Part shown: positions 1 through 64,000 of the stretch, piece by piece | Numbering within the stretch: the first letter of the stretch is position 1 | Layout: every line of letters starts with the position of its first letter | Assembly: GCA_963820625.1 (NCBI GenBank) | Contig: CAWGAV010000020.1 | Location: 138 to 64,137, forward strand | Source: an uncultured delta proteobacterium | GTDB taxonomy: Bacteria > Desulfobacterota > BSN033 > UBA1163 | DNA length: 64,000 nucleotides | Reading direction: 5' to 3' | The notes under the pieces: model-generated | The model's database searches: none | What the model was told of the DNA's origin: nothing | What the model saw: the letters and a program-made list of their open reading frames with translations, nothing else | Position numbers and translations under genes: made by a program

Positions 1-389
1 CCCTTTTCATGGACCCCTGTCCGTTTGCAACGGCACTCTTCGATTGCCAATTTTAAAGCATCTGTGGCTAGAGTGAAGCAGGGGACTTTTTCTTTGGGTA
101 GTTGGGCGAGGACTTCTTTGGATGTTTCCTCCGAAATCTTCAGGGCCTCATCCAGCGAGGCCCCTTTGATTCGCTCTGTCAAAATAGAACTGGTGGCAAT
201 GGCAGCGCCGCAGCCAAAGGTCTTAAATTTTGCCTCAATAATCTTATCGCCATTGACTTTGATGAACATCTGCATGATGTCCCCGCAAGAGGCATTCCCT
301 ACTGTGCCGACGCCATCCGGATCAGAAATCTCCCCCACATTTCTTGGATTTTGAAAATGTTCCATTAAAAATTTTGGATATTTTGCCAT
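1..389 (-). CDS. iscU: IscU/NifU-type Fe-S cluster scaffold protein (partial; 3' end beyond window start)
   Basis: Absent from the ORF track because it is open at the window edge. My translation from ATG at 389: MAKYPKFLMEHFQNPRNVGEISDPDGVGTVGNASCGDIMQMFIKVNGDKIIEAKFKTFGCGAAIATSSILTE...LPKEKVPCFTLATDALKLAI. This is the typical IscU pattern (NPRNVG, CGD, FGCG). Confidence 0.8.
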   Translation of the reverse strand, partial: MAKYPKFLMEHFQNPRNVGEISDPDGVGTVGNASCGDIMQMFIKVNGDKIIEAKFKTFGCGAAIATSSILTERIKGASLDEALKISEETSKEVLAQLPKEKVPCFTLATDALKLAIEECRCKRTGVHEK

Positions 390-399
390 GTTTCAAACC

Positions 400-1065
400 T
401 CAACGAGGCCGATTCCTTTCCTCTTGATTTTCCAATCGTTTGATTCTTTCCTCTAATTTACTGTGGAGTTGAAGAAGCATCTTCATGATATCAGATAATG
501 GGTCCGGAAGATTTCCATGTTCGAAATCAAGGTCTTCCTTTTCTGGAGTCAGGGATTCTACGATGCGACCCGGGACGCCCACGACTGTCGCACCCGCTGG
601 GACCGGTTTGACTACCACAGAACCGGAACCAATTCTTGCCCCATCGCCAAGGGTGATGGCTCCTAAGATAGTGGAATTGGAGCCAATGATCACACGGTTA
701 CCCAAAGTAGGATGGCGTTTCTTCTTTTCAAGCGTGGTACCGCCCAGGACAACGCCTTTGTAAATCAGGCAGTCGTCACCAATCTCAGTGGTCTCTCCGA
801 TCACCACACCCATTCCATGGTCAATGAAAAGTCGCCTGCCGATTTTTGCACCGGGGTGGATCTCAATTCCTGTGAACCCACGGCTAAAGTGTGAAACCAG
901 ACGGGCAGTCGTAAACCATCTCCTTTGATAGAGGGCATGGGCAATACGGTGGAGCCAGATCGCATGGAGACCTGGATAGCAAAGAAAAATCTCCACAACG
1001 TTTTTCGCTGCGGGATCTCTCTCTTTAATGGTTCGGATATCTTCCTTAAAGCGCTCCCACATCAC
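400..1065 (-). CDS. cysE: serine O-acetyltransferase
   Basis: 221 aa. N-terminal SATase helix region (DPAAKNVVEIFLCYPGLHAIWLHRIAH) plus hexapeptide-repeat left-handed beta-helix (GIEIHPGAKIGRRLFIDHGMGVVIGETTEIGDDCLIYKGVVLGG). Confidence 0.9.
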   Translation of the reverse strand: MMWERFKEDIRTIKERDPAAKNVVEIFLCYPGLHAIWLHRIAHALYQRRWFTTARLVSHFSRGFTGIEIHPGAKIGRRLFIDHGMGVVIGETTEIGDDCLIYKGVVLGGTTLEKKKRHPTLGNRVIIGSNSTILGAITLGDGARIGSGSVVVKPVPAGATVVGVPGRIVESLTPEKEDLDFEHGNLPDPLSDIMKMLLQLHSKLEERIKRLENQEERNRPR

Positions 1066-1208
1066 TTCGTCCTGCTTTCACTAAAAAACAATTTTAACTC
1101 AAAGTTTGAACGAAATACAATGGCGAAGGCAACAAATTTTTCATGTTTTAGACTCCTTTAATAGAATCACAAAGTAATAAAAATTTAAGATTGATCCTAA
1201 AAATCCGC

Positions 1209-1237
1209 TTGACAACTAAACAAATGTATAGTATCTA
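1209..1237 (+). promoter_or_regulatory. sigma70-like promoter of lexA-1 (TTGACA-17 nt-TATCTA), with candidate LexA operator CTAAACAAATGTATAG (1216-1231) in the spacer
   Basis: Hexamers read directly. The 16-nt imperfect palindrome shares the core ACAAATGTA with the palindrome at the lexA-2 promoter. Confidence 0.4.
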
Positions 1238-1401
1238 TTGACATAGGAAATGGTCTGAGGTGAATGGGTGAGGAAGCCGGTTTGGTATCACTGTCAAGAG
1301 GTTAAGGCAACTTTAAAGACCAAATAACATAACCCATTTGACGAAACTGGCATCCTTACCTTTACCATAAGGCTGAAGACCTGGTAATTCAGGCCCAGGA
1401 G

Positions 1402-2073
1402 GTGACTATGGAACTGACATCCCGGCAGAAAGAGATCTTCAACTTCATCAAGGTATTTATCAAAGAGAGAGGTTATCCTCCTTCTGTAAGGGAGATCGGC
1501 GAGCACTTCAATATCTATCCCCGGGCAGCCTTCGACCACCTTAAGGCATTGGAGAAAAAAGGTTATTTGAAGCGGAGGGGTTCGATGTCCAGAGGTCTCG
1601 AGATCCTCGTCTTTCAAGGGTATGAATCGCATGGTTCATACCAGCGGGCCGGACCATATGGGGAACATCTAAAGAAAGAGGGGAGGCTATTGATCCGAGA
1701 GATTCCAGTCTTAGGTAGGGTGGCAGCAGGAAAACCCACCTTAGCTGTGGAACATGTGGAAGGGACGATTCCGCTTCCTACGGAATGGGTGAAAGGGAAA
1801 GAGGTCTTCCTTCTGAAGGTGAAGGGCGACAGTATGTCACCTTATATCCTTCCTGATGACTATGTCATCGTTCGGTCTCAACCCTCGGCAGAGAATGGGG
1901 ATGTGGTGGTGACCCTGGTGGGTGAAGAGGCAACGGTGAAACGGTTTTTCAAAAAGGGGAGGAGAATCGAATTGAAACCAGACAACGAGCGCTGGGAGAC
2001 GATTCAGATTGAGGAGGGGGCAGGAGAAGTTCAAATCCTTGGAAAAGTGATCGGGGTGTTTAGGAAAATTTAA
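1402..2073 (+). CDS. lexA: LexA repressor (paralog 1)
   Basis: N-terminal winged HTH (GYPPSVREIGEHF), Ala-Gly cleavage site (RVAAGKP), and S24 peptidase Ser/Lys (KGDSM ... VKRF). Confidence 0.9.
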   Translation: MTMELTSRQKEIFNFIKVFIKERGYPPSVREIGEHFNIYPRAAFDHLKALEKKGYLKRRGSMSRGLEILVFQGYESHGSYQRAGPYGEHLKKEGRLLIREIPVLGRVAAGKPTLAVEHVEGTIPLPTEWVKGKEVFLLKVKGDSMSPYILPDDYVIVRSQPSAENGDVVVTLVGEEATVKRFFKKGRRIELKPDNERWETIQIEEGAGEVQILGKVIGVFRKI

Positions 2074-2300
2074 ATAATAGTTCGGAGTAATGAGTTCGGA
2101 GTTCGGAGACAATAAGTTCGGGGTGATTACGTAGAAAATAAATTTCTTATCTCTCCATCCTTCATATTGATTCTATCATTCCCGTGCAAACGGGAATCCA
2201 GGCAAAGGATTACAAGGATATGGATTCCTGCTTTTGCAGGAATGACAAAGAGAGCGAGGTAACACTCCGAACTCCCAACTCCCAACTCCGAACTCAAAGC
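2074..2300. repeat. composite intergenic palindrome: GTTCGGAG-type tandem arm (2074-2125), inner REP element, complementary CTCCGAAC-type arm (2262-2300)
   Basis: Left arm is ttcggagtaatgagttcggagttcggag. Right arm is ctccgaactcccaactcccaactccgaactc. ORF 2127..2360(-) is only a translation of this repeat (VIPAKAGIH...). Confidence 0.7.
2176..2247 (+). repeat. REP-like double-hairpin element, copy 1 (cattcccgtgcaaacgggaat ... attcctgcttttgcaggaat)
   Basis: Two adjacent 7-8 bp stem hairpins. Near-identical copy at 2994-3068. Confidence 0.75.
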
Positions 2301-2308
2301 TAAAGACG

Positions 2309-3007
2309 ATGCATTACCCCATAAAACACTCATTCGATGAAATTTTGCTGCAACTGACACAGGTCGGTCTACCTGCTCAACCTATCTCTCTGAGAAAAGT
2401 TCTTTTTTGGGGAGAGAGGGCAGGAGAAATTTCGTCCTATGTGGCGGGATGGTTGGCAGCCAAAGGGATAGAGGTCATCGTATTGGATGGGGCCAATCGT
2501 TTCGATCCTTACATGGTCTCATCTTTCGCAAGAAAGGCATTGATCCCTCCAGAAAGACTTCTCAAAAGAATTCGAATCGCAAGGGCCTTCACTTGCTATC
2601 AGATGGCCATCATGGTCGGGGAGAAATTACACTCCTTGCTCAGTCAGGAGGGAGCGACCCGCCAATCGGAAAACCGATGGGTCATCCTTTTAGGACCGGT
2701 CACCCCGTTTATGGACGAGGATGTATCGGAAAGAGAGGTTCGACCTCTCTTCGAAAGATCTCTGAAAAAGATAGAAGAGATGGTTTTAGGGGGAATTCCT
2801 TTTCTTCTATTCCAACCTTCTGGCTCCTCTGACTCAAAGCGAGCCTATCTTACGAGAAGGCTCTTCCAGTTTTCTAATCTGATCTGGAGGATATCTCTGG
2901 AGGACCAGGAACCACGAGTTGTTCTGGAGAAGGGATTAACAAAATCGCAGATTGCAGATAGCAGATTGAAAAATCCCTGCCTTGACGATTCTGTCATTCC
3001 CGTGTAA
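2309..3007 (+). CDS. ImuA-like / degenerate RecA-fold protein (putative)
   Basis: 232 aa. Alternating strand/helix pattern with a degenerate Walker-A position (WGERAGEISSY) and a Walker-B-like IEVIVLDGANRFDP. Lies between lexA and polB. The last residues (DDSVIPV) come from a REP element. Confidence 0.45.
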   Translation: MHYPIKHSFDEILLQLTQVGLPAQPISLRKVLFWGERAGEISSYVAGWLAAKGIEVIVLDGANRFDPYMVSSFARKALIPPERLLKRIRIARAFTCYQMAIMVGEKLHSLLSQEGATRQSENRWVILLGPVTPFMDEDVSEREVRPLFERSLKKIEEMVLGGIPFLLFQPSGSSDSKRAYLTRRLFQFSNLIWRISLEDQEPRVVLEKGLTKSQIADSRLKNPCLDDSVIPV

Positions 3008-3068
3008 ATGGGAATCTAGATATGAATATTATAAAAAAATATGGATTCCTGCTTCTGCAGGAATGACA
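2994..3068 (+). repeat. REP-like double-hairpin element, copy 2
   Basis: tcattcccgtgtaaatgggaat...ggattcctgcttctgcaggaatgaca. Same family as 2176-2247 and overlaps the stop codon of the preceding ORF. Confidence 0.75.
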
Positions 3069-3178
3069 GAAGAGGCAGGATAAAGAGATCTCGTCGGTAG
3101 TAAATCCGACATTACATTTCTGTCGGAAGATAGAAAAATTTTGCAATTTTCAATTTAAAATTTGCATTTTGCATTGGA

Positions 3179-3445
3179 GTGCCAATGGGAAGAACGGTTC
3201 TTCCTTTTAGCAGGGTTCTGGAACAGGAAGTCCAGGAGTGGAGGAAGTTTCGGAGAGGCCTGAGAAAAGAAGATCAGCAGTTTCTCGACCGGCTCTTTGA
3301 AGAGGCAAGACTTCATGTGCAAGCTGGAGTCTATGCTTCAAGACCCTGGCCTTTTGAGACGATTCTGATCTCTATTCTTCTCGAGCACGAGAAGACTTTG
3401 GTCGATTTGAGATCGAAACTGAGGATATTAGAGGAGAAGGAGTAG
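3179..3445 (+). CDS. hypothetical 88-aa protein in the lexA-polB cassette
   Basis: ORF only, same strand and between cassette genes. No motif recognised. Confidence 0.45.
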   Translation: MPMGRTVLPFSRVLEQEVQEWRKFRRGLRKEDQQFLDRLFEEARLHVQAGVYASRPWPFETILISILLEHEKTLVDLRSKLRILEEKE

Positions 3446-3468
3446 CCGTACCAATTGATACCCTTCTT

Positions 3469-3543
3469 GTCATTCTGAGCGATAGCGAAGAATCTATTGA
3501 CCTCCTGTGAGATTCTTCGTCGCCTATTGCTCCTCAGAATGAC
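3469..3543. repeat. REP-like inverted repeat (gtcattctgagcgatagcgaagaatc ... gattcttcg...cctcagaatgac)
   Basis: Arms read directly. A half copy lies at about 59222-59255. It inflates the 5' end of tracked ORF 3497..5836. Confidence 0.7.
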
Positions 3544-3580
3544 AGTGGGGAGAATCGCTCAATTTAACGGGGAAAAACCC

Positions 3581-5836
3581 ATGGAGATCAGAGGACAGCT
3601 CTTTGATCTTTATCCTCTGGAGTCTTCGATGATCCTGTGGATCAAGGAAGAGGATGGAAGGCTTCGCCGATTCGAAGATCTTTTCAGGCCTCGATTCTAT
3701 ACGCGGGGGAAAAAAAGTGATCTTTTCGATCTCTTCCACTCTCTTCAGAAAGGGCGGCGGGCAGCAGGATACCAGTGGACCAGAAAGAAGGAGCTCTGGA
3801 GTGGCGATGAAGTGGAAGTGATGGAGATCGAGGTTGTAGATTCGGAGCATTATGCCCAACTTCCCCGAATTCTCCCCCAATGGGAGGAGAAGATTACCTT
3901 TTACAATTGCGACATTCCTTTGCCACAGACCTATCTTTATGAAAGAAAAATCTTTCCGACAGGCCGATGCATTGTCGAGGTTGAAGGAAATCGGATCTTT
4001 GAAATTCATCCTGATCCATCCGAGTCTGTGTGGATGAACGATGGAGACATTCCCGACCTCCGGGTCATGGAACTTCACACCAATGGTAACTCTGTGCTTC
4101 TTGGTAGACAGACCCTGAACCGCTCTGGTTCAGGGCTCATACTGAAGTGCGAAGGGTATGGGGTGGAGATGGAGACGATCGATGTTGGAGAAATTGAGAA
4201 GTTTCTCAAACGTTTCGATCCTGATGTGATCCTGAGCGATGATGGGGATGCCTCTCTTTTACCCCTTCTCTTTTCGGCAGAGAAGAGATGGAAGACTTCC
4301 ATCTCCTGGGATCGGGAGCCTTACCCTGTGAAAAGGCAGGTTCATCCGAAAGGTTTTTCTTACTTCTCCTATGGCAGGACCTACTATCGGGCCCCTGCCC
4401 ATATTTTTCTGGGAAGATGGCACATCGATCGTAGAAACTCCTTCATCTATGGAGAATCGGGAATGGAAGGAGTGATCGAACTGGCACGATTGGCTAAAAT
4501 TCCAGTTCAACGGATGGCTCGGACTTCACCAGGAACAGCGATCACCTCGATGCAACTCGACCGGGCCTTTCAGGATGATATCCTCATCCCCTGGAGAAAG
4601 GGGGAACCGGAACGATTCAAGACGGCGTGGGATCTGCTCATTGCGGACAAGGGAGGTCTTGTCTTCCAACCTAAGCTGGGGATCTTTGAAGATGTAGCAG
4701 AGATTGATTTTGCCTCGATGTATCCTACCATGATGGCGATTCACAATATCTCTCCGGAGACCGTACTTTGTGGATGTTGTGAGAACCATAGGGTTCCGGA
4801 GGCTGGTTATACAATCTGTGAAAGACGAAAGGGAATCGTACCTAGAACCCTTAGTCCTATCTTAACGAGAAGAACTTGGCTCAAGAAAATGGCCAAGGAA
4901 GGAGATCCAGATAGAAGAGAAATCTGCAACCGGAAACAGACGGCACTCAAATGGATGCTCGTTACATCCTTTGGATATTTAGGTTATCGGAATGCTCGCT
5001 TTGGAAGAATCGAAGCCCATGAAGCGGTCACTGCCTTTGGGAGGGAAAGCCTCCTTCAAGCCAAGGAGATCTGTGAGGCGGAAGGGTTCGAACTTCTCCA
5101 TGCCATTACCGATTCCCTCTGGATTCGCAAGAAAGGATTCAGAGAGGAAGAGGTTCTTAATCTCTGCGAGAAGATCAGCAAGGCCACAGGGATCACGATG
5201 AGTCTGGAGGGAATTTATCGATGGATGGCTTTTCTCCCCTCAAAAGGGAACCCAGAAAGCCCGGTGGCCAACCGTTATTTCGGACTCTTCCAAAACGGAA
5301 AGATTAAAGCGAGGGGGTTATCCTTTCGGCGAGGCGATATGCCTCCTTTGATTCAAGAGGCTCAGGTTCGAATGATAGGGGTTTTGACAGGGACAAAGAA
5401 TATGGAGGATTTCCGGTCGAAGATCCCTGAGATTTTAGACCTTCTCCTCGAATATAGCCTGAAGTTGAAGGACGGCCAGACGAGGCAAGAGGATTTGGCT
5501 ATCGGGAAGAGAATTTCTCGGGAGCCTAATGCCTATAAAGTGGATAGCCTCACTGCTCTCGCCGCCCAACAGTTGGAAGATGTTGGAATCGAGATCCATC
5601 CCGGAGAGAAGGTTCGGTATGTGATCAAGGATGCCGAATCCAGGGATAAGGCGGAGCGAGTCAGGCCTTTCCCTTTAGTGGGGCCGGATGACACCTACGA
5701 TGTCAAAAAATATCTGGAGATGCTCGTGAAAGCAACCGAGGAGATATTGATCCATGTTGGCTATGATGCAAAACGCCTGTACCCCTTACTCTCCCTCTCC
5801 CCTGAGCGGGAGAGAGGAAGGGTGAGGGAAACTTGA
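3581..5836 (+). CDS. polB: family-B DNA polymerase, archaeal-PolB-like, exonuclease motifs degenerate
   Basis: Motif A is DFASMYPTMMAIHNISPET, motif B is KWMLVTSFGYLGYRNARFG, motif C is LLHAITDSL, and the KxY-like motif is ANRYFGL. Exo I position reads VMELHT (no DxE). Exo II reads DDGDASLL (no NxxxFD). Start moved to ATG 3581 (MEIRGQLFDL) because 3497-3580 is a REP element. The C-terminal tail (LSPERERGRVRET) is REP-derived. Confidence 0.85.
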   Translation: MEIRGQLFDLYPLESSMILWIKEEDGRLRRFEDLFRPRFYTRGKKSDLFDLFHSLQKGRRAAGYQWTRKKELWSGDEVEVMEIEVVDSEHYAQLPRILPQWEEKITFYNCDIPLPQTYLYERKIFPTGRCIVEVEGNRIFEIHPDPSESVWMNDGDIPDLRVMELHTNGNSVLLGRQTLNRSGSGLILKCEGYGVEMETIDVGEIEKFLKRFDPDVILSDDGDASLLPLLFSAEKRWKTSISWDREPYPVKRQVHPKGFSYFSYGRTYYRAPAHIFLGRWHIDRRNSFIYGESGMEGVIELARLAKIPVQRMARTSPGTAITSMQLDRAFQDDILIPWRKGEPERFKTAWDLLIADKGGLVFQPKLGIFEDVAEIDFASMYPTMMAIHNISPETVLCGCCENHRVPEAGYTICERRKGIVPRTLSPILTRRTWLKKMAKEGDPDRREICNRKQTALKWMLVTSFGYLGYRNARFGRIEAHEAVTAFGRESLLQAKEICEAEGFELLHAITDSLWIRKKGFREEEVLNLCEKISKATGITMSLEGIYRWMAFLPSKGNPESPVANRYFGLFQNGKIKARGLSFRRGDMPPLIQEAQVRMIGVLTGTKNMEDFRSKIPEILDLLLEYSLKLKDGQTRQEDLAIGKRISREPNAYKVDSLTALAAQQLEDVGIEIHPGEKVRYVIKDAESRDKAERVRPFPLVGPDDTYDVKKYLEMLVKATEEILIHVGYDAKRLYPLLSLSPERERGRVRET

Positions 5837-6024
5837 AGAATTAAATAGAAAAAGTAGATAAAGTTACCCCTTGTATAGTTAAGTTACTGGAGAATGATTG
5901 AAATCAGATGAATCTGGGTTGAAGATCTGAAGTTTAGCGATAACGCATCAAGTGTGTTATATTGATTCAAACCAATTTGTTTGTCAGAGATTCTGAGCCA
6001 ATCAAATTCTTAGGGGAGGAACCC

Positions 6025-6330
6025 ATGTTTGAGGTTTCGGAAAAGGCGACTGAGATGATCAAGGAGTCCTTCATAGATCAGGAGAAAATCCCATCCATCC
6101 GTGTGGCATTCAACGAGGGTGGCTGAATGGGGCCATCATTGGGCCTGGTTCAGGATGAACCGAGTGAAGATGACGAAGTTTTTACACAAGAAGGTGTCAC
6201 TTATCTTGTTAACAAAGACTTGTCTGAGCAGGTAAAGCCCATTAAGGTGGATTTTATCGATACGCCCAGAGGAGGCGGATTTTTCATTTTCTCCAATCTA
6301 GGGAAAGAATCCGGATCCTGTTGTTGCTAA
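6025..6330 (+). CDS. HesB/IscA-like protein with in-frame UGA (probable selenoprotein)
   Basis: ATG 6025 is preceded by GGAGG. Translation: MFEVSEKATEMIKESF..IRVAFNEGG-[TGA 6124-6126]-MGPSLGLVQDEP...GSCCC. The UGA sits where HesB/IscA proteins have the GGC(S)G cysteine. Tracked ORF 6127..6330 is in the same frame. Hairpin at 6146-6162. Confidence 0.7.
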
Positions 6331-6456
6331 AATGAGGGAGGGGAGAGAGCTTCAAGTTTCAAACGAAAAATTCTTTTCAAAAAGGTACAGCAGCCAAAAA
6401 AAATAGAACAATTTGATCTGCCTGCATCTATCCCCATCATGGAAGTGATCGCAACG

Positions 6457-7455
6457 CTACAACCTCACCAGATTGGCGCCATAAGTCAGGCCAGCTCCGA
6501 AACCGACAAGAATCACAAGATCCCCCGTCTGGAGCTTCCCTTCTCGAAAGGACTCATCAAGAGCGAGGGGAATGGAAGCTGTGGAGTTGTTCCCATACTT
6601 TTCAATCGTAACGATCATCTTATTTTTGACTGCCCCATCGGGAAGTTCGAGTCTGGATTCGAGATCCTCTGCAGCGCTTTTGATGATCCTTGCATTGGCC
6701 TGGTGGGGAATGATTTTTTTAACCTGATTGAGCAAGGCACAAAGCTCTTTTCTGCTGGCCGTCCCATCAGGATCAAGGACCCGCAGGCAGCTTTCCGCCA
6801 TAGCGCCTTTGGCGAAAGCGTAGACCTTTTTACCCTTCATCCACATGAATCGATTGCCATTGTCTTCATTCTTGCGAAGCACAATGGTATCCCGCGATTT
6901 GTATTCACCACCGAGATGGGATCGGATGATCCCTTCTTTAGCCCTCCGCTGTAATATCACGGCTCCTGCTCCGTCTCCAAAGAGGACGCACGTGTTTCTA
7001 TCCTTATAATTGGTGATAGCCGAAAGCTTGTCCGATCCGACCACAGCAACTGTTTTATGTTGCCCTGATTTTACAAATTGTTCTGCTACGGCCAGAGAAT
7101 AATTGAAACCGGTACACCCTGCCTGCAGATCAAAGAAAGGTATGTTTTTATGGAGATTGAGGAGATATGCGATGTGGCCCGCAGCAGAGGGCCACATCGG
7201 ATCAGTGGTATTGGTACCAACCACGAGCATCTCAATTTCTGTAGGGTCGATACGTGCATTTTCAATAGCCCTTTCAAGGGCAAGTCGGCCCATGGTGACG
7301 TTGGTTTCTCCTTCCGCTGCAATCCTTCGCTCACGGATGCCTGTCCTTTCCAAAATCCATTTGTCACTGGTCTCCACCATCTTTTCCAGATCGTGGTTTG
7401 TAAGGACCCTTTCTGGAACATAAGACCCCGTTCCAATAATTCCAACGTGATGCAT
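6457..7455 (-). CDS. fabH: 3-oxoacyl-ACP synthase III (KAS III)
   Basis: GTGSYVPERVLTNHDLEKMVETSDKWILERTGIRERR, active-site AGCTGF, and PHQANARII...YGNNSTASIPLALDE. Confidence 0.85.
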   Translation of the reverse strand: MHHVGIIGTGSYVPERVLTNHDLEKMVETSDKWILERTGIRERRIAAEGETNVTMGRLALERAIENARIDPTEIEMLVVGTNTTDPMWPSAAGHIAYLLNLHKNIPFFDLQAGCTGFNYSLAVAEQFVKSGQHKTVAVVGSDKLSAITNYKDRNTCVLFGDGAGAVILQRRAKEGIIRSHLGGEYKSRDTIVLRKNEDNGNRFMWMKGKKVYAFAKGAMAESCLRVLDPDGTASRKELCALLNQVKKIIPHQANARIIKSAAEDLESRLELPDGAVKNKMIVTIEKYGNNSTASIPLALDESFREGKLQTGDLVILVGFGAGLTYGANLVRL

Positions 7456-7617
7456 ACAAAGCCCCTTTCGGAGTTTTTATGATTAAGGGTAACCTTTTCT
7501 CCAATTTATGGCAATTAAAAAAATAGGGACACTTCCCTTTTTTCTAAAGTCACAATAAAGAGAAGCTATTTCCTAAAGAGAGGAATGAAAAGGTTATCTA
7601 CTTTTAATTAAGTGAAT

Positions 7618-7663
7618 CCCCCAATAGAAAAAGAGCGGTTTTCCTCTCGTTTTCTATTGGGGG
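7618..7663 (-). terminator. 14-bp stem hairpin (CCCCCAATAGAAAA ... TTTTCTATTGGGGG) downstream of 7672..7953
   Basis: Perfect inverted repeat read directly. It has no clean U-tract. Confidence 0.45.
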
Positions 7664-7671
7664 ATGTGTCC

Positions 7672-7953
7672 CTATTTTTTAATATCGTCCTTTATGGATA
7701 AGGCCTTTTCCCTTTTAAGCGCCTCTTTCAATATATATCTGATCGAAGTCAGATGAATCGTTCGATCGATATCGTTTAATTTGGAGGTATAAATCCATCG
7801 GCCCTTATTTAAAGCCTCTTTCACCCTCTCCTGGGTTTCATAGATCACACGGTTGGTGATGACAGAATTCACGATAAATCCTATGATGACCCCCGTGGAG
7901 AGAGAGATCAGTACAAAAATGAGGGCCAGCCATTTTTGTGCAGGTGTTTTCAT
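7672..7953 (-). CDS. small membrane-anchored hypothetical protein
   Basis: 93 aa with one N-terminal TM segment (WLALIFVLISLSTGVIIGFIV). Confidence 0.4.
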   Translation of the reverse strand: MKTPAQKWLALIFVLISLSTGVIIGFIVNSVITNRVIYETQERVKEALNKGRWIYTSKLNDIDRTIHLTSIRYILKEALKREKALSIKDDIKK

Positions 7954-8064
7954 AAAGCAACTTTGTAACAGATGAGAATTAAAAAGTAAAGGGGTGGGGA
8001 GTCTTTTTGTGGTATCTTATGAATAGAATAAAGAAAAGACTTGACGGAATTTTGATCTGAGGTT

Positions 8065-8733
8065 ATGAAGTATGGGCTATGGGAGGTATCCTTGATTTCA
8101 GAGATTACTCAATGGATTATGGAGTTGATGAGGACTCATGGCCAACTCTCGGTCTTCATCGGCGTGATGATTGAACAGATCATCGTCCCCATTCCATCGC
8201 CTCTGATCATCATGGGGGCAGGGGCTATCCTCATTTTACCTGGACTTTCCATTCCTGATGCCTTCCTTCAGATTCTGTGGGTCATCGTCCTCCCCGGTTC
8301 CATTGCGTCCACACTGGGTTCCTATATTGGATACGTGATCAGTTATTATGGAGGGAAAGCCTTGGTCCTTCGGTTCCAGCGTTTTTTGGATGTGGACTGG
8401 GGTCAGATAGAAAGATTGGAGAAGCGATTTCAGGGGAGGAAAGAAGCTTTGAGCATCTTTCTCTCCCGGGCCATTCCCGTCTTCCCGATCTCTTTGGTTT
8501 CCATCTTTGCCGGTCTCCTCAGGATTCCTATCAAACCCTTCACGATTTTCACCTTTTTGGGTTCGATCTTCCGATGTTTTTTCCTAGGTTTTTTTGGATG
8601 GTGGATCGGGGCCACTTACGAAAAAGCAGCGACCCGTTTAGATTCGGTGGAGACGATCGTCTCCATTTTGATGTTGATCGGAATGGCTGTGGCGTTCGGA
8701 TATCTCTATCACAAATTTAGGAGGAAAACTTGA
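8065..8733 (+). CDS. DedA/VTT-domain membrane protein
   Basis: Multi-TM protein with the typical DedA N-terminal pattern (VFIGVMIEQIIVPIPSPLIIMGAG). Confidence 0.75.
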   Translation: MKYGLWEVSLISEITQWIMELMRTHGQLSVFIGVMIEQIIVPIPSPLIIMGAGAILILPGLSIPDAFLQILWVIVLPGSIASTLGSYIGYVISYYGGKALVLRFQRFLDVDWGQIERLEKRFQGRKEALSIFLSRAIPVFPISLVSIFAGLLRIPIKPFTIFTFLGSIFRCFFLGFFGWWIGATYEKAATRLDSVETIVSILMLIGMAVAFGYLYHKFRRKT

Positions 8734-8790
8734 TTTTAAAAAAAATGATTATGAATAATGAATTAAAAGAAGTGGAAAGGAAGATGGTCA

Positions 8791-8979
8791 ATGAGAGCGG
8801 TAGTGGATGAGGAGGCCTGTATCGGATGTGGGCTTTGCGTAGAGACTTGCCAGGAGGTCTTTGAGATGAACGATGATAAGGCCCGTGTCAAAGTAGATGA
8901 GGTTCCTGAGGATGTACGGGAGACTTGTAAAGAGGCTGCTGAAAATTGTCCCGTAGAGGCCATCCAGATGGAAGATTAA
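8791..8979 (+). CDS. small single-cluster ferredoxin
   Basis: 62 aa. CIGCGLCVETC plus a distal ENCP motif. Confidence 0.85.
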   Translation: MRAVVDEEACIGCGLCVETCQEVFEMNDDKARVKVDEVPEDVRETCKEAAENCPVEAIQMED

Positions 8980-9000
8980 GTTTCTCCAACAAGAATAAAA

Positions 9001-9039
9001 AAAGGGGGCACTCCACATAGAATCATGGATGCCCCTTTT
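9001..9039. terminator. bidirectional hairpin between convergent ferredoxin and rpoD genes
   Basis: AAAGGGGGCA ... TGCCCCTTT stem flanked by A/T runs on both sides. Confidence 0.5.
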
Positions 9040-9057
9040 AATTTTCTTCTTAAAAAA

Positions 9058-10362
9058 TTACTCAAAATATTCTTTTACTTCTTTATAGCGTTTGGGGTCT
9101 CTCAATCGATCAAGGGCTTTCGCTTCGATTTGGCGAATTCTCTCTCGGCTGAGACCGAACTGCCTACCGATTTCTTCAAGAGTACATTCCCCGTCTTCTC
9201 CAATACCAAAACGGAGTCGGAGAATCTTTTCCTCTCTCGGAGATAAACCAGATAGGAGCTTCTGGATTTGATGAGTTAAATCTTTTTCCAGCAAGGAATC
9301 ACTAGGTGAAAGGCTCTTGTCATCAGGGATCAGATCTTCAAGAGTACTATCCTCTTCCCCAATAGACATATCCAGAGAGATCGGTTCTTCAATGAGATTG
9401 AGAATTTTCTCCACATCGTGTAGAGGAATTCCACTATCCTTTGATAATTCCTGGGAGGTGGGCTCCCGACCCAACTTCTTTACCTGATCCTTAAAGGATT
9501 TCATCAACTTTCCTTTGATCTCAAAAAGATAGTTGGGAATTCGAATGGTTCTCGATTTCTCTGCAAAGGCTCTTAAAATGGCAGCCCTGATCCACCAGGA
9601 AGCGTAGGTACTGAATTTAAAACCTTTGGTATAATCGAACTTGACCATGGCCTGGATGAGACCAAGATTTCCCTCCTGGATCAAATCCAGGAAAGAAAGC
9701 CCCCGATTGGCATATCGTTTCGCAATACTGACCACCAACCGCAGATTGGCCTGAGTCAATTCATTCTTTGCCTGTTGGAGCTCGAGAAGCGCCTGTTGAT
9801 ATCGGTTCAGCATCTTCTTATAAAGGAGATTTTTCTCCTTCATTTCTGAAGAAGCGGATTTTGATTTTTTCCCATTCTTCCCATTCTTGCCCTTTAATTT
9901 ATATCCTTGCCGGGTATTGGTATGGGTACGTTTACCACCGTTTTTTGGACTCGAAGGGGGATATAATTGGGCTTTCAGACGATTGGTCTTTATCTCGAAG
10001 ATCTTGACTTGACGCTCGCCTTCCTTAATCCTTTTTGCCAATTCGACCTCTTTCTCTGGCGTAAGAAGGGATATTTTTTCAAGGCCCTTTAAATATTCCC
10101 AGGTGATATCCTGAGGTTGAAAAATTATTTCTTCCGTAGGGGCCTGATCTGCTGAAACTTCATCCTCTTCCTCAACGGCTAATTCCGCTTCTTCCGTCGG
10201 AAGCTCAAAATCCTCTATTGTCTCCTCTATTTCACTCTCCACGTAAGATGCGGATTGAATAGGTGGAATAGAGGTTGGAGGTTCAGCAAAAAGGGATGAG
10301 GACTGAACAGGTTCAAGGGTTAAATCCTCTCCTTTTTTACTTGTTGTCTTACTATTTTTCAC
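9058..10362 (-). CDS. rpoD: RNA polymerase sigma-70 family factor (RpoD-like)
   Basis: Regions 2-4 present: [45 protein letters not shown], and [23 protein letters not shown]. Acidic N-terminus. Confidence 0.85.
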
Positions 10363-10760
10363 AGGTATCTACCCCTTTCTTTCTAGAACAAAAAACCCTC
10401 TCCATTCTTAGTCCATGGAAAGGGTGGATTTATTCAATTTTTCTTTTACTAAATAACCCTACCTGGTAGAATGGACCTCCCTATATCTAACACCCATATA
10501 AAGTAATTTAATCAATTCTCAATACTAATATATTCAAAGTAGCAAGTTTTGTCAAGCATTATTTTTATGTAAATTATTTATTATTTTCAGTTAGTTATAA
10601 ATTAGACGGTTAATATTCCTATTTTCATATAGGATTAATTCCGCATTTTTTTGTGAATAGTTAATAAATTCTCCAGGGTTGAAACATTGCTTTGTAACTA
10701 TTTGAAAATTAAAATAAATTCTTCATATGATGGTGGCAGGAAAAAAGTAATGGTTCTTAA

Positions 10761-10882
10761 TTTGACCCGTTCAACGGCACCCAAGCCCTTGGCCTTAGAC
10801 TTCGGCGTGACCTCAGTCGAGCGTTCGGGCCGAAAGCAAGCCCCAGCCGTTAGGCCGGGGAACTCAAGGGTTGACTTTGGGT
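10761..10882 (+). repeat. about 120-nt structured intergenic element, copy A (possible ncRNA or repeat)
   Basis: Shares a 5' block (TTCRACGGCRCCMAA) and a 3' block (AGCAASCCCCRGSCSTTAGRCCGGGGAA..TC.AAGGGTTRA) with 44745-44862. Tracked ORFs on both strands here look spurious. Confidence 0.35.
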
Positions 10883-10953
10883 AGGGCATCTCTTATAAAA
10901 TTTAAATCTGAATAATTAATCCTCCATTCCCTTTTCTAAAAAGGGTTGAAAGA

Positions 10954-11823
10954 ATGCCTATGGGATATGTGGATCTCCACCTTCATACGACCGCTTCTGA
11001 CGGGGTGCTAAGCCCATCAGAGATCGTGAGATATGCAAAAGGGAAAGGGCTTCAGGCGATTGCAATCACTGATCATGATACCATCGAAGGGTGTGAGGAG
11101 GGGTTGGCAGAAGGGGAAAAAATTGGTTTTGAAGTGATCCCGGGAATTGAAATTAGCGCCGAGCATTCACCTGGCTCCATGCATATCTTAGGGTTTTTTC
11201 TCGATATCCATCATCCCCTCCTCAATGAAAGGTTGGCATATCTTCAAAAGGCAAGGGCAGAAAGAAATCCGAAGATTGTGGAAAAGTTGAATCGGTTAGG
11301 AATTGATATAACCTTTGAAGAGGTGGTGAAGGCCTCTGGGGGTGGGCAGGTTGGGCGGCCCCATTTTGCCAATGTGCTTTTGGAAAAGAAGTATGTCAGA
11401 AGTTTTCAGGAAGCTTTCGATCGGTTTCTGAAAAAGGGAGCCCCAGCCTATGTGGACAAATTAAGATTTACATCGAAAGAGGCTCTGCATTTTATCAACG
11501 AAGCCAAAGGGGTGGCAGTGCTTGCTCATCCAAATACCCTCGGGATGAATGGATACTCAGAACTGGAGAAACTTATTCTTAAACTTGTGGAAGAGGGGCT
11601 TAAAGGGATTGAGGTCTATTATCCTGAGCACTCTGCGGCGGAAGTGGCACAATATAAAACCCTTGCCGAAAGATACGGTCTCCTGGCGACAGGGGGGACG
11701 GATTATCATGGAATCGAAAAAAACGCATTGGACATCGGGGTAGGGAAAGGAGAGATGAAGATTCCTTTCTCCATCGTGGAGAATCTCAAGGCAGTTCGAA
11801 ATCGGTCTTTATTGGAGAAGTAA
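10954..11823 (+). CDS. PHP-domain phosphoesterase (TrpH/YciV-like)
   Basis: VDLHLHTTASDGVLSPSEIV...AIAITDHDTIEG and later His/Asp motifs (VLAHP, GGTDYHG). Confidence 0.8.
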   Translation: MPMGYVDLHLHTTASDGVLSPSEIVRYAKGKGLQAIAITDHDTIEGCEEGLAEGEKIGFEVIPGIEISAEHSPGSMHILGFFLDIHHPLLNERLAYLQKARAERNPKIVEKLNRLGIDITFEEVVKASGGGQVGRPHFANVLLEKKYVRSFQEAFDRFLKKGAPAYVDKLRFTSKEALHFINEAKGVAVLAHPNTLGMNGYSELEKLILKLVEEGLKGIEVYYPEHSAAEVAQYKTLAERYGLLATGGTDYHGIEKNALDIGVGKGEMKIPFSIVENLKAVRNRSLLEK

Positions 11824-11827
11824 ATAG

Positions 11828-12241
11828 GTGGTTGTCCTTTTATTGATCGTCACGACTTTACTATGGGGATCGACCCCCATTCTTGAAAAGATAGGTTTGG
11901 CAAAAGTGGACCCCCTGATTGGGGTCACCATTCGAAGCGCCATTGTCACGGCAGGCCTTTTTTTGCTCACCTTTCTATTGGGTAAAGGCAGGGCATTAAT
12001 TGAATTGGATGGGAAGAGCATTTTCCTCTTTGGCGCAAGCGGCATGATGGCAGGTCTTCTCGGTATGTGGACTTATTACACTGCCTTGAAAATGGAGGCC
12101 ACCTCTAAAATCGTTCCCATTGCCGCCTGTTACCCTTTGGTGACCGCCCTTCTGAGTGTTTTGGTTCTCAAAGAAGGAGTAACCCTTCACAGGATCATTG
12201 GTACAGCACTAATCGTCTCAGGAATCTGGCTGGTCAAATAA
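11828..12241 (+). CDS. EamA-domain (DMT superfamily) small membrane protein
   Basis: 137 aa, 4-5 TM segments, EamA-like N-terminus (LLWGSTPILEKIG). Confidence 0.55.
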   Translation: MVVLLLIVTTLLWGSTPILEKIGLAKVDPLIGVTIRSAIVTAGLFLLTFLLGKGRALIELDGKSIFLFGASGMMAGLLGMWTYYTALKMEATSKIVPIAACYPLVTALLSVLVLKEGVTLHRIIGTALIVSGIWLVK

Positions 12242-12250
12242 AGGATGCCA

Positions 12251-12378
12251 CGGAGTCATTGGGTCTTTGAGTCTTTAAATCTCTTAAAGAATTGGACGCA
12301 AAGACGCAAAGACGCTAAGACGCAAAGACGAAATGATAGGTTAATCCAATGACTTAATCACTTAATGACCTAATTATG
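12251..12378. repeat. nested intergenic palindrome built from tandem oligomers (GTCTTTG / CAAAGACG units; GTCATTGG / CCAATGAC outer arms)
   Basis: gagtcattgggtctttgagtcttt ... gacgcaaagacgcaaagacgctaagacgcaaagacg ... ccaatgacttaatcacttaatgacc. Confidence 0.65.
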
Positions 12379-12390
12379 GAGGGAGGGTAT

Positions 12391-12495
12391 ATGAAGAGGC
12401 GAAAAAAAACGAATCGTTTGAAAGCAGCGTTGAAGAGAAAAAATGTTAAGCACTCCTTGAGGAAGTCTAAAGGAGAAAGAAAATATCCAACGTGA
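12391..12495 (+). CDS. possible 34-aa very basic peptide
   Basis: GGAGGGAGG lies 5-6 nt upstream of the ATG. MKRRKKTNRLKAALKRKNVKHSLRKSKGERKYPT. No homology recognised and it could be non-coding. Confidence 0.25.
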   Translation: MKRRKKTNRLKAALKRKNVKHSLRKSKGERKYPT

Positions 12496-12561
12496 TCAGC
12501 AAGGTTAGAGGGGTGAGGTTAGAGGTTGGAGGTAAAAAACATTGTGAGAGGCAGCAGAAAA

Positions 12562-12638
12562 TGTAGCGCCCTCATTTATTGAGGGCGAATTTGTTGAATA
12601 GAATATATATTCCGTCGGCAATGAATGCCGACGCTACA
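12562..12638. repeat. REP family 'TGTAGCG + hairpin' (two units: tgtagcgccctcatttattgagggcg and, inverted, ccgtcggcaatgaatgccgacgctaca)
   Basis: The second unit is the reverse complement of the unit at 18029-18054 (tgtagcgtcggcattcactgccgacg). Confidence 0.7.
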
Positions 12639-12649
12639 ATAGATGAATC

Positions 12650-13984
12650 ATGCCTCACCTTGAATATCCTCGGCTTGTCTTATCAGACCCTGATGGGAAT
12701 ATCTTTGATCATCCCTCTCTGAAACTATCAGGTCGATCTGGAGATCGGTTCCTCCTACCCCATCCATCAGAATTGGTGCCTCTACCTAAAGGGAGTCAAC
12801 TCTTTACTTTGCCCGGAAGGATTCCAATTGGATGGGATGAAGAAAAAAGATCTTTTGTCTCTTCGAGAAAAGTGAATTTGGGGGAGAGAGAGGTGGAATG
12901 TACAGCGGTTGCTGCTTTCCTCCCACCAGGATATATCCGCACTCTTCTCCCTGCAACACAACTGATACCAAAAGCGCCCCCCCTTCCACTTTGGGCTTAT
13001 AGTGCCGTGGGTTGGAAAGACGGGAAATTTTGGGCGCCAGGACTATTCCTTGACACCAATCCTCATTGGAATCCAAAATATTTTGGGAACGATCGCCTTT
13101 TAAAAAGAAAGGTTCAACCGTATCTTAGTAAAAACCCAAAGAATCGCCTCCTTCGACAACTTTCCAGGTGTGCTTTGGAATATCACTGCTTTGCAGCAAA
13201 AAATGTTTTTTTTCGAAGATGGGAATGTCCCTTACCGACTTCCCCTTCGTGCAATGCAGATTGTTTGGGTTGCATTTCCCTTCAACCCTCTGAATGTTGC
13301 CCGGCCTCTCAAGAGAGGATTAATTTTGTTCCGACAGTAAACGAAGTTGTGGGCGTTGCCTTGCCCCATCTGGAAGAAGCAGAGGATGCGGTCGTCAGTT
13401 TTGGTCAGGGCTGTGAGGGAGAACCGTTGATTCAATGGAGGCTTTTGGAAAATTCGATACGCAGGCTTCGAGAAAAGACTGATCGGGGAACGATCAATCT
13501 CAATACCAATGGGAGTTTTCCAGAGCGGTTGACAAAACTGTGTGACGCAGGGCTTGACAGTGTTCGTATCACGCTAAACAGTCCCCATTTAAAATTCTAC
13601 AAACGCTATCACAGACCAAAGGGATATTCCTTCGGGGAAGTGGTGGATTCCTTGATTCAGGCGAAAGGAAAAGGGACCTACACTTCGATTAATCTCCTCG
13701 TCTTCCCAGGGTTCACAGACAGGGAGGAAGAAGTGGAGGGATTGATAGACCTGATCAGGAAAACGAGCCTCGATCTCATCCAGATGCGGAACCTCAACAT
13801 TGATCCAGACCTCTATCTTAAGACCATGGGAAGAGGTGAAGGGGTAGGTATCTCTAAGATGATCGATGTTCTCAAGAAGGAATTCCCTTCTCTCCAATTC
13901 GGTTATTTCAACCGCACCAAAGAATCCTTTTACTCCAGCGGAAGTAATGGAGACCGAATTCGAGGTGCTGAGTTCGGAGTTTAG
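12650..13984 (+). CDS. radical SAM domain protein
   Basis: CX3CX2C motif (CNADCLGC) followed by a TIM-barrel-like region (GQGCEGEPL, NLNTNGS, RITLNS). The C-terminal residues run into a GTTCGGAG repeat. Confidence 0.75.
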   Translation: MPHLEYPRLVLSDPDGNIFDHPSLKLSGRSGDRFLLPHPSELVPLPKGSQLFTLPGRIPIGWDEEKRSFVSSRKVNLGEREVECTAVAAFLPPGYIRTLLPATQLIPKAPPLPLWAYSAVGWKDGKFWAPGLFLDTNPHWNPKYFGNDRLLKRKVQPYLSKNPKNRLLRQLSRCALEYHCFAAKNVFFRRWECPLPTSPSCNADCLGCISLQPSECCPASQERINFVPTVNEVVGVALPHLEEAEDAVVSFGQGCEGEPLIQWRLLENSIRRLREKTDRGTINLNTNGSFPERLTKLCDAGLDSVRITLNSPHLKFYKRYHRPKGYSFGEVVDSLIQAKGKGTYTSINLLVFPGFTDREEEVEGLIDLIRKTSLDLIQMRNLNIDPDLYLKTMGRGEGVGISKMIDVLKKEFPSLQFGYFNRTKESFYSSGSNGDRIRGAEFGV

Positions 13985-14071
13985 CCTGCCTTCGCCGAAG
14001 CGGCTACGCGCAGGCAGGAGTTCGGAGAATTGAAACCATGGACTCCGAACTCCGAACTAATAATTCGGAGC
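13969..14071. repeat. intergenic composite: GAGTTCGGAG units flanking a cctgcc...ggcagg hairpin, then CTCCGAAC units
   Basis: Read directly. Same unit family as 2074-2300 and 29242-29320. Confidence 0.65.
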
Positions 14072-14081
14072 TATTTTAAAG

Positions 14082-14774
14082 ATGGATGAGCGGCAATTTA
14101 GAGAGGGAGTAAAAGCTGCCCTGCCCATCGTTTTAGGGTACCTTCCAGTTGGGGTGGCTTTTGGCTTATTGGCTCGGAAAAATGGGCTCACTACATTCGA
14201 AGTAGGATTGATGAGCCTGCTTGTCTACGCTGGAGCGAGTCAATTCCTTGCTATTGAAATGATTTCCAAGGGGATGACTTGGCTTCCCATCGTCCTCGCC
14301 ACCTTTTTCATCAACCTGAGACATTTTCTCATGAGTTCTAACCTTTCCCTCTATCTTAAAAACACCAGGCTTCCTCTTCTTGGTTTTCTTTCGGCACAAT
14401 TGACAGATGAGTCCTTCGCTGTGGCTATTTCCAATCTCCACAATGTGAAAAATAGACCTTCGTACCTCTTCGGCCTCCAAATCACTTCTCACCTCGCTTG
14501 GGTGACAGGATCTATTGGAGGTGCCTTATTCGGCCCTTTCATCAAAATTTCGGAATATGGCCTTCCCTTTGCCCTTCCGTCTCTCTTCATCTGCCTCCTC
14601 ATGCTTCAACTTAAGAGTTTCCATCATTTTTGGATTATGGTTGTTGCAGGGATTTCCTCTCTATTCTTCAAGTGGGCATTTCCCGGCAATTGGTATATCT
14701 TACTCGTTGCTCTTCTTGCTGCAGGGATAGGGGTGATAAAAGCTCAAGGGTCAAAGCTCAAAGCTGAAAGCTGA
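14082..14774 (+). CDS. azlC: AzlC-family branched-chain amino acid exporter subunit
   Basis: ALPIVLGYLPVGVAFGLLA...YAGASQF pattern, multi-TM, followed by an azlD-like gene. Confidence 0.75.
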   Translation: MDERQFREGVKAALPIVLGYLPVGVAFGLLARKNGLTTFEVGLMSLLVYAGASQFLAIEMISKGMTWLPIVLATFFINLRHFLMSSNLSLYLKNTRLPLLGFLSAQLTDESFAVAISNLHNVKNRPSYLFGLQITSHLAWVTGSIGGALFGPFIKISEYGLPFALPSLFICLLMLQLKSFHHFWIMVVAGISSLFFKWAFPGNWYILLVALLAAGIGVIKAQGSKLKAES

Positions 14775-14803
14775 AATCATGATTAAGAGAAGCAGATAGA
14801 AAT

Positions 14804-15127
14804 ATGAGAGAAGAAATGCTGGCGATTATTGTCGGGATGGCGGTTGTGACCTTTTTACCCCGCTTCCTCCCACTGGCCTTTTTGACCAGGTGGGTCATTC
14901 CTGAAAGGGTTAAAATGGGATTGGGTTATATTCCGATCGCCATTTTGAGTGCGATCGTTTTCCCCATCCTTTTTTTCAATGGAGGGGGAAAGGTTGAAAT
15001 TCAACCTCATTACCTTCTCTCTGCTATTCCTGTTTTTTTCTTTGCCTGGAAGGTGAAGAGCCTTTGGGCTTCGGTCGTCCTGGGAATGTTGATTTATTGG
15101 GGACTTGGCTTGTTATTGGGTTATTGA
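14804..15127 (+). CDS. azlD: AzlD-family small membrane protein
   Basis: 107 aa, 3-4 TM, immediately downstream of azlC (AIIVGMAVVTFLPRFLP). Confidence 0.65.
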   Translation: MREEMLAIIVGMAVVTFLPRFLPLAFLTRWVIPERVKMGLGYIPIAILSAIVFPILFFNGGGKVEIQPHYLLSAIPVFFFAWKVKSLWASVVLGMLIYWGLGLLLGY

Positions 15128-15167
15128 GTCCAAAAGACGCAACGACACTAGGACGCAAAGACGCTTT

Positions 15168-15809
15168 TTAGGTTTTTTCGGCGATGAGGCTTGCCACTGC
15201 CTTCTTTTTTCCACCCTCCCTGAAGATTCCTTCGCGATAGAATAGAATCCGGAAGTTTTTAAAGAGCCTGAGAAGTTCGTTGTGTTTTAAAAAATATTTA
15301 GCCTGTTTGGGCCCTCCTGTCCCGAGCGTCCTGTGCTCAAGGAGGTAAGTCTCGAAAATCACCTTTCCTCCTTTTTTAAGTCCTTTTTTGATCCTCGGGA
15401 TGAGACGACGCTTGAGGAAGTAGAAATTGGCGATGAGGTCGTATCGTTCTTTTTCAATCGGATATTGATCGAGGTCAACGAGAAAGGTATTAATATGAAC
15501 TCCTTTCTCTCTGGCTAATTTTTGAGTTTTCTTCAAACCCCTCTCAGAGATATCCACTGCATCCACTTCAAATCCATTTTGGGCAAGAAAGACTGAGTTT
15601 CTTCCTTCTCCCGTAGCAATATCGAGGGCTTTCCCTTTTGGGAGGAGATGGATATGTTTCTTGAGAAAAGGATTGGGTTCTTTCCCGAGAGCGAATTCTT
15701 TCCTCCCGAATCTCTTGTCCCACCGTTTCCGATCAGCTTTCATAATCCTTCTATTTCTTAAATCATTACCATTGGATTTTACAGCAGTTGGAGGGAAATT
15801 CAAATTCAA
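15168..15809 (-). CDS. class I SAM-dependent methyltransferase (TehB-like)
   Basis: Motif I ALDIATGEGRNSVFLAQNGFEVDAVDIS. The true start is probably the internal Met at about 15743 (MKADRKRWDKRF). Confidence 0.7.
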   Translation of the reverse strand: MNLNFPPTAVKSNGNDLRNRRIMKADRKRWDKRFGRKEFALGKEPNPFLKKHIHLLPKGKALDIATGEGRNSVFLAQNGFEVDAVDISERGLKKTQKLAREKGVHINTFLVDLDQYPIEKERYDLIANFYFLKRRLIPRIKKGLKKGGKVIFETYLLEHRTLGTGGPKQAKYFLKHNELLRLFKNFRILFYREGIFREGGKKKAVASLIAEKT

Positions 15810-15995
15810 AAAAAGAGAGCTTTGAAAAACTACTTTACGCTCTCTTGATTACACAGATTTTTTCTCTATTTTCAATGTATTCCTGTCTGCGCCTGCCTGC
15901 GGTAGGCAGGGCAGGCAGGTCTTATCAGTGTCATCGTTTCCTAATCTATGTAATCAGAGATTGCTGGGCTTTTTCAGAAATCTCAAAAATTCCCC

Positions 15996-16042
15996 TTGAC
16001 AGCGAAAAGAATTGAAGATATAAATAGTCTACAAATGTAGAC
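15996..16042 (+). promoter_or_regulatory. sigma70-like promoter of lexA-2 (TTGACA-17 nt-TATAAA), followed by perfect palindrome GTCTACAAATGTAGAC (16027-16042), a candidate LexA operator
   Basis: Hexamers and the 7-2-7 palindrome were read directly. The palindrome sits just 3' of the -10 element. Confidence 0.5.
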
Positions 16043-16096
16043 CTCTAATAAAGAGGCTCAAAGTTCAAAGCTCAAAGGGGGAAAAAGGAAAATAAA

Positions 16097-16723
16097 ATGG
16101 AAGACAAAAAAGAACTGACTTCAACTCAACAGAGAGTCTTTGATTTTTTGAAGGATTATCTTCGGGAAAAAGGGTTTCCGCCAACGCTTCGTGAAATTGC
16201 TTCTCACTTTGGATTAAAAGGGCCTAAGGCGCCACAAAAAACCCTGAGCATCCTTGAGAGGAAGGGGTACATCCGTAAAGTCCCGGGAGGTTCGAGGGCG
16301 ATTGAAATTTTAAGCTACCCACAGTTCAGTCTTACCCAAATACTTCCAATCCCCATTGTAGGAAGAGTGAAAGCAGGTGAACCCATTCTCGCCATCGAGA
16401 ATATCGAGGGTTACATTAACTTCGATCGGACTCTTGTCTCTTCAGGGGATGTCTTTCTCCTTCGGGTCCAGGGAGAGAGCATGATCGATGCTCACATTCA
16501 GGACGGAGATTTTGCCCTGGTGAAGCCGCAGCCCAATGCAGAAAACGGTGAGATTGTCGTGGCCTTGATCGAAGATGAGGCAACGATCAAGAGGATCTTT
16601 AAAAAGAGGGACTTAATTCGGCTTGAACCAGCCAATCCCAAGATGGAACCCATTGTCGTCAAAAAAGGAGAGAAAAAGGTCATCATTGTTGGAAAGGTAA
16701 TCGGGATTTTTAGAAAACTTTAA
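16097..16723 (+). CDS. lexA: LexA repressor (paralog 2)
   Basis: GFPPTLREIASHF HTH, Ala-Gly site (RVKAGEP), QGESM serine and IKRIF lysine. Confidence 0.9.
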   Translation: MEDKKELTSTQQRVFDFLKDYLREKGFPPTLREIASHFGLKGPKAPQKTLSILERKGYIRKVPGGSRAIEILSYPQFSLTQILPIPIVGRVKAGEPILAIENIEGYINFDRTLVSSGDVFLLRVQGESMIDAHIQDGDFALVKPQPNAENGEIVVALIEDEATIKRIFKKRDLIRLEPANPKMEPIVVKKGEKKVIIVGKVIGIFRKL

Positions 16724-16812
16724 TGGCTGATAGCCAATGGCGAATGGCTTATAGCTAATAGCTTATTGTTAAGTCCTTTATTCCGTTTACCATCAGCCAT
16801 AGGCTATCTGCT
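16724..16812. repeat. intergenic hairpin with tandem-oligomer arms (GGCTGATAGCC / GCTATCAGCC type) between lexA-2 and dinB
   Basis: atggctgatagccaatggcgaatggcttatagctaatagc ... ccatcagccataggctatctgc. Confidence 0.6.
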
Positions 16813-17979
16813 ATGTGCAATTCTATGGACGATCGAATTATACTTCATATAGACATGGATGCTTTTTTTATTTCGGTGGAACAGAGGGATAATCCCGCAC
16901 TAATGGGAAAACCTGCGGCGGTTTGTGGCTCTCTTTCCCGAAGTGTGGTCACTTCAGCCACCTATGAGGCAAGGCCTTTTGGAATTCGAGCAGGGATGTC
17001 GACCCAGGAGGCAAAAGGGCGTTGTCCCCAGTTGATTCTTGTGGAGGGGAACCATTCGAAATATACGGAAACCGCAGCCCGAATTTTTTCTATTCTGAAA
17101 GGACAGACGCCCCTGGTGGAGATCGCCTCCATTGACGAGGCCTATCTCGATATCACCCAATCCCTGCTCCTCTTCCATTCTCCTCTCCTCATTGCCCAAT
17201 CGATCAAAGAACGAATTGGGGGAAGTGAACAATTGACCTGTTCCATCGGAGTGGCTCCGAATAAACTTCTTGCCAAGTTGGGAAGTCGTCTAAAAAAACC
17301 TGATGGTTTGGTGATAATTCCAAAAGAGGAGGTGGAGGAGATATTAAAGGATCTTCCCGTATCGAAACTCAATGGGATTGGTCCAAAGCTTGGAGAGGCG
17401 TTAAATTCGATAAGCATATTTACTTGTGGACAATTGGGAAAGTTTCCGGTTTCTGTTTTAACCAAAAGGTTTGGTGTCATCGGCGAGAGACTCCACGAGA
17501 TGGGTTTGGGATGGGAAGATAGTCCGGTCGTACCTTTTGATGAGGAGGAGGATACCAAATCAATGAGCCACAGCGTCACCCTCGAAGAGGATACCTCTGA
17601 CCCAAATATCCTGAGAAAAGTTTTGCTTCAACTTTCCGAAAAGGTTTCCAGAAGGATGAGGAGGGAAAAGTTCTATGGGAAGAGGATTGCCATTACGGTC
17701 CGTTATTCAGATTTTTTTACCTTCTCAAAACAAAGGACCCTTTCTAAATGGATGAATAGCGGTAATGAAATATTTCAACACGCCTTTGAGATTTTTGAAT
17801 CGATTCCCCATCCAAAACCAATTCGTCTCCTCGGAGTGGGGATTTCTCAATTGAAAAAAGAGTGGTGCCAGTTGGATCTTTTTGAAAGGAAGGATAAAAA
17901 GGAAACCCTTCTCAAAGCAATGGATCGAATCAATGAACGATTCGGAGATTGGACCTTAACCTGGGCAGGGCTTTATTGA
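16813..17979 (+). CDS. dinB: DNA polymerase IV (Y-family)
   Basis: ILHIDMDAFFISVEQRDNP...SIDEAYLDIT...GVAPNKLLAKL...LNGIGPK. Likely start at Met 16825. Confidence 0.9.
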   Translation: MCNSMDDRIILHIDMDAFFISVEQRDNPALMGKPAAVCGSLSRSVVTSATYEARPFGIRAGMSTQEAKGRCPQLILVEGNHSKYTETAARIFSILKGQTPLVEIASIDEAYLDITQSLLLFHSPLLIAQSIKERIGGSEQLTCSIGVAPNKLLAKLGSRLKKPDGLVIIPKEEVEEILKDLPVSKLNGIGPKLGEALNSISIFTCGQLGKFPVSVLTKRFGVIGERLHEMGLGWEDSPVVPFDEEEDTKSMSHSVTLEEDTSDPNILRKVLLQLSEKVSRRMRREKFYGKRIAITVRYSDFFTFSKQRTLSKWMNSGNEIFQHAFEIFESIPHPKPIRLLGVGISQLKKEWCQLDLFERKDKKETLLKAMDRINERFGDWTLTWAGLY

Positions 17980-18028
17980 GTGCGAAATGCAGAGTGCGGA
18001 ATGCGGAATGGGGTGAGATAAAGAACCA

Positions 18029-18054
18029 TGTAGCGTCGGCATTCACTGCCGACG
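18029..18054 (+). repeat. REP unit tgtagcgtcggcattcactgccgacg
   Basis: 8-bp stem hairpin. Inverted copy at 12612-12638. Confidence 0.7.
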
Positions 18055-18178
18055 AATGAGTCTTGCACGGATTTATCTTTACGTTGATTTTTAACACCAT
18101 TTCATATAGAGTGAACCCAAGAAAAAATCATAGGGGTATACTATCTAAAAAGTTCGTCAATATTTACAGATTAGGAAT

Positions 18179-18200
18179 ATATCCGAATCCATTCGGATAT
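18179..18200. promoter_or_regulatory. perfect 10-2-10 palindrome ATATCCGAAT-CC-ATTCGGATAT upstream of the R-M genes (possible operator)
   Basis: Read directly. The 2-nt spacer argues for a protein-binding site rather than an RNA hairpin. Confidence 0.3.
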
Positions 18201-18421
18201 GAACGAATTATCCGCTCATTGCAGGCATTAATGAGGAGATGCATTTGATAGTAAATATCAGAGCAACGGTTCTATTTTTGAAATGCCCATAACGGCAGGT
18301 AACAAAGTGCTTGAGATTAAAAACCTAAAGGCTTTGCCTTTCTGAAGCGCTGAGAAGGTTAGGCGAAACAGTGGCTTTAAGGGGGAAAAGAGCATGAAAT
18401 CCATTATCAATTTCTTGACGG

Positions 18422-19978
18422 GTGTCATCCCCTCATATTATCATCAACCTATACTTGGTAGATGAATTTATGAAACTAACATCAACACATCTGCAAGATA
18501 ACACGCTTTTTCCTCTCAAAGGGAAATTAATTGAACCTATCGGTATCAACCTTGAGAATCAAACACATATTACTACTAAACAGCAGACTGTTTTGGAAAG
18601 GATAAATGCCCTTGATAGCAGATTAACGCAGCACTTTCACAACAAAATCAAGCTCCAACCAGCATTAACACGTCAACTTGTTAGCTTTCAAGCCAACAAA
18701 CATAGGCCAACCTACCGCTGGTATAAATACAAAGAGGCTTTTTCCGCATCTCTCATTGAAATTTTGTTGTCCAAATATGGAATTAGATCTGGCAAGGTAC
18801 TTGATCCATTTGCAGGGAGTGGCACGGCCTTGTTTGCAGCAAGCGATACCGGGATTGATGCTGATGGGATTGAACTGCTTCCTGTCGGGCAACAGATTAT
18901 TCTTGCAAGAAAATGTTTGGAGAAAGAATTTACTACAGATGATTTCGCCACGCTTAAACGTTGGGGGACAGATCGTCCCTGGTCTCAATCAAAAATAAAA
19001 ATACCTCTTTCTAAGTTGCGGATCACTGACGGAGCCTATCCAAAGCAAACGATTGAATTAATCGAACAGTATATGGGGGCCTGGCAGAGCGAAAACAACC
19101 GAGTTCAGTCTGTATTACGATTTGCCTTGTTATGTGTACTGGAGTCAATTAGTTTTACCCGCAAGGATGGGCAGTATCTCCGATGGGATTATCGTTCAGG
19201 TCGCCGGCAGGGGACACAGCCTTTCAACAAAGGAGGGATAATCAATTTCGATAAGGCAATTTGTGCCAAAATTAGTGAGATTTGTCATGATTTAGATGTA
19301 AGTAAGGAACCCAGTCAGCTTTTCTCCTCAAAAGTTCTACAAGGTGACATTCGTCTTTTTTGTGGTTCCTGCCTCGACATAATGCCTACACTGCCTGAGA
19401 ACTTATACGACGCAGTGATGACATCCCCTCCTTATTGTAACCGCTATGACTATACAAGGACATATGCATTAGAGTTAGCCTTACTTGGGATAGGAGAAGA
19501 TGAACTTAGCAGGCTTAGACAAGAAATGTTAAGCTGTACAGTCGAAAATAGGGCCAAGGACTTATTGAAGATCAATCCGGAATGGACAAGCGCGATAGCG
19601 GCTGCAGACAGTCAAGAGTTGTTACAGGTTATCTTGCGTTATCTTGAGGACGAAAAAGCTGAAGGTCGTTTAAACAATAACGGCATTCCCAGAATGATAC
19701 GTGGCTATTTCTATGAAATGGCCTGCATTATTTGTGAGTGTGCTCGTGTTATGAAAGCAAATACCCCCTTATTTATGGTAAATGATAACGTGCGCTATGC
19801 AGGCGCAAGTATTTCAGTTGATATGATCCTTTCTAATATCGCAGAAAAATTGGGATTCAATGTAGAAAACATCCTTGTTTTGCCAAACGGTAAAGGCAAT
19901 AGCAGCCAGCAAATGGGGAGACATGGCCGTGATCCATTAAGAAAGTGTGTTTACGTATGGAGAAAAAATAGTGGCTAA
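18422..19978 (+). CDS. type II DNA methyltransferase (amino-methyltransferase, N6-A or N4-C)
   Basis: AdoMet motif I is [15 protein letters not shown]. Catalytic motif IV is [12 protein letters not shown] about 200 aa downstream (motif I, then target-recognition region, then motif IV). Likely start at ATG 18470 (MKLTSTHL). Confidence 0.8.
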
Positions 19979-20927
19979 AAACAAACCCCACCGCAAGCAC
20001 CTGTCCAGCGGCGACGACCTCATAACTACTTATGAAGAAATTAGAGCCGGTTTTGTCGCGTTAGCCTTAGAAAAAAACCGTAGAGCTACTCCTTTTGTCG
20101 AGCAAGCCCGCTCTTTAAAAGCAGCTGCATCTCAAGTCAAAACTCCTGCGGATTTACTTAATATTGAGAGCATACAACCTGCCCTCTTGACAGCTTCAGG
20201 CGTGTCAGACAAAGCAATGAATTATCTTTTGCCTCAAGACAGGATAGAAGCGATTCAAGGATTGATAGCAAAATACCTTGAACCTGCTGGGCCTGCGTTT
20301 GTTGAAGAATTAGTTTTTAGATTTTTGTTAACGAGGGGAGACACACTTGGGGGTTCAATGCGAAATATAGGCGGGGTCATGGGAGAGCGTAAGCTGACTC
20401 GTGCAACTCTTGCGAATCTTGCACTTGCGGGAATTCCCTATCAATGGCTTCACTCTGACAGTAAAGAGTGGATAATTGGGAAAAATGATGATGCTGATAT
20501 AGAATTATACCTTACTGCGCTTAGTTGGTCATACAAAGGTCGGGGTCGTACCATGATTTATAACCGCAGAGTACCTTTTATAGGCAAAAACATTGATTTA
20601 TGCCTTCTTAATTGTACTCCTCAAAATCTGAATAACGCCTTTACTACACCATCTCGCTACATTGCTCTTGGAGAACTCAAAGGTGGTATTGATCCGGCTG
20701 GAGCAGATGAACACTGGAAAACTGCAAGAACATCCTTAGCCCGTATACGAAAAGCGTTCTCTGATAACAAGTTATCACCCTATATATTTTTTGTTGGTGC
20801 GGCAATTGAAAACAGCATGGCAGAAGAAATCTGGCACCAGTTAGAAGACAGGACATTAAGCAATGCTGCCAATTTGACCAATGCAGATCAAGTTGCATCT
20901 TTGTGTGGATGGTTATGCAGTTTATAA
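19947..20927 (+). CDS. probable type II restriction endonuclease (partner of the methyltransferase)
   Basis: Overlaps the MTase stop and is on the same strand. No housekeeping similarity. Contains a [17 protein letters not shown] segment reminiscent of PD-(D/E)XK-type REase cores. Assignment rests mainly on context. Confidence 0.55.
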
Positions 20928-21183
20928 CGAAACATATTTAAAATAACGCCGCACCGGACAGATAACAACACATTGGCACTCTGGCCCTTCGGGAAACAGC
21001 CGGGCGTTAAGCCGGATTCTATCGACCGTGGCCTGGCTGCTTCGCCAATGCACAACGTTAACCGCTCATTGCAGAGAGAAAAAATGAAGTGATAAAAATA
21101 GAACAACCGCCCAGTTTCGGAGTCCCGTTTCGGGAAACGTTACGTGACTGTATATGTATTTTTTGGAAAATGGGAGGTATGAA

Positions 21184-21393
21184 ATGAATATTGTTTACAA
21201 TGATAAAATGGATCTTCTTTATATCAGATTTGATGACAGAAAGCAGGATGTTATAAACCGGCGAATTTCTGAAGACATTGTTCTGGATATTGGGGAGAAT
21301 GATAGAATTGTGGGTATTGAAATTCTCGATGCCTCAAAGCGTATAACCCTTGATAGAATCCTACCTGTTAAATATGAAGTCTCAAGAACATAA
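21184..21393 (+). CDS. DUF2283-like small protein (antitoxin-like), orphan
   Basis: MNIVYNDKMDLLYIRFDD...DIGENDRIVGIEILDASK matches the DUF2283 pattern. GGGAGG lies upstream of ATG 21184. Confidence 0.6.
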   Translation: MNIVYNDKMDLLYIRFDDRKQDVINRRISEDIVLDIGENDRIVGIEILDASKRITLDRILPVKYEVSRT

Positions 21394-21457
21394 AATTTTG
21401 TATGTACCAGACCAATAAGCTGTTAATCAAAGTCCATCTTCCCCCTGAGAGAATTTA

Positions 21458-24400
21458 TCACCCCCTAACTCCTTTCAGCAATTTTTCAACTTGATATTCG
21501 GATTTCTCTTCGACCTCCTGCCATGTTTGTATGATTGAGTAACACCTTTCTAATTCTGCAACCACGGCATTGACGGGACGGAGAGGATCGGAGCCGATGG
21601 CCAAGGCTGCCACCATCATCAACCACCACAACATCTCCTCGAATGCTTCTTTGTTGAACCACCAAATATCATTGTACTGGTTCACTTTTAAGAATTGTCG
21701 AACCTCACCATCCTTCAACAATGATTCTAAGATCGCATAGGCTTGTTTTTGACCAGATGGTTTCACCTCAAACCATCTTTGGTGACCCGTGAGCAATTTG
21801 ATGCCTGTCAATGAACTCCACATGATGGTTTCCTCCAGCCCTAAATCCTTCAGCACACTCACGATTGTTTTGCCCAGCCCCCATCCATCGATCCAACTAC
21901 GACTCTGTCCTGCGAAGTCCCTTTGATTGACTACCTTACCTAGGGCGTGGACAAATAACCAACTGAAAAGTGTAGCCCAGGTGTATGGCGAATCGGTCAG
22001 TTTCTTATGCAGGTATTCTGCCGCTGCTTTGACTCCTTTGGGTTGGAGTTGTGAGAAGCGGCTGGTAATGATGGGTAGGTACAGGATAGCTTCCAGTTTA
22101 CGCCTTAAATCTCGAGCAATCGTTGCCTCATCTTCTCCCCCCGCGCTGAGCGCTTTAGTTTTCCGGAGGAGGTCGATCGTTTTCTTTTCTATCTCTTCCA
22201 TGAGGTTCTGATCTAATTGAGCCTGTGGTTGGGTGATGCGCGCCTCCATCAAACGACGGAACATATCTGCATTGACTAGCTCCTTTAAAAGCGTCCTGAA
22301 GAGGTTTCAACAACATTTCTTTCAATGACTCTTCAATACTGGGTACGCTACGACCATTTAAAGAGTTGGCTATTTGGGAATAATGATGCCACTGGTTATC
22401 CCGAACTTCTCTAAAATCGATGAACACATGATATTTATAGGCGCCCAGTTCCACATACAACCCTTTTTCACACAATTCCCTGCTGTTACGAATGTACTCC
22501 AAGCCGATCGCATTGTCCCTGAAAATGCAGAAATAGGCTGGATCATCATGCAATCCAAGGCCTTCTCCTAAGTCTTTCTGAATCAATGCACGTTCATCCC
22601 CTTCGCCGGTCTTAACCGAATAGGCAACGGAAGACCGGACCCATCCTCGAGCAGAATCATATTTGTTATGATAGATGACCAGAGCTCGCTCATCCCCGGA
22701 GCGATTGGAGTAGGCGAAAACATTTTCATTGACATAACCCTCTGGAGTGAAAAAATCGTAGAGCAGGAAATCTTTTACATCAGAAAAAAGATGGCGGCGC
22801 TTCATCAGTGGAAAAATCTCTCTTTCATGCCGGTGGATCAATTCCTGGTCAAGCTGTTCATCCCATTTGGCATACCGGTATTCCATCCCATATTTTTCGT
22901 TGAATCCCTCGATCTGACCGTGAGCGAACATGGGGAGTCCGGGCATGGTCACCATCATCGTGCATACGCCGAAATACTTATCTCCCTTTCCGAATTGAGT
23001 CAAAGGCCGTCTCCTCGTCTGGATTACTCATAAAATTGACGAAGCGCTTGAGAACCTCAGGATTGAATTCCAGGGTGTTTTTCATGACGGAACGGTATTT
23101 GGAGTTTTCTTCATCCTTCAGCATATTCATAAAAGCGCTGTTATAAACGCGATGCATCCCCAATGTTCGGACAAAGTACCCCTCCAACAACCAGAAGGCT
23201 TCGGCCAGTAATAATGTATCAGGGGCTTCTTGAGCCACACGGTCTACCACCTGGCGCCAGAATTCTTCGGGCATGAGACGATTGAATTGTTCTCTGGGCA
23301 TAGCCATATTCAGCTCGCGAAGGGATGGCTCCGCCGGTGCCTGGTTCCGGAAACCACAAGCGTTGAAAATGTCTCTTCGTCAGGGTCATGGCAGCATCGA
23401 AACGGATGACAGGAAATTTTCGAGCGACGTGGAGGATCGTTTGAATGACCGCCTCTCTCACTTCAGGGTTAAGGTAGTTCAACTGGGCAGTATCATTCCA
23501 GGGCATACGGGTACCGTCGTTGCCATGATAGATAAACTTTTCATTCCCGTTTCGGCGATCCACCCTTTTGAAGACCACCGCTGCGTCACTCCGGTCGAAA
23601 TAATGATCTTCAAGATGGATTCCTACCTCTCCATGCCAGGACAGGTCAGGTCCACTAAAACGATAAGCAGGGAAAGGACTGTAATCCAGGGAAATGAACC
23701 ACTCCGGATGTTCAATGACCCATCTGGAGTCAATTCCCACATGGTTTGGTACCATATCGCTTGCCATGCGGATGCCCCGCCCCCAGGCCCGGTCTTTTAA
23801 ATTCTGAAAGGCTTCTTCACCTCCGAGGTCGCTTGCGATCTGGTAATCGAACAGGGAATAAGCCGAAGCCACTGCATCGGGATCGCCCAATACCTCCTTG
23901 ATTCTCTTTGATGCAAGACTCCTCTCCCACACACCGATGAGCCACAAGCCGGTAAAACCCCAACGGGATAAGAAGTTCAGTTCTTCATCAGGGATTTGGT
24001 CGAGCCGGTAGATGGAACGCCGATATTTCCTGGAGAGTTGATGGAGCCACACATAAACATTTTTTGCCATGAGCACCAAACTGGGCATCCAATCCAGATC
24101 AAGGCTAAAGCGCTCTGGTTCTTCCCCCATTCCGAGAAATTCATAAACCTCCGCAGGAGCACGACCCCAAAATGCCATTCTCCGCAATTCCGCAATTTCT
24201 TCTTCTTTAATCAGGTCAAGACTGCTGAGAAGTTGCAGGAGATAAGGACCCAGCAAGTAACCCCATTTTACCCGGATGTATTCCAGCTGTCCTGAGAGCG
24301 ATTGGGGAACAGCCAGAGCAGGGCTACGAAGCATGTCCACTAGATTCTGGTGATCAGGACCAAACAAGGGTTGGTTGTCAAAGAATGGATATAGAGCTTC

Positions 24401-25003
24401 AATGATTTGCAAGTAAGACGTATCTTTTTCGAGTGCGGAGTCATCGAACAACTCCATAAAGGGAGAAAAAGCAGGGTCCATGTTGGCCAGCCAGAGCATG
24501 AGCATCTCTTCCAATACAATCAAGCGATGAGGGACATCCGCTGTCTCTCCCTCTAAGTAGGTATCGAATTCCACTTCACGTCGATAGACAGCCACCGCTG
24601 GAAATTCCTCCGCAAATTTCTGGAGGGCCTCATCCATTTTTTGTTTACCCAGCTTTTCATAGAGCCAATTCAGTGCTTGTTGCATCACTTGTGAATTTTT
24701 TTCACCGCGATATAGGCCGATGATGTAATGGAGGATTTCGTCAATCAACCCCATGGCATTGATCTGACCAGCTTTGATGGCTTGATCGGGGAAGTTGACC
24801 AAATCTCTTTTTTCATTCATCCTCTGAGCAAATAATCTTGCGGCATGAAAGTTGGGGACGATGACATTTCCACTAAGGGAAAATAGGGATTGATCAAATT
24901 GGTAGAGGTCCCGTGATTTCCGGGAGATATGAAATTCCATCACCACAGGGTTCTTCTTTTGTGTCATACTGTCAAATATAGGCCATTCCCCTGATGGACT
25001 CAA
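21458..25003 (-). pseudogene. large GH13 alpha-amylase-family protein (about 1180 aa) broken by three +1 frameshifts
   Basis: Four tracked ORFs (23219..25003, 22978..23307, 22155..23003, 21458..22264) join into one protein. GH13 region I is ASDMVPNH, region II is VIRFDAAMTL, region III is LLLAEAFW and region IV is FMSNPDE. Shifts at about 23290, about 23000 (TTT run) and about 22270 (TTTTAAAGG). Confidence 0.8.
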
Positions 25004-25141
25004 GAGAAATTATGGGTCTTCTCTTTGGGTGAATGATAAGGAAGATCATAAAAATGATATCTTGTAGAGCAAAAAGAAAAGGATTATAATTTTTTCAATC
25101 AACAAACAGGAACTAATTTAAGAGAAAAAGGAGGAAGGATT

Positions 25142-25474
25142 ATGCCATTAATTAGAAAAAGGCGAATTTGGTGGGAGCCTGTCCCTGAAGCTACAAGCTA
25201 TGTCATATATGTTAGCAAAGACAGAGACATATTTGAACCCTCCAAATTTTCATGGGAGGCCACCCCTGGAATCATTTCCAAGTTAATCAATGGGAAGGCT
25301 GAGTTGATTATTCCCGATGAGTGGCCCGAGTTTCCGAAAGAACCTGCAACTTACTATATAGGGATTACATCCCAAGACGACGTGGGGAACCAAAGCGACC
25401 CTTTTTTATCTCAGGGGGTATTCAAATTCATTCCCCCACTCCCCCCATCGAATGGCGGGATCGAGAATCTCTGA
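25142..25474 (+). CDS. Fn3-like small domain protein (possibly the N-terminal part of the next ORF)
   Basis: WWEPVPEATSYVIYVS is an Fn3-like signature. The ORF ends just after a C6 run (25441-25446), where the next ORF's frame is already open. Confidence 0.4.
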   Translation: MPLIRKRRIWWEPVPEATSYVIYVSKDRDIFEPSKFSWEATPGIISKLINGKAELIIPDEWPEFPKEPATYYIGITSQDDVGNQSDPFLSQGVFKFIPPLPPSNGGIENL

Positions 25475-26202
25475 TTGAACGGCCTTTTATCATTGAATGG
25501 CTGCGTTATACGAAAAGTGCTCTTGATTCTATCAGAAACTTGACAGAACTTGCCCGGGTGAAATTGAGCGACAGAGAATTCGGTGAGTTTTTTTACCGAT
25601 CTGTCACAAAGGATATCGGGAAAGCCGATCTTTTGCTGGAAGGTTTTCTCAAATATCTCGTGGTCAACACTCCTCTCAAAAAAAAGGATACCATTCACAG
25701 AATGATCGAAGAGGTATTGAAGAAGTACCAAGTTCAATTGGAATCAAAAAAAATCAAATTATCTAAAAATTTTGAAAAGGATCTTCCTGAAACGATCGTT
25801 CCCGATGAACCATTGAGATATATTTTGAATTCCATTCTTCAATACGGAGTGAACTCGGTCACTCCCAATGGATATATGGGATTTTTGACAAAGACATACC
25901 TTTTTAAGGGGGAGGAGCTGACTCAATCTGATTTAAGAAAGGATGGGAGGTATGTCGAGATTGAAATGTTTTTTACAGGTTATAGGAAGGAGAAAGAGCA
26001 ATTTGAGGAAAGTTTAACCTTTCATGAAGAAGAACCATTAGATCTCATATTACGATTGGTTAAGGAGATTGTTCGGAGGAATCAAGGAATCATGCGATTT
26101 GAAACGGATGAAAAGAAGAGAAAGACATTTATTTCCATAAGATTTCCTTCTGAAAGAAGAGAAATTGTCCATTATCAATCCATGAATCAATTTATGAATT
26201 GA
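25321..26202 (+). CDS. histidine-kinase-like ATPase protein with a His-less DHp-like helix
   Basis: IIEWLRYTKSALDSIRNLTELAR resembles an H-box lacking the His. C-terminal HATPase_c-like region: LRYILNSILQYGVNS...VEIEMFFTG...LVKEIVRRNQGIMRF. No canonical start codon near the domain start. Confidence 0.5.
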   Translation: MARVSERTCNLLYRDYIPRRRGEPKRPFFISGGIQIHSPTPPIEWRDRESLIERPFIIEWLRYTKSALDSIRNLTELARVKLSDREFGEFFYRSVTKDIGKADLLLEGFLKYLVVNTPLKKKDTIHRMIEEVLKKYQVQLESKKIKLSKNFEKDLPETIVPDEPLRYILNSILQYGVNSVTPNGYMGFLTKTYLFKGEELTQSDLRKDGRYVEIEMFFTGYRKEKEQFEESLTFHEEEPLDLILRLVKEIVRRNQGIMRFETDEKKRKTFISIRFPSERREIVHYQSMNQFMN

Positions 26203-26226
26203 AATCACCATCATTTTCGTATTCCA

Positions 26227-26457
26227 ATGCTGACTCATTTAAGATTGAGAAAGAAAAAGAAGAGAGCCAATGTTACTTGCCCGATTTGTCATGGAAATAA
26301 CATTGAACTCATCAATGAAAGCGTTGAAGAAGGGTATTGGAAAAAGGAAGAATATTTCTGTTGCGATTGTGAATGCGAATGGGACTGGACGTTTCGGCGC
26401 CCATTTTTGCGCCCCCGTCTAAAGATTAGGTCGCCGAAATGGGTGAGGATAGAGTAA
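26227..26457 (+). CDS. small Cys-rich (zinc-ribbon-like) protein
   Basis: CPICHG ... CCDCEC. 76 aa. Confidence 0.4.
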   Translation: MLTHLRLRKKKKRANVTCPICHGNNIELINESVEEGYWKKEEYFCCDCECEWDWTFRRPFLRPRLKIRSPKWVRIE

Positions 26458-26761
26458 TTTGCCGATAGACGTAAATCATCTCGCACAATTCTTATTGACT
26501 TTCTCGTTCCATATTAGTAGGCTTCTATCAAAACATAAGGTTTGAAAATAATCAAATCCATCAAGACCTTTTGGAGCCGTTTATGAGACGGGATTTTCAG
26601 AAGGTACCCCTATAGAGCCTCCAGAGGAATTATTACATTCCTTTGGAGGCTCTCTTGATTTTATACCTAATCAATCGTGAAGTATCGCAATCAGACTAAA
26701 TAATTTGGTTCGTCTAAGAGAGAGCAGGATCGTTCGGAGCACATGAGCGAGGAGGTGGGCC

Positions 26762-27136
26762 ATGTTTCGCATCAGGAGAGGGAGGGTCTGGGTTGCCATT
26801 TTTTTAGGATTGCTCATTTTCATTCCAATCGCGCAAGCGGAAGAAACTTTTCATGTCATGGGATGCAGTTCTGGGACATTCACAATGCTATCAGAGAGCA
26901 AACCATTGACCGTCTTCAACATTGTGGGAAAGGGCATTGCCAGGGGCATTAGAGGAAGCAAGGTTTTTGATAACATGACTTGGAATTTCGTTGCTGTTCT
27001 TCGGATTTTGGATGGCAATACAGTAGGAATGGGTTATTACAAGTTCACGGACACCGATGGGGACTTTTTTGTCTTAGAGGGTTCTGGCGACACGGTCAAA
27101 GTAAGTTTATCATGCGCGGCAAACCTGTACCCTTAG
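26762..27136 (+). CDS. small secreted hypothetical protein (possibly frameshifted, continuing to 27189)
   Basis: Signal peptide VWVAIFLGLLIFIPIAQA. Overlapping frame 26980..27189 gives a protein-like tail (SKFIMRGKPVPLETEQYWCRIIGTIHLQE). Confidence 0.4.
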   Translation: MFRIRRGRVWVAIFLGLLIFIPIAQAEETFHVMGCSSGTFTMLSESKPLTVFNIVGKGIARGIRGSKVFDNMTWNFVAVLRILDGNTVGMGYYKFTDTDGDFFVLEGSGDTVKVSLSCAANLYP

Positions 27137-27210
27137 AGACAGAACAATATTGGTGCAGGATCATTGGAACCATTCATTTGCAGGAATAGGAATCCAAAAG
27201 CGAATTTAGA

Positions 27211-28023
27211 CTATTTTGTTGATCGCAGGTCATATTCTGACACCTTAACAAATCTAAAACCACGCTTTTTTAATTCCGGGATGGCTTCAATCACCCCCTC
27301 TGCTGTGTCTCCTTCAGGATGGTTCATGTGCATCAATATAATGGACGAGGGAGGAGCATTCCATAACGCCTCCTCTACCTGCTTCTTTGAGTAGGTTGCA
27401 CCCGCATCCCCCCGAACACTAAAATTCACGACTTCAACCCCTAAGGCAGTGGCTATCGCAACACAGATTTCGTCGCAGTAGGATGTACCGGGCCGATAAT
27501 ATTTTGGTTTGTGACCGGTCAGGTTCAGAATTTTTGAGGCATTCAATTCTATTTCATCAAAAATTTCTCCCGCACTCTTTGTCCCTTCTATTCCGTAGAC
27601 AGAGCGACCAATGGCTGAACATGACTTATGGTCCAAACCATGATTTTCAATTTCAAACAGAGGGTTTTTCGACAATTTCTTGAAGATTTCTGCATTGGCA
27701 TCCATCCATCTGCCGCTGATAAATAAAGTGGCAGGTACTTTCTCGGTTTCCAGGTACTTGATCAACCTGGCGTCATAGCCTAAACTCCTTGGGCCACTGC
27801 AGGCGTCGAAAGTCAATGCCAAAACCTTCTGGTTTGTATTGAGTCTGGTTTTCACCCCTCTCACTGTTTCTCCCCATTCCTGCGGGGCCCTACCCCTGAA
27901 TGTTGAGATGATCCTTTCCTTCGTTTGCATTTCTTGGGGCCATCCTGAATCAATGCTCCAAGGGAAAAAGAGAAAAACAAGGATTAGAAATTTCGAAGAC
28001 ATTTTGTATTGATATCTATTCAT
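27211..28023 (-). CDS. polysaccharide deacetylase (NodB homology domain), secreted
   Basis: LALTFDACSG...TLFISGRW...FEIENHGLDH...ILMHMN. N-terminal signal peptide. Confidence 0.85.
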   Translation of the reverse strand: MNRYQYKMSSKFLILVFLFFPWSIDSGWPQEMQTKERIISTFRGRAPQEWGETVRGVKTRLNTNQKVLALTFDACSGPRSLGYDARLIKYLETEKVPATLFISGRWMDANAEIFKKLSKNPLFEIENHGLDHKSCSAIGRSVYGIEGTKSAGEIFDEIELNASKILNLTGHKPKYYRPGTSYCDEICVAIATALGVEVVNFSVRGDAGATYSKKQVEEALWNAPPSSIILMHMNHPEGDTAEGVIEAIPELKKRGFRFVKVSEYDLRSTK

Positions 28024-28423
28024 GTTCCTTTTTTAACCTAAAGCACCCCTGCGGTTCAATCTCCTTCACCTTTACCTTCTCCCCCAACGGGGGAAGGATG
28101 AGAGAGGAATGCAACATCAGGGTTGCCCCTTCGACTGTGCCAAACACTGCTTTTTTGTGCAGAGAGAAAGGCGTGCTCAGGGTCAATTCTGAGCCCTCAG
28201 CCTGAGACTTTGGCGTGAACTCAATCGAACACTCAGGGCAAAGGTACGCCCTGGTCTTTAGGTGGTGGAAGCCGGGGGGTTGACAATCCCATGGTGTTCG
28301 TTCTATTTTAAAAACACCGGGCTTAAGGGCCCGTTTCCTTTATCCCGACAGAGAAGATTATCTATTCGTTGGCCGGGATATCGCCCCATATGAGCATTAA
28401 ACTTAAGTATCCTATAGCTGCTC

Positions 28424-29242
28424 ATGGGGCTCCATAGGAGAGAGATGATCAAGATTGGTACAAGTGGTTTTTCCTTTCCGGATTGGAAGGGACCTGTTTA
28501 TCCTGTAGGCATCCAAGAAAGGGATATGTTACCCTTCTATGAGAAAGAACTGGGGTTTAATGTCGTGGAGGTCAATTTCACTTATTATACTCTCCCCTCT
28601 CAGAAGAGTCTGGCGGCAATGTCCCAAAAGACGTCCAATGGTTTTGAATTTGTTGTGAAGTCTTTTAAGGGGATGACCCATGAAATTTGGGATAAAGAGA
28701 CCGGTTCAAGGATTGATAATCAGGAGGCCTTCAAGAAATTTAAATATAGCCTTGTTCCCTTGATTGAAGAGAAGAAACTCGCTTGTGTCCTGGCGCAGTT
28801 TCCTTACGGATTCTTCCCCAATCGGGAAAATTTAGGTTATCTCCAAAGATTCAAGGAGGAGATAGCAGACATCCCGCTGGTTTTTGAGTTTCGAAACCAG
28901 GCCTGGCTGAAAGAACAAACCTTTCAGTTTCTGGAAAAAAATGGAATTGGATTTTGCATTGTAGACGAACCCAAACTGCCCCAATTAATGCCCTACCTTC
29001 CAAGGGCTACTTCCGAAATTGGTTATTTCCGATTTCATGGAAGAAATTCTAACTGGTTCAACGTTCCTACTTCTGTGAGGTATGACTACCTCTACAGTGA
29101 GAGAGAATTGAAAGAATTCATTCCGGACATCAAGGATATTTCTAAAAAGACGGCCAGGACTTTAATCTTTTTTAATAACTGTCATGCAGGCTCTGCGGCT
29201 AAAAACGCTGCCCAGATGGCCAAGCTGCTCATGGAGCAGTAG
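28424..29242 (+). CDS. DUF72 (UPF0759) family protein
   Basis: IKIGTSGFSFPDWKGPVYP...FYEKELGFNVVEVNFTYY...FEFRNQAW...FRFHGRN. Likely start at Met 28445. Confidence 0.8.
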   Translation: MGLHRREMIKIGTSGFSFPDWKGPVYPVGIQERDMLPFYEKELGFNVVEVNFTYYTLPSQKSLAAMSQKTSNGFEFVVKSFKGMTHEIWDKETGSRIDNQEAFKKFKYSLVPLIEEKKLACVLAQFPYGFFPNRENLGYLQRFKEEIADIPLVFEFRNQAWLKEQTFQFLEKNGIGFCIVDEPKLPQLMPYLPRATSEIGYFRFHGRNSNWFNVPTSVRYDYLYSERELKEFIPDIKDISKKTARTLIFFNNCHAGSAAKNAAQMAKLLMEQ

Positions 29243-29320
29243 TAATGAGTTCGGAGTTCAGAGTTCGGAGTGAAAAAATACTTCAAGGTAAAAAACTCCG
29301 AACTACGAACTCATCACTCC
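29242..29320. repeat. intergenic hairpin with GAGTTCGGAG / CTCCGAAC tandem arms
   Basis: gtaatgagttcggagttcagagttcggagtg ... aactccgaactacgaactcatcactcc. Confidence 0.65.
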
Positions 29321-29344
29321 AAACTTTAAAAAAGGGGAGGTTTT

Positions 29345-29722
29345 GTGATCGAGATCGATTTTAAAAAAGGGGATGGGCTCATTCCGGTCATCATCCAGGA
29401 TGCCTCAACCAATGAAGTCCTGATGTTAGGTTACATGAATCGAGCATCGTGGGAAAAGACGCTGGAAACGAAGAAGGCGTCCTTCTGGTCAAGGTCTCGC
29501 AAAAAAATTTGGGTCAAAGGAGAGACCTCAGGGAATTTTCAGGAAATTAAGGAAATTTATCTTGATTGTGATGGAGATACCCTTCTGCTCAAAGTGGATC
29601 AGATAGGAGGGGCGGCCTGCCATACGGGTTTTCGGAGCTGCTTCCATCAACGATTTAAAAAAGGGGAATGGAAGGTCTCGGGAAAGAGAATCTTTGACCC
29701 GAAGGAGGTATACGGAAAGTGA
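29345..29722 (+). CDS. hisI: phosphoribosyl-AMP cyclohydrolase
   Basis: [22 protein letters not shown]...[18 protein letters not shown]...[22 protein letters not shown]. Confidence 0.9.
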
Positions 29723-30591
29723 ACATGCTGAAGATTGGAATTCCGAAAGGAAGTCTGGAGAATGCCACCATTGAGCTTTTTAGGAAGTCGGGCTGGAAAA
29801 TCTCGGTGAGCTCTCGAAGTTATTTTCCCATCGTGGATGATGATGAGATCCGGTGCACCTTGGTCAGGGCCCAGGAGATGTCGAGGTTTGTGGAGATAGG
29901 GACCCTGGATATGGGGCTGACCGGGAAGGATTGGATTTTGGAAAATGGCTCTGACATCGTGGTCGTTCAGGATTTGATCTACTCCAAGACCAGCGCCTCT
30001 CCTGCGCGGTGGGTTTTGGTCGTAGCCGAAGATTCTCCCATCCATCAATTGAGGGATTTGGAAGGGAAAAAGATCTACACCGAACTCGTCAATTTCACCA
30101 AACGATACTTTGCCGAGCGAAGCATCAAAATCTATGTGGAGTTCTCTTGGGGGGCCACAGAGGGGAAGGTCATTGAAGGATTGTGCGATGCCGTGGTTGA
30201 AGTCACGGAGACCGGGAGCACGTTGCGGGCCAATAAACTCCGTATCGTTGAAGAACTCTTGCAGACCAATACCCAATTGATTGCCAATCGCGAATCCTAT
30301 CAAGATCCATGGAAAAGGGAAAAGATTGAGCAGATCTCGCTTCTTCTTCGGGGAGCCCTCCGAGCAGAGGGAATGGTTGGGCTCAAAATGAACGTCTCGG
30401 CCAATGACCTCAAGAGTGTGATTGAGATTCTTCCCAGCATCACCGCCCCCACGGTTTCTAATCTCTTCCAGACCGATTGGTTTTCTGTGGAGACCATTAT
30501 TTCTGAGAAGGTCGTCCGGGAACTCATTCCGAGATTGCAGAAACGAGGAGCAGTAGGGATCATCGAATATCCCCTCAACAAAGTCATCTGA
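29719..30591 (+). CDS. hisG: ATP phosphoribosyltransferase (long form)
   Basis: [23 protein letters not shown]...DLIYSKT...TGSTLRAN...C-terminal regulatory domain. Start is either GTG 29719 or ATG 29725. Confidence 0.9.
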
Positions 30592-30690
30592 GGTTAAGGT
30601 TTAGGCTAAGGGTGAGAAAAAACCTTAACCTTAACCTTAACCTTAACCTTAACCTTAACCTTAACCTTAACCTTAACCTTAACCTCAGCC
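30592..30690. repeat. near-perfect hexanucleotide microsatellite (AACCTT) x about 11 (30621-30685), preceded by a partly complementary arm (gaggttaaggtttaggctaagggtgag)
   Basis: Read directly. It lies between the convergent hisG and methyltransferase genes. Tracked ORFs 30584..30772 and 30606..30833 are its (RL)n/(KV)n translations. Confidence 0.9.
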
Positions 30691-31977
30691 TCAACCTTTT
30701 TGGAGTAAACTGACCACTTCCATGTGGAAGGTCTGGGGGAACATATCGATGAGGCCGAGCCTTTGGAGGCAATATCCCCTTTCAGAGAAGAGTCGGAGAT
30801 CCCGCGAGAAGGTGGTGGGTTCGCAAGAAACATAAATGATTTTTTGAGGTTTCAATCTGACCACCTGATCTAAGATCGTCTTGCACCCTGTCCTGGGAGG
30901 GTCGAGGATGATGAGATCAGGTTTTTTTCTTTTCCAACTCATCAAAACATCTTCTACCCTTCCTTGAATGAAATCGCAATTTCTGATCCCGTTTCTTTCT
31001 GCATTGAATCGGGCATCCTCTATGGCCATCCTATTCTCTTCGATCCCCAAGGCTTCCTTCGCCGAAGTGGCTAATGGGAGAGTTAGGTTTCCCACGCCGG
31101 CATAGAGGTCGAGGACCCTGGACTCCTTATTCACTTCTGAGAATTGAAGAACGGTTTGAATCAAAGTTTGATTCTGCCCCGGATTGACCTGAAAAAAACT
31201 CCCTGGTGAGATTCGAAACTTGAGATTTCTTTCTTCTCTCTCCTGACCCAAAGGGATTGTAAAGTTCAAAGAAGGGTCACCGGATAAATTTAATCCATCT
31301 TTTCTTGCTATAGCGATACCCCGTAGGATCGGTTGATTCTGAAGAAACTCTCTTGCGAAATACTCGATCCGTTGATCATATGAATGAGGATGAAATAAAA
31401 GCACCCCCCTCTCTTCCTCTTGGGACACATTGATCTCGATCTCTTCCATGGGTAATAAGGCGGCTAATGCCTCTCGAAGTTTTCGGATGATCTGATTCAC
31501 CAGAGGATGTGAGATGGGACAGTGATCGATATCCACAATTTGATGGGACCTTTCTTGGTGGTAGCCCATCGCTTTTCCCTTCACCTTCAGTTGTATCCTA
31601 ACTCGATAGTCATAAGGTTTAGGCGAAGAGGTTACGCTGATGAAAGGGATTTCCTTCAGCCTCCCTATTCTTTGAAGGATCCCCCCTAAAATTTCTTTTT
31701 TTAATTCTCCATGAGTCGAATAGTCGATGTGTTGCCACTGGCAGCCACCACAACTCCCAAAGTATGGACAGGGAGGATTTACTCTCCAAGGAGATGGTTC
31801 GACGACCTGGATTAACCTTCCCATCGAGTATTTCTTCTTCTCTTCTGTCATCTCAATCCATGCCTCATCGCCGGTCACGGTATAGGGGATGAAGACCACT
31901 TTGCCACGGATCCGACCCACTCCATATCCTTTAAAAGCTACGGAATCAATATGGACCTTAACTTTTCCCATTATCAT
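30691..31977 (-). CDS. 23S rRNA (uracil-5)-methyltransferase, RumA/RlmD family
   Basis: N-terminal TRAM-like domain, 4Fe-4S Cys motif CPYFGSCGGCQWQH, and SAM motif VLDLYAGVGNLTLPLA. The C-terminal residues may be repeat-derived. Confidence 0.8.
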   Translation of the reverse strand: MIMGKVKVHIDSVAFKGYGVGRIRGKVVFIPYTVTGDEAWIEMTEEKKKYSMGRLIQVVEPSPWRVNPPCPYFGSCGGCQWQHIDYSTHGELKKEILGGILQRIGRLKEIPFISVTSSPKPYDYRVRIQLKVKGKAMGYHQERSHQIVDIDHCPISHPLVNQIIRKLREALAALLPMEEIEINVSQEEERGVLLFHPHSYDQRIEYFAREFLQNQPILRGIAIARKDGLNLSGDPSLNFTIPLGQEREERNLKFRISPGSFFQVNPGQNQTLIQTVLQFSEVNKESRVLDLYAGVGNLTLPLATSAKEALGIEENRMAIEDARFNAERNGIRNCDFIQGRVEDVLMSWKRKKPDLIILDPPRTGCKTILDQVVRLKPQKIIYVSCEPTTFSRDLRLFSERGYCLQRLGLIDMFPQTFHMEVVSLLQKG

Positions 31978-32105
31978 TTAAAAATAGCATGGAGGGGAGC
32001 GAGATTCAATGGATTCAAGGAGGGGAGGATGGGGCAGAATGGATTGACATCTTATTATGATTTTGTTAATTTTAATCACTTATATAGAGAGGATGACCGG
32101 AGAGG

Positions 32106-32960
32106 ATGACCTGGTTTAAAAAAGGTGAAGAAGAGAAAGAGGGGAAAGAGAAACGAGAGGAGTTGAAACCCTCTGACCAGCTTTGGGTGAAATGCAACTC
32201 TTGCAATGAGATTATCTATCGGAAGGTCATCGAACGGAATCTTCAAGTTTGCCCCAAGTGCAACTACCATTTTCAGATCCCTGCTCGGAGGAGAATCGAT
32301 TGTGTCGCTGACCCTGGGACCTTCATCGAATATGATGCGGGCCTCATCTCTGCCGATCCTTTAGAGTTCAAGGATTCGAAACGATATCCCTCTCGAGTCA
32401 AAGAATCCCAGGAAAAGACCGGACTGAAGGATGCCATCATCTGCGGAGAGGTGAGGATTGAAGGGCAGCCAGCGATGATTGGCATTTTCGAATTTAATTT
32501 TATGGGCGGAAGTTTGGGATCGGTGGTGGGAGAGAAGATCACTCGTCTGATTGAAAGAGCCATTGAAAAGAAAATCGGTGTGGTGATCTTCTGCGCCTCG
32601 GGTGGAGCGAGGATGCAGGAAGGTATTCTCTCCTTGATGCAGATGGCCAAAACCAGTGCAGCCCTGGCTAAACTTCAGCAGGCAAGAATTCCCTATATCT
32701 CGGTGTTGACCGATCCCACCACAGGTGGCGTTTCCGCCAGCATCGCTATGTTGGGTGATATCATCATTGCTGAACCAAAGGCGATGATCGGATTTGCAGG
32801 GCCCAGGGTGATAAGAGATACGATTCGGACAGAGCTCCCGGAGGGATTCCAGCGGGCGGAATATCTTCTCGAACACGGGATGGTTGACCTCATTGTGGAG
32901 CGTAAGGATCTCCAACACACTCTTGCCTCCCTATTAGAAATGCTTAAAACAGAGGGTTAA
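32106..32960 (+). CDS. accD: acetyl-CoA carboxylase carboxyltransferase beta subunit
   Basis: Zinc ribbon CNSCNEIIY...CPKCNYH and the carboxyltransferase domain (GGSLGSVVGEKITR...SGGARMQEG). Confidence 0.9.
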   Translation: MTWFKKGEEEKEGKEKREELKPSDQLWVKCNSCNEIIYRKVIERNLQVCPKCNYHFQIPARRRIDCVADPGTFIEYDAGLISADPLEFKDSKRYPSRVKESQEKTGLKDAIICGEVRIEGQPAMIGIFEFNFMGGSLGSVVGEKITRLIERAIEKKIGVVIFCASGGARMQEGILSLMQMAKTSAALAKLQQARIPYISVLTDPTTGGVSASIAMLGDIIIAEPKAMIGFAGPRVIRDTIRTELPEGFQRAEYLLEHGMVDLIVERKDLQHTLASLLEMLKTEG

Positions 32961-32976
32961 GAGAGAGATTCGATCC

Positions 32977-34269
32977 ATGGGACAAGACCCTTATCAGCAG
33001 TCGCTGGACTATCTTTACCGTCTCGAAAAGTTCGGAATGATCTTTGGACTGACTCAAGTGGAGAAAATCCTCAACGCCATTGGAAATCCCCACAAAGAAA
33101 TTCAGGCCATCCATATCGGGGGGACAAACGGGAAAGGGTCCACGGCGGCAATGATGAGTTCGATCCTGCAGAAAGAGGGCTACCGGGTAGGCCTATACAC
33201 TTCTCCCCATCTCATTCGATTTACTGAAAGGATCAAGGTGAACGGGAAGGAGATCGAGAAAGAAGAGGTGGCCGCCCTGGTAGGATGGATGAGAAAGGAG
33301 ATAGAGGCGGCAGGCATCACCCCTCCCTTCACCTTTTTCGATTTTACCACTGCTATGGCGCTTCACTATTTTAAGCAGAAGTTGGTGGATCTCGCCATTC
33401 TAGAGGTTGGGCTGGGAGGAAGACTCGATTCGACCAATGTGGTTGATCCACTGATCTCCATCATCACCAATATCGCCAAAGACCATGAGGACTATCTGGG
33501 CAGAAGTATCTTGAAGATTGCCAGAGAGAAGGCGGGCATTATTAAGAAGGGAAGGCCCTTGATCACGGCTGCCACGCAACCTCAGGTGCTTCGCCTCTTT
33601 TCAAAGGTCTGTCAAGAAAAAGGCTCCCCCTATTATCGCGTTGGGAAAGATTTTCTATATGTCCGGGCAGAAGATAGGGATTTCGATTATGAAGGTCTCA
33701 ATCGAAAGTTGTGGGGTATTCATCTCAATCTCAAAGGATTTCATCAGGTCATCAATGCGACCACGGCACTTGGTGCGATGGAGGTTTTAGAAGATTTGGG
33801 GTATTGCGTCTCCACGGAGGCGATGGTCGAAGGGGTGAGGGAGGTGGATTGGCCAGGAAGATTGGAGATGGTTTCATCTTCTCCCGGGGTGATCCTCGAC
33901 GGCGCTCACAATCCAGCCGGAGCCTTTGTCCTGAAGGAGTCATTGGAGAAAGAATTCCAATACCAGCATCTCATCCTTCTCATTGGAATCATGAAGGATA
34001 AAGACATCCGGTCCATGCTTCATCTCCTCGCTCCCCTGGCTGATCACATCATCCTCACCAAACCTCATACGGACCGCGCCACTCCTCCCGTGTTGCTCAA
34101 AAAGGCATTGGGACAGAATGGGAAAAAAGCGGAGATTGCAGAAGATCTCAAAGAGGCGATTGAGAGAGGTCTCTCCCTGACCCAAAAAGAAGACCTCCTC
34201 TGCATTACGGGGTCCCTCTATACCGTTGGAGAAGCCAGAGCCTATTTCCAATCCAAGGGAGGATCATGA
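32977..34269 (+). CDS. folC: folylpolyglutamate synthase / dihydrofolate synthase
   Basis: HIGGTNGKGST P-loop, Mur-ligase-type middle domain (EVGLGGRLDSTN) and C-terminal DGAHNP. Confidence 0.9.
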   Translation: MGQDPYQQSLDYLYRLEKFGMIFGLTQVEKILNAIGNPHKEIQAIHIGGTNGKGSTAAMMSSILQKEGYRVGLYTSPHLIRFTERIKVNGKEIEKEEVAALVGWMRKEIEAAGITPPFTFFDFTTAMALHYFKQKLVDLAILEVGLGGRLDSTNVVDPLISIITNIAKDHEDYLGRSILKIAREKAGIIKKGRPLITAATQPQVLRLFSKVCQEKGSPYYRVGKDFLYVRAEDRDFDYEGLNRKLWGIHLNLKGFHQVINATTALGAMEVLEDLGYCVSTEAMVEGVREVDWPGRLEMVSSSPGVILDGAHNPAGAFVLKESLEKEFQYQHLILLIGIMKDKDIRSMLHLLAPLADHIILTKPHTDRATPPVLLKKALGQNGKKAEIAEDLKEAIERGLSLTQKEDLLCITGSLYTVGEARAYFQSKGGS

Positions 34270-36428
34270 GATATCACCGGTTCATTCTGAGTTTCTTCTT
34301 TCTTCTTTTCATCGTCGCCTATTTCTCTCCTCTTCATGCGAAGGTGGGGGAGGGGATCGCGCCGAAAGAGATGAAAGAAGAAGGACCTGTGGACATTGAG
34401 GCCGATGAGCTCATCTACGAAAGGGAGACCCAAACCTATGAGGCCCATGGACAAGTAGAAGTGAATCGAGGAAATTTCTCTCTTAAGGCAGATCATGCCC
34501 AATTGAATATGGCGACCAAGGAATTGGTGGCGTGGGGAAACGTTTTATTAAGAGAGGGAGAAGATGTCATTGAATGTCAACGCCTGGAAGTCAATCTAGA
34601 GACCCGATTAGGAAAGATTCATCAGGCCAAGCTCTTTATCAAGGATCAGAATTTCCATATCACTGGCCAAGAGGCGGAGAAATTAGGGGAGAACCATTAT
34701 CGTATACGAGATGGTTCATTGACGACCTGCGATGCGAAACGGCCACCCTGGAAATTTACGGTGAAGGAATTGGAAGTGAAAGAGATGGCTTTGGGAGGAT
34801 GGGGAATTGCCAAAGGGCCCATCTTCTACCTTGAGGATATTCCGGTTCTCTATTTCCCTTGGGGTGCTTTTCCTGTGAGGCAGGAAAGGCAAACGGGTTT
34901 TCTCATCCCCCAGGCGGGATATTCCAATCAGTATGGTCCTGAATTTAAGACCGGTTTTTATTGGGCGTTTGCAAAAAATATGGATGCCACTTTTTATTTT
35001 GATTGGTTGGGAGACAGAGGATTGAAAGAAGGCCTGGAGTATCGCTATGCCTTCACCCAAGAGACAAAGGGAAAGGCCAACTTCTACTTCATCGATGACC
35101 AGGTCCTCCATAAGAATCGTTATGCCTTCTTCATCGAACACCAACAGAAGTTACCCTATGATTTTTATCTCAAAGGGGATATCAATCATGTGAGCGATCA
35201 TAAATACCTTAAAGATTTTGATGAAGACCTCCCGGAAGGAGCAAAGATTGATTCAAGGAGCTCAAGACAATTGAGATCGGTTCTTTTCGGCGGAAAAAAC
35301 TGGGATCAATTTAGTCTCGTAGCCCAGAGCGCCGTGTACGATGATCTGACCAAGGAGAGCAACGACGAAACCGTTCAGAAGCTTCCGCAGATCCAGTTTT
35401 ATGCACATCCCCAATCCCTGTTTAAAACTCCTTTTTTCTTCGACCTGGCTTCCTCCTATACCAATTTTTGGCGCGAGAAGGGTGTTGAGGCGTACCGGGG
35501 AGACCTCTTCCCAAGAATTTCCTATCCCATGAGGCTTTTCAACGTATTGAAGTTTGAATCGGATGTCGCGCTGAGAGAGACCTTCTACCGGTCCTTCAAT
35601 GATCCTACCGGCAAATTCCAGGGGTGGAAATCGAGAGAGATCCTTGAGGCAAACATGGAGATATCGACCGAATTTTACCGGGTCTACGACGGGGAGATGG
35701 TTTCGAAGATCTCCAACCTTTATAAAGTGGCCAAATGGATGCACACGATTGAACCCACGATCAGCTACAGCTACAACCCTCGGGTAAATCAGAACAGCCT
35801 CCCCATCTTCGATGAGGTAGACCGAATTCCCTATACCAATCAAATCACCTATGGGGTTACCCAACGCCTGGTGGGAAAGGCGGAGGGGACTTCTTCCAGC
35901 GCCATAGAATATGCAAAGTTAAAAATTTTTCAGAATTACAGTCTAGGGGATCCTTTTCTGGATTCAGAAGGGAAGGAGCGATCCTTTTCCAATATCCAGT
36001 CAGAACTCTGGTGGAATTTCGGACCTTACGTCTCAGCCCACTGGGATTCCGAGTTCAACCCTTATCGGGGCACTTTTGATATTTTCAATGCGGGCCTTTA
36101 CCTGAAAGACAAGAGGAATGATGTCTTTTACGTGGACTATCGGTTCACCCGGGACAATGTGAGAGAGATTAATCTGAATACCCGGATCAAAACAGTTCCT
36201 TCTTTATACCTTTATGGTTCCATGCACTATAGTCTTAAGGACCACTGGATGGTGGAAAGCATTTACGGGGCGGAATACCAGACCCAATGCTGGTCAGTGG
36301 GGCTGACCATCGAAAATCTCGGTCGATCTCCGGACGGCACTCAGAAAAAGGAACTGAAATACCAGATCAATTTTAATTTGCTGAATATTGGTTCGGTGGG
36401 ACACAAACCCTATTTTATGAGTTTATAG
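34266..36428 (+). CDS. lptD: LPS-assembly outer-membrane protein LptD (OstA family)
   Basis: Signal peptide, N-terminal OstA-like domain (IEADELIYERETQTYEAHGQVEV), and a large beta-barrel-like Tyr/Phe-rich C-terminal region. Confidence 0.8.
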   Translation: MRYHRFILSFFFLLFIVAYFSPLHAKVGEGIAPKEMKEEGPVDIEADELIYERETQTYEAHGQVEVNRGNFSLKADHAQLNMATKELVAWGNVLLREGEDVIECQRLEVNLETRLGKIHQAKLFIKDQNFHITGQEAEKLGENHYRIRDGSLTTCDAKRPPWKFTVKELEVKEMALGGWGIAKGPIFYLEDIPVLYFPWGAFPVRQERQTGFLIPQAGYSNQYGPEFKTGFYWAFAKNMDATFYFDWLGDRGLKEGLEYRYAFTQETKGKANFYFIDDQVLHKNRYAFFIEHQQKLPYDFYLKGDINHVSDHKYLKDFDEDLPEGAKIDSRSSRQLRSVLFGGKNWDQFSLVAQSAVYDDLTKESNDETVQKLPQIQFYAHPQSLFKTPFFFDLASSYTNFWREKGVEAYRGDLFPRISYPMRLFNVLKFESDVALRETFYRSFNDPTGKFQGWKSREILEANMEISTEFYRVYDGEMVSKISNLYKVAKWMHTIEPTISYSYNPRVNQNSLPIFDEVDRIPYTNQITYGVTQRLVGKAEGTSSSAIEYAKLKIFQNYSLGDPFLDSEGKERSFSNIQSELWWNFGPYVSAHWDSEFNPYRGTFDIFNAGLYLKDKRNDVFYVDYRFTRDNVREINLNTRIKTVPSLYLYGSMHYSLKDHWMVESIYGAEYQTQCWSVGLTIENLGRSPDGTQKKELKYQINFNLLNIGSVGHKPYFMSL

Positions 36429-36452
36429 TTAACATCCCAGGAGGAGTAAAAA

Positions 36453-37181
36453 ATGAAAGGAGTGATTTTGGCGGGAGGTTTAGGAACTCGACTCCACCCA
36501 TTGACAAAGGTGACCAACAAGCACCTTCTTCCTGTCTACGATAAACCGATGATTTATTATCCGATTCAGACCCTGATTAATGCTGGCATCGATGACATCC
36601 TGATTGTCACGGGCGGAAACAATGCCGGAGATTTTTTAAGGTTGTTGGGAAATGGAAAGGAGTTCGGGCTCAAACATATCAACTACACCTACCAAGAAGG
36701 AGAAGGTGGCATTGCGGAAGCCCTTAGGTTGGCAGAGTTCTTCGCTTCAGGGGAGAAGATCTGTGTGGTATTAGGAGACAACATCATTGAGAAAAACATT
36801 CAAAAGGCAGTAGAAAATTTTCGAAAACAAAAAGAAGGTGCCAAGATATTGTTAAAAGAAGTCCCTGATCCAAAGCGGTTTGGAGTCCCCGAGTTGAAGG
36901 GAGATCGGATCGTCCGGATTGAAGAGAAGCCCAAGGAACCCAAATCCCAATATGCCGTGATCGGAATCTATCTTTTTGATCAAGAGGTTTTTAACATCAT
37001 CAAGACCCTCAAGCCCTCTGACCGAGGGGAATTAGAGATCACCGATGTGAACAATCGGTATATTGAAAAAGGGCTGATGACCTGGGATATTTTAAAAGGG
37101 TGGTGGACCGATGCAGGGACTTTTGAGTCCTTGCTTCGCGCAAACCAATTGGTTTCCAAAACAGGTTCCAATAACCTTTAA
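36453..37181 (+). CDS. rfbA: glucose-1-phosphate thymidylyltransferase-type sugar nucleotidyltransferase (short form)
   Basis: MKGVILAGGLGTRLHPLTKVTNKHLLPVYDKPMIYYP. Lies in the dTDP-rhamnose gene cluster. Confidence 0.8.
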   Translation: MKGVILAGGLGTRLHPLTKVTNKHLLPVYDKPMIYYPIQTLINAGIDDILIVTGGNNAGDFLRLLGNGKEFGLKHINYTYQEGEGGIAEALRLAEFFASGEKICVVLGDNIIEKNIQKAVENFRKQKEGAKILLKEVPDPKRFGVPELKGDRIVRIEEKPKEPKSQYAVIGIYLFDQEVFNIIKTLKPSDRGELEITDVNNRYIEKGLMTWDILKGWWTDAGTFESLLRANQLVSKTGSNNL

Positions 37182-37184
37182 TTA

Positions 37185-37440
37185 TTAAAATTCGAAGCAC
37201 GAAATCCCTGCCTGCGCCGAGGCTTCGGTAGGCAGGCGAATTTCGAAACAAGCACGAATTTCCAAAATACAAATGGCCTAAACAAAATCTTTTTGAATTT
37301 TGATATTTGGATTTGGGATTTGTTTCGGATTGATTCCTTCGGAATGCTTCGCGCGATATTCGGATTTCGGATTTTAAGGATGTTTGTTGATTCCGATGAT
37401 GTTGGACTAAGAAAGAGACGATAAGTCTACCGGAGGGGAG
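37185..37440. repeat. cluster of tandem-oligomer hairpins plus a cctgcctgc...gcaggcagg-type palindrome
   Basis: cgaagcacgaaatccctgcctgcgccgaggcttcggtaggcaggcgaatttcgaaac... and tttggatttgggatttgtttcggatt...ttcggatttcggatttt. Confidence 0.6.
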
Positions 37441-37442
37441 CG

Positions 37443-37898
37443 ATGATACACGGGGTGAGGACGAAATTATTGAGGGTGATCCCGGATGAACGGGGAAGGG
37501 TGATGGAGATCCTCAGGGCGGATGATGACCTGTTTCTGAAGTTCGGCCAGGTGTATATCACTACCACCTATCCCCAAGTGGTGAAGGCTTGGCACTACCA
37601 TAAGGTCCAAACCGATCACATCTGTGCCATCGAAGGGATGATCAAACTGGTCCTTTATGATCCGCGAGAAGGTTCTCCGACCAAAGGGGAGATTAACGAG
37701 TTCTTCATTGGAATCCACAACCCTCTGCTGGTTCAAGTGCCCAATGGGATCTATCATGGATGGAAATGCATCAGCGAGGAGGAAGCAATCATACTCAACG
37801 TTCCAACGGAGGTCTACGTTTACGTCGGACCAGATGAATACCGCCTTCCACCCCATGGGAGGGATGTTCCTTATGATTGGTCAAGAAAGGATGGATAA
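37443..37898 (+). CDS. rfbC: dTDP-4-dehydrorhamnose 3,5-epimerase-family cupin
   Basis: 151 aa, RmlC-like cupin pattern (DERGRVMEI...QVYITTTYPQVVKAWHYH...GIYHGW). Cluster context supports it. Confidence 0.7.
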   Translation: MIHGVRTKLLRVIPDERGRVMEILRADDDLFLKFGQVYITTTYPQVVKAWHYHKVQTDHICAIEGMIKLVLYDPREGSPTKGEINEFFIGIHNPLLVQVPNGIYHGWKCISEEEAIILNVPTEVYVYVGPDEYRLPPHGRDVPYDWSRKDG

Positions 37899-38080
37899 TC
37901 AGAAGCACCAAATTCCAAATGTCAAATGACAAACAAATTCCAATGGTCAATATCCAAAATTCCAAACAGAATGGTTTCGGAAATGGGCATCGGGTAGGGG
38001 AGACTTTAACATCCCTTTTAGGCGCTGTGCGCTTTGCGCTGTGCACCATGCCCCATGTAATGGATTGGTCGGGGTGAGAG

Positions 38081-39097
38081 ATGAAAATTTTGGTGACAGG
38101 TGGTTGCGGGTTCATCGGAAGTAACTTCATCCGTTATTTTTTAAAATCCTACCCGGATTATTCTCTGATCAACGTCGATAAATTGACCTACGCCGGAAAT
38201 TTAGAAAACCTTTCCGATCTCTCTCATTCCCCCCGTTACCATTTCATCAGAGGGGACATTGCCGATGCCCCTCGAATGGAAGAATTGATCAGCAAAGGCG
38301 TGGAGGCCATCGTTAACTTCGCCGCTGAATCCCATGTGGACCGGTCCATCGAAGATCCCAGTGCCTTTATGAAAACCAATGTCTTTGGAACCTCCGTCCT
38401 TCTCGAAGCGGTTCGGAAAGTTTTCCCCAAACAGCAGATCCGTTTCCTTCATATCTCCACCGACGAGGTCTACGGCTCCCTGGGCAACACCGGAGCTTTC
38501 ACTGAGGAAACTCCCCTGGCGCCCAATAGCCCTTATTCCGCAAGTAAAACGGCGGCGGATATGTTGGTCAGGGCTTATCATCATACTTATAGGATTCCCG
38601 CCCTCATCACCCGATGTTCCAATAATTATGGGCCTTATCAATTTCCCGAAAAACTGGTTCCATTGATGATTTCGAATGCCATCGAAGATAAGGAGTTACC
38701 CATTTATGGCGATGGGATGCATGTTCGGGATTGGATTTATGTCAAAGATCACTGTCGGGCGTTAGATGTGGTGTTGCACCGAGGCAAAGAAGGGGAGATT
38801 TACAATATAGGGGGGAGGAGTGAGAAGCCAAACTTGACGGTGGCAAAAACTATTTTGGATCGGCTGGGAAAATCCCATTCGCTGATCCGGTTTGTCACCG
38901 ATCGGCCAGGCCATGATCGTCGTTATGCCATTGACTTCTCTAAGATTGAGAGAGAGTTGGGATGGAAACCTTCTGTCTCCTTTGAAGAGGGGATCGGCCT
39001 GACCGTGGAATGGTACCAGACCCATCGGGAATGGTGGAAAAAGATCAAGACGGGGGAGTATTTGGACTATTACAACCGGATGTATAAAGATCGTTAA
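38081..39097 (+). CDS. rfbB: dTDP-glucose 4,6-dehydratase
   Basis: MKILVTGGCGFIGSNF, YSASKTAADML (YxxxK), and DRPGHDRRYAID. Confidence 0.9.
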   Translation: MKILVTGGCGFIGSNFIRYFLKSYPDYSLINVDKLTYAGNLENLSDLSHSPRYHFIRGDIADAPRMEELISKGVEAIVNFAAESHVDRSIEDPSAFMKTNVFGTSVLLEAVRKVFPKQQIRFLHISTDEVYGSLGNTGAFTEETPLAPNSPYSASKTAADMLVRAYHHTYRIPALITRCSNNYGPYQFPEKLVPLMISNAIEDKELPIYGDGMHVRDWIYVKDHCRALDVVLHRGKEGEIYNIGGRSEKPNLTVAKTILDRLGKSHSLIRFVTDRPGHDRRYAIDFSKIERELGWKPSVSFEEGIGLTVEWYQTHREWWKKIKTGEYLDYYNRMYKDR

Positions 39098-39183
39098 AAC
39101 GGAATTGAGAATTGAGGAATTTAGGAATTGAGGAATTAAATTCCTAAATCCCTAAATCCCTAAATTTCTGAATTCCTCAATTG
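39098..39183. repeat. long imperfect hairpin made of GAGGAAT(T) / (A)ATTCCT-type tandem units
   Basis: ggaattgagaattgaggaatttaggaattgaggaatt-aa-attcctaaatccctaaatccctaaatttctgaattcctcaattg. Confidence 0.75.
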
Positions 39184-39195
39184 AAGATAGATGAG

Positions 39196-40087
39196 ATGAA
39201 ACGAATATTATTGGTGATTGGAGCAAAGGGAATGCTGGGAAGAGATCTGATGGGTGTTCTCCATGCCTCTCTTCCCAATGACGAAATCATCGGATGGGAT
39301 ATTGAAGAAATCGATATTCAAAAAGAAGAGGATACCGTCTTTAAAATTGAAAAACTCCGACCAGATATCGTGGTCCATATTGCTGCCTATACGGATGTAG
39401 ATGGGTGTGAATTGGATGAAGAGAAGGCCTTTGCCGTCAATGCAGAGGGAACAAGGCATGTGGCCCTGGCCGCCTCGAGATGCCGGGCAAAAATGGTTTA
39501 TCTGAGCACCGACTATGTCTTTAATGGAAATAAAAGAGAACCCTATTTGGAGAGTGATTCCCCCCATCCCCTGAATGTCTATGGTCGTTCCAAATTGAAG
39601 GGGGAGCAATATGTTCAAGAATGGGTGAAAGATGCCCTGATCATTCGGACCCAATGGCTCTATGGAAGATATGGAAAAAATTTTGTGACCTCGATTCTCC
39701 AACAGGCGAGAGAGAAGAAGAGTTCTTTCCATTGTCAACGATCAGATTGGCTCACCCACTTACACTGCCGATTTGGCTAAAGCCATTTCCGTTCTGATTC
39801 AATTTGACGCCCAGGGGATTTTTCATGTGGCGAACAGTGATCTCTGTACGTGGTATACCTTTGGCCAAGCGATCTTGAAGCTTTCAGGGATGGATAAGGT
39901 GAGGGTGATTCCCATTTCTTCGAAGGAGCTCGGTCGTCCAGCGGTCCGACCTTCTTATTCTGTTCTCAACTGTCAGAAGTTGAAAAAGGAGACCGGTTTG
40001 GCTTTGCGACCATGGTCCGAGGCTCTGAAGGATTACCTTGCTACCTATCGCCTGACAATCGGCAGACCAGGCAGTCAAGGGAGATAA
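39196..40087 (+). pseudogene. rfbD: dTDP-4-dehydrorhamnose reductase interrupted by one frameshift (about 39720)
   Basis: N-terminal part: ILLVIGAKGMLGRDL...YLSTDYVFNG...YGRSKLKGE. After the shift: LSIVNDQIGSPTYTADLAKAI...RPSYSVLNCQKL. Span length mod 3 = 1. May be a sequencing artefact. Confidence 0.8.
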
Positions 40088-40108
40088 GAGGGGAGGAGGG
40101 AGTTGGCG

Positions 40109-41408
40109 ATGAATATCTGTATCGTCGGCACAGGTTATGTGGGATTGGTGACAGGAGCCTGTTTGGCAGAATTTGGGATGAATCTGATTTGCGTGGATAA
40201 CGATCGTCCCAAAGATCGAGCTTCTCCAACAGGGGAAAGTGACCATCCATGAACCAGGGCTTGAAGACCTCGTGGTGAAGAATATGAAGGAGGGAAGGCT
40301 TTCCTTTTCGACGAGCATCGAGGAGGGGGTGACATCGAGTTTGGTGATTTTCATTGCTGTGGGAACGCCTTCTAATGACGATGGTTCTGCCGACCTTAAA
40401 TTTGTGGAAGAAGTGGCCAAAGAGATCGCCCGATACATGGATGGCTATAAGGTGGTGGTGGTGAAATCCACGGTTCCGGTTGGGACCTGTCGTCGGCTGA
40501 AACAACTGATCAAAGACCATCAAGTCCGTCCCACTCCTTTCGATATCGTTTCCAATCCTGAATTTCAGAGGGAGGGATCCGCGATTGAAGATTTCATGCG
40601 GCCGGATCGGGTCACCATCGGTGCAGAAAGCGAACAGGCCATTGCCATCATGAAAGACATTTACAGCGCCCTCTACCTCATTGAGACTCCTTTTGTCATC
40701 ACCTCTTTAGAAACGGCCGAGATGATCAAATATGCAGCGAATGCCTTTTTAGCGACGAAAGTGAGCTTTATCAATGAGGTTGCCAACCTCTGTGAGGTGA
40801 CGGGCGCCGATGTCCATCATGTCGCCAGGGCCATGGGACTGGATGGAAGGATTGGGAAGAAATTTCTCCACCCGGGCCCAGGTTATGGAGGCTCCTGTTT
40901 CCCAAAGGACACCCGGGCCCTTTCGAGGATGGCCCACGAGAGAGGGTATTCGTTCAGAATTCTCGACGCGGTCATCAACGTGAACGACGAACAAAAAAAG
41001 AGGATGATCAGTAAGATCATAGAGAAGGTAGGGGATCTTCGAGGCAAGACCATTGGGATTCTGGGCCTTTCCTTCAAGCCCAATACGAACGACATCCGGG
41101 AATCCTCTTCGATCGTGATCATCCAGGGACTTCTGGACAGGGGGGCCAAAGTAAAGGCCTTTGATCCAGCGGCCATGGAGGAAGCCAAAGCGGTTCTTCC
41201 TGAAATAGAGTATGGGAGGGACGCCTACGATGTGGCGAAGGGAGTGGATGCCTTGGTCCTGGTAACAGAGTGGAATCAATTCCGGCGTTTGGATCTTCAA
41301 CGCATCAAAGGGCTGCTAAAAAACCCAGTCTTCATTGATCTGAGAAATGCCTATGATCCGGATCAGATGAGGCGGTTGGGATTTCATTACAGCGGCGTTG
41401 GAAGGTGA
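40109..41408 (+). pseudogene. ugd: UDP-glucose 6-dehydrogenase interrupted by one frameshift at a CCC run (about 40195-40200)
   Basis: [33 protein letters not shown], then a frame change to [21 protein letters not shown]...GGSCFPKD. Span length mod 3 = 1. Confidence 0.85.
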
Positions 41409-41411
41409 GGG

Positions 41412-42191
41412 TTGGTATTGGCTCGTTCCGAAAAGGACTGGATTTTTGTCTCCGATGCCCATTTCACCGGACGAGACCTTGAATCCATGGGGGCGTTTCT
41501 CAGATTCTTAGATTCAGAGAAAAAGCAGATGGGCCATTTGGTGATTCTGGGCGACCTTTTCGAATTCTTCTTCGGTTTTAAAAATTTTTTCTCAACCGAG
41601 AAGCCTTCTGCCTTTACCGATTACCTTCCCGTGTTCAATAAGATTCAAAGTCTGTATCACGAAGGAATCCGAATTAAATATTTCGAGGGGAATCACGATT
41701 TTTTTCTCCATTCTTTCTTTTCGGACCAATTTGGGATGGAGGTGGACGTGTATCCCAATGGGTATGAAGAAAGGTTGGAAGGAAAAAGAGCTTACATTGC
41801 CCATGGAGATTTATCGAATCCAAAACAGTGGACTTATCGGACCTTCCGAAGGCTTCTCAAAAACGCTGGACTTATCGTCTCATCCATCTTGCAGGTCCCA
41901 GGATCTCTCGATCGAGTTGCCCAAAAGTTAAGTGACATGAGTTATCAAAAATATCATAACGATGATCAATCCACTCCCCCTCCAGCCTTCAAGGCCTTTG
42001 CCCATCAGAAGTTTTTAGAAGGGTTTGACATCGTCATCCTCGGCCACTCTCATTTTCCCGAGGAGGTTGAAGAGGGGATTGATGGAAGGAGATGCCTTTA
42101 TTACAATGTTGGGGATTGGATGGTTCACCGCTCCTTTTTACGTTTCAGCCCACCGGATAGGTTTGAGTTAGATAGATTTTTGGAAAGATAA
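41412..42191 (+). CDS. LpxH-like UDP-2,3-diacylglucosamine pyrophosphatase (calcineurin-like metallophosphoesterase)
   Basis: FVSDAHF...VILGDLFEFFFG...FEGNHDFF...AHGD...LGHSH. Confidence 0.7.
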   Translation: MVLARSEKDWIFVSDAHFTGRDLESMGAFLRFLDSEKKQMGHLVILGDLFEFFFGFKNFFSTEKPSAFTDYLPVFNKIQSLYHEGIRIKYFEGNHDFFLHSFFSDQFGMEVDVYPNGYEERLEGKRAYIAHGDLSNPKQWTYRTFRRLLKNAGLIVSSILQVPGSLDRVAQKLSDMSYQKYHNDDQSTPPPAFKAFAHQKFLEGFDIVILGHSHFPEEVEEGIDGRRCLYYNVGDWMVHRSFLRFSPPDRFELDRFLER

Positions 42192-42220
42192 GGAGGTGGG
42201 GAGATAGGGTGAATAAATTA

Positions 42221-42265
42221 ATTTCGGAATTCGAATTGCGGAATGCGGAATTAAATTCGAAAATC
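42221..42265. repeat. tandem-oligomer element (GCGGAAT / CGGAATT units)
   Basis: atttcggaattcgaattgcggaatgcggaattaaattcgaaaatc. Related units at 17980-18012 and 43079-43110. Confidence 0.6.
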
Positions 42266-42283
42266 AGGACTTTTTAAAGTGGC

Positions 42284-42892
42284 TTGAATATGGCAAATAG
42301 AGCAGTATTTCTCGATCGGGACGGAACCATCAATGAAGAAGTGGGATACGTGAACCATCTCGAACGGTTTAATCTCCTTCCCCGAGTGAGTCAGGCGATT
42401 CGATTGTTAAATCAACATGAATGGAAGGCCGTAGTGATTACCAATCAATCCGGTGTGGCGAGGGGGTATTTCCCGGAATCCTTGATTCATCAGGTTCACC
42501 AAAAGATGCAGGACCTCCTAAAGAGGGAAGGAGCCCATCTCGATGGAATTTATTACTGTCCTCATCATCCTGATGTCGGGGTTCCTCCTTATCGGCAGAA
42601 GTGCCGATGCCGAAAGCCGTCAACGGGATTGATCGAAGAGGCAGTGAAGGAGTTGGATCTTGACACTTCCCAGAGTTACATGGTCGGGGATCGGGGGGTG
42701 GATATCGAATTTGCCCATCAAATTGGAGCCAAAGCGATCTTGGTCCTCACCGGATATGGAAGGGGAGAATGGGAATATTCCAGGGACCAGTGGAAGGTCA
42801 AGCCCGAACACGTGGCTGAAGATCTCTTTGAGGCAGTTCAGTGGATCCTTCATCAGGAACCGAATCGGCCGAATTTAGGAAAAGGAGAATGA
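42284..42892 (+). CDS. gmhB: D-glycero-D-manno-heptose 1,7-bisphosphate phosphatase
   Basis: [22 protein letters not shown], the Zn-binding CPHHP...CRCRKP, and [10 protein letters not shown]. Confidence 0.85.
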
Positions 42893-43077
42893 AGATGCCC
42901 ATCAGCAAAGAACTCTTAGAAATTTTAGCTTGCCCAAAATGTAAAGGAGATATTTTCTTGAATCGAACAGGAGATGGCTTGATCTGCAAAGCCTGTCGCC
43001 TGATCTATCCCATTAAAGATGATATCCCGGTGATGTTGATTGACGAAGCCCTCCCGTACAAGGGAGAAGAGGAATAG
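42889..43077 (+). CDS. Trm112/YcaR (UPF0434) family small protein
   Basis: [14 protein letters not shown]...[23 protein letters not shown] 42889 overlaps the gmhB stop (ATGA) and follows AAAGGAG. Confidence 0.8.
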
Positions 43078-43130
43078 ATAATTTCGGATTTCGGAATGTG
43101 GATTGCGGAGTTAGAGCTTCAATCTAAAAT

Positions 43131-44054
43131 TTGAAATCTGAAATCCAAAATCTAAAAATGATCGCTTATATCATATACTTACTTCTAAGAGTGTTCAGCT
43201 TCTTCATTAATCTTCTCCCCGAGGGTTTCGCCCTCTGGTTGGGAAGGCAATTGGGGAGAATGGTTTTTTATCTGGATCGAGGGCATCGGAAGGTTGCCCT
43301 TGAGAATCTCCACACCGCTTTTGGTGAGGAGAAGCCTGAAAGAGAGATCTATGCGATTGCTCAGAGGACCTTTCAAAACCTGGGGATGATGGTCATCGAG
43401 TTCTTCCGGATTCCCGGATTGGATAGGGAGGATTTTAAGGAAAAAGTGAGTGTGGAGGGACTGGATGAGGCGCTGAGGCTTCTTGAGAAGAAGAAAGGAG
43501 CCCTTCTCCTCATCGGTCATTTCGGGAATTGGGAATTGATGGGTTTGATGTCAAAGGTGATCGGAAATCCAATCATGGTGATTGCCAAACCCATGAAAAA
43601 GAATAAATGGGTGGATCATTTTATCACAAAGATTAGAAGGGCGGCAGGTCTGGAAGTCATTTCCAATGTCAATGCGAGCCGGAAAGTGATGAAGGCGCTT
43701 TCTCAAAATCGGGTGGTTGGAATCTTGATTGATCAGAGGGCGAAACGAAGCGAAGGGATCTGGGCTGACTTTTTCGGGAGAAAAGCACCCACTACCCCTG
43801 GTTTAGCCGTCCTGGCGATGAAGACGGGTGCTCCTGTTTTACCGGTTTTTATGGTTCGGAATGGATTTCAAAAACATCGTCTCCTGATCCAGGAACCGCT
43901 TGAATTGATCCATACCGGTAATATCAAGAAGGATGTGGAAGCCAATACCCAACTCTTCAACCAGACCCTTGAGTCAATGATCCGCCAGTACCCTGATCAA
44001 TGGTTCTGGGTGCATCAGAGATGGGAGAGAAAGAAGAAGGTTCATCATAGGTGA
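43131..44054 (+). CDS. lipid A biosynthesis (LpxL/HtrB-type) lysophospholipid acyltransferase
   Basis: HFGNWELMG catalytic HX4E-like motif, N-terminal TM, and PDQWFWVHQRW tail. Start possibly at Met 43158. Confidence 0.75.
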   Translation: MKSEIQNLKMIAYIIYLLLRVFSFFINLLPEGFALWLGRQLGRMVFYLDRGHRKVALENLHTAFGEEKPEREIYAIAQRTFQNLGMMVIEFFRIPGLDREDFKEKVSVEGLDEALRLLEKKKGALLLIGHFGNWELMGLMSKVIGNPIMVIAKPMKKNKWVDHFITKIRRAAGLEVISNVNASRKVMKALSQNRVVGILIDQRAKRSEGIWADFFGRKAPTTPGLAVLAMKTGAPVLPVFMVRNGFQKHRLLIQEPLELIHTGNIKKDVEANTQLFNQTLESMIRQYPDQWFWVHQRWERKKKVHHR

Positions 44055-44335
44055 AAAACCTTCCCCAGAAAAGAGAAGAGAGTTCTCCAACAAAAAAGCC
44101 GAAGAGTGAGAAGCACACTTACCTTCGTGTTGGGGATAAGGTGTTCCATAAGAAGTTTAAATCCTGGGGAGGTGGGATTGTGATCGAGACATGGTCCTCT
44201 GATTTGCCTGGTGGAATGTGTTTTGTTCGAATCCTCTTCCAGGATGGAAAACAAAGGGTCTTCGATAATAATTTTGATAGCGCCTGCTGCTGTTATTATA
44301 CTGGAATCACCCTCCTCAGCCGCATTGAATTGTGA
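44051..44335 (+). CDS. hypothetical protein (DUF3553-like?)
   Basis: VGDKVFHKKFKSWGGGIVIE resembles the DUF3553 core. Weak call. Confidence 0.35.
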   Translation: MKNLPQKREESSPTKKPKSEKHTYLRVGDKVFHKKFKSWGGGIVIETWSSDLPGGMCFVRILFQDGKQRVFDNNFDSACCCYYTGITLLSRIEL

Positions 44336-44383
44336 AGTTCCTTTTTAAAAGTCCCCATGGTGACTTTCACTATCAGCTGGTCT

Positions 44384-44723
44384 TCACTCCTTCCCTTCAC
44401 TTAAATACTTTCCCAGAAGTTCCCTGGTGTGTTCATCATCGTGACAGTAAACACATAGATTTTCCCAGTTTGATCCATCCGGGGGATTATTCAGGTGATT
44501 TCCATCTTTGTGGTGGACCGTCAGGAGATGCCTTGTTTTTTCATCAAACTCTCTTCCGCATTTGGCACAGATGAGGCCGTGTATCTTGAGTGAACGTTCC
44601 CGATAATCACTTCCCTTGGGACCGGGTTTTTGTAATTTCTTAAGAGTCTCTTCAATGGATTGAGTGGTTTCCTGTCTTTTGAGGTTGTCGTTTGCGATGA
44701 ATTCGATAAGGTCTATCTTTCAT
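44384..44723 (-). pseudogene. YajD-like HNH endonuclease with a frameshift directly after the start codon
   Basis: Not in the ORF track. GAGGTG lies 7 nt upstream of ATG (44723). The HNH frame gives ...ERSLKIHGLICAKCGREFDEKTRHLLTVHHKDGNHLNNPPDGSNWENLCVYCHDDEH. Removing one A from ATGAAAG would give MKIDLIEF... in frame. Length mod 3 = 1. Confidence 0.7.
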
Positions 44724-44744
44724 GAAAGACACCTCGTAAATAAC

Positions 44745-44862
44745 TCTTGGTACTTCGACGGCGCCAAACCACGTCCTTTAGGACGGAGTCAAAAACGCCG
44801 CTCAGTATCAACCCTGAGCAACCCCCGGGCCTTAGACCGGGGAAAGTCGAAGGGTTAATCTT
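44745..44862 (+). repeat. about 120-nt structured intergenic element, copy B
   Basis: Shares 5' and 3' blocks with 10761-10882. Internal hairpins include GTCC-TTTA-GGAC, CTCAG...CTGAG and CCCCGG...CCGGGG. CTTCGAC/GTCGAAG could form a closing helix. Confidence 0.35.
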
Positions 44863-44946
44863 ATTTTGTCACGCTATGCCTGCCCGCCGAACAGGTTCTC
44901 TGGCAGGCGGGCGCCATGTTCTATGCCCTATGCAATTTTATAACTA

Positions 44947-45282
44947 TTAAGGAGAAAGGAGAACCTGGTCTCCGAAACGTTCTAATAAGGCAGTTGAAAG
45001 TGCCTCAACAGCCTTTTGGTCGGTAAACTCCACCATGAGTTCTCCTCCTTCGCCTACGATTAACCGACCATGTTTTTTGACCACCTCAGCCACATCCTTC
45101 GGTTCTACGGTCCACCAGCCACGTGTGCGCAGAAGTAGTTCCTCACCCTTCAGCTCTTGAGGAGTCACCAAATCTATACTACGAAACCATGCCTCCCATC
45201 CGATTTGTGCCGGGGCACGAAGCACAGGGCTTACAGGGTCATGATAGATACGGCAGCGGCCAAACAAACGAAGGCGAATCAT
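44947..45282 (-). CDS. hypothetical protein
   Basis: 111-aa ORF, translationally coupled (ATGA overlap) with 45279..45659. Confidence 0.45.
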   Translation of the reverse strand: MIRLRLFGRCRIYHDPVSPVLRAPAQIGWEAWFRSIDLVTPQELKGEELLLRTRGWWTVEPKDVAEVVKKHGRLIVGEGGELMVEFTDQKAVEALSTALLERFGDQVLLSP

Positions 45283-45659
45283 GGTAGTTTCTCCTGTAGA
45301 AAACGGATGATCTTCTCGTCCCTTGGCAGCAACTCCTTGGGAACTTCAACCCCAACTAAACTCAAAGCCCTTGCCAGACAGTGGATATAGAGGGGAGCGG
45401 CATCTTTCTCATTCATAATCATTCCTTTTCTGACGGCCAGAGGCCAGGCCCGCTCGAAAAGTTCCAGGGCTTGCTTACGGGCACGTCGGAGTCTCTGGTC
45501 GAAAAGGGAGATATTCAGACGCCTCAATAATTCCTGCTGGGCCTCCTCCATAAATGAAAAGACCCGCCGCATACTCTGAACCGAGGGGTCATGGCCCCAT
45601 TCATCCTCAAAAGACATCTTCTTTTTGTTCTGATCGTTTTTATTCATTGACGATGTCAA
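45279..45659 (-). CDS. hypothetical protein
   Basis: 126-aa ORF downstream of the cyclophilin gene on the same strand. Confidence 0.45.
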   Translation of the reverse strand: MTSSMNKNDQNKKKMSFEDEWGHDPSVQSMRRVFSFMEEAQQELLRRLNISLFDQRLRRARKQALELFERAWPLAVRKGMIMNEKDAAPLYIHCLARALSLVGVEVPKELLPRDEKIIRFLQEKLP

Positions 45660-46282
45660 CCGTCATTTCAATTCTATCATTTGGATTATCGTTACCATCT
45701 CTGGGTTGCGATACAATTTTATCCACTGCCTCCATTCCCTTCACCACCTCACCAAACACTGTATATTTTCCATCAAGAAAAGGAGCATCCGCCACACAGA
45801 TAAAAAACTGGGAGCCAGCGCTGTCTGGATGGGCAGACCTTGCCATGGAGAGCGTCCCTCGCCGATGGGGTTTATTGTTAAATTCGGCTTTGATTTGATA
45901 GCCTGGACCTCCCATCCCATGGCTTGATCGGTCAGGATTTTTTGAGTTGGGATCCCCTCCTTGAATGACAAACTTGGGCGACTACTCTGTGAAAAGTCGT
46001 TCCATTGTAAAAACCTTTTTTTGCAAGTTCGATGAAGTTATTCACATGATTGGGTGCCACTTCAGGGAAGAACTTTAAAGTAATATCTCCTAATGTTGTG
46101 TGGATGATCGCTTGTTGTTCGGACATCTTCTTGCCCTCCTCAGACGTGAATATTTTGTATCGCACTTCTTGTGAAAAAGATTGAGACGTGAATAGAGTTA
46201 GGAAAAATACAAAAAATATCAGGATCAGCCAGATTCTTTTTATTTCATCGCCTCTCTGTTTTCTTACTGATTTAAATTCCAA
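45640..46282 (-). pseudogene. cyclophilin-type peptidyl-prolyl isomerase (secreted) interrupted by one frameshift (about 45975)
   Basis: N-terminal part ...LGDITLKFFPEVAPNHVNNFIELAKKGFYNGTTFHRVV. The shifted frame gives PKFVIQGGDPNSKNPDRSSHGMGGPGYQIKAEFN...SMARSAHPDSAGSQFFI. Length mod 3 = 1. Confidence 0.85.
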
Positions 46283-46309
46283 TCGTAAGGTTGGTATCGG
46301 ACTCGAATT

Positions 46310-47085
46310 TTATCTCTGTTCTGTTGTGAGAAAGGTCTTCTTCTCTCCTTCGTCAAGGAAGTTAAGAAGGAGTTCAATCAAAGCGCTGTCACTTCCCCCA
46401 AAATCAGTTTTATACCATTTAAAGATTTTTGAAATGAAGACAATTCCTTCCTGTGGAAGAATCTTTACTTGAGGGCTGTTGACGAAACTCTCGGCAGCGA
46501 GTTGGAGCTGAAAATCAATCTGATCGGCTTCGTAAAAGCCAATAGGCGGGCACGATCGGGCACCGCAGACCAGTGAGAAATGGATTCGTGAATCAAGAGG
46601 AGGATGGCAAACTCCATTCGTGGGTCTTTTTTTCGGAATGGTTTCAGAAGTCCATAAGGGTGTCTACGATTCCCCCGAAGGATACCGTGTTCCATATCAT
46701 TGAGGGAAAAACGAAAGCCCCCAATCTCATACATCACACGATCGAAAAATCCAGAAACCTCCTTGACAGACTTATCGAGACCCAGTTCGATCACACCGTG
46801 AATCACAGCCGTATTATAAATATTAATCCAGAATGCGAGCCTTCGATTCCGTTCCTGAAGGGAACGTAGATCGAACGACTGCAGCCCTTTTGTAAGATCT
46901 TTGTATCGTTCGAACTCCTCAGAGCCACGGATAGCCCTATAATGGACCACGCCTTTCTCGGCGTCGATGAACCGTGCTTTCAGATCAGCCATCGCAAGAG
47001 TTAAGGCGATATCGATGGACTGGTCCAATGAGATTTTAGATGGATCCCCTGCGTTGAGGAGAATCGGTGAGGGATAAATGCTCAC
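46310..47085 (-). pseudogene. DUF547-family protein interrupted by one frameshift (about 46600)
   Basis: Tracked ORF 46465..47085 has LAFWINIYNTAVIHGVIELG. A second frame continues ...DSRIHFSLVCGARSCPPIGFY...FISKIFKWYKTDFGG to TAA 46310. GTG start 47085 overlaps the rhodanese stop (GTGA). Confidence 0.75.
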
Positions 47086-47486
47086 TTCTTTTCTGTTGGG
47101 TAATTGGCCTTAGACCATTCCCACCAGCCACCTTTGAGGGCATAAACCTTCGTGTATCCCATTCCCATCAGCTTTTGTGCCACACTGGCACTGGTCCCTT
47201 CTCGGGGTCAGGCACAGTAGAAAACGAGTGTCTTATCCTTGGGATATTTGTTTGCCCAGGAGTCAAAAGCTTCTGGGTCTTCTCGAACAGCACCCTTAAT
47301 TTTCAAGTCACTATCTGTCCAGTCCCTGCCGTAACGGACATCTATGATAATTAAATCAGGGTTGCCCAGCATTGCCTTGAGTTCATCCTTTGTCATCCTG
47401 GGGGCATCCGCAGATTTGGCAAATGTTGTTAAAACCACAACTGTAAAAAAAATAAATAAGGCGCCTATGAATAATCTCTTTTTCAT
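47082..47486 (-). CDS. secreted single-domain rhodanese with in-frame UGA in the active-site loop (candidate selenoprotein)
   Basis: Tracked ORF 47208..47486 ends ...KDKTLVFYCA-[TGA 47208-47210]. The same frame continues PREGTSASVAQKLMGMGYTKVYALKGGWWEWSKANYPTEKK to TGA 47082. Hairpin GUGCCA-GUG-UGGCAC starts 16 nt 3' of the UGA (47177-47191). Confidence 0.55.
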
Positions 47487-47638
47487 CCTATACCTCCTTG
47501 GGTGAATGACAAAATTCCTTCAAACAAAAAGTTAAATATAACTTAAACTTAACAGACGAGTACCTCAAAATCAATAGGAAGGCGCATAAAAATCGCTTGT
47601 TTAGGTATAGAAATTTTGGTATCTATATAACATTCGAA

Positions 47639-47699
47639 GGTGGAAAGTGGAGGGTAGAGAGTGGAATTTTTTATCCACTATCCACATTCTACTTTCCAC
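47639..47699. repeat. imperfect hairpin with GTGGAAAG-type arms in the divergent promoter region
   Basis: ggtggaaagtggagggtagagagtggaa-tttttt-atccactatccacattctactttccac. Confidence 0.6.
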
Positions 47700-47726
47700 T
47701 TTTAAAATTGAAGGAGGTGGTGGGTA

Positions 47727-48854
47727 ATGATTACAGTCCCAGCCCATAAGGTAAGGCAATTTGGAGTGGAGTTCTATCAAACCTCTTTTACATCTGGCGA
47801 TATCCAGAAGTTGGTTAAATTTGAAGTATTAAATTATCCAGCAGTTGGGGAAGAGGAGAAACGACGAAAAGCTGGAAAAACCTCAGCCATCAACTGGGAG
47901 TTGCTGGAAAAACGGATCGGGAGGAGTGAGGCTGCTTTTCAGAGGCCGATGATTCGGAAGAAGATTCGTGAATTGGTCCAATATTATTTGGATTGTCAGG
48001 AGGCCCGAAATCTGCCTGCCATCCCAGGAGCCGTGATCATGATTACAGAGAAACGGCTCAAATTTTCACCCGCCGGGAAGAATCCCAACTTGGGGATGCT
48101 TCAGATCCCAGAGGAGACTGGAATCCTGAGGTGTCTGGATGGTCAGCACCGGCTGTTAGCCCTCAGCGCTCAAACCGAAAAAGATGTGGAGATTGATGTC
48201 CCGGCCGTTCTCTTCGACAGCCTGGACCCTCGCCAGACCGTAGAACTTTTTGTTACGATCAACGCCAAGCATACACGACTCAATCCCTCCCATCTGATTT
48301 CATTGGCGGGTCGAAGGCTTTATGCCGACCGGTATCAGGCATTGGCTCATGACATCATTCGTGAGCTCAATGAGGAGGAGAGTTCTCCCTTGAGGGGAGA
48401 GATTAAAATATTGGGTGTCGGGAAGGGCAGGGTTTCCCAGGCCTCCCTGGCCGATGAGATGGTGGACCTTTTTAGTAACATCGAGAAACTTGGAGGGAAG
48501 GAGCGATTCAAGGGATTTGAGCAGAACGGAAAACGATTTTTTCTGAATTACTTTAAGGCAATTCTGGCACTCTTCCCAAAGGCTTGGGCAGGTCGAAAAT
48601 ATAGCATTAAAACCGGAGCAGCCCTTCGAGCCTTAATTCGTGTGAGCCCTGATATCATGTCACGATCGAAGGAGTTGAAAAATGATTCCTTCGACTATTT
48701 TGGCATTCGAGAGGCGATCAAACCCTGGGGCGAGAGGATTGGAGAAGGTCGGTTCGAGACGGAAGGAGAGTGGCGGAGGAAATTGGCAGGAGGGACCCGG
48801 GGGACAGTAGAACTTCTCACTCGGGAACTTCGAGATGCCTTAAAGGTTTCTTAA
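47727..48854 (+). CDS. DGQHR-domain (DndB-like, ParB/Srx-fold) protein
   Basis: Literal DGQHR motif (ILRCLDGQHRLLAL), followed by LFVTINAKHTRLNPSHL. 375 aa. Confidence 0.8.
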   Translation: MITVPAHKVRQFGVEFYQTSFTSGDIQKLVKFEVLNYPAVGEEEKRRKAGKTSAINWELLEKRIGRSEAAFQRPMIRKKIRELVQYYLDCQEARNLPAIPGAVIMITEKRLKFSPAGKNPNLGMLQIPEETGILRCLDGQHRLLALSAQTEKDVEIDVPAVLFDSLDPRQTVELFVTINAKHTRLNPSHLISLAGRRLYADRYQALAHDIIRELNEEESSPLRGEIKILGVGKGRVSQASLADEMVDLFSNIEKLGGKERFKGFEQNGKRFFLNYFKAILALFPKAWAGRKYSIKTGAALRALIRVSPDIMSRSKELKNDSFDYFGIREAIKPWGERIGEGRFETEGEWRRKLAGGTRGTVELLTRELRDALKVS

Positions 48855-48976
48855 AAAGACATGCATTTGCGAACGCTACATGATTATAAAAACGTACACG
48901 GATTACGTGACACTCCCGCAGGCAGCCTGCCTGCGGTAGGCAGGGTCACGTTATTTTATTAGAGAGGAGAATGTGG

Positions 48977-50182
48977 ATGAAGCGATATTTCATCATCGGG
49001 AATGGAGTAGCGGGTGCGAGAGCAGCGGTCAAAATCAGGGAGGCGGATCAGAAGGGAGAAATCCGCATTTTTACAGAAGAGGCTTATCCATTTTATTACC
49101 GGGTACGATTTCCAGAGTACGTCGCAGGAGAGGTGACCATTCAGAACCTCACTATCCATACTAAGGAGTGGTATCAAAGCAAGGAAATCTTGATCCATTT
49201 AGAGGAGGGAATTACAGAGGTCAATGCCCCCAAAAAGGAGGTCACCAGTCAGAAAGGAAAAACCTATGCTTATGACCTCCTGCTCATGGCAACCGGTGGT
49301 AATGCCTTTGTACCGCCGATTAAAGGGACGGAGAAGAAAGGCGTCTTCACCCTTCGGACGATGAAAGATGCAATCGGTATGAAGGAGTTTTCAGGTGGGG
49401 TAAAACAGGCGATCCTTGTCGGTGGAGGGCTCGTTGGGTTGGAAACAGGTGGGGCTCTGTTGAGACGGGGAATCAAGGTAGCCGTCATTGAGCATAATCC
49501 CAGGATCCTTCCAAGGCAGATGGATCCTGACGGAGCTAAAATCCTGCAGGGAAAAATGGAGTCAATGGGGTTTTCCTTTTTCCTCAATAGCCAATCTGAA
49601 GAAATGATTGGAAAGGAAACAGTGGAGGGATTGCGCCTTAAGGATGGAAGGACAGTCGAAGGCCAGATGGTCATCATCTCAGCCGGTGTGAAGCCGAATA
49701 TCAAACTGGCCCAAACCATGGGTCTGGAAACAAAGAATGGAATTTTGGTCAATGATCGATTGGAGACGAAAATCGAGGGAATCTTTGCAGCAGGAGATGT
49801 TGCAGAACATCGAGGGCGCGTTTATGGAATCTGGCCAGCTGCTCAGAGACAAGGGGAGACGGCTGGAGTCAATATGTCAGGGGGAAATGTCCTCTACGAA
49901 GGAACAGTGGTTTCGAATACACTGAAGGTAGTGGGAATAGACCTGACTGCTTCAGGGGACATCGATGCTGAAGGGAAATTGGAGAGTGTGGTGAAAAGTG
50001 ATAGGGAGAAGAGCATCTACCGAAAGGTGACTTTTAAAGAGGATAAAATCGTCGGCTGCATCCTCCTTGGGAATATCAAGGGGAATTCCGAAATCCTCAA
50101 CGCCATTGAAAAGCAGGTGAATGTGAAGGCTTTGAAGGGTCTTATTTTAGAGGATGATTTCGATTTTAAAAAGCTGAAATAG
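48977..50182 (+). CDS. FAD-dependent pyridine-nucleotide-disulfide-type oxidoreductase (NADH oxidase / rubredoxin-reductase-like)
   Basis: Two Rossmann motifs (IIGNGVAGARAA; LVGGGLVGLETGGAL) and the AAGD motif (IFAAGDVAE). Confidence 0.8.
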   Translation: MKRYFIIGNGVAGARAAVKIREADQKGEIRIFTEEAYPFYYRVRFPEYVAGEVTIQNLTIHTKEWYQSKEILIHLEEGITEVNAPKKEVTSQKGKTYAYDLLLMATGGNAFVPPIKGTEKKGVFTLRTMKDAIGMKEFSGGVKQAILVGGGLVGLETGGALLRRGIKVAVIEHNPRILPRQMDPDGAKILQGKMESMGFSFFLNSQSEEMIGKETVEGLRLKDGRTVEGQMVIISAGVKPNIKLAQTMGLETKNGILVNDRLETKIEGIFAAGDVAEHRGRVYGIWPAAQRQGETAGVNMSGGNVLYEGTVVSNTLKVVGIDLTASGDIDAEGKLESVVKSDREKSIYRKVTFKEDKIVGCILLGNIKGNSEILNAIEKQVNVKALKGLILEDDFDFKKLK

Positions 50183-50214
50183 ACACTAAGGCTTTTAAGT
50201 GAATTTAGGCCAAT

Positions 50215-50255
50215 AAAAGAATCCACCGAGCTCATTGAGCTCGATGGATTCTTTT
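50215..50255 (+). terminator. Rho-independent terminator
   Basis: AAGAATCCACCGAGCTC-att-GAGCTCGATGGATTCTT followed by TT(GGGG). Confidence 0.65.
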
Positions 50256-50438
50256 GGGGAAAAAGGGTTAATGAGGAGGAAAGAGTTATTTTCTATTCTT
50301 GGCTACTACTATACACTATCAATATTAAAAGAAGATTAAAATAAGATTAAAACTTTCTAATCTCTTACCCCTGCCTGCCGGCAGGCAGGCCCACTTTTTA
50401 CCCTGTTTTGAGTGGGAAGGAGGATGCGGAGGTGGCCT

Positions 50439-50996
50439 ATGGAAGAGGAAAGGAAGCTGACCGAAGAGGAATTTGTTCTCCAGGCGATAAAAAAATTGAG
50501 GAAAGAGCCATACCGTGGCATTCACAGCGTCTACAGTGGCTTTAATGAGGCCTTCAGAAAATATTTCGAGACCAATCCGGTTGAGGCCACTTCCAGATTG
50601 GCTGCTGAGGGAAAGATAGAGATAAGGCCCTTTAAAGGAGGAGCAATGCTTTTTCTTCCTGGAGAGGCTCCGAAAAGACTTTCAGCTGAAGAAATCATTC
50701 AATTGATATTGGAATCTGGGAGCCGATCCCTTTCGGAAGAGGAGTTCGTCATCGAGGGGGTAAAAAAATTAAGAAGAGCACCTTACAAAGGGATCCACAG
50801 CGTCTTCAGCGGGTTCAATGATGCCTTCCGAAAGCATTTCAACAAAGACCCGATCGAACTCACCAGCAAAATGGCCTCAGCGGGAAAGATCGAAATCCTC
50901 CCATTAAGGAGTGGCAAAGGGGTGATGCTCTATCTTCCAGGAGAAGGACCGAGGGGGCGAAAGACCGACGAGGCACTAAAGAAGATTTTAGGATAA
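50439..50996 (+). CDS. hypothetical protein made of two tandem copies of a domain of about 85 aa
   Basis: EEEFVLQAIKKLRKEPYRGIHSVYSGFNEAFRKYF...GKIEIRP versus EEEFVIEGVKKLRRAPYKGIHSVFSGFNDAFRKHF...GKIEILP. Start chosen at the Met after GGAGGTG. Confidence 0.55.
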   Translation: MEEERKLTEEEFVLQAIKKLRKEPYRGIHSVYSGFNEAFRKYFETNPVEATSRLAAEGKIEIRPFKGGAMLFLPGEAPKRLSAEEIIQLILESGSRSLSEEEFVIEGVKKLRRAPYKGIHSVFSGFNDAFRKHFNKDPIELTSKMASAGKIEILPLRSGKGVMLYLPGEGPRGRKTDEALKKILG

Positions 50997-51294
50997 TTTC
51001 GAAAAACCAAACCACAAACCGGTGGAATTGAAATCTGGTTGTGAAAGTTAGATTTGACCTTTGGGAACCTTAAGTTTAGTGTTGATTTCTTCCTGTAATC
51101 CTCGGAGGATCGGATTTCCGATCTATTCAACATTTCAACTGCAAATAGAGTACTCTATTCTCTCTGGGACCTTTGACACTAATCACTCAGCAGGTCAAGA
51201 GAAGTTAGAAAATTCTAATTCTATTTTAATCTTGTTTTAATCCTGATTGTGAATACTGTGGTCTGGAATAAAATTTTAGAGGAAAGGATTCGTG

Positions 51295-51456
51295 ATGGTT
51301 GCCTACGAATTTTATTTTCGTCTCAAAACAAGGGCTGAACAATTGATCGGGATACTACCCGAGAGAAGAAGGGATTCAGAAAGAGTAACTCGGCAGTCAA
51401 TCATGAATTGGATAACGAAGGTTTTATCTGATCATTCAAATGCAGAGTCGAATTAG
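51295..51456 (+). CDS. possible 53-aa protein
   Basis: MVAYEFYFRLKTRAEQLIGILPERRRDSERVTRQSIMNWITKVLSDHSNAESN. Purine-rich stretch upstream. Below the ORF-track length cut-off. Confidence 0.3.
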   Translation: MVAYEFYFRLKTRAEQLIGILPERRRDSERVTRQSIMNWITKVLSDHSNAESN

Positions 51457-51568
51457 ATCTATTTTATTCGGGTAAAATTTTAATCCAGAAATCAATGAAA
51501 GCAACAATTATATGGCGTTTGGGCCAGTCTTATAGGCGAAGTGCAGTAGTGGAAGGGTCACAAACGGC

Positions 51569-51889
51569 ATGAGCTACAGGCCAGAGACTCCATTTGACAA
51601 CATCGAAAGCGCGGAGCAGTTTGTGGAACTGCTGATTGAAGCGATCAATGAATCCAGGCGTGACGTGGATGCGGACATCGCACTATCGGAAAACAATCGC
51701 TCGGAACGTAGCAAGAAAGCCCTCCAGCTTGTCTCCGCCAACCTGGCGAAACTGAGTCAGGCCATGACCACCAGTGGCCGAATTTTGAAACACTTGAGAA
51801 CCTTGCGCCGACTGCTTCTGCAGGAGCGGCAACTCGACAAGACTCCGCAGACTAGAAACGGTAATCGTCAACTAACGCGCTGGTCTTAA
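51569..51889 (+). CDS. hypothetical protein
   Basis: 106-aa helical-looking ORF. The 17-nt motif copy starts 2 nt after its stop. Confidence 0.4.
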   Translation: MSYRPETPFDNIESAEQFVELLIEAINESRRDVDADIALSENNRSERSKKALQLVSANLAKLSQAMTTSGRILKHLRTLRRLLLQERQLDKTPQTRNGNRQLTRWS

Positions 51890-51890
51890 A

Positions 51891-51907
51891 GTGAAGAGTA
51901 ATAGGTG
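51891..51907 (+). repeat. 17-nt motif copy 1 (GTGAAGAGTAATAGGTG)
   Basis: One of four same-strand copies. Flanking AAGTGA...TCACTT can pair. Confidence 0.6.
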
Positions 51908-52156
51908 TATCAAGTAATCCCCTTTTGAACGCTTCCTTCCTGTAATCCTCACTTCCCACAAAATTAAGAAAGGTGTATATTATAAATCGTAATGGATTAT
52001 TTATAACCTTGTCATAATGGCTAAACGATTTTGTTCGAATCCGAGGATGACAGAATTCTTTCATTAGCCGTGGATTATTTTTTCAAATAGACGATTCACA
52101 GGCTATTAAAAACGTCCCTCTGTCTGTTTGGTGAATTTGGCTGGGAGGAAGATTTC

Positions 52157-52666
52157 ATGAAATGTAAGAGTTGTGCAATGTATGAAGGAAAACATCCCGC
52201 ACTTGGCAGCATCATTGTTGATCTTGATGGCGGATGGACCGTAAATCACTATGGGGGATCCGAAGGCTATCTGGGATGGTTAGTACTACAGCCGCGTGCT
52301 CATAAAAAGGAGTTTACAAGACTTTCCAAAAAAGAATTACAGAGCTTGGGAGAGAACATAAAGCGCACTGAGATCTCCTTAAGAAACTATTGGGAGCTCA
52401 AATTCCCAGACGATCTAATTCAACGAGTATATGTTGTCTACTTTTTTGAGTACGATTCTGTATCAGTCAAGCCAAAGGACTATCATCTCCATATTCATCT
52501 GATTCCACGCACCAAGCGCTTGTATCCACTCTTAAAAGAAGGCTCTAAGACGGTGGCTTGGCGAATTTATAAAGTTCACGATGACCCAAGATTTCCTCTG
52601 GAATACAAGAAGAATAAAAGTAATGTTCAGAGACTTATGCAATACTTGAAACACACCTTAAGGTGA
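52157..52666 (+). CDS. HIT-family (histidine triad) protein
   Basis: Histidine triad HLHIHLIPR. N-terminal Cys pair CKSC. Confidence 0.6.
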   Translation: MKCKSCAMYEGKHPALGSIIVDLDGGWTVNHYGGSEGYLGWLVLQPRAHKKEFTRLSKKELQSLGENIKRTEISLRNYWELKFPDDLIQRVYVVYFFEYDSVSVKPKDYHLHIHLIPRTKRLYPLLKEGSKTVAWRIYKVHDDPRFPLEYKKNKSNVQRLMQYLKHTLR

Positions 52667-52908
52667 GCCTATTCTCCGGTGAAGCCACATTTTATTTTTT
52701 CAATCGAAAATCTGTATTCGTTTTTCGAAGAGTAAGGGCAGGAGCAGCAATTACCTTGCCTTTTTAATTTTTAAAACTAACTTCCCGAATTTAAGATTGA
52801 CAAATGCTGAATAAATATATAAATTGCGAATAATAATCATAGAATCAAATAACAATAATCCAGAACATTTTGGCAATATAGCATCACAGAAAAAATAGTT
52901 GAATACCA

Positions 52909-53925
52909 ATGAGTATATACGATTATCGAGACAGACCTGCCTATGAATATAATTTGACCTCTTGGGAATCTTATACCAATCGGAATATATCAAAATGGTG
53001 GACAGAAAAACATGACCATTTGATTGAGCAACTTATTGCAAAATGGCAATGGCACTGGTATTGGGAGGTTGTGGATGCTGTTAAATCGATTACTCCTGAT
53101 GCTGTAATAACCAATTACAATAATGTAATGAAATTTGCAATTACACGATCGAATAACTTGGGGTTGACCAATAAAATACGTAACCCGCAATGGAAGATAT
53201 GCCCACTGTGCGGTCAACGCTTCGTTGAGGACTCGATACCCCACCCGTATACAAAGCATCTCGGAATGGAACATCTTGACTTTTGTGCTCCGTGCTTAAG
53301 TAATGCACTGTTTTACAAAGGTGACCCTAACGCTTCAAAAGATGATGTGCTAAATTATCTTCGAGACTTATCAATCGTTCTGAATGGTGTGCCATCACAA
53401 GAATTTGGGGGATCGGTGAAGGACCTTCTGGAGATGGACACCGAAGAAAAACTTGCTGTTCTTCGAGTTTTGAAAAGAAAGCCAGAAACAAAACGAGTTA
53501 AAAAATTATTTGGTTCATAGTTAAATGCTCTTGTAGAAGCAGGTATTTTGGAAGATGGAACAAGAAGAACAAGTCGTGGGACGCAATGTCTCGCCAGAGA
53601 CGGCCATGTCTGTTTATCTCTTGGTGAGAAGACCATAGATGACCTTCTGTTTGCATGTGGTGTTCCCCATGAGAAGGAGAAGTGCTATCCAAATGAAAAA
53701 TTAAGAACCGATTTTGTTGTTAACGATGTGTTTATAGAATACTTGGGATTTTTTGGGAATCCTGATTATGATGCAAAAACAGAGCATAAAAAAACCATTT
53801 GTAAAGACCACGAAGTGGAATTGATTTTAATATATCCAAGAGATCTTGCCAGTTCAAAAAGGTTAAAAACTAAATTATCTCCAGTTCTTGCGATAAAAAG
53901 CGAAGTATCTTTTGATAAACCATGA
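52909..53925 (+). pseudogene. single gene split by an in-frame TAG (53518-53520). C-terminal part resembles a PD-(D/E)XK nuclease-like domain.
   Basis: ORFs 52909..53520 and 53548..53925 are in the same frame. Read-through gives ...KKLFGS*LNALVEAGILEDGTRRTSRGTQCLARDGHVCLSLGEKTIDDLL...TDFVVNDVFIEYLG. Confidence 0.5.
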
Positions 53926-54067
53926 ACTGGATTGACTCACGAATTCCTATTAAAAAGTATTTGTAAATGAAGTAAACCAAATTCAATTTTCAAAGAACGG
54001 GTAGCGTCCCTGGCTTGTTTATTATTGCTTTCTATCCATAATCTTCAACTTTGGAGATTAGCATAGA

Positions 54068-54084
54068 GTGAAGAGTAGTAGGTG
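54068..54084 (+). repeat. 17-nt motif copy 2 (GTGAAGAGTAGTAGGTG)
   Basis: Flanked by AGAGTGA ... TCACTCT (7-bp potential stem). Confidence 0.6.
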
Positions 54085-54366
54085 CTATCCTCACTCTCTC
54101 ACCCAGCGGGATGGGGATGGAAGTGGTGACAGCACTCATCTCTAAGTTTGGGGGAAAATTTTGTGGGCTGGTTGAATAAAAGACCTAAATAATACGTCAA
54201 AAAACATATCAGATTGCGTCAATAAGTCGCAATGCAGAACCAGATGGAGTAGCATATGTGAAAAAGTATGGAATAGACGGTTGAATATTATCAGGAATTT
54301 TTACGAAGAGGAAAAACGTATCTTGGTTGTCAATGCCTATTTTCTAATTAAAATGGAGGGGAAAAA

Positions 54367-55137
54367 ATGAAGAAGTTACTTTTTGGAACAATGCTTTTGG
54401 CGTTGGTAATTGTAGTTCCTATTCCAACGATGGCACAGGTAGATATACGCATTAGTTTTCCTCTCCCACCACCCATCGTATTTGCCGCACCACCAGAGGT
54501 GATAGTGATACCTGAGACGTATGTCTACGTTGCCCCTGACATTGATGTAGACCTCTATTTCTGGAATGGTTGGTGGTGGCGTCTATGGGAAGGTCGTTGG
54601 TATCGCTCACGTTATTATAACCGGGGCTGGGGTTATTATAACAATGTTCCAAGTTTTTATTTTGATGTAGACCCAGGTTGGAGAGGATACTACAGAGATC
54701 ATAATTGGTACGGGCATCGGTGGAACTATGAACGGATTCCTCACCAACGACTTCAACAGAACTGGAGCAGTTGGGAAAAGAGCAAATATTGGGAAAGGCA
54801 AAGAACTTGGGGTGTCCAGAGCTATCAACCTCGACCACAACAACAGAGACAGGAACTAAGACAACAAAGGCAACAGCAATATCAACAGAGGCCTGAGGTT
54901 CAGCAACACCAGCAACAAAGACGACAGCAACAAAAACAACCCCAGGTTCAGACAACCCTCAAGGTTCAGACAACAGAGAACAACCTCAGGAGTTCAGCAG
55001 CAACAGACAACAACCTCAGGAGAAAGTTCAGCAGCAACAAGACAACAACCTCAGGAGAAAGTTCAGCAGCCGCAAAGACAAGAGCAAAAACCTCAGGTTC
55101 AGCAACCACAACACTCTCAGCCTCAAGGAAAACCTGA
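54367..55137 (+). CDS. secreted Trp/Tyr/Arg-rich protein with Gln-rich repetitive tail
   Basis: Signal peptide LLALVIVVPIPTMAQ. WNGWWWRLWEGRWYRSRYYNRGWGYY region. The tail contains 33-35-nt tandem repeats, so its frame is ambiguous (an alternative frame ends at 55164). Confidence 0.5.
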   Translation: MKKLLFGTMLLALVIVVPIPTMAQVDIRISFPLPPPIVFAAPPEVIVIPETYVYVAPDIDVDLYFWNGWWWRLWEGRWYRSRYYNRGWGYYNNVPSFYFDVDPGWRGYYRDHNWYGHRWNYERIPHQRLQQNWSSWEKSKYWERQRTWGVQSYQPRPQQQRQELRQQRQQQYQQRPEVQQHQQQRRQQQKQPQVQTTLKVQTTENNLRSSAATDNNLRRKFSSNKTTTSGESSAAAKTRAKTSGSATTTLSASRKT

Positions 55138-55257
55138 AGGAGGGGAGGTAGAACATCGAAAGTAGGATGACAAAAAGTTTAAAAAAGTTGCCCTCTATAA
55201 TATCTGTCGGTTAGAACAAGAAAACCCATAATCGCCGACATTCAGGATGATTTTGGA

Positions 55258-55275
55258 ATGAAGAGTAGTAGGATG
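55258..55275 (+). repeat. 17-nt motif copy 3 (ATGAAGAGTAGTAGGATG)
   Basis: Read directly. Confidence 0.5.
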
Positions 55276-55470
55276 TAGAAACAATAATCAAGGGGGACGA
55301 GGCGCAACTGCCTTTTTTGTAGACTCGGAATTACGATATTGCAGAAATTGCGAATCTGCTATATAATCGCTGTTTCCTATGCCTTGACAAAGTTGCGATT
55401 TGATATTCATATATTGGCTTGGGATGCATGATTTCTACCGGTAATTATCGGCTTCCAGGGGTATCCTGGA

Positions 55471-55487
55471 GTGCACAGTAGTAGGTG
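55471..55487 (+). repeat. 17-nt motif copy 4 (GTGCACAGTAGTAGGTG)
   Basis: Read directly. Confidence 0.5.
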
Positions 55488-55563
55488 AAGTCGACATTGC
55501 TGGCCTCACATTGCCCGTCAATTCAAGTCTTGTTTTTCACAATGGCATTTGGATAATGGAGTT

Positions 55564-56103
55564 TTATTGAGATTTGATCAATTCCTGCAAGGCTTCTTCA
55601 TAGACGCTGTGGGTTTTTGAATCGAAGAGAACGAATCGGACAAGTTTAATTTCGGGATGGTCTTTCAAATAATCCATCACAGTCTTTAAGGCGATTCGGG
55701 AAGCCTCCTCCACGGGATACCCATAAATTCCTGTACTGATAGAAGGGAAGGCAATCGAGGAAATTTTGTTCTGGGTGCATAGTTCCAGACTCTTCCGATA
55801 AGCGCTCGACAAAAGTTCAGGATCTTTGGGTGATCCTGAATATCTCGGGCCGACTGCGTGGATCACATATCTGGCCTTGAGATTTCCTCCACCCGTGATC
55901 ACAGCGGAACCTGTCGGGCAACCCTTATACTTTGCTTTTAGCTCTGACATAATAGAATGCCCACCTGCCCCATGGATGGCACCATCCACTCCGCCCCCTC
56001 CTGCCAATGCAGAATTGGCGGCATTACCGATGGCCTCTGTATCCTGCTGGGTGATATCGCCCTGTATGACTTCTAAAGTTGATTGATGAATCGTTGCTTT
56101 CAT
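55564..56103 (-). CDS. macro-domain protein (O-acetyl-ADP-ribose deacetylase / YmdB-like)
   Basis: VIQGDITQQDTEAIGNAANSALAGGGGVDGAIHGAGG...VIHAVGP...IAFPSISTGIYGYP. Confidence 0.9.
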   Translation of the reverse strand: MKATIHQSTLEVIQGDITQQDTEAIGNAANSALAGGGGVDGAIHGAGGHSIMSELKAKYKGCPTGSAVITGGGNLKARYVIHAVGPRYSGSPKDPELLSSAYRKSLELCTQNKISSIAFPSISTGIYGYPVEEASRIALKTVMDYLKDHPEIKLVRFVLFDSKTHSVYEEALQELIKSQ

Positions 56104-56200
56104 CTTTCTTCTCTCCCTTTATTTATTGCATTTAGATTCTGGAGTTATGCATATCAGAAAGAGTTGACTTCGTCAATATTGGAAGTTAAGGTTTTAAGCG

Positions 56201-57478
56201 ATGAAGGCGATGAAACCGATCAACTATGGCTGGGTGATTGTTGGAGTGGGCGTTCTCGTCAAGATGACAGGCTTAGGGTTTGGCCGGTTTGCTTATCCCA
56301 TGCTCATTCCCAATATGAGAGGATCGCTTGGATTCAACTATATCGAGATGGGACTTTTAAGCGGAGCCATCATGTTGGGTTACCTTCTCTTCTCCCTTAT
56401 TGGTGGAATATTGGCAACACGGTTCGGTCCCAAAAGGATTGTGATCATTTCCCTCCTTTGTAGTGCTCTCTCCATGTTCTCCATCAGTAGATTATCCGGC
56501 CTCCTTCCTCTTCTCTTCTTCAGCTTCGCCATGGGAGCAGGGGGTGCAGGGGCTCACATTTCCATGACCACTTTACCCATGGCATGGTTTGGAGAGCGGA
56601 GATTGGGCAGGGCCCTTGGCGTTGTGACAGGTGGAACAGGCCTCGGCATCATTGTCACGGGTCTTCTGCTTCCCTATCTTCTATTCAATTTGGGGAAAGA
56701 GGCGTGGAGACAGTGCTGGCTCCTTCTGGCCTTGATCACTTTTTTGGTGGTGGTGATCGGATGGATATTATTGAGGGAAAAACCGAACCAGATGTCACTT
56801 CTTCCTTCCGGTCCTGATGGAGATGAAAAATCCATTCTCTCTCAAGACAACAAAAATGGACTCAGCCTTAAGGCAATCTTTATCATCTATTTCATCTTTG
56901 GATTTGCTTATAACATCTATGCCACCTATTTTGTCGCTTATATGGTCGAGGAGATTCGACTTTCAGAAAAAACGGCAGGAAATATCTGGGCCCTCTTCGG
57001 TTGGATGTGTATGGGGAGTGGATTGATTTGGGGGTTTATTTCTGACCGTTTGGGAAGACGAAAGGCCCTGCTCTGGAACAACGGGATCATCGCCTTTTCC
57101 GTTCTCCTTCCTCTTCTGTTCCATCAGTCTTTTATCCTCGGCCTTTCTGCCTTTCTTTTTGGAGCGACTTTTTTAGGAACGGTCACTGTCATTGCTGCAT
57201 CGATTGGAGATCAGGTGGTTGAAAAAAGGGCTTCTGTTTATGGATTGGTTACCCTGATCCATGGCATCGGACAGTTTTTAGGGACAATCTCTGGTGGGTA
57301 TTTAAAAGATTTAAGCGGTTCTTTTCAATCGACCCTTATTGTTTCCCTGATTGGTTTTCTCCTCTGCATCCTCCTGACCACCATTACCCCCCACCCTCTC
57401 CCTCCCCCTCAAGGGGGGAGGGAAGTAGGTGGGGGTGAGGTTAGAGGGTTTCGTAAAACGATTTTTTCAAAAACTTAA
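56201..57478 (+). CDS. MFS transporter
   Basis: About 12 TM segments. The C-terminal about 30 aa (PHPLPPPQGGREVGGGEVRGF...) are translated from a REP-like palindrome and overlap the convergent gene. Confidence 0.8.
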   Translation: MKAMKPINYGWVIVGVGVLVKMTGLGFGRFAYPMLIPNMRGSLGFNYIEMGLLSGAIMLGYLLFSLIGGILATRFGPKRIVIISLLCSALSMFSISRLSGLLPLLFFSFAMGAGGAGAHISMTTLPMAWFGERRLGRALGVVTGGTGLGIIVTGLLLPYLLFNLGKEAWRQCWLLLALITFLVVVIGWILLREKPNQMSLLPSGPDGDEKSILSQDNKNGLSLKAIFIIYFIFGFAYNIYATYFVAYMVEEIRLSEKTAGNIWALFGWMCMGSGLIWGFISDRLGRRKALLWNNGIIAFSVLLPLLFHQSFILGLSAFLFGATFLGTVTVIAASIGDQVVEKRASVYGLVTLIHGIGQFLGTISGGYLKDLSGSFQSTLIVSLIGFLLCILLTTITPHPLPPPQGGREVGGGEVRGFRKTIFSKT

Positions 57479-58049
57479 AGGAAGTTACAAATTTATCGAA
57501 GATCTCAAAAGCCGATAGATCATAAGACGCATCCATAGGTCTCCATTGGGTAATATAGAAACCTACGACCCGATCACCCCGTTTGCCGAAGACCACTTTG
57601 GCTCTGACCTTTTCCTTTTTAATTGGATCTTTCCCTTCGACCGTTACCGCTAGTCCTTCTCCACCCACCACCTGGACTTTTTTCTTCTCCAGGATTTGAA
57701 ACTGGAGGATAGCATTAAAAAGGAATCGTTTAAAGAATTCCTTTTCCCTTTTTTCAAACCCTGGGGTACAACCAAAAGGCTCTTCGTCATAAGCAAAGGA
57801 GGTCACAGAAGGATAGCCTCCAGAGTCTGATTTCATAAATCCAAAATTGATATCATTTTCACCCACTTCCACCCGAAGCAATTTCCAGTCCGGAGGTGGG
57901 GGCATAAACTCAAATTCGTCTTCCCAGATGACCGTTCCCTGAGGAGACAATCGATAAGGAACTTTCTTAGGGGGTTCCGTGGTGGCACATCCCGCAAGCC
58001 AAGCCATCACCAACATCGAACATAGAATCGTCAATGCTTTTCTTTTCAT
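57441..58049 (-). CDS. lipoprotein of unknown function
   Basis: Lipobox MAWLAGC. The start overlaps the peroxiredoxin stop (ATGA). Confidence 0.5.
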   Translation of the reverse strand: MKRKALTILCSMLVMAWLAGCATTEPPKKVPYRLSPQGTVIWEDEFEFMPPPPDWKLLRVEVGENDINFGFMKSDSGGYPSVTSFAYDEEPFGCTPGFEKREKEFFKRFLFNAILQFQILEKKKVQVVGGEGLAVTVEGKDPIKKEKVRAKVVFGKRGDRVVGFYITQWRPMDASYDLSAFEIFDKFVTSFKFLKKSFYETL

Positions 58050-58597
58050 GGTTTTCCTCCTTCCTGATTCAATTTTTTGAGAAAGAGGAGAATGTCTTTG
58101 AAGTCGGGCGAGCCGTCCCTCACATAACGAATGATCCCCTTCTTGTCAATGATGACCGTCCGTCTTCCAAAGATAGGATTTCCTTCAGGCTGGATGTCGA
58201 AAGAGACACCCAAAAAGGCAGTCACATTTGAGAGGAGAGGAAAAGTTAAATCCAAGCCTTTTGCCCAATATTTTAAGGTTGTCACATCATCCCGACTGAC
58301 GCCCAGGACCCGGGCGTTGAAGCGCTCATAGAGGTAGAGATTCCTCTGATGGCCCTCCATCTCGCCCGTTCAGACGGGGGTGAAGGCCGCTGGGAAGAAG
58401 GTAATAATTAGATGATGTTTTCCATAATACTCATCTGCATAGTTGATCAACCGGTCGTGGGTAGAGGGCAGGGTAAAATTGAGTGTCTCTCGACCGATTA
58501 ACTCTACTTTTTTTGCGGCTTCGGCATTGGAAAAGAGAAAAAGAAATAGAAAAAATAGTGAGAATAAAATCCATCGATCAAAGGCCTTTTTTCTCAT
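58046..58597 (-). CDS. secreted peroxiredoxin (AhpC/TSA family) with UGA at the peroxidatic Cys position (probable selenoprotein)
   Basis: ORFs 58370..58597 and 58046..58360 are in one frame (552 nt). Translation: ...HHLIITFFPAAFTPV-[TGA 58370-58372]-TGEMEGHQRNLYLYERFNARVLGVSRDD. The canonical motif is FTPVCTxE. Bulged hairpin at 58327-58351. Confidence 0.75.
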
Positions 58598-58724
58598 TCG
58601 CCCCTCCTTTCATTTTTTTTACAATTTTATAATATTCCCTGTGGTTTTGCAATCTTCCTTTTTCTCACAAAAATGGCTTGCCAAAACATATTGAAGAGTG
58701 CTAAGTTGTTTTTGAGGAAATAAG

Positions 58725-59129
58725 ATGATTGCCTTCGATCTTTTCTGTTCAAACGGTCATAAATTTGAGTGCTGGTTCAAGGACAGTGCCTCTTTCGAGG
58801 AACAAAAAGAGGCCGGAATCATCACCTGTCCTATTTGTGACGATCATCAAATAGAAAAGGCCTTTTCTCCTTTTGCAATCAAAAAGGGTGGGGAGAGGGT
58901 GAAAGAGGAGATCGATCCTCATCAAGCACTTCAGTTGGTCCATGATTATTTGAACAAGCATTTTGAGGATGTAGGGGCTGAATTTTACAAAGAGGCTCTC
59001 AAGATTCATTACGGAGAGGCAGAAACAAGGAATATTAAAGGAACCGCCACGACAGAAGAGGAGGTTATCCTAAAAGAAGAAGGGGTCCAATTCTTCAAAG
59101 TTCCCATCATCAAACGTCTGTTGAACTGA
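58725..59129 (+). CDS. DUF1178-family zinc-ribbon protein
   Basis: MIAFDLFCSNGHKFECWFKDSASFEEQKEAGIITCPICD. Confidence 0.7.
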   Translation: MIAFDLFCSNGHKFECWFKDSASFEEQKEAGIITCPICDDHQIEKAFSPFAIKKGGERVKEEIDPHQALQLVHDYLNKHFEDVGAEFYKEALKIHYGEAETRNIKGTATTEEEVILKEEGVQFFKVPIIKRLLN

Positions 59130-59413
59130 ACTCCACCATTAAACAAAGCAAAGAGCATAGCGCTTAGCGCATAGCGAAAAAGATACCCGATAGATTTACA
59201 GGGTGATGAAATAACCTATCTTATCGTTATTCTGAGTAAGGCGAAGAATCTCAACTACTAAAATATCTGGGTTTTACGGTTTTAAAACCAGACTGACTTC
59301 CTGGAATTTGTCATCTCTCATCTCGCAAAATACAAGACCTTTAAATGGGTGACCCTCTCAGCACCTTGAACTCATCCTAAAATCGTCATCAAAAGTATCA
59401 AATTTCGGGTCAG

Positions 59414-60179
59414 CTACATTTGTTTGAAGAGATGAAGGTAGTTGCGGCTTACGGTGAGAAGCTCCGGTCTCTCTTTAAGTTTCAATATTCCCCGTCCTGT
59501 GAGTGAACGACTCACTTTGTCTATCTTGGAAACATTCACGATGGTTCCCCGGTGTATCTGCCAGAATTGACTGGGATCGAGTTCCTGGGCCAATTCTTTA
59601 ATGCTCTTTTTAATAAGGGACTCCCCTTCTTTCGTTATGACCAGAGTGTATTTATCTTCGGCCTTGAAGTAGTCTGCCTCCTCCACGGGTATGAGACGGA
59701 TACTATCTTTATTTTGCGTTTTAATCCAACGGAGGAAATCAGACTCCCCCTCTACCCGGTAACTTGGAAAGGACCTGCTCTACAACCTCAGCCAATCTTG
59801 CAGGTGGTTCAGTGGAAGAATTCAATTGGTTCTTGAGGCGTTGAACGGTCTGAATGAGTCTCTCTTTTGATACAGGTTTGAGGAGATAATCAACCGCCTC
59901 CTTCTCAAAAGCTTCTACCGCATACTGATCGAAGGCAGTGACAAATACGATACGACAGAGACCTGCGATTCTTTTTGCCACCTCCATGCCTGAAAGACCG
60001 GGCATTCTGATATCAAGGAAGGCGATCTGCGGCCGCTTTGATTCCACTAATTCAAGGGTTTCTTTTCCATTTTTGGCCTCGCCGCAAATGATGAGCTCCG
60101 GCCAAATCTCTGACAAAATGGATTTGAGGTAGGTCCTCAACTCTTTTTCATCATCAGCCATGATGGCTTTGTAAATCAT
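59414..60179 (-). pseudogene. LytR/AlgR-family response regulator (REC + LytTR) interrupted by one frameshift at a G5 run (about 59745)
   Basis: REC domain: IMADDEKELR...FLDIRMPGLSG...LLKP. The shifted frame gives ESDFLRWIKTQNKDSIRLIPVEEADYFKAEDKYTLV...IHRGTIVN...VSRNY. Length mod 3 = 1. Confidence 0.85.
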
Positions 60180-61147
60180 TGTTTTGGTACCTCAATGATT
60201 GCCCTTACTCCGTTTGGCTTGTTCTCTTCTATGATGAAACGCCCTTTTTCCCCATAAAGCAATTTAATACGTTCTTTCACGTTTCCTATACCCACTCCGG
60301 TCTTGTGAAGAGAAGAGAATCCACAGCCCGTATCCATGACTTCGATTCTAATGAGGTCTTCTTCTTCCGTAGCCTTTATCATGATTTCTCCTCCCTCCAT
60401 TTTGGGCTCAAGCCCATGTTTTAAGGCATTCTCTACCAGAGGCTGAAGCAGCATAGGCGGGAAGGGATGTTTGGAGACTGCATCAGGAAGCTCGATCTTG
60501 AAATGCAGCCTTTCGCCCATTCTGATTTTTTGAATATTTAGATAAGCTTTGATCATGTCCATTTCCTGATCCAACGTGATGGGATCAGGGAACGTCCTTG
60601 ACAAAGAGGTGCGCAGATAGTGAATTAGGTCCACTAACATGGACTTGCCATTGGCCGGGTCTGTGTCTATCAGGCTCAGGACATTGGAAAGGGTATTGAA
60701 CAGGAAATGGGGCTCGATCTGAGCCTGAAGCAGTCTCAGATTGGCCTCCAGGGCTTCTTTTTCACTAGAAAGACGTTTGATCCTTTCCTGCTGGATCTCC
60801 TCCTTACTGATTCTTAGTCTTGATATAGAGATAAAAAAGTAACTGAAAACACTACCGAAGGTGATGGCCAATATAATGGTCCGAAGAAGACTTTTCTCCG
60901 GTTGCATAAGGGCAATGGAAAAAATTTGCTGAAGGACAAAAGACCCTATTTGAAGGCCGATAAGGGTTCCACCGGCAATACCCATCATGACTATGAAAAC
61001 TAAAGATGCCATTTTCTTTGGTTTGAATATCCAAAGTAAAAACATAATCATCGAGCAGATAGAGATGCCGAAAGATTGAGACACAATTAAATTAATGATA
61101 AAGGACTTTGTCGTGATACCCGTAAAGGTCAAGAAAGCGGCGATCAA
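60176..61147 (-). CDS. LytS/YehU-type sensor histidine kinase
   Basis: Multi-TM N-terminus. His_kinase motif QIEPHFLFNTLSNV. HATPase_c region (LQPLVENALKHG...DTGCG). Confidence 0.85.
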   Translation of the reverse strand: MIAAFLTFTGITTKSFIINLIVSQSFGISICSMIMFLLWIFKPKKMASLVFIVMMGIAGGTLIGLQIGSFVLQQIFSIALMQPEKSLLRTIILAITFGSVFSYFFISISRLRISKEEIQQERIKRLSSEKEALEANLRLLQAQIEPHFLFNTLSNVLSLIDTDPANGKSMLVDLIHYLRTSLSRTFPDPITLDQEMDMIKAYLNIQKIRMGERLHFKIELPDAVSKHPFPPMLLQPLVENALKHGLEPKMEGGEIMIKATEEEDLIRIEVMDTGCGFSSLHKTGVGIGNVKERIKLLYGEKGRFIIEENKPNGVRAIIEVPKQ

Positions 61148-61264
61148 AGTGGATATGATAATTGTATAGAGTAAATCAATTAGAACATTTCTCGCATTGA
61201 TATAATGCGTACCGATATAGATTTCGCCTTTGTTCCATGCTCAGGTCACCCGGTGCTTTCTATA

Positions 61265-62737
61265 TCATAAAGTATACTTTAAACCGATCATCCATTGGTA
61301 ATCAAGGATACTCCCAAACTCTGTATTCTTGCCACCTGCCATGACGGTACCGACGGAAAACAACTCCAGATGGTTACCCAGCGAATATGACACAACTGTT
61401 GTAAATTGACCAGATCCATCATTCAAATTCTGGGTCCAGCGTAAGGTAAGATCGATTTTGTTTTTGATATTATTCTGAGTATACTGGAGCAGTGCATAAT
61501 TCTTTCGCAAGAATCTTAATCCCGTATTGACCGTTTGGCCAAGGGTCTTTTGTCCCAATGCCGATACCAAACCGCCAAGGCTGATCGCTTCTGCTGCCCT
61601 GTGCCTTAAGGAATAGTAACGATCTGTCTCAGCATCACTGTAGCCTGGGCTAGAATAGGTGTATTCCACCGACAAGGTTCCACTTGCTGCAAAAGTGTAG
61701 GAGCCTCCGACTAAGAGAACTGGTTTAATAGTGGAATCGTCTTGATGGAGTTTTTGCATTGAAGCCCCCAAAGGGGAGCTATCCCTCTTGGGGTATAACG
61801 CCTTACTACCTTGAGTAATGACTCCCTCGCCATAGAGCAGGATGGCATCGGAAATAGTCCATCCTCCAAAAAACCCCAATGAGTTCAGGGAATCCTCCCT
61901 ATGCGAGAAGATGATTGAACCATAATTCTGCCGGCCTGTATAATCTATCTTCAAGGCATAAGTCTTTTCAAATGGTGTACCTTGAGGAAAGCCAATCGGA
62001 AAGCCGGATGCGGTCTTGTTACGTCCTTCATCTGTATTGGCGATGAAAGATATCGTCCAGGAACTTCCCGGGATCCAGACCAACCGGCCGAAATCCATGC
62101 CCGGCACTTCCAGGTAGGGGTTACGACGACCATTCTCCTGGAAAAAAGGATTGGAAGGAGAGAAAAGAAAAGAAGGCCCCCATTGCAGGTTTTCGCGGCC
62201 GTAGGATATAAATAGATTCTCACGCACCTTCCATCTTACCAACCACTCATTGATGTACCAATCATCATCCCATTCTGACTCTCCCTTGCGGTACCCTTCT
62301 CGCCAGATGCTATACTCAAGTCTCATTCTGGGTTTAGCACTTAGCTCTAAAGGGTCTATGTTTAAACGCAGATCCGGCCGTATTTCCAGATCAGCCGTGT
62401 AATGCGGAATTTGCAGAAAGTTGTTTCCAGGATTTTGACTTGAATTGGAAGGCTCCTGGATAATACCAAAGGTCAAAATCCGCAAATCCCACGAAAAGTG
62501 CTCGGCCAATGTCTTCTGGATCACGGCAAGGCTTGTAGGACTATCCTCAGCAGCCATTACTATCTCTGACCACCAACCTAAAGCAGACATTAATAAGACA
62601 ACCACTATGAGAAGGCGCCTCTTTACCTGAAAATCCCCCCATCCCCCCTTTACGAAAGGGGGGTGAGGGGGGATTGTTTCTATCCGCTTTTGTGTTTCAT
62701 TGGGATATGAATGTTTCATTAAGAGGTTTGGTCTCAT
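61265..62737 (-). CDS. putative outer-membrane beta-barrel protein (start uncertain)
   Basis: Tyr/Gly/Ser-rich alternating pattern and an internal signal-like segment (LLIVVVLLMSALGWW). The first about 35 codons run through a REP-like palindrome (PPHPPFVKGGWGDF). Confidence 0.4.
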   Translation of the reverse strand: MRPNLLMKHSYPNETQKRIETIPPHPPFVKGGWGDFQVKRRLLIVVVLLMSALGWWSEIVMAAEDSPTSLAVIQKTLAEHFSWDLRILTFGIIQEPSNSSQNPGNNFLQIPHYTADLEIRPDLRLNIDPLELSAKPRMRLEYSIWREGYRKGESEWDDDWYINEWLVRWKVRENLFISYGRENLQWGPSFLFSPSNPFFQENGRRNPYLEVPGMDFGRLVWIPGSSWTISFIANTDEGRNKTASGFPIGFPQGTPFEKTYALKIDYTGRQNYGSIIFSHREDSLNSLGFFGGWTISDAILLYGEGVITQGSKALYPKRDSSPLGASMQKLHQDDSTIKPVLLVGGSYTFAASGTLSVEYTYSSPGYSDAETDRYYSLRHRAAEAISLGGLVSALGQKTLGQTVNTGLRFLRKNYALLQYTQNNIKNKIDLTLRWTQNLNDGSGQFTTVVSYSLGNHLELFSVGTVMAGGKNTEFGSILDYQWMIGLKYTL

Positions 62738-62748
62738 TTCGAAAGACT

Positions 62749-63558
62749 CTATCTCGTCAACAGGTTTAGGTTGAAAATGGAATCCGGAACCTTCTTAATC
62801 GACGCCTTGCGATAGCTCATGGTTGTGACATCCTCTTTTATTATGGCGCTTGTGATAACCATTTTAGAAATGAATTCCCGTGGCCTACCATCGACAGTAA
62901 TGCTATTTTCATATTCAAATGCGGCGGTTTTAAACATCTTTCCTGAAACAGTGTAAAATTCAGCCTTCAGTCCCACCAGCCGCTCTTTGGATATCCAGTA
63001 TTTGATCCGGTCATAAGTCGCTCTGTTATCAACTGCGCTTAAATCAAAGAGATAGCAAGGCTCTTTATTCACTATATCTTCCGAAGTTTGGACGATTTTA
63101 TAATCACCCACATAGTTGGTGGATGCGATGTCACCATTGGCAGCACCGCCCACCAGTTTCTGCCGGGGAGAGATAGGAACCGCTTTGGAGAGGCCCGGTT
63201 TTGCAAACCACATGTTGCGGTCCAGCATCAACAGCTTTTGGCCTTTCACATTGGGTGGGGCCAGAAACTCTGCCAGTGAATTGAAACCACGAGCAGTCAC
63301 CTTGATCGTTCTTTGTTGCTGACGGCCTCCTTCAATGGATTCAATTGCGATTTCCCACTCTACTCCTTCTGCGTTACCCCGAGCCTCATCCGCTTTTCGG
63401 AGGATCTCTTTTGGGCTCAGGTCTGTGGCAGCATGAAGCGGGGGAAGGGAAAACCCCACAAAGGAAACAAGTGTAAAAGCTAACATCATCAAAAATCGTT
63501 TAACGGTTCGGCCATTCATCCTCTTCCTCCTTCCAACGGTCTCACAGGGTTTGTCCAT
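62749..63558 (-). CDS. LolA-like outer-membrane lipoprotein-sorting family protein
   Basis: Signal peptide. Pattern LMLDRNMWFAKPGLSKAVPISPRQKLVGGAANGDIASTNY is typical of this family as I recall it. Confidence 0.5.
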   Translation of the reverse strand: MDKPCETVGRRKRMNGRTVKRFLMMLAFTLVSFVGFSLPPLHAATDLSPKEILRKADEARGNAEGVEWEIAIESIEGGRQQQRTIKVTARGFNSLAEFLAPPNVKGQKLLMLDRNMWFAKPGLSKAVPISPRQKLVGGAANGDIASTNYVGDYKIVQTSEDIVNKEPCYLFDLSAVDNRATYDRIKYWISKERLVGLKAEFYTVSGKMFKTAAFEYENSITVDGRPREFISKMVITSAIIKEDVTTMSYRKASIKKVPDSIFNLNLLTR

Positions 63559-64000
63559 TCCTCCAGTTCATCATCGTTTTGCCAATGAGTTCATCACCCA
63601 TCAATAGAATGGATAGATGATTTTCGTTTTCTACTATTTTGCTTACTGATTTCATTTGTATTTCTTTGTCTGAATAATCTGAGTACTTAACAATTTTTTC
63701 AGGTGCGAATAGTTCATCCTTCTCCCCAATAAAAAGTCCAAAGGGTTTATCAATTTTGCTAAATTGTTTTTGTGGAGCATCAGGGGTCATGGATACGGAC
63801 ATATGACGAGTTATGGATTGAAGCATCAGAGGTTGTGAGGCCAATATCTTCTCTGGGTAATTAAAATAGACTGCCGTTGTATGTCCGAATAAGCGACCGC
63901 CTGAGATTGCAGATAAGATGAAAACCCAATACCTGACAGTCGTAAAGGAACTTCTTATATTTTCCCGGGCAGTTGCAGATTTATATCCAAATTGAGGGGA
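63542..64000 (-). CDS. hypothetical protein, possibly alpha/beta-hydrolase-like (partial; 5' end beyond window end)
   Basis: The frame of ORF 63542..63844 stays open up to position 64000. C-terminal pattern FIGEKDELF...NENHLSIL resembles the Asp/His end of alpha/beta hydrolases. Confidence 0.35.
   Translation of the reverse strand, partial: SPQFGYKSATARENIRSSFTTVRYWVFILSAISGGRLFGHTTAVYFNYPEKILASQPLMLQSITRHMSVSMTPDAPQKQFSKIDKPFGLFIGEKDELFAPEKIVKYSDYSDKEIQMKSVSKIVENENHLSILLMGDELIGKTMMNWRNGQTL

Follow-up and report, generated by a model that had tools for sequence, protein, structure and literature searches.

Bacterial operons that join a divergent family-B polymerase to an inactivated recombinase have precedents in the literature. 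Makarova, Krupovic and Koonin (2014) described PolB2 together with arCOG07300, inactivated RadA and lexA in bacteria, in an operon with the gene order considered here, including the leading lexA (PMC4104785). Timinskas, Timinskas and Venclovas (2025) analyzed such operons in depth and modeled their products as a PolB2–iRadA–(PPB2)3 mutasome (PMC11791011). The PolB2 of Sulfolobus islandicus, Dpo2, whose motif C reads IID, is induced by DNA damage and alone accounts for targeted mutagenesis in that species (PMC7390963). It is an active translesion synthesis (TLS) polymerase in vivo (PMC7390963) and, as cited in PMC11791011, in vitro.

We analyzed a 64-kb stretch of DNA, here called the window, and assign one of its loci, with a probability of about 0.85, to the bacterial PolB2 mutasome operons of composition lexA-iRadA-PPB2-PolB2, in a Thermodesulfobacteriota (Syntrophia-like) host. 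A preliminary description had not recognized the arrangement as a described system. This kind of system is, however, already described with these four genes in identical order and is not novel. The supplementary table of PMC11791011 lists OGQ10870/10868/10869 as “LexA iRadA PPB2 PolB2” with motif ITD, and the PolB2 studied here is 82% identical to the RBG_19FT PolB2 catalogued in that supplement, a relative of identical layout. What our analysis adds is a candidate LexA operator within the lexA promoter that is kept in relatives, structured repeat insertions of unusual size in all three intergenic spacers, and a second cassette, lexA–dinB, ~10 kb downstream. From the analysis as a whole, the most likely role of the cassette is damage-induced error-prone synthesis.

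The cassette comprises four co-directional open reading frames on the + strand, positioned as first reported, and all motif strings quoted at that stage are present; the corrections concern the starts of lexA and of the small gene and the length of the polymerase, which is 751 aa. None of the four genes is disrupted, and each is under purifying selection, with dN/dS of 0.10 for lexA (against L001), 0.13 for both PPB2 and PolB2, and 0.19 for iRadA. The lexA gene (1408..2073, 221 aa) encodes a winged-helix DNA-binding domain and an S24 self-cleaving peptidase, with Pfam matches to LexA_DNA_bind (5e-22) and Peptidase_S24 (6e-35) and a TIGR00498 score of 209 bits (cut-off 111). The cleavage site VAAG, the Ser of GDSM and the Lys of TVKRF can all be read in its sequence. 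Its start is most likely ATG 1408 (MELTSRQ...) rather than the open GTG 1402, because homologues begin at the same Met and AGGAGG is placed 5 nt before it.

The second gene, iRadA (2309..3007, + strand), encodes a 232-aa protein that had been considered ImuA-like, with a RecA/KaiC-like layout. The RecA-superfamily fold held up: when the AF2 model (pLDDT 80) was compared with the PDB using Foldseek, all of the top 50 matches were RadA/Rad51/Dmc1, at E about 1e-9. A family profile searched against the PDB likewise returned RadA only, and none of the 897 homologues carries a Pfam annotation. Profile searches with the protein gave no ImuA, SulA or KaiC match, and its affinities in both sequence and fold lie with archaeal RadA and eukaryotic Rad51/Dmc1. 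The Walker A motif, GERAGEIS, is degenerate as reported, with Lys changed to Ile. The segment IVLDGANRFD, proposed as Walker B, aligns to a different part of RadA and was rejected; the Walker B strand is WVILLG, in which the Asp is lost. Judged from sequence and predicted structure, the protein is an ATPase-dead RadA/Rad51 core without the N-terminal HhH domain, in agreement with the published iRadA.

These affinities bear on the proposal that the locus is an undescribed SOS mutasome derived from imuA-imuB-dnaE2, in which an ImuA-like protein was kept and a PolB was substituted for ImuB/DnaE2. Imu cassettes headed by lexA and served by their own LexA paralogue are well known, a second lexA does lie in the window, and the gross layouts are alike in placing lexA first, ahead of a degenerate RecA-fold protein and a polymerase without proofreading. 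However, the RecA-fold protein here has its matches in RadA/Rad51/Dmc1 rather than in ImuA, RecA or KaiC, no Imu-family profile matches within the cassette, and the arrangement has been published, 82%-identical relative included. In Bathyarchaeia, which have neither LexA nor an Imu system, the three genes recur in this order. An imu origin is thus highly improbable. What follows lexA is the whole three-gene archaeal operon iRadA-PPB2-PolB2, not a PolB in the place of ImuB/DnaE2. The functional idea, that an exonuclease-dead PolB forms the core of an SOS mutasome, does find support, even as the ImuA homology and the claim of novelty fall away.

Gene linkage is conserved well beyond this genome, as a survey of 80 genome loci showed. 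Among bacteria, PPB2 was adjoining at 47 of 52 loci and iRadA at 46 of 51, and lexA was adjoining and co-directional at 19 of 50 (~40%). The corresponding archaeal counts were 13/13 for PPB2, 12/12 for iRadA and 0/9 for lexA. The order iRadA-PPB2-PolB2 is kept across bacterial phyla and Bathyarchaeia, and in a relative with 90% identity all four genes recur, separated by spacers of 75–103 nt. Taken together, our analysis shows the locus to be a bacterial copy of an archaea-derived operon, placed behind lexA, and a real error-prone polymerase module that is probably induced by DNA damage.

The small gene (3185..3445, + strand) encodes an 86-aa protein, which is a three-helix PPB2 (arCOG07300 / Pfam DUF8156) with a conserved MGRT arm. 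Its start at ATG 3185 (MGRTVLPF...) is that of 24 of 25 aligned homologues, with 2 others called from upstream starts, and residues G2, R3 and T4 are invariant in the alignment. We found 1534 homologues, with PF26485 (DUF8156) on all 120 of those listed. In the AF2 model, helices span residues 8–23, 28–46 and 57–85, and the N-terminal MGRT arm is free and disordered.

The polymerase gene (3581..5836, + strand) encodes an archaeal-type family-B DNA polymerase that matches PF00136 at 7e-36 and, as its best NCBIfam model, NF004416 at 422 bits. BLASTP against Haloarcula vallismortis PolB2 over the N-terminal 399 aa gave E = 4e-41. We built a neighbor-joining tree for PolB2 and family alignments with 36 members. 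The suggested closeness to archaeal PolB rather than to E. coli Pol II is borne out by the single sequence (152 bits vs P. abyssi PolB, 41 bits vs E. coli Pol II) and by the family profile (353 bits vs archaeal PolB (PolB3), 104 bits vs E. coli Pol II). The reported exonuclease degeneracy is likewise confirmed: PolB2 has no DNA_pol_B_exo1 Pfam match, its exo region is barely alignable to archaeal PolB, and the residues at Exo I/II/III are neither acidic nor conserved among the 36 members. The polymerase motifs, said to be kept, are present as strings, including motif A DFASMYPT and the D244-R245 loop motif. Motif C (HAITDS) is not intact, however: Ile stands where the canonical DxD has its first Asp, and does so across the family, whose consensus is HAIVDS. 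These features place the enzyme, by its sequence, in the PolB2 group of family B, with an archaeal-type domain, a decayed 3′-5′ exonuclease and IxD for DxD.

The altered motif C, the dead exonuclease site and the loss from iRadA of both the Lys of Walker A and the Asp of Walker B would also suit a noncatalytic complex, in which inactivated PolB2, inactive RadA and PPB2 play a structural or regulatory part when forks stall or replication restarts. Makarova et al. (2014; PMC4104785) raised this idea before Dpo2 activity was demonstrated. Yet the Asp of motif A (D376), the second Asp of motif C (D511), K457 of motif B and many positions in the palm and fingers vary little or not at all among 36 diverse members, the low dN/dS of PolB2 points the same way, and S. 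islandicus Dpo2 is an active TLS polymerase despite its IID. We therefore regard a noncatalytic role as quite unlikely and favor an active mutasome polymerase.

How the operon is controlled is suggested by its promoter (1209..1237, + strand). Between a −35 element, TTGACA (1209–1214), and a −10 element, TATCTA (1232–1237), the 17-nt spacer contains an imperfect palindrome, CTAAAC-AAAT-GTATAG (1216–1231), to which we infer that LexA binds. The −10 element is weak, which counts against our reading of the locus. The window and the related loci L001, L006, L008 and L009 share the 27-nt promoter/operator block CTTGAMAACTAAACAAATGTATAGTAT without a single change, while their flanks have diverged; the −10 of L009 is TATAAT. 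L019, which has no lexA, shows the same architecture, TTGACA-ACTATACATTAGTATAG-TATATT, ~130 nt upstream of iRadA, and L023 (Nitrospirae) has CTATAC-TTAT-GTGTAG at the equivalent position. The lexA-PolB2 promoter spacers of other phyla contain LexA-box-like repeats, related or lineage-typical, such as CTGAAC-N3-GTTCAG in L024/L026 and GTTC-N7-GTTC in the acidobacterial L018. The motif occurs once in the window, only upstream of lexA. The second LexA paralogue, that of the lexA–dinB cassette, counts against assigning control to a single repressor.

In the mechanism we propose, LexA would bind the palindrome CTAWAC-N4-GTWTAG in the spacer of the sole recognizable promoter. DNA damage would then provoke RecA-stimulated LexA self-cleavage and derepress the transcription unit. 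PolB2, one iRadA and a PPB2 trimer would come together as the heteropentamer that Timinskas et al. predicted. Without proofreading, this complex would extend primer ends across or beyond lesions and leave damage-targeted mutations, as was shown for S. islandicus Dpo2. The activity, complex formation and damage induction of bacterial PolB2 are here extrapolated from Sulfolobus and from in silico models.

The spacers complicate this picture. They measure 235, 177 and 135 nt, whereas the corresponding spacers of L001 are 103, 79 and 75 nt long, and all three here are very stably folded (z −3.4 to −7.4). The lexA-iRadA spacer (2074..2308, + strand) forms a long hairpin with arms at 2079–2108 and 2265–2294 (−88.2 kcal/mol, z = −7.4), enclosing copy 1 of a two-hairpin repeat element (2169–2247; z = −3.4 alone). 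Copy 2 (2987..3068, + strand; z = −4.9) overlaps the last iRadA codons (DSVIPV*) and runs into the iRadA-PPB2 spacer. The direct repeats D1 and D2 share 88–89% identity and lie 818–821 nt apart, and the two-hairpin element has just these two copies within the window. A third repeat element, a long hairpin (3466..3546, + strand; −38.2 kcal/mol, z = −5.5), occupies the PPB2-PolB2 spacer and explains why the TTG-3497 reading frame has a spurious N-terminal extension. These insertions may cause transcript attenuation or differential stabilization, and because of them co-transcription is not assured here. Conceivably, then, the repeats uncouple lexA, and the downstream genes are expressed at a low constitutive level, silent or otherwise controlled, for example by the second LexA; the position of the operator motif, which occurs only upstream of lexA, fits this possibility. 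However, we found no other promoter-like site inside the cassette, and no hairpin followed by a T-tract on the + strand of the spacers except one weak 5-bp stem at 3093–3110. The genes remain intact under purifying selection, and repeat-derived tails and insertions are frequent in homologues, so such elements are apparently tolerated. Loss of a single SOS unit is therefore unlikely, and we retain the LexA-headed operon.

It is useful to contrast this operon with known damage-induced polymerases. E. coli DNA polymerase II (polB) is likewise a LexA-regulated family-B enzyme and TLS extender, but it consists of one subunit, has active DEDDy proofreading and is only distantly related by the scores given above. 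The E. coli Pol V mutasome (UmuD'2C-RecA-ATP) is an SOS-controlled multisubunit TLS polymerase as well. It binds a member of the RecA/Rad51 family, and the N-terminal arm of its small subunit reaches the catalytic subunit; PMC11791011 likens the architecture of the PolB2 mutasome to it. It differs in its Y-family catalytic subunit, its active RecA and a UmuD' dimer of S24 peptidase fold. The proteobacterial lexA2-imuA-imuB-dnaE2 cassettes, often controlled by a dedicated LexA paralogue, share the LexA-headed layout with a degenerate RecA-fold accessory and a nonproofreading polymerase, but their parts are not homologous: ImuA stands against iRadA, the inactive Y-family ImuB against PPB2, and C-family DnaE2 against B-family PolB2.

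S. islandicus Dpo2 has in common, by published description, the polymerase group, the IxD variant, the decayed exonuclease and both partner families. Unlike here, the Sulfolobus gene order is PPB2-PolB2-iRadA (type 3a), and regulation is archaeal rather than by LexA, with neighborhoods enriched in orc1/cdc6 homologues, which are implicated in the archaeal DNA-damage response. Clamp binding in Sulfolobus proceeds through PCNA motifs; here, no beta-clamp-binding motif is recognizable in the C-terminal tails of either iRadA or PolB2, which are variable, and the clamp-motif fields for the close relative are likewise empty in the PMC11791011 table. The closest match is provided by the bacterial lexA-PolB2 operons (PMC11791011, operon type 1a), which agree in LexA, iRadA, PPB2 and PolB2 and in their order, and share the motif C HAITDSLWI (ITD), the PPB2 MGRT arm and the dead exonuclease. 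The differences from these published operons are only local: long structured repeats fill all three spacers here, and repeats also gave rise to the C-terminal tails of iRadA and PolB2.

The cassette is, with a probability that we put at about 0.95, a PolB2 mutasome operon. Its four open reading frames lie co-directionally on the + strand at 1402–2073 (lexA1), 2309–3007 (iRadA), 3179–3445 (PPB2), and 3497/3581–5836 (PolB2); the four co-directional genes of the preliminary description, and every motif string quoted there, are all found in the window. The start codons call for minor correction. lexA1 begins at ATG 1408, with AGGAGG 5 nt upstream and homologues that begin MELT, and PPB2 begins at ATG 3185, since MGRT opens 24 of 25 aligned homologues, with no variation at G2, R3, or T4. 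PolB2 begins at ATG 3581, and MEIRG opens its homologues. The product of lexA1 is a full LexA, with an N-terminal winged-helix domain and a C-terminal S24 peptidase (Pfam LexA_DNA_bind and Peptidase_S24 by profile search). It scores 209 bits against TIGR00498 (NCBIfam cut-off 111) and carries the Ala-Gly cleavage site (VAAG) together with the Ser (GDSM) and Lys (VKRF) of the catalytic dyad.

The polymerase belongs to the PolB2 group of family B and is nearest to archaeal PolB3 and PolB1, not to Pol II. Its polymerase domain matches DNA_pol_B in Pfam (E = 7e-36), and its best NCBIfam models are the archaeal “type B DNA polymerase” models NF004416 (422 bits) and NF004418 (357 bits), which span 665–717 positions; both rank above the PolB1 (“DNA polymerase I”) model and the models for Pol II. 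Against solved structures, the single sequence scores about 150 bits with Pyrococcus/Thermococcus PolB, 98 bits with S. solfataricus PolB1, about 84 bits with Pol alpha, and 41 bits with E. coli Pol II, and a family profile keeps that ranking at 353, 225, 158, and 104 bits. The full order against the PDB runs from PolB3 through PolB1, Pol alpha, and Pol delta to Pol II. These scores and models bear out the initial impression of an archaeal PolB rather than a Pol II. A Pol II of the E. coli polB type would fall in the Pol II clade and have an intact DEDDy exonuclease. The NCBIfam Pol II models reach 40–61 bits against cut-offs of 570–1435, the exonuclease motifs are absent, and we reject this identity. 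The N-terminal, exonuclease half of the single sequence does not align to PolB3; 425 of its residues align to Haloarcula vallismortis PolB2 (E = 4e-41), for which the reference was the N-terminal 399 residues given in the supplement of PMC11791011.

Across an alignment of 36 diverse PolB2 representatives, 32–68% identical to the query, the motif A residue D376 and the motif C residue D511 are invariant, and K457 and W458, in motif B, nearly so. The first Asp of the canonical DxD in motif C is Ile throughout, the consensus being HAIVDS and the window protein reading HAITDS. Archaeal PolB reference motifs are FDIE for Exo I and YxxxD for Exo III (both in PolB3) and NGDNFD for wild-type Exo II. 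At these places the window PolB2 reads MELH, YGESG, and DGDASL, respectively, and among the 36 members the three positions are neither acidic nor conserved; in a printed alignment, P. abyssi PolB reads NGDNFA opposite DGDASL. A Pfam scan of PolB2 gave no match to the exonuclease domain PF03104. With that match missing and the Exo I, II, and III acidic residues lost, the exonuclease degeneracy proposed at the outset is upheld: judged by its residues, the 3′-5′ exonuclease domain is present with its predicted active site lost. The loop after Exo II holds D244-R245 (SWDREP), the D(K/R) motif described for PolB2. R245 is invariant in the family, and the preceding Asp is found in the window protein and most members; in the published structural model this loop would contact PPB2 (PMC11791011). 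Residues 397–413 (about nt 4769–4819) form a Cys cluster, ETVLCGCCENHRVPEAGYTIC, that is conserved in the family, with C397, C400, and C413 invariant and C399 nearly invariant. In the printed alignment, two of the cluster Cys pair with Cys of P. abyssi PolB; the additional ones could point to a metal site.

Neither the 232-aa nor the 88-aa protein matched our local copy of Pfam, which evidently lacks DUF8156, and NCBIfam returned for them only RadA at E about 0.01. A profile of 44 iRadA homologues matches only RadA/Rad51 in the PDB (best E 0.002), and its alignment pairs VIVLDGANRFDPYMVSSFARKALIPPERLLKRIRIARAF of iRadA with P. furiosus RadA. The AlphaFold2 model (mean pLDDT 80, pTM 0.78) agrees, in that every one of its 50 best Foldseek matches in the PDB is a RadA, Rad51, or Dmc1 protein (E about 1e-9, TM about 0.6). 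At 232 aa the protein is core only, the N-terminal helix-hairpin-helix domain being absent. Its P-loop, GERAGEIS, has Ile in place of Lys, and its Walker B strand, WVILLG, has lost the Asp. Profile and model alike predict a RadA/Rad51 ATPase-core fold with Walker A and Walker B both inactivated. The RecA fold and the degenerate Walker A of the preliminary description therefore stand; its choice of IVLDGANRFD as Walker B does not, and its ImuA likeness gives way to an affinity with RadA/Rad51. In imuA-imuB-dnaE2 modules, ImuA is SulA/RecA-like, ImuB is an inactive Y-family polymerase, and DnaE2 is a C-family polymerase. A cassette of that kind, in which the B-family enzyme had replaced ImuB and DnaE2, had been suggested. 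The RecA-fold protein matches RadA/Rad51, and no imu-family profile matches any cassette gene; neither the imuA-imuB-dnaE2 identity nor the replacement scenario is supported.

PPB2 is a protein of about 90 aa with three helices and a conserved N-terminal MGRT arm. In its model, a disordered arm is followed by helices at residues 8–23, 28–46, and 57–85. A large protein collection holds 1534 homologues, and the best 120 of these, 88–97% identical, all carry PF26485 (DUF8156) in precomputed annotation. A Foldseek search of the model against the PDB found nothing significant. Its only two matches, both weak, are ECF sigma factors, a class to which PPB2 has also been weakly matched in published work (PMC11791011).

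The association of these genes is widely conserved. Scanning GTDB with one genome for each species yielded at least 595 relatives, and the best 80 loci were analyzed with profile HMMs over six-frame ORFs, counts being limited to loci with enough upstream sequence. Among these 80, PPB2 lies directly upstream of PolB2 in 47 of 52 bacterial and 13 of 13 archaeal loci, and iRadA lies upstream of PPB2 in 46 of 51 and 12 of 12. A co-directional lexA is adjacent in 19 of 50 bacterial loci and in none of 9 archaeal ones. Linkage of iRadA, PPB2, and PolB2 is thus kept in most of the loci. The archaeal loci in these counts are from Bathyarchaeia and Nitrososphaerota; the bacterial ones span Thermodesulfobacteriota, Acidobacteriota, Nitrospirota, Bacteroidota/Ignavibacteria, Chloroflexota, Armatimonadota, Sumerlaeota, and Elusimicrobia. 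In the window, iRadA, PPB2, and PolB2 are adjacent and co-directional, in the sole order seen in bacteria, and a 90%-identical Thermodesulfobacteriota MAG protein (P0006) is encoded in a lexA–217 aa–DUF8156–PolB array with spacers of 103, 79, and 75 nt. An unbootstrapped neighbor-joining tree, built from 414 polymerase-domain columns with P. abyssi PolB3 as the root, recovers a single bacterial clade, sister to the archaeal operon-bearing clade, and within it the window PolB2 nests among Syntrophaceae/Thermodesulfobacteriota. Between the window and L001, a 90%-identical relative with the same four genes, dN/dS is 0.10 for lexA, 0.19 for iRadA, 0.13 for PPB2, and 0.13 for PolB2. Values of 0.10–0.19 rule out pseudogenization of the cassette, and all four genes are therefore functional.

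The cassette has one promoter-like element, upstream of lexA1, where TTGACA at 1209–1214 is followed by a 17-nt spacer and TATCTA. A consensus scan of the cassette turned up neither an internal promoter nor a convincing + strand intrinsic terminator. The window shares an identical 27-nt block, CTTGAMAACTAAACAAATGTATAGTAT, with four relatives (L001, L006, L008, and L009), its flanks and the roughly 170-nt leader having diverged; the −10 element of L009 is TATAAT. The promoter spacer holds an imperfect palindrome, CTAAAC-AAAT-GTATAG, at 1216–1231. More distant loci carry similar elements. L019, whose PolB2 is 47% identical and which has no lexA, shows the architecture TTGACA-ACTATACATTAGTATAG-TATATT about 130 nt upstream of iRadA, with a perfect palindrome, CTATAC-ATTA-GTATAG, in the spacer. 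In L023 (Nitrospirae), CTATAC-TTAT-GTGTAG occupies the same position upstream of lexA. The promoter spacers of L024 and L026 contain a LexA-box-like CTGAAC-N3-GTTCAG, and that of the acidobacterial L018 contains GTTC-N7-GTTC repeats. This is good comparative evidence that the cassette is transcribed from a LexA-type operator-promoter, with the palindrome as the candidate operator to which LexA would bind. Within the window, a search for the exact 16-mer with up to three mismatches returns only the lexA1 site, and a degenerate operator pattern with two mismatches returns 5 sites against 3.7 expected by chance, none of them upstream of a cassette gene.

The three spacers of the cassette, at 235, 177, and 135 nt, each contain a stably folding repeat element. 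Taken as a whole, the spacer between lexA and iRadA has a fold of −88 kcal/mol (z = −7.4). A two-hairpin element of about 80 nt is present as two direct copies that flank iRadA, at 2169–2247 and 2987–3068, with no further copy in the 64 kb, and a third hairpin lies at 3466–3546 (z = −5.5). Because none of these elements has a T-run after it on the + strand, read-through is likely, but attenuation is possible, as are differences in mRNA stability. More broadly, the REP/MITE-like hairpin elements at 2079–2294, 2987–3068, and 3466–3546 occupy every cassette spacer and reach into coding tails. The C-terminal tails DSVIPV of iRadA and SLSPERERGRVRET of PolB2 are translated repeat elements. Homologues (alignment A1, P0001–P0046) also carry tails and in-frame insertions derived from repeats, with similar elements read as variable C termini and as insertions within iRadA, for example ...PFPPFTKGG..GGL... 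between LLFQPS and DSKR. The variable, repeat-derived tails of iRadA and PolB2 contain no QLxLF-like beta-clamp motif; a clamp-binding motif at the C terminus of either protein is limited to some of the members and does not strictly define the group. Many close PolB2 homologues (e.g., P0018, P0021, P0028, P0034, and P0038) end in ...GYDAKRLKKMIDF or ...KEVIDF, a short conserved hydrophobic peptide and possible clamp-binding-like motif, which the repeat-derived tail replaces in the window PolB2. For an 82%-identical relative (P0059), the published table likewise gives no clamp motif (PMC11791011).

A second LexA-headed translesion cassette occupies 15996–17979. Its lexA2 (16097–16723) encodes a 208-aa protein with LexA_DNA_bind and Peptidase_S24 that is 41% identical to lexA1, and directly after it comes a Y-family DinB-like polymerase (16813–17979; IMS, IMS_HHH, and IMS_C). 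Upstream of lexA2, TTGACA-17 nt-TATAAA is followed by a perfect palindrome, GTCTAC-AAAT-GTAGAC, at 16027–16042. Its center, AC-AAAT-GT, is that of the lexA1 candidate, the outer bases differ, and the window holds no second copy of it. One rather speculative reading, which we hold only tentatively, is a split SOS network in which each LexA paralogue heads its own translesion-polymerase cassette through its own operator variant and the repeats tune stoichiometry. If so, lexA1 would govern the PolB2 mutasome and lexA2 the DinB polymerase (16097–17979) through operators with a shared core, the candidates being CTAAAC-AAAT-GTATAG and GTCTAC-AAAT-GTAGAC, respectively. CTAWAC-N4-GTWTAG would then be a LexA-binding motif for Thermodesulfobacteriota/Nitrospirota, for which a literature search, itself no proof of absence, found no LexA box described. 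Repeat insertions would tune the ratio of PPB2 trimer to iRadA to PolB2.

Other features flank the two cassettes. Just downstream of lexA2-dinB, an N6_N4_Mtase DNA methylase gene (18422–19978) overlaps a gene for a BsoBI-type restriction endonuclease (19947–20927; PF09194, E = 6e-149), and the two (18422–20927) look like a type II restriction-modification pair. Downstream of PolB2, L001 has genes for a 375-aa protein with no Pfam match and a DUF5131 protein (10438–12316 of that locus). Both are absent from the window (5837–6456), which has a HesB-like gene there instead; beyond it the two loci are again syntenic, with FabH, a VTT-domain protein, and a ferredoxin. The HesB/IscA-like ORF (6027–6330) is interrupted by an in-frame TGA at 6124–6126 (...NEGG-TGA-MGPSLG...). 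With the stop read as Cys, two ORFs join into one HesB/IscA-like match (PF01521, E = 4e-7), so this TGA is a candidate codon for selenocysteine. About 23 nt downstream of it is a small hairpin, GGUUCAGGAUGAACC, whose fold z-score is only −2.2. Rfam models gave no match anywhere in the window.

Why does the locus matter? The PolB2 mutasome is a multi-subunit B-family translesion polymerase, and to our knowledge prokaryotes have no other; its genetics come from Sulfolobus only, and its bacterial form is known from computational work alone. Here an entire repair operon has clearly moved from archaea to bacteria and been rewired under LexA. The window offers a concrete test case, with a defined promoter, an operator candidate, and intact genes under purifying selection, and the nearby lexA2-dinB cassette could show whether paralogous LexAs partition the control of error-prone polymerases. 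In the window bacterium, the cassette is probably a LexA-controlled, damage-induced source of an error-prone extender polymerase.

As a system, the PolB2 mutasome is already known, and the locus is categorically nothing new. Makarova, Krupovic and Koonin described in 2014 the archaeal operon of PolB2, arCOG07300, and inactivated RadA, reported the same three families linked in several bacteria, and noted that lexA sometimes lies in the same predicted operon, as in Leptospirillum ferriphilum LFML04_0990-0993 (PMC4104785). Timinskas, Timinskas and Venclovas (2025) introduced the names iRadA and PPB2 for the partners, found only the order iRadA-PPB2-PolB2 in bacteria with lexA enriched beside the operon, recorded that most PolB2 proteins are without the first Asp of DxD and that PPB2 bears an “MGRT” N-terminal arm, and modeled a PolB2-iRadA-(PPB2)3 heteropentamer with AlphaFold-Multimer/AF3 (PMC11791011). 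In S. islandicus, the PolB2 Dpo2 (motif IID) is damage-induced and is the sole source of targeted mutagenesis (PMC7390963), and a 2026 survey treats bacterial PolB2 as an established group (PMC12926913). P0059, 82% identical to the window PolB2, is itself listed as “LexA iRadA PPB2 PolB2” with motif HAITDSLWI/ITD (PMC11791011). The arrangement had been taken for an undescribed one, which these publications (PMC4104785 and PMC11791011) correct; the function proposed for it, an SOS mutasome with an exonuclease-dead archaeal-type PolB and a degenerate RecA-fold partner, is essentially the published reading. Overall, the window cassette has the same genes, in the same order, with the same motif C and the same MGRT arm as the published PolB2 operon.

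Follow-up and report, generated by a model that had tools for sequence, protein, structure and literature searches.

The frame at positions 6025-6330 on the forward strand of the window (the whole 64,000-nucleotide stretch of DNA analyzed here) is very probably an intact gene whose product, a 101-residue selenoprotein with the IscA/HesB fold of A-type Fe-S carriers, belongs to the family NF038090 and has selenocysteine (Sec) specified by the UGA at codon 34. The structure of the gene, its family, the exchange of Sec and cysteine at the UGA position among homologs, the selection acting on a hairpin downstream of the UGA, and the presence of the decoding machinery in the host genome are established by the data presented below. 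From these we infer that selenium is actually incorporated at the UGA in the host organism.

The coding sequence begins with an ATG at 6025, preceded at a gap of 5 nt by a Shine-Dalgarno-like GGAGG at 6015-6019 (+), both read directly from the sequence. It continues for 101 codons to a TAA at 6328-6330 and is interrupted by a single in-frame TGA at 6124-6126 (+; codon 34). Translated with TGA as U, the gene reads MFEVSEKATEMIKESFIDQEKIPSIRVAFNEGG, the TGA of codon 34, and MGPSLGLVQDEPSEDDEVF...GKESGSCCC, followed by the TAA. The residues around the recoded position are IRVAFNEGG-UGA-MGPSLGLVQDEP, with codons 32-37 spelling GG-U-MGP, and the GSCCC tail closes with three Cys codons at 6319-6327 (+; residues 99-101). 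The original prediction had described a GGAGG-preceded ATG opening a frame that runs past the UGA for another 67 codons to a CCC tail, and all of its coordinates hold; these 67 of the 101 residues lie 3' of the UGA. An ORF list made with translation table 11 sees two pieces only, 5962-6126 (54 aa) and 6127-6330 (67 aa). The second piece is ATG-started because of the UGA-AUG junction at 6124-6129. Methionine follows Sec in this genome only, its place being taken by Ser, Ala or Gly in about 70 homologs, and the ATG is at least two base changes away from the Ser and Ala codons of the relatives.

The gene stands alone. An intergenic stretch of 188 nt (5837-6024) separates its start from the TGA stop (5834-5836) of an upstream putative polymerase gene, its downstream neighbor is fabH on the opposite strand, and it lies outside any isc or suf operon. 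A simple consensus scan of 5700-6600 returned neither a sigma-70-like promoter nor an intrinsic terminator. When gene neighborhoods were compared across 24 loci, nothing clustered except antisense shadow ORFs and the members of one clade, five loci that are nearly identical. The neighbors seen in the window are not common to other lineages, so gene context offers no clue to function.

Profile searches, for which Sec was read as Cys, clearly place the product in NF038090 (IscA_HesB_Se). The match is full length, with residues 1-101 covering all 101 profile positions, and scores 105.7 bits (E 1.3e-30) against a curated cut-off of 85; a six-frame search of the genome recovers it at 98.3 bits with one TGA inside the match. 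Both a UGA at the GG[U/C]xGP position and C-terminal cysteine, features of this family, are present, and PF01521 (Fe-S_biosyn) is matched at 30.6 bits, above its gathering threshold of 26.3. The gene had originally been linked to a HesB-like selenoprotein family represented in TIGRFAMs. That the family is a known one was borne out, but the TIGRFAMs model, TIGR01911 (HesB_rel_seleno), is not the one that fits: it gives a partial match over residues 4-75 that scores 34.2 bits where the cut-off demands 66.35, and we reject membership in it. The gene is a member of NF038090, and TIGR01911 is a sister subfamily of the same superfamily, likewise with Sec in place of the N-terminal ligand Cys. Scores also fall below the cut-off for TIGR00049 (47.8 bits against 58.8), and far below for the equivalog models of IscA, SufA and ErpA (15-31 bits against 65-181). 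In one relative, a more distant HesB-like subfamily, also with Sec, is represented by two nearly identical genes separated by about 5 kb (loci L029 and L032, on contig G020:C36); they score about 44 bits to NF038090, have the motif G*GGPRMG (the asterisk marking the TGA here and below) and form a stem with one A·C mismatch.

Structural comparisons agree with the family assignment. Among solved structures, Aquifex Aq_1857 (1nwb; E 9e-7) gives the best sequence match and E. coli IscA the next best, and residue 34 aligns exactly with the Cys of GGCSG in both. The GSCCC tail aligns with GSCGC of Aq_1857, which makes the Cys-Cys-Cys codons the counterpart of the C-x-C ligands of A-type carriers. 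We modeled the protein with AlphaFold2 from an alignment of 24 family sequences; the mean pLDDT is 85.8, with residues 96-101 below 50, so that the tail is predicted to be flexible or disordered. Foldseek searches with this model found the [2Fe-2S]-IscA structure 1x0g, E. coli IscA (1s98, 1r94) and SufA (2d2a) at TM scores of 0.70-0.76. All three ligand positions of the IscA fold (C-Xn-C-X-C) can be recognized: Sec34 occupies that of the first Cys, and the CCC tail corresponds to the C-G-C of 1nwb. In the 24-sequence alignment, the column of residue 34 is invariant and that of C99 nearly so. What sets the protein apart from the A-type carriers IscA, SufA and ErpA (PF01521; PDB 1x0g, 1s98, 2d2a, 1nwb), with which it shares fold and three-ligand layout (GG[C/U]xG plus C-terminal C-x-C), is Sec as the first ligand, an identity of only ~20-30%, and its scores under the TIGR00049 and equivalog cut-offs.

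The in-frame UGA is not confined to this genome. In 40 related genomes searched at a match threshold of E <=1e-10, all 12 matches to NF038090 (from 11 genomes) contain exactly one in-frame TGA, always in the column GG*[S/A/G]GP. A wider sample of 401 genomes from the phylum has a family member above cut-off in 168 of them; by a hand count among 150 matches listed, 124 have one TGA and 26 have none. Alignment of the gene to Cys-containing homologs yields a clear Sec/Cys pair: 41 unique Sec forms of the phylum sample share a column of TGA in which 5 Cys forms, tandem paralogs among them, have TGC. The UGA had been predicted to occupy the cluster-ligand Cys of the GGC(S)G motif, and it aligns both with that Cys in IscA and Aq_1857 and with the TGC of the Cys paralogs. 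TGA also stands in this column in all of a further 28 homologs, which come from named Syntrophaceae, Syntrophales and Desulfobacterales MAGs, and it does so in every one of the ~70 homologs examined. Several genomes hold TGA and TGC copies in tandem, for example MQGG*SGPSLGLALDEP beside MQGGCSGAALGLALDEP, the Cys copies reading GGCSG. Such Sec/Cys paralogs lie 100-400 bp apart in other genomes of the phylum (loci L036, L037, L038, L039 and L044).

Had homologs ended at the UGA, the prediction of a selenoprotein would have failed; instead they read on in frame. The part downstream of the UGA contains invariant or nearly invariant columns (D44, E45, D50, L66, D76, G85 and C99). Compared with the nearest relative (79% identity), this part differs by 16 synonymous and 10 non-synonymous codon changes, mostly in third positions, and the part 5' of the UGA shows the same pattern of substitution. 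Coding thus continues in frame past the UGA under purifying selection.

The second line of evidence is the hairpin UGGUUC-AGGAU-GAACCG at 6146-6162 (+), composed of a 5' arm at 6146-6151, a loop at 6152-6156 and a 3' arm at 6157-6162. It starts 19 nt after the UGA, with its apical loop 25 nt after it. A recent review (PMC13188914, 2026) gives the constraints on bacterial SECIS elements (bSECIS) as a loop of 3-9 nt, a stem of 4-16 bp, a UGA-to-loop distance of 16-37 nt and a minimum free energy (MFE) of at most -7.5 kcal/mol, with a G at one of the first two loop positions in the usual pattern N1-G-[G/U]-N-N2 (PMC13188914). The hairpin in the window has a loop of 5 nt (AGGAU) with G at position 2, a stem of 6 bp (7 bp with A6152·U6156 as closing pair, which the MFE fold includes) and a spacing of 25 nt. 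Its energy lies close to the limit: the bare 17-nt hairpin folds at -6.5 kcal/mol, and only the addition of a few flanking bases, in a 25-nt segment, brings the local MFE to -8.0 kcal/mol. The hairpin resembles the E. coli fdhF-type SECIS (the consensus bSECIS) in that it follows the UGA closely within the coding sequence and has a small apical loop, a G in the first two loop positions and a spacing within 16-37 nt. It differs from the fdhF-type SECIS in that the predicted element has a short stem of 6-7 bp and no evident bulged U. Compatibility with a bacterial SECIS, as first proposed, is therefore upheld by these constraints and by the conservation and covariation described next.

Conservation of the hairpin alone could reflect the protein, because the stem encodes a conserved peptide, L-[V/A]-[L/Q]-D-E-[P/S]. 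Several observations point to selection on the RNA itself. Across 65 distinct sequences, 96.2% of cells are paired, and sliding the 3' partner by 1-3 columns lowers pairing to 17-55% (whole tested structure, 65 sequences). Stem pair 4 (columns 29-39) is C-G in 56 of these sequences and U-A in 9, with no breaks; in the set of 41 the counts are 34 and 7. The U-A pair goes with GUU (Val) and GAA (Glu) and the C-G pair with GCU (Ala) and GAG (Glu), so that on the 3' side only the wobble base of a Glu codon changes, synonymously. The wobble U of in-stem codon 9, which is needed for pairing, is found in 41/41 Sec forms and in 0/5 Cys forms (GCC in four, ACG in one). LALDEP is also the peptide of the tandem Cys copies, but they spell its Ala GCC, which breaks the SECIS stem. 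Of six possible stem pairs, Sec forms make 5.83 on average, their synonymous-codon shuffles 3.52 and the Cys paralogs 4.0. The window sequence taken alone forms 6/6 pairs, a value reached in 3.9% of its synonymous shuffles, and the covariation score was reached by none of 500 shuffles; the sequences are related, so these shuffle counts are not probabilities. The contrast between Sec and Cys paralogs is the more telling control. The hairpin at 6146-6162 is under RNA-level selection, kept in place by synonymous codons that are not chosen in the Cys paralogs, and RNAalifold predicts it as the sole consensus structure. A TGA column shared by ~70 homologs, together with a hairpin conserved with covariation, is far beyond chance. 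We make no claim for a GC-rich helix further upstream (6131-6135 with 6141-6145) as part of the SECIS: it is 76% paired with many broken cells, is absent from the RNAalifold consensus, and probably arises as a side effect of Gly-Pro and Leu-Gly codons. A gathering-threshold Rfam scan of the whole window gave 0 matches, a result that says nothing about this SECIS.

The host genome, an assembly of 35 contigs that is ~71% complete, encodes the machinery that a selenoprotein needs. A genome without it would have spoken against the original prediction; selA (622.8 bits), selB (370.8), selD (360.2) and a tRNA-Sec (81.4 bits) with anticodon UCA are all present, each exceeding its cut-off. A tRNA scan of the window itself found none, the tRNA-Sec being located on another contig, about 2.4 kb from selA (G000:C13:82267-86171; loci L001 and L011). 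The selB gene is found on a different, short contig (C34), and selD (G000:C7:41676-42515; locus L007) encodes a selenoprotein in its own right, its frame containing a TGA at KKAG*ASKVGP.

It is conceivable that the UGA at 6124 mostly or always stops translation and that the AUG at 6127 restarts it, producing a 33-residue peptide and a 67-residue C-terminal fragment, or, in a variant, that such fragments are made alongside the Sec protein, for instance under selenium limitation. The direct adjacency of UGA and AUG, confined to this genome, and the ATG-started ORF at 6127-6330 in the table 11 list would fit such an arrangement, and bacteria are not known to insert Sec with full efficiency. Against it stand an intact SECIS hairpin with 6/6 pairs, a full set of Sec machinery in the genome, and purifying selection that is equal upstream and downstream of the UGA. 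No homolog is split at this point, and according to the AlphaFold2 model a product initiated at 6127 would lack the first beta-strands, helix 1 and the Sec/Cys ligand, thus losing half of the IscA fold. On balance we regard termination followed by re-initiation as very improbable.

The TGA could also be a nonsense mutation or a miscall in a Cys-type HesB gene, leaving a truncated, non-functional product, and an assembly in 35 contigs at ~71% completeness leaves some room for error. The same column, however, holds TGA in ~70 independent genomes, the downstream frame is intact and conserved, and the Sec forms preserve the hairpin through codon choices of their own, so that a pseudogene or assembly error is extremely improbable. 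Reassignment of UGA throughout the genome, as to Trp in code 4 or Gly in code 25, could likewise account for the open frame itself and for nothing else. TGA serves as the stop of 14/32 long ORFs in the window, including the putative polymerase gene at 5834-5836, the aligned residue in homologs is Cys and not Trp or Gly, and a dedicated tRNA-Sec(UCA) is present with selA, selB and selD. Stop-codon usage in the window effectively refutes genome-wide recoding, to which we assign a negligible chance.

Recoding of the UGA as Sec, the reading that we favor, would proceed by the steps of established bacterial Sec decoding. SelD would make selenophosphate, with which SelA would turn Ser-tRNA(Sec) into Sec-tRNA(Sec). 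A SelB·GTP·Sec-tRNA(Sec) complex would then bind the hairpin at 6146-6162 as the ribosome arrives at the UGA, and SelB would deliver Sec at 6124 in competition with release factor 2 (RF2). In the finished protein, Sec34 would stand in for the first of the three ligand cysteines of an A-type carrier, the Cys-Cys-Cys tail supplying the others. Like its homologs IscA and SufA, the protein may, as a dimer, use Sec34 and the C-terminal cysteines to coordinate the Fe or Fe-S cluster that it transfers. As a ligand, a selenolate would be more nucleophilic than a thiolate and have a lower pKa. Most likely, the HesB-like protein binds and passes on Fe or an Fe-S cluster with a selenolate ligand, or uses that ligand in a related thiol/selenol-based transfer.

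The HesB-like gene is the only PF01521-type match in the assembled host genome. Canonical IscA, SufA and ErpA were found neither there nor in 40 relatives, of which 20 are >=90% complete, and the PF01521 matches in these relatives are HesB-like genes only. As the host genome is ~71% complete, statements of absence cover only what was assembled. The family is patchy, occurring in 13/41 genomes, and looks accessory rather than essential. One could speculate that the Sec protein is the only A-type-carrier-like protein of the lineage and that the UGA-AUG junction turns the locus into a dual-output gene, with a selenium-independent 67-residue product made when selenium is scarce; we give this combination little credence, at much the same level as termination and re-initiation.

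All of these results describe an ordinary member of a published family in an expected lineage. The HesB-like selenoproteins (the bacterial family NF038090; Zhang, Gladyshev and colleagues; PMC1794560, PMC13188914) counted 11 members in 2006 and were listed for Syntrophus aciditrophicus, Syntrophobacter fumaroxidans, Desulfovibrio and Geobacter sulfurreducens (PMC1794560); they share the motif UxGP (PMC13188914). Among bacterial selenoprotein families, HesB-like ranks with the commoner ones. The gene in the window matches the family model in full and above cut-off, with the UxGP motif, Sec at the first ligand-Cys position, a Gly-rich C-terminal tail with Cys, a SECIS hairpin inside the coding sequence just downstream of the UGA, and a host among the anaerobic, selenoprotein-rich Desulfobacterota/Syntrophales. 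It departs from the majority of the family in having Met after Sec, a loop of AGGAU and not UGGAU, a stem with GUU/GAA and not GCU/GAG, and CCC at its tail. For the sister subfamily TIGR01911, the model cited in reviews, there is experimental precedent: it includes the HesB-like protein of Methanococcus maripaludis, in which selenium incorporation was verified by 75Se labelling (PMC11097638). A disruption mutant in M. maripaludis had no nitrogen-fixation defect, a result cited as an unpublished observation (PMC11097638). Since HesB-like selenoproteins have been published in Syntrophus and Syntrophobacter, and the nearest relatives of the window are Syntrophaceae and Syntrophales MAGs, the finding is already known.

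In summary, there is nothing new in kind here: the family, its UxGP motif, the type of SECIS and its occurrence in syntrophic Deltaproteobacteria have all been published, and a curated NCBI model recognizes the gene. The main value lies in annotation, where standard gene callers split or truncate this gene and the correct call is one 101-residue selenoprotein. A by-product is a clean example of RNA-level selection within a coding sequence, in which the Sec forms of the family fix GCU for Ala and couple Val/Ala (GUU/GCU) with Glu (GAA/GAG), while adjacent Cys paralogs encoding the same peptide do not.

What the first reader, a model, noticed from the sequence alone, without database searches (positions are those of the whole stretch)
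16027..16042. Candidate LexA operator: ACAAATGT-centred 16-bp palindrome at both lexA promoters
GTCTACAAATGTAGAC (16027-16042) is a perfect 7-2-7 palindrome lying 2 nt after the TATAAA -10 element of lexA-2. CTAAACAAATGTATAG (1216-1231) is 12/16 symmetric and lies inside the 17-nt spacer of the lexA-1 promoter (TTGACA...TATCTA). The two sites share the core ACAAATGTA. This does not match the LexA boxes I know: CTGT-N8-ACAG, GAAC-N4-GTTC, GTTC-N7-GTTC, or the cyanobacterial, Geobacter and Bdellovibrio types. It may therefore be a lineage-specific SOS box. With only two sites seen, the motif is tentative.
Basis: partly seen in the sequence, partly recalled or inferred. Interest (0 to 1): 0.6.

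Follow-up and report, generated by a model that had tools for sequence, protein, structure and literature searches.

The report
Variant LexA operators, two lexA promoters
Both palindromes are very probably the sites where this uncultured Syntrophaceae-type bacterium's two DNA-damage repressors (LexA) shut off their own operons, each of which encodes an error-prone DNA polymerase; the sequence is a lineage-specific variant of the well-known Gram-positive/cyanobacterial LexA box, not a new kind of box.

Summary
GTCTACAAATGTAGAC (16027-16042) lies 2 nt after the -10 of lexA-2. CTAAACAAATGTATAG (1216-1231) fills the -35/-10 spacer of lexA-1.

A 7-2-7 palindrome alone is weak evidence, because the window holds 10 of them. 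The case rests on conservation. Every lexA-2 orthologue examined in the family keeps GT[C/A][T/A]AC-N4-GT[A/T][G/T]AC at the same promoter position, with diverged flanks. Every lexA-1 orthologue keeps an invariant 27-nt block, CTTGACAACTAAACAAATGTATAGTAT.

More distant LexA homologues carry classic GAAC-N4-GTTC boxes at the same promoter positions: anammox Planctomycetes have GTGAAC-N4-GTTCAC and Chloroflexi have TCGAAC-N4-GTTC. Published cyanobacterial lexA boxes (GGTACAAATGTATT) share the TACAAATGTA core. So this is a diverged Cheo/cyanobacterial-type box, not an unrelated type.

The recognition helix changes along with the half-site. The lexA-2-dinB and lexA-1-PolB2 gene orders are conserved.

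No site precedes recA, uvrA or recN in about 30 related genomes each. The circuit therefore looks like self-repressed polymerase operons, as in Geobacter, rather than a broad SOS regulon.

LexA binding is inferred, not shown. This scan has already noted GTATAC-N4-GTATAC LexA-box variants on other DNA.

The parts
15996..16001 (+). -35 hexamer TTGACA of the lexA-2/dinB promoter
   Evidence: Read from the sequence. CTTGACA is conserved in the orthologous promoters.
16019..16024 (+). -10 hexamer TATAAA, 17 nt after the -35
   Evidence: Read from the sequence. TATAAA/TATAAT-like hexamers are conserved at a fixed distance from the operator. The consensus scanner did not flag it because it requires T at position 6.
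16027..16042 (.). lexA-2 operator GTCTAC-AAAT-GTAGAC, overlapping the expected transcription start
   Evidence: Scores 24.2 bits, the best site in the genome. Conserved as GT[C/A][T/A]AC-N4-GT[A/T][G/T]AC in 37 distinct orthologous promoters. Its columns carry the highest information content in the anchored promoter alignment.
16097..16723 (+). lexA-2 (208 aa)
   Evidence: Pfam LexA_DNA_bind plus Peptidase_S24. Aligns over its full length to E. coli LexA structures at E about 1e-42, with the Ala-Gly cleavage site, Ser and Lys retained.
16813..17979 (+). dinB (Y-family DNA polymerase IV), probably co-transcribed with lexA-2
   Evidence: Pfam IMS, IMS_C and IMS_HHH. It is the only Y-family polymerase in the assembly. 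The lexA-2 then dinB order is conserved in all family and class-level loci.
1209..1214 (+). -35 hexamer TTGACA of the lexA-1/PolB2-operon promoter
   Evidence: Read from the sequence. It is part of a 27-nt block that is invariant in all family orthologues.
1216..1231 (.). lexA-1 operator CTAAAC-AAAT-GTATAG inside the 17-nt promoter spacer
   Evidence: Scores 17.5 bits, the second-best intergenic site in the genome. Identical in all family lexA-1 promoters. It reads CTAAAC-ATAT-GTATAG in a sister family and GTCAAC-N4-GTATAG in a third family. Chloroflexi lexA promoters carry TCGAAC-N4-GTTC in the same register.
1232..1237 (+). putative -10 hexamer TATCTA (weak; TATAAT or TATATT in relatives)
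   Evidence: Inferred from the 17-nt spacing and from TATAAT at this position in more distant orthologues.
1408..2073 (+). lexA-1 (221 aa; start taken at the ATG at 1408, as in the orthologues)
   Evidence: Pfam LexA_DNA_bind plus Peptidase_S24. Orthologues start MELTSRQ. VAAG, GDSM and VKR motifs are visible in the sequence.
2309..5836 (+). Genes downstream of lexA-1: ImuA-like protein (2309-3007), 88-aa protein (3179-3445) and family-B polymerase (3497-5836)
   Evidence: Pfam DNA_pol_B for the last gene. The gene order is conserved behind lexA-1 in all family and sister-family loci.

Best explanation
The two elements are autoregulatory LexA operators of a diverged Gram-positive/cyanobacterial (xxxAC-N4-GTxxx) type.

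A LexA dimer bound at GTCTAC-AAAT-GTAGAC covers the transcription start of the lexA-2-dinB operon. A LexA dimer bound at CTAAAC-AAAT-GTATAG sits between the -35 and -10 of the operon made of lexA-1, an ImuA-like gene, an 88-aa gene and PolB2. In both cases the bound dimer excludes RNA polymerase.

After DNA damage, RecA filaments trigger self-cleavage of LexA. Both proteins keep the Ala-Gly site and the Ser/Lys dyad. Both operons are then derepressed, giving a burst of translesion polymerase and of fresh repressor.

Each operator is most likely read mainly by its own paralogue. The two clades have different recognition helices (IYPRAAFDHL against KGPKAPQKTL), and each keeps its own outer half-site bases (C...G against G...C).

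The circuit appears restricted to these two polymerase operons. recA, uvrA and recN carry no site.

Shown here: the positions, the conservation, homology of position with GAAC-N4-GTTC boxes, helix/half-site covariation, and the absence of sites at recA, uvrA and recN.

Inferred: binding, repression, cleavage, and which paralogue reads which site.
For: 1. Both downstream genes are true lexA.

2. Phylogenetic footprint for lexA-2. All orthologous promoters with a readable upstream region keep the dyad 0-2 nt after the -10, while the flanks are unalignable. Protein identity runs from 93% down to 50%. Operator columns are the most informative in the alignment.

3. Phylogenetic footprint for lexA-1. 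A 27-nt block is invariant in about 20 genera with protein identity down to 70%. The right half-site GTATAG is kept in two further families and in a Desulfarculaceae MAG.

4. Continuity with known boxes.
- Anammox homologues (about 50% identity) have TATATT-AG-GTGAAC-N4-GTTCAC.
- Chloroflexi have CTTGACAATCGAAC-N4-GTTCTGTAC, in the same register as CTTGACAACTAAAC-N4-GTATAGTAT.
- On a FastTree topology the series GTGAAC, then GACAAC / GTATAC, then GTCTAC follows the LexA-2 clade.

5. Published cyanobacterial lexA boxes such as GGTACAAATGTATT share the core.

6. The helix covaries with the half-site.
- The residue aligned with E. coli Ser39, a DNA-contacting residue (PMC3091678), is Gly where operator base 3/14 is C (26 sites, plus 4 mixed).
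- It is Ser where that base is A (5 of 5).
- Several of these rows are the same genome fetched twice.

7. Half-sites vary independently. GTCTAC is found paired with GTATAC or with GTTGAC. This fits two monomers, not base-pairing.

8. The two sites are the top two intergenic hits in the genome.

9. Synteny with dinB and with PolB2 is conserved.
Against: - There is no binding, expression or transcription-start data.
- No sites lie upstream of recA, uvrA or recN, so the usual regulon-level support for an SOS box is missing.
- The strict patterns are no more frequent in 55 family genomes than reversed-pattern controls, apart from the lexA promoters themselves.
- The genome is only 71% complete.
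- Conservation of a promoter-embedded dyad in front of a repressor gene fits LexA best, but it does not formally identify the binding protein.
- The helix/operator covariation involves related lineages, so it amounts to few independent events.
Confidence: 0.82

Rival explanations
1. One LexA is the master. A single paralogue, or both interchangeably, binds both operators, so the two operons form one cross-regulated or hierarchical circuit rather than two insulated ones.
For: - The sites share AC-AAAT-GTA.
- Under a joint matrix the lexA-1 site still scores 17.5 bits against 24.2 for the lexA-2 site.
- In several genera the lexA-2 operator is GTATAC-N4-GTATAC. Per half-site this differs from the lexA-1 right half, GTATAG, only in the outermost base.
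Against: - The outermost bases (G...C against C...G) are essentially fixed within each clade across many genera.
- The recognition helices are very different and each is conserved within its clade.
Confidence: 0.3
2. The palindromes bind some other dimeric regulator, not LexA, which happens to control both lexA operons.
For: No direct evidence identifies the protein. No other SOS gene carries the site.
Against: - At homologous promoter positions, more distant LexA homologues carry bona fide GAAC-N4-GTTC boxes.
- The half-site changes together with the LexA recognition helix.
- The site always travels with lexA, whatever the upstream neighbour is.
- The assembly encodes only two S24-family proteins, and both are LexA.
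Confidence: 0.04
3. The lexA-2 palindrome acts as a nucleic-acid hairpin. It would be either a 5'-terminal stem-loop that stabilises or attenuates the mRNA, or a minus-strand terminator (the scanner flags GGTCTACATTTGTAGACT followed by a T-rich tail).
For: - A terminator-like hit lies on the minus strand.
- A 6-bp stem with a 4-nt loop could form at the 5' end of the transcript.
- Symmetric variants (GTATAC/GTATAC, GTCTAC/GTAGAC) look like compensatory changes.
Against: - Asymmetric combinations that would break pairing are common. These are C/T, A/G, T/T and A/A at positions 3/14 and 4/13, and they make 8 of 31 family operators asymmetric.
- No minus-strand gene ends there, and the upstream neighbour differs among relatives.
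- The lexA-1 element lies in the untranscribed promoter spacer, is imperfect, and is still invariant.
Confidence: 0.03
4. These are chance palindromes in AT-rich promoter DNA.
For: 7-2-7 palindromes are frequent, with 10 in the window. The shared 8-mer is not enriched.
Against: The sites are conserved at fixed promoter positions across dozens of genomes from three families, with diverged flanks.
Confidence: 0.01

Closest known systems
Gram-positive LexA (DinR) box or 'Cheo box', CGAAC-N4-GTTCG (Firmicutes, Actinobacteria, Chloroflexi)
   Same: - Both are 6-4-6 dyads with an invariant AC-N4-GT core and an A/T-rich centre.
- Both are embedded in the lexA core promoter for autoregulation.
- Homologous LexA genes in anammox Planctomycetes and Chloroflexi carry true GAAC-N4-GTTC boxes in the same promoter register.
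- The class-level relatives' CAAC-N4-GTTG is one base per half-site away.
   Different: - The defining GAAC/GTTC tetranucleotides are replaced by CTAC/GTAG or ATAC/GTAT at lexA-2, and by AAAC/GTAT at lexA-1.
- Extra conserved outer bases are present (GT...AC or CT...AG).
- The recognition helix is different (KGPKAPQKTL or IYPRAAFDHL, against LASTSAVHHHL in the Chloroflexi homologues).
Cyanobacterial LexA box RGTAC-N3-DGTWCB / AGTACWNWTGTACT
   Same: - The TAC-N4-GTA core is identical.
- Predicted lexA boxes of marine Prochlorococcus and Synechococcus read GGTACAAATGTATT, which contains the same TACAAATGTA as the lexA-2 site (PMC3091678 Table 1).
- The most significant dyad is ACAn2TGT (PMC2248561 Table 5).
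   Different: - The base before TAC is G in Cyanobacteria (GTAC) but C or A here.
- The cyanobacterial regulon includes recA, ssb and uvrA. Here those promoters, where checked, lack a site.
[quoted passage not shown] 2003, cited in PMC8565304)
   Same: - Deltaproteobacterial lineage.
- Two lexA paralogues, each apparently self-repressed.
- recA lies outside the LexA network.
   Different: - The Geobacter motif is GGTT-N10-AACC (GGTTnnCnnnnGnnnACC), which is unrelated in sequence and spacing.
- Gene neighbourhoods were not compared here, because the paper is not held.
Myxococcus xanthus LexA box CTRHAMRYBYGTTCAGS (listed in PMC2248561 Table 5)
   Same: The lexA-1 operator CTAAAC-AAAT-GTATAG fits the left half CTRHAM exactly. 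It shares the CT...AG outer bases and the 6-4-6 layout. By my count 12 of 16 aligned positions fit the consensus.
   Different: - The right half is GTATAG, not GTTCAG.
- The central RYBY is only half met.
- No experimental link exists.
GTATAC-N4-GTATAC LexA-box variants noted by this scan in Patescibacteria and other uncultured lineages (e1-940420, e1-1290711 and others)
   Same: The half-site GTATAC and the spacing match several genera of this family. These variants too were inferred from conservation at lexA, dinB or recA promoters.
   Different: - They are in different phyla.
- Some of those cases include recA in the regulon.
- Whether the LexA proteins are related or convergent was not tested.

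Membership tests
LexA operator (SOS box), generic | Lies in or overlaps the core promoter of a LexA-controlled gene, typically lexA itself | tested here: met
   One site lies 2 nt after the -10 and over the expected start of lexA-2. The other lies inside the -35/-10 spacer of lexA-1.
LexA operator (SOS box), generic | Repeat structure that suits a LexA dimer | tested here: met
   The 6-4-6 dyad is perfect at lexA-2 and matches 5 of 6 per arm at lexA-1. Half-sites vary independently among orthologues.
LexA operator (SOS box), generic | Conserved in front of orthologous genes while the flanks diverge | tested here: met
LexA operator (SOS box), generic | Present upstream of other DNA-damage genes (a regulon) | tested here: not met
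   - Upstream of recA the best score is 2.6 bits in 29 genomes.
- Upstream of uvrA the best score in relatives is 5.3 bits, and the 8.5-bit hit in this genome is not conserved.
- Upstream of recN the best score is 5.7 bits.
- The 95th percentile for random windows is 4.0 bits.
- The only other strong site in the genome lies in a mobile-element region.
LexA operator (SOS box), generic | Bound by purified LexA; the gene is induced by DNA damage in a RecA-dependent way | not testable with these tools
   No culture, protein or transcriptome is available.
Cheo box (GAAC-N4-GTTC) | AC-N4-GT core with a 4-nt, usually A/T-rich, centre | tested here: met
   AC and GT are invariant in 37 of 37 lexA-2 operators and in all lexA-1 operators.
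Cheo box (GAAC-N4-GTTC) | GAAC / GTTC tetranucleotides | tested here: not met
   The tetranucleotides are CTAC/GTAG, ATAC/GTAT and AAAC/GTAT. Only the anammox and Chloroflexi homologues have GAAC/GTTC.
Cheo box (GAAC-N4-GTTC) | Evolutionary continuity with GAAC-N4-GTTC boxes of homologous LexA genes | tested here: met
   The promoter register is the same in the anammox and Chloroflexi homologues. The LexA-2 clade is sister to the GTGAAC-type anammox clade in a FastTree topology; branch supports were not inspected.
Cyanobacterial box RGTAC-N3-DGTWCB | TAC-N4-GTA core | tested here: met
   TACAAATGTA is shared with GGTACAAATGTATT.
Cyanobacterial box RGTAC-N3-DGTWCB | G before TAC and C after GTA (GTAC...GTAC) | tested here: not met
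   The base is C or A before TAC, and G or T after GTA.
Geobacter-type dual autoregulated lexA circuit | Two lexA genes, each with its own operator, and recA not controlled | tested here: met
   There are two lexA genes with distinct conserved operators, and recA has no site. This is a likeness in circuit logic only.
Geobacter-type dual autoregulated lexA circuit | Motif GGTT-N10-AACC | tested here: not met
   The sites do not fit this pattern (motif as listed).

The most novel reading that the evidence does not exclude
The two LexA paralogues have split the damage response into two insulated, self-repressed modules, one for Pol IV and one for the PolB2 'mutasome'. They would be told apart mainly by the outermost operator bases (G...C against C...G).

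The LexA-2 lineage also preserves a stepwise natural series of specificity changes: GAAC, then CAAC / ATAC, then CTAC. These changes are coupled to substitutions at the residue equivalent to E. coli Ser39 and at neighbouring helix positions.

If that holds, the clade is a ready-made system for reading out how LexA changes its DNA recognition code without losing autoregulation.
Probability: 0.35. Interest if true: 0.55.

Novelty: new variant of a known kind. Interest (0 to 1): 0.4.

Why it matters
LexA is the standard example of a regulator whose binding motif has drifted across phyla, and each new variant helps reconstruct how that drift happens.

This case adds three things:
- It gives a candidate operator for uncultured Syntrophaceae-type Deltaproteobacteria (Thermodesulfobacteriota). 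I found no described LexA box for them in the held literature.
- It shows intermediates that link the operator to the GAAC-N4-GTTC box.
- It shows a residue-to-base covariation that can be tested by gel shift.

It also suggests that in this lineage LexA controls only its own gene and two error-prone polymerases, not recA or excision repair. That supports the published view that translesion synthesis is the conserved core of the SOS response (PMC7739468).

The practical value is modest. It allows better annotation of SOS control in these syntrophic bacteria and gives a defined set of sites for experiments.

Tried and rejected
1. Treating ACAAATGT as the motif. It occurs 3 times in the window against 1.8 expected. 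The third copy (59416-59423) scores 1.9 bits and lies at the 3' end of a small ORF. Rejected as the defining unit; the informative unit is the 6-4-6 dyad.

2. Palindromicity as evidence. There are 10 perfect 7-2-7 repeats in the window, so this was rejected.

3. Genome-wide regulon search in this genome with a weight matrix.
- Candidates before uvrA (8.5 bits) and nrdD (9.8 bits) were followed.
- The uvrA hit is not conserved in 29 relatives.
- The nrdD hit was not followed further.

4. Family-wide strict pattern searches in 55 genomes. Beyond one hit per genome at each lexA promoter, counts equal or fall below reversed-pattern controls.

5. Gene-first checks of recA, uvrA and recN in about 30 genomes each. 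No sites were found.

6. Minus-strand terminator reading. Rejected on gene context.

7. Literature.
- No paper on a Syntrophus, Deltaproteobacteria-wide or anammox LexA motif was found in the held library.
- Jara 2003 and the Verrucomicrobia motif paper are not held.
- The Patescibacteria motif paper did not turn up in the held library.

Full report
**What is in the sequence**

The window is contig 20 of a 2.34-Mb, 35-contig, 71%-complete assembly with 45.6% G+C.

Record titles of the closest lexA-bearing contigs name Syntrophaceae, Thermodesulfobacteriota or 'delta proteobacterium' MAGs.

GTCTACAAATGTAGAC lies at 16027-16042. It follows TTGACA (15996-16001), a 17-nt spacer, TATAAA (16019-16024) and two further bases. 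It therefore covers the expected transcription start of the gene at 16097-16723.

CTAAACAAATGTATAG lies at 1216-1231. It fills 16 of the 17 spacer bases between TTGACA (1209-1214) and TATCTA (1232-1237), upstream of the gene at 1408-2073.

Both genes encode LexA_DNA_bind plus Peptidase_S24 proteins. LexA-2 aligns end to end with E. coli LexA structures, and the Ala-Gly site, the Ser and the Lys are retained. LexA-1 shows VAAG, GDSM and VKR in its sequence.

lexA-2 is followed by dinB. lexA-1 is followed by an ImuA-like gene, an 88-aa gene and a family-B polymerase.

**Is it more than chance?**

Not on its face. The 8-mer ACAAATGT occurs three times against 1.8 expected. Perfect 7-2-7 inverted repeats number 10 in the window and 342 in the genome.

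The evidence comes from position and conservation. I built a weight matrix from orthologous sites. With it the two sites score 24.2 and 17.5 bits and are the best two intergenic hits in the whole assembly.

**Phylogenetic footprint**

Whole-genome searches of relatives found lexA-2 orthologues (93% down to 50% identity) and lexA-1 orthologues (94% down to 44%) in most genomes of the family and of two sister families.

Upstream of every lexA-2 orthologue with readable sequence, the dyad sits 0-2 nt after the -10. It reads GTCTAC-AWAT-GTAGAC or GTATAC-ATAT-GTATAC within the family, and GACAAC-ATAT-GTTGAC in the sister family. In an operator-anchored alignment of 27 distinct promoters, the operator columns carry nearly maximal information and the flanks almost none.

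Upstream of every family lexA-1 orthologue, the 27-nt block CTTGACAACTAAACAAATGTATAGTAT is invariant, although leaders and upstream DNA are unalignable. The sister family has CTAAAC-ATAT-GTATAG and a third family has GTCAAC-N4-GTATAG followed by TATAAT.

The gene orders lexA-2 then dinB, and lexA-1 then ImuA-like, p88 and PolB2, are conserved throughout.

**What kind of box it is**

The useful reading is a 6-4-6 dyad with an invariant AC-N4-GT core.

Homologues of LexA-2 in anammox Planctomycetes (about 50% identity) carry TATATT-AG-GTGAAC-N4-GTTCAC. This is a classic GAAC-N4-GTTC box at the same place after the -10.

Chloroflexi lexA promoters read CTTGACAATCGAAC-N4-GTTCTGTAC. That is the same register as CTTGACAACTAAAC-AAAT-GTATAGTAT here.

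In a FastTree topology the LexA-2 clade is sister to the anammox clade. Within the clade, GTATAC-type lineages branch before GTCTAC-type ones. LexA-1 forms a separate clade (branch supports were not inspected).

The published record agrees with this reading:
- The Gram-positive consensus is CGAACRNRYGTTYC. The footprint predicted for cyanobacterial lexA promoters is aggtACAtaTGTacct, with ACAn2TGT as the top dyad (PMC2248561 Table 5).
- The lexA-1 site also fits the left half and outer bases of the Myxococcus consensus CTRHAMRYBYGTTCAGS.

So the motif is a lineage-specific variant inside the Cheo/cyanobacterial family of LexA boxes. It is not a box of a new type.

**Protein and site change together**

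Recognition-helix segments sort with the half-sites:

| Helix segment | Operator | Lineage |
|---|---|---|
| LASTNSVKKYL | GTGAAC | anammox |
| KGPRSPKKRL | GACAAC | sister family |
| KGPKAPQKTL | GTCTAC | this family |
| KSPRGPQKIL | GTATAC | this family |
| SGHSSIQNAL | TGGTAC-N4-GTACCT | a second Brocadiaceae type |
| LASTSAVHHHL | TCGAAC | Chloroflexi |
| IYPRAAFDHL (invariant) | ...AAC-N4-GTATAG | LexA-1 clade |

The residue aligned with E. coli Ser39 was examined separately. This residue is Gly where operator base 3/14 is C (26 sites, plus 4 mixed) and Ser where that base is A (5 of 5). Several of these rows are the same genome fetched twice, and the lineages are related. I therefore treat this as suggestive only.

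**Dimer site, not hairpin**

Among 37 distinct lexA-2 operators, positions 3/14 and 4/13 occur in non-complementary combinations: C/T, A/G, T/T and A/A. Eight of the 31 family operators are asymmetric. This fits two monomers that each accept GT[C/A][T/A]AC. It does not fit selection for base-pairing.

The minus-strand 'terminator' flagged by the scanner has no gene to terminate, and the upstream neighbour differs among relatives.

The lexA-1 site lies in untranscribed spacer DNA.

**Regulon**

It fails.

| Gene | Genomes checked | Best upstream score |
|---|---|---|
| recA | 29 | 2.6 bits (mean -3.9) |
| uvrA | 29 relatives | 5.3 bits; the 8.5-bit hit in this genome is not conserved |
| recN | 29 | 5.7 bits |

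For comparison, the 95th percentile for random 303-nt windows is 4.0 bits.

Strict patterns for either operator type occur about once per genome, at the lexA promoter. Otherwise they are no more frequent than reversed-pattern controls in 55 genomes.

The assembly has one Y-family polymerase and two S24 proteins.

The only other strong site is GTCTACGTTTGTAGAC, which scores 20.7 bits under the joint matrix and lies on contig 10. From base composition I expect about 0.13 copies of GTCTAC-N4-GTAGAC per genome (my arithmetic). This copy lies in a non-coding stretch next to a primase-polymerase gene and a serine recombinase gene, and a second ACAAATGTA core lies 8 nt away. It may be a third LexA-2 target on a mobile element, but I could not find a promoter there.

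The picture is therefore two self-repressed polymerase operons. [quoted passage not shown] It also agrees with the published view that translesion synthesis is the conserved core of SOS networks (PMC7739468).

**Mechanism, and how sure**

I put 0.82 on both elements being LexA operators that repress their own operons by blocking RNA polymerase, with relief by RecA-stimulated self-cleavage.

Which paralogue reads which site is less certain. I favour cognate pairing, because each clade keeps its own outer bases and its own helix. Cross-binding remains possible (about 0.3), since the cores are the same.

Binding, repression and induction are all inferred. No expression data could be reached.

**Novelty**

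I found no description of a LexA box for Syntrophaceae-type bacteria or anammox bacteria in the held literature. The Patescibacteria, Verrucomicrobia and Geobacter papers could not be read.

This scan has already noted GTATAC-N4-GTATAC LexA-box variants in other uncultured lineages and Cheo-type boxes in a planctomycete.

I class this finding as a new variant of a known kind and rate its interest as moderate. The intermediates and the helix/base covariation are the most useful part.

Noticed in passing
L042:1501-1516 (= G000 contig 10, 139590-139605; outside the window): This is a third perfect dyad, GTCTACGTTTGTAGAC, with the same half-sites as the lexA-2 operator. A second ACAAATGTA core (GGACAAATGTAAGG) lies 8 nt away. 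Both sit in a roughly 500-nt non-coding stretch beside genes for a 133-aa secreted or lipoprotein-like protein, an HTH protein, a Prim-Pol/PriCT primase and a serine recombinase. It may be a LexA-controlled mobile element. No clear promoter was seen.
   Followed up: partly
L018, L019, L021-L025 (lexA-2 loci of the sister family): In these genomes the operator GACAACATATGTTGAC contains the lexA-2 start codon (ATG TTG ACC AAA = MLTK) and directly follows a -10-like GATAAAAAG. The mRNA would then be leaderless, with the operator over the start codon.
   Followed up: no
window 16043-16096: The lexA-2 leader carries three tandem CTCAAAG / TTCAAAG units before the ribosome-binding site. Close relatives (L002, L005, L134) have similar TCAAAG/TCAAGG repeats. 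Leaders of recA, recN and lexA-1 in relatives also hold short tandem 7-8-mers such as GTTCGGAGT, CGGACACGG and TAACTCATAA. Their function is unknown.
   Followed up: no
L231-L260 (uvrA loci; G000 contig 25, 39162-41960): The uvrA paralogue of this family is preceded in most genomes by a conserved TGTATTATAAT (an extended -10 type) only about 8-12 nt before the start codon. This suggests a leaderless or very short-leader uvrA. Each genome also has a second UvrA paralogue at about 46% identity.
   Followed up: no
L146-L165 (anammox Planctomycetes lexA loci): The LexA-2 clade of these Deltaproteobacteria is sister to LexA of Scalindua and Brocadia (about 50% identity), not to the cell's other LexA. 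This hints at old horizontal transfer of a lexA(-dinB) module. A second Brocadiaceae LexA type has a cyanobacterial-like TGGTAC-ACTT-GTACCT box.
   Followed up: partly
window 59412-59427: This is the third ACAAATGT copy in the window. It scores only 1.9 bits with the operator matrix and lies at the 3' end of a 90-aa ORF with a LytTR-like C-terminal sequence. It is a chance match.
   Followed up: yes
window 16027-16042: Both half-sites, GTCTAC and GTAGAC, fit GTMKAC, which from my own knowledge is the recognition sequence of the restriction enzyme AccI. This is probably coincidental, but it could be handy for checking operator mutants by digestion.
   Followed up: no

Follow-up and report, generated by a model that had tools for sequence, protein, structure and literature searches.

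What kind of element fills the spacer between rmlB and rmlD in this bacterium, how did it arise, and does it stand alone? The window (the whole stretch of DNA analysed, 64,000 nucleotides, contig C20:138-64137 of the genome that we call G000) belongs to an assembly of 2.34 Mb in 35 contigs, 45% G+C and 71% complete, for which gene positions are those of our own crude caller based on open reading frames and a codon score. By RmlB, the closest relatives are uncultured Syntrophaceae/Thermodesulfobacteriota MAGs. The rml operon comprises rmlA (36453-37181), an rmlC-like gene (37443-37898), an rmlB gene encoding a dTDP-glucose 4,6-dehydratase-like protein (38081-39097, + strand; Pfam PF16363/PF01370; orthologues in 35 relatives), and rmlD (RmlD_sub_bind; 39196-40087, + strand), which is read in two frames (39196-39780 and 39773-40087) with PF04321 on both pieces at profile positions 3-171 and 204-286; the gene order rmlA-rmlC-rmlB-rmlD and onward is preserved in 35 of 35 relatives.

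The hairpin in this spacer is real, as originally predicted. It is separated by 3 nt from the rmlB-like stop upstream (39097) and by about 13 nt from the ATG of rmlD downstream (39196); like the other repeat features described below, its arms are given without a strand. The 5′ arm (39101-39137) consists of about 4.8 degenerate units GGAATTGA/GGAATTTA, found by TRF as (GGAATTGA)x4.8 and also seen in the fold, and is directly adjoined by a 3′ arm (39137-39182) of about 5.8 units TAAATTCC/TAAATCCC, found by TRF as (TAAATTCC)x5.8. As RNA, 39101-39182 folds at -30 kcal/mol, compared with -16.0 ± 3.2 kcal/mol in 200 dinucleotide shuffles, none of which equalled it (z = -4.34). The stem is a succession of 5-7-bp helices with a mismatch at every unit boundary, and the loop is just ~3 nt long, so there is no gene inside. 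An intrinsic terminator would have a G+C-rich stem and a U-tract; this stem is A+T-rich, lacks a U-tract, and is followed by GAAGATAG. A PF05635 profile search of the whole window found no match, and no Rfam family matched anywhere in it.

The arms nonetheless connect the focal hairpin with genes elsewhere that encode PF05635, the "23S rRNA intervening-sequence protein". Specifically, i) the focal word GGAATT[GT]A flanks a PF05635 gene on both sides in two relatives (L179 in G419 and L218 in G416), the unit variants following one another in matching order; ii) the focal 5′ arm aligns with the upstream arrays of these two cassettes, and mean column identity between the focal arms and those of gene-bearing copies (alignment A1) is 71%; and iii) the focal 3′ arm, CCTAAATCCCTAAATTTCTGAATTCCT, matches the array after the L218 PF05635 stop, CCTAAATCCCTAAATTTCTAAATTCCT, at 26 of 27 positions, with the unit variants in the same order. 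The focal element is intergenic, within the rml operon, rather than in helix 9, 25 or 45 of 23S rRNA, and we file it as a gene-less derivative of a PF05635/IVS-type foldback cassette, not as a full member.

Five PF05635 matches are present in G000 itself. Three are full genes, lying between a stop and the next start with word arrays beside them: C7:57350-57727, between (CTGGATA)n and (CCAGTAT)n; C7:62620-63036, between (GAAGGAC)n and (GTCCTTC)n; and C29:1115-1426, the arrays being complementary pairs at both C7 copies. The other two are decayed: a C-terminal remnant (C1:42341-42541) inside a 404-nt (GAGGTT)n...(AACCTC)n hairpin, whose word family also has nine gene-less hairpins, and a remnant (C23:14814-14915) between CACGTGTCCG and CGGACACG. 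Within the bacterial family PF05635 is present in 29 of 31 genomes, at up to 21 copies each, as against 1 of 14 control genomes. Inverted repeats (z ≥ 3) enclose 70 of the 89 PF05635 genes in the family with enough flank, and 47 of the 89 have complementary TRF arrays on both sides, of period 7 in 30 and period 8 in 10; cassette arms have a median of 4.2 units and a mode of 4, and the right array starts a median 13 nt past the gene stop. Copies of PF05635 often lie at contig ends, suggesting assembly breakage.

Each PF05635 protein subtype has a word to itself. In the 47 cassettes with an assigned word, on which this coupling rests, relatives not being independent, protein pairs with the same upstream word have a mean identity of 0.685 (n = 40), compared with 0.309 for pairs with different words (n = 1041; permutation p < 0.0002), and 30 of the 44 pairs with at least 60% protein identity have a common word; the CGCATAG word, for example, is carried by six cassettes. 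Flanking DNA 250-450 nt away is unrelated in 31 of the 40 same-word pairs, including L217 and L230 of one genome, and gene and arms have thus been copied to new, unrelated sites as one unit. We caution that the coupling of protein and word could be plain hitch-hiking within one mobile unit.

Gene-less arrays draw on the same vocabulary: 17.6% of 289 intergenic arrays in G000 have a word exactly equal to one bracketing PF05635 in another genome, against 2.0 ± 1.9% for letter-shuffled words, the overlap at up to 1 mismatch being only 42% against 30 ± 7%. The largest G000 families (TGGAATAA, CAAATGT, and GCGGAAT) have no gene-bearing copy among the 47 word-assigned cassettes, and genome G018 is heptamer-rich (39 period-7 rows per 80 kb) yet has a single PF05635 match. 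We considered whether two direct rcW arrays might recombine and so delete the gene, given the arrangement W..rcW-gene-rcW seen in L218 and L215, and rejected this as a general route to gene-less copies because only 7 of 47 cassettes have this arrangement, the same as the reversed-word control. No RVT_1 (DGR reverse transcriptase) that might serve an Avd-like protein was found in the assembled 71% of the genome, and no transposase, recombinase, or target-site duplication could be tied to the elements; as for a possible MITE nature, the elements have inverted arms and a gene-bearing relative, but no target-site duplication was seen and PF05635 is not a known transposase.

How common are such arrays? 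The inventory bears out the prediction that they occur throughout the genome: intergenic TRF rows number 271 at period 7, 120 at period 8, and 82 at period 14, compared with 8, 16, and 4 in a first-order shuffle of the intergenic DNA, and there are 212 arrays per 383 kb of intergenic DNA against 72 per 1962 kb of coding DNA, an excess of tandem heptanucleotides of the STRR type. Word arrays deep inside G000 genes are almost all chance 2-copy repeats. When a reverse-complement array was sought within 400 nt, with reversed or complemented words as controls, one accompanied 79 of the 284 arrays of period 7 (7-9 in controls) and 42 of the 199 of period 8 (2-3 in controls). In all, 68 loci qualify as hairpins, their median length being 85 nt; the arms have about 4 units, and the loop can be as short as 3 nt or exceed 300 nt. 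Hairpins account for about one array in three, and one-armed arrays, about twice as common, for the remainder. Copies with shrunken loops or none (the hairpins) and single arms far outnumber gene-bearing copies. As for diversity, the 327 non-redundant intergenic period-7/8 arrays comprise 149 canonical words, in keeping with the earlier view that no single mobile sequence has spread; the commonest recur 13-18 times against ~0.3 expected (GAGTTCG 18 arrays, CGCATAG 16, TGGAATAA 15, CAAATGT 13).

The arrays have a preferred place in operons. Paired arrays per kb are densest in co-directional spacers (0.37), sparser in convergent (0.21), and rarest in divergent ones (0.07). Consistent with the claim that the tandem words follow directly after stop codons, the distance from the upstream stop to the array is 6 nt or less in 60 of 201 cases, compared with 24 expected under uniform placement, and in at least 10 cases the open reading frame runs into the array and the stop codon lies inside the first unit; there is no corresponding excess beside start codons (22 against 24 expected). 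Three-frame stops as a general rule for the first arm were rejected, being inconsistent across the main words when these were inspected by eye. The suspicion that these are not ordinary Rho-independent terminators, U-tracts often being missing, also holds: TTTT occurs within 12 nt downstream in only 4 of 56 hairpins, and terminator-like sites in the 28-48 kb region of the window are not enriched (28 against 24.9 in shuffles).

Within the window, the architecture of paired tandem arms that had been ascribed to all sixteen listed loci holds for the focal hairpin and nine others, one of them weak, but six or seven of the sixteen are one-armed, with no complement nearby. Three hairpins belong to the GAGTTCG family. 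That at 2075-2295 (arms 2075-2121 and 2264-2295; -92 kcal/mol) encloses a 140-nt loop full of other small palindromes, and its left arm TAATAGTTCGGAGTAATGAGTTCGGAGTTCGGAG (2075-2108, 34 nt) recurs without a single change as the upstream arm of a PF05635 cassette with the GAGTTCG word (L215 in G416); that at 13969-14071 has its left arm broken by a 34-nt CCTGCC...GGCAGG palindrome (13985-14018), and relatives have a hairpin of the GGGTTCAA word at the same position; and that at 29247-29320 (found by TRF) starts 4 nt past a stop codon. The element at 37185-37440, of the AAATCCG/CGAAATC family, also carries a CCTGCC...GGCAGG insertion, occurs in relatives too, and represents the only family in which the loop is conserved as well. 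A hairpin with arms TAATAGC/TGATAGCC (16721-16812; -35.8 kcal/mol) occupies an entire spacer; (GTGGAAAG)n ... (TCCACTT)x4.1 forms another (47639-47702; -36 kcal/mol); a third, (ATTTCGG/GATTGCG)n ... (AATCTAA)x5.3 (43081-43157), contains G-U pairs (+ strand -23.5, - strand -14.1 kcal/mol) and belongs to a family also present in the rmlC-rmlB spacer of L003, L016, L023, and L030; and 42221-42265 is the weak two-armed case. By TRF, 12253-12374 contains three arrays, (GAGTCTTT)3, (GACGCAAA)4.5, and (AATGACTT)3.4. Among the one-armed loci, TRF gives (AAAGCTC)x5.4 at the end of an open reading frame (14739-14776); (GCTCAAA)x3 upstream of the gene at 16097, in its 5′ leader (16056-16077); (TGCGGAA)x4.3 directly past a stop codon (17978-18010); and (GCATAGC)x3.1 of the CGCATAG family (59155-59176). 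A GACGCAAA-like array between convergent genes (15128-15165) and the locus at 37895-37975 are one-armed as well.

Comparison with relatives shows how these loci change. In G246, the nearest genome with synteny (~83% nucleotide identity in genes), orthologous arrays differ from those of the window by one unit, by an extra inverted array, or by a wholly different word. The array at 16056-16077 has 3 units in the window and 4 in G246; at 12253-12374, G246 has the outer pair only, so the middle array is an extra inverted copy; and the spacer at 16721-16812 is filled by hairpins of other words in both G246 and G404. Three of the rml spacers range from 14 to 690 nt among the relatives and contain tandem-word hairpins whose words differ by genome, or none, many relatives being hairpin-free with spacers down to 14-43 nt; a fourth, conserved and promoter-like spacer of ~150 nt downstream of rmlD (g4g5) has no hairpin in any of the 35. 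Some hairpins are old: one built on the CGCATAG word, with loop GTTAAATCTTTTTAC, precedes rmlB in seven relatives (L004, L008, L010, L012, L017, L020, and L035), and in the window the surviving right arm of this family, recognised by TRF and from the relatives, is (GCGCTGT)x3.3 at 38022-38044. The orthologous hairpins of L010, L012, and L020 differ by whole units in one arm, so that the variation in unit number anticipated for orthologous spacers is indeed found. Contrary to what had been supposed, the elements are not genome-specific: hairpins of this kind turn up in the corresponding spacers of relatives, and a search of 401 genomes from across the phylum, allowing up to 2 mismatches, found (GAGTTCG)x3 in 46, belonging to at least 10 families; forward and reverse counts were about equal and a reversed-word control was near zero. 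Samples from other families match or exceed G000 in period-7 arrays, each has a word list peculiar to it, and period 7 dominates in all heptamer-rich genomes; a genome of 72% G+C has almost no period-7 arrays.

The arms themselves record how they evolve. Chirality is fixed, the word arm coming first in 49 of 49 hairpins of nine families, with the AAATCCG loci separated by eye (word-first/reverse: TGGAATAA 12/0, AAGGTT 9/0, CAAATGT 6/0, GAGTTCG 6/0, AAATCCG 5/0, CGCATAG 4/0). Units contain cores of 4-5 nt (TGGAA, AAA, GCA..AG) conserved at 0.86-0.99, while other positions are conserved at 0.53-0.8, and unit number peaks at 4 with a distribution that is not geometric. Adjacent units are no more alike than distant ones, differing by ~26% either way (p = 0.15), and the arrays are therefore not fresh slippage products. 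Nor do mirror-image units of the two arms covary (observed 373, unit-permuted 397), which argues that neither recent fold-back copying nor pair-wise selection on the hairpin shapes them; wobble-compatible mismatches (G-U versus A-C) number 56 against 45, which is not significant, and transversions dominate. One-armed arrays show no strand bias relative to transcription (p = 0.10). The sense strand is the more stable at 35 loci against 21 (p = 0.017), a weak indication of RNA-level selection. Only within the AAATCCG family do gene-less copies have related loops, although some loops hold other dispersed repeats and one a recognisable gene remnant; copy-and-paste of whole elements including their loops was rejected for this reason. 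Taken together, these patterns argue for families of related elements with constrained words, rather than for fresh words at each site or for stems maintained by base pairing.

We think it probable that the focal hairpin, like most of the others, belongs to a superfamily of foldback cassettes whose full form carries a PF05635 gene, and is a member that lacks the gene. A full cassette consists of about four tandem 7- or 8-nt words, a ribosome binding site and PF05635 gene of ~125 amino acids, and about four complementary units, wedged between the stop of one gene and the start of the next. Once inserted, copies have undergone slippage, in which one arm gains or loses whole units; they have also dropped an arm or taken in palindromes such as CCTGCC...GGCAGG. 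In a transcribed operon the arms would form, between cistrons, a long imperfect stem of ~28-40 bp with no U-tract, of the kind that RNase III cuts in 23S rRNA cassettes, and might process or insulate the polycistronic mRNA rather than terminate it. Since the 28-bp stem of the 23S rRNA cassette is cut by RNase III, and G000 has an RNase III gene (rnc), we infer that the hairpins may serve as intercistronic RNase III substrates or decay barriers, not as terminators. The original prediction had also proposed a generative mechanism, either slippage with selection for hairpins or a dedicated enzyme. Slippage does act, as the whole-unit differences among L010, L012, and L020 and at 16056-16077 attest, but an origin of each locus in situ conflicts with the fixed chirality, the arm variants shared between loci, and the words shared with PF05635 cassettes; as for a dedicated enzyme, a dedicated protein partner does exist as a candidate, and PF05635 would be the only candidate partner for copying.

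What PF05635 might do with the arms is more speculative. The family resembles Avd, a four-helix bundle (PMC10053308; PMC4990558), and two solved relatives, 2GSC and 2RLD, were each deposited with five chains. It is possible, although we consider it rather doubtful, that a PF05635 homopentamer reads some 4-5 units in tandem, every subunit taking one 7-nt unit, that the protein subtypes are matched to their respective words, and that the array acts as an address for cassette copying or RNA handling. Such reading would explain the universal 7-nt period, the 4-unit mode, the 4-5-nt cores, and the coupling of protein and word.

Could the arrays instead have arisen where they stand? A chance 7-8-nt seed, expanded by slippage, duplicated in inverted orientation, and selected for folding, would make the families only apparent, and would readily accommodate the large vocabulary (149 words in 327 arrays), the separate word lists of heptamer-rich genomes with period 7 dominant in all, the orthologous arrays of unequal unit number, the extra inverted array at 12253-12374 relative to G246, and the many one-armed arrays; the polymerase-footprint slippage proposal of Mrazek 2007 for the heptamer excess, as it is cited in PMC4692102, points the same way. 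We nevertheless regard this as unlikely. Against it stand fixed chirality in all families, identical arms and variant order across genomes and around PF05635 genes, top words recurring far above expectation, (GAGTTCG)n in at least 10 families of the phylum with a reversed control near zero, units ~26% different irrespective of adjacency, conserved cores, and a non-geometric peak at four units. Somewhat less likely still is that the hairpins were selected as REP/BIME-like stabilisers of mRNA 3′ ends and intercistronic regions, or as terminators without U-tracts, with PF05635 an occasional passenger insertion. Their concentration in co-directional spacers next to stops, the stable stems (focal z -4.3), the slight advantage of the sense strand (p = 0.017), the unenriched canonical terminators, and the way in which a given spacer is filled by differing words from genome to genome, as though some hairpin had to be present, all fit such a role; yet many relatives do without a hairpin in spacers of down to 14-43 nt, there is no enrichment in convergent spacers, the mismatch spectrum has no wobble preference, one-armed arrays are twice as common as hairpins, and passenger insertion alone would not yield the coupling of protein and word.

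The hairpins might also be incidental, the arrays serving as platforms on double-stranded DNA to which nucleoid proteins or global regulators attach. Tandem heptads and octads are bound by ribbon-helix-helix proteins, omega and MetJ among them. The conserved cores with variable linker positions, the lack of mirror covariation, and the lack of a clear strand bias suit a DNA platform, as does the match to the Geobacter class 1-3 sites (3-5 units of 7-9 nt, on opposite strands, at variable spacing; PMC2700814); we consider it improbable, however, given that array density is lowest in the divergent, promoter-bearing spacers, that arrays abut stops, that the promoter-like g4g5 spacer is array-free in 35 relatives, that more than 100 words would require many regulators, and that orthologous spacers contain different words or none. 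The search for REP-associated transposases suggested at the outset bears on a last alternative, REP/REPIN-type elements mobilised by RAYT or IS200-like HUH transposases, to which we give very little credence. G000 does have six PF01797 matches, the hairpins are extragenic palindromes, and a true REP-like family is present, CCTGCC...GGCAGG, with 88 intergenic copies, one of them 86 nt from a Y1 transposase fragment. None of the six Y1_Tnp genes is flanked by word arrays, however, and three have their own unrelated terminal inverted repeats of 16-28 nt; the word arms share no common REP consensus; and the gene inside the arms is PF05635, not a Y1 transposase.

The nearest known counterpart of these cassettes is the intervening sequence (IVS) of 23S rRNA in Leptospira and Coxiella burnetii, where a PF05635 gene likewise occupies the loop of a long stem made of terminal inverted repeats, and where the open reading frame has likewise decayed in some copies. 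In the Coxiella burnetii IVS the S23p ORF (PF05635) sits in the loop and RNase III cuts a terminal stem of 28 bp (PMC4990558), about the length of four heptamers. The differences are that the cassettes described here lie between protein-coding genes of operons instead of in rRNA helices; that their arms are visibly tandem 7-8-nt words, with dozens of word families per genome; and that most copies are gene-less, RNase III cutting being known for the IVS and proposed here by analogy. The architecture, on the other hand, is that of the paired hepta-, octa-, and nonanucleotide "putative global regulator binding sites" (classes 1-3) of Geobacter metallireducens, which were read as IHF/HU sites without a test (Aklujkar et al. 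2009, PMC2700814): 3-5 tandem units on one strand and the same on the other at variable distance, as at our 68 hairpin loci, intergenic and multi-copy with several classes per genome, in a host that is, as here, a former deltaproteobacterium. The Geobacter words are different (GTTGCTYN, TCTCCGTS, MTYCTGA), and no link to PF05635 was noted there.

Mazel is said to have described the STRR heptamer repeats of heterocystous cyanobacteria in 1990, and Elhai, in 2008, reportedly found SDR mini-elements embedded in STRR arrays. The CCTGCC...GGCAGG insertions reported here resemble the latter as small palindromes inserted in arrays. Arrays of GGGAATC and GGGGAYT occur in Xanthomonas and Nostoc (Rehm 2015, PMC4692102), and the heptamer excess is older than the Geobacter description (PMC4692102, PMC4679880). 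Like ours, the STRR, Xanthomonas, and Nostoc arrays are tandem heptamers in intergenic excess, with occasional inverted pairs and lengths that vary between relatives; those reports treat them as simple repeats or G-quadruplex formers, and mention neither a partner gene nor family-wise chirality. With E. coli REP/BIME elements ours share a location between co-transcribed genes or at operon ends, absence from promoters, mRNA stem-loops, and a role as insertion hot spots, but a REP is a single palindrome of 20-40 nt with one consensus, mobilised by RAYT, in contrast to the tandem-word arms, many families, and PF05635 described here. The foldback (FB) transposons of Drosophila have inverted arms of short tandem sub-repeats, variable in number, and their transposition has been demonstrated. 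The likeness extends to sub-repeat number that varies between copies, a loop that is variable or absent, and genes in some copies only; there is no relation in sequence, host, or size (FB elements measure kilobases), and transposition of ours is putative.

The paired architecture (2009, Geobacter) and the heptamer excess were thus already known, but we found no paper tying PF05635 to heptamer arrays. The present analysis contributes the Thermodesulfobacteriota case, the coupling of protein and word, the test in different genomic contexts, and the arm-level homology of specific gene-less hairpins. We wish to stress two consequences for annotation: these elements supply stop codons to upstream genes, and they should not be labelled terminators. 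In this bacterial family they occupy a sizeable share of operon spacers. An excess of tandem heptamers has been reported since 1990 with neither origin nor partner (cyanobacterial STRR, Xanthomonas, Geobacter, Beggiatoa); words and arms shared with PF05635 cassettes, subtypes that track their words, and copies at unrelated sites now make the heptamer problem testable. Should PF05635 pentamers indeed read the arrays, an orphan family, that of the stand-alone relatives of DGR Avd, would acquire a function, and the origin of the STRR and other heptamer repeats would be explained.

The short inverted repeat CCTGCC[TA]...[TA]GGCAGG forms a REP-like family distinct from the word arrays (the tandem runs of short words in spacers), with 88 intergenic copies genome-wide, most of them 19-20 nt long; copies in the window lie at 13985-14018, 15892-15910, and 37207-37236. 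The boundary between word-array units is a frequent exact insertion point for these copies, and the joined flanks are periodic in 11% of copies compared with 1.2% of random sites. Comparison of the rml-operon loci of two relatives (L008 and L010) reveals a clean 19-nt insertion of the element in L008, and elsewhere in the genome a Y1 transposase fragment (C23:23325-23549) has a copy 86 nt away.

The window holds other repeats as well. (AACCTT)x13 at 30621-30698 far exceeds every other array of the window in length and cleanness (94% matches); the AAGGTT family uses the complement of its word. The array is placed between a gene end at 30591 and the minus-strand gene 30691-31977, whose 3′ end is at 30691. 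The divergent spacer at 15810-15990 carries two to three further short dispersed repeats of about 40-70 nt, with many copies at 80-97% identity in this genome and in G246, G403, G124, and G011. The internal tandem repeats of 18-35 nt at 54936-55081, within the ORF 54367-55137, are coding repeats with no relation to the word arrays.

Two genes at 14082-15127 are missing from the orthologous site in G246 (the nearest genome with synteny) and G404, where only a word hairpin corresponds to window 13938-15166; both genes are present in G403. We conclude that 13938-15166 is a two-gene indel with hairpins at its bounds. The window's rmlD is read as two overlapping frames, 39196-39780 and 39773-40087 (overlap 39773-39780), which match RmlD_sub_bind at profile positions 3-171 and 204-286, respectively; rmlD is a single gene of about 297 aa in relatives, and the split comes from a frameshift or from misassembly.

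Many copies of PF05635, the 23S rRNA intervening-sequence protein gene carried by full cassettes between inverted word arrays, are found close to contig ends, no more than a few hundred bases away (for example G415:C57:10-297, G403:C42:1-231, and G411:C239:83-388), as if the cassettes break short-read assemblies; PF05635 copy numbers are therefore probably underestimates.

Word arrays also occur in G199, from another family of the phylum. At L091 (G199:C126:1819-2319), (GCGTTCR)n and (GAGTTCG)x4 arrays lie within an apparent histidine kinase HATPase domain, between ...RLDVK and EISVADTGKGI..., a possible in-frame insertion into a coding region. L087 (G199:C70:18469-18969) holds a small repeat-spacer-like series, in which a conserved sequence of about 22 nt, TATCAGGAGGGTTGGATATACC, alternates with three word arrays that differ from one another and have four units each.
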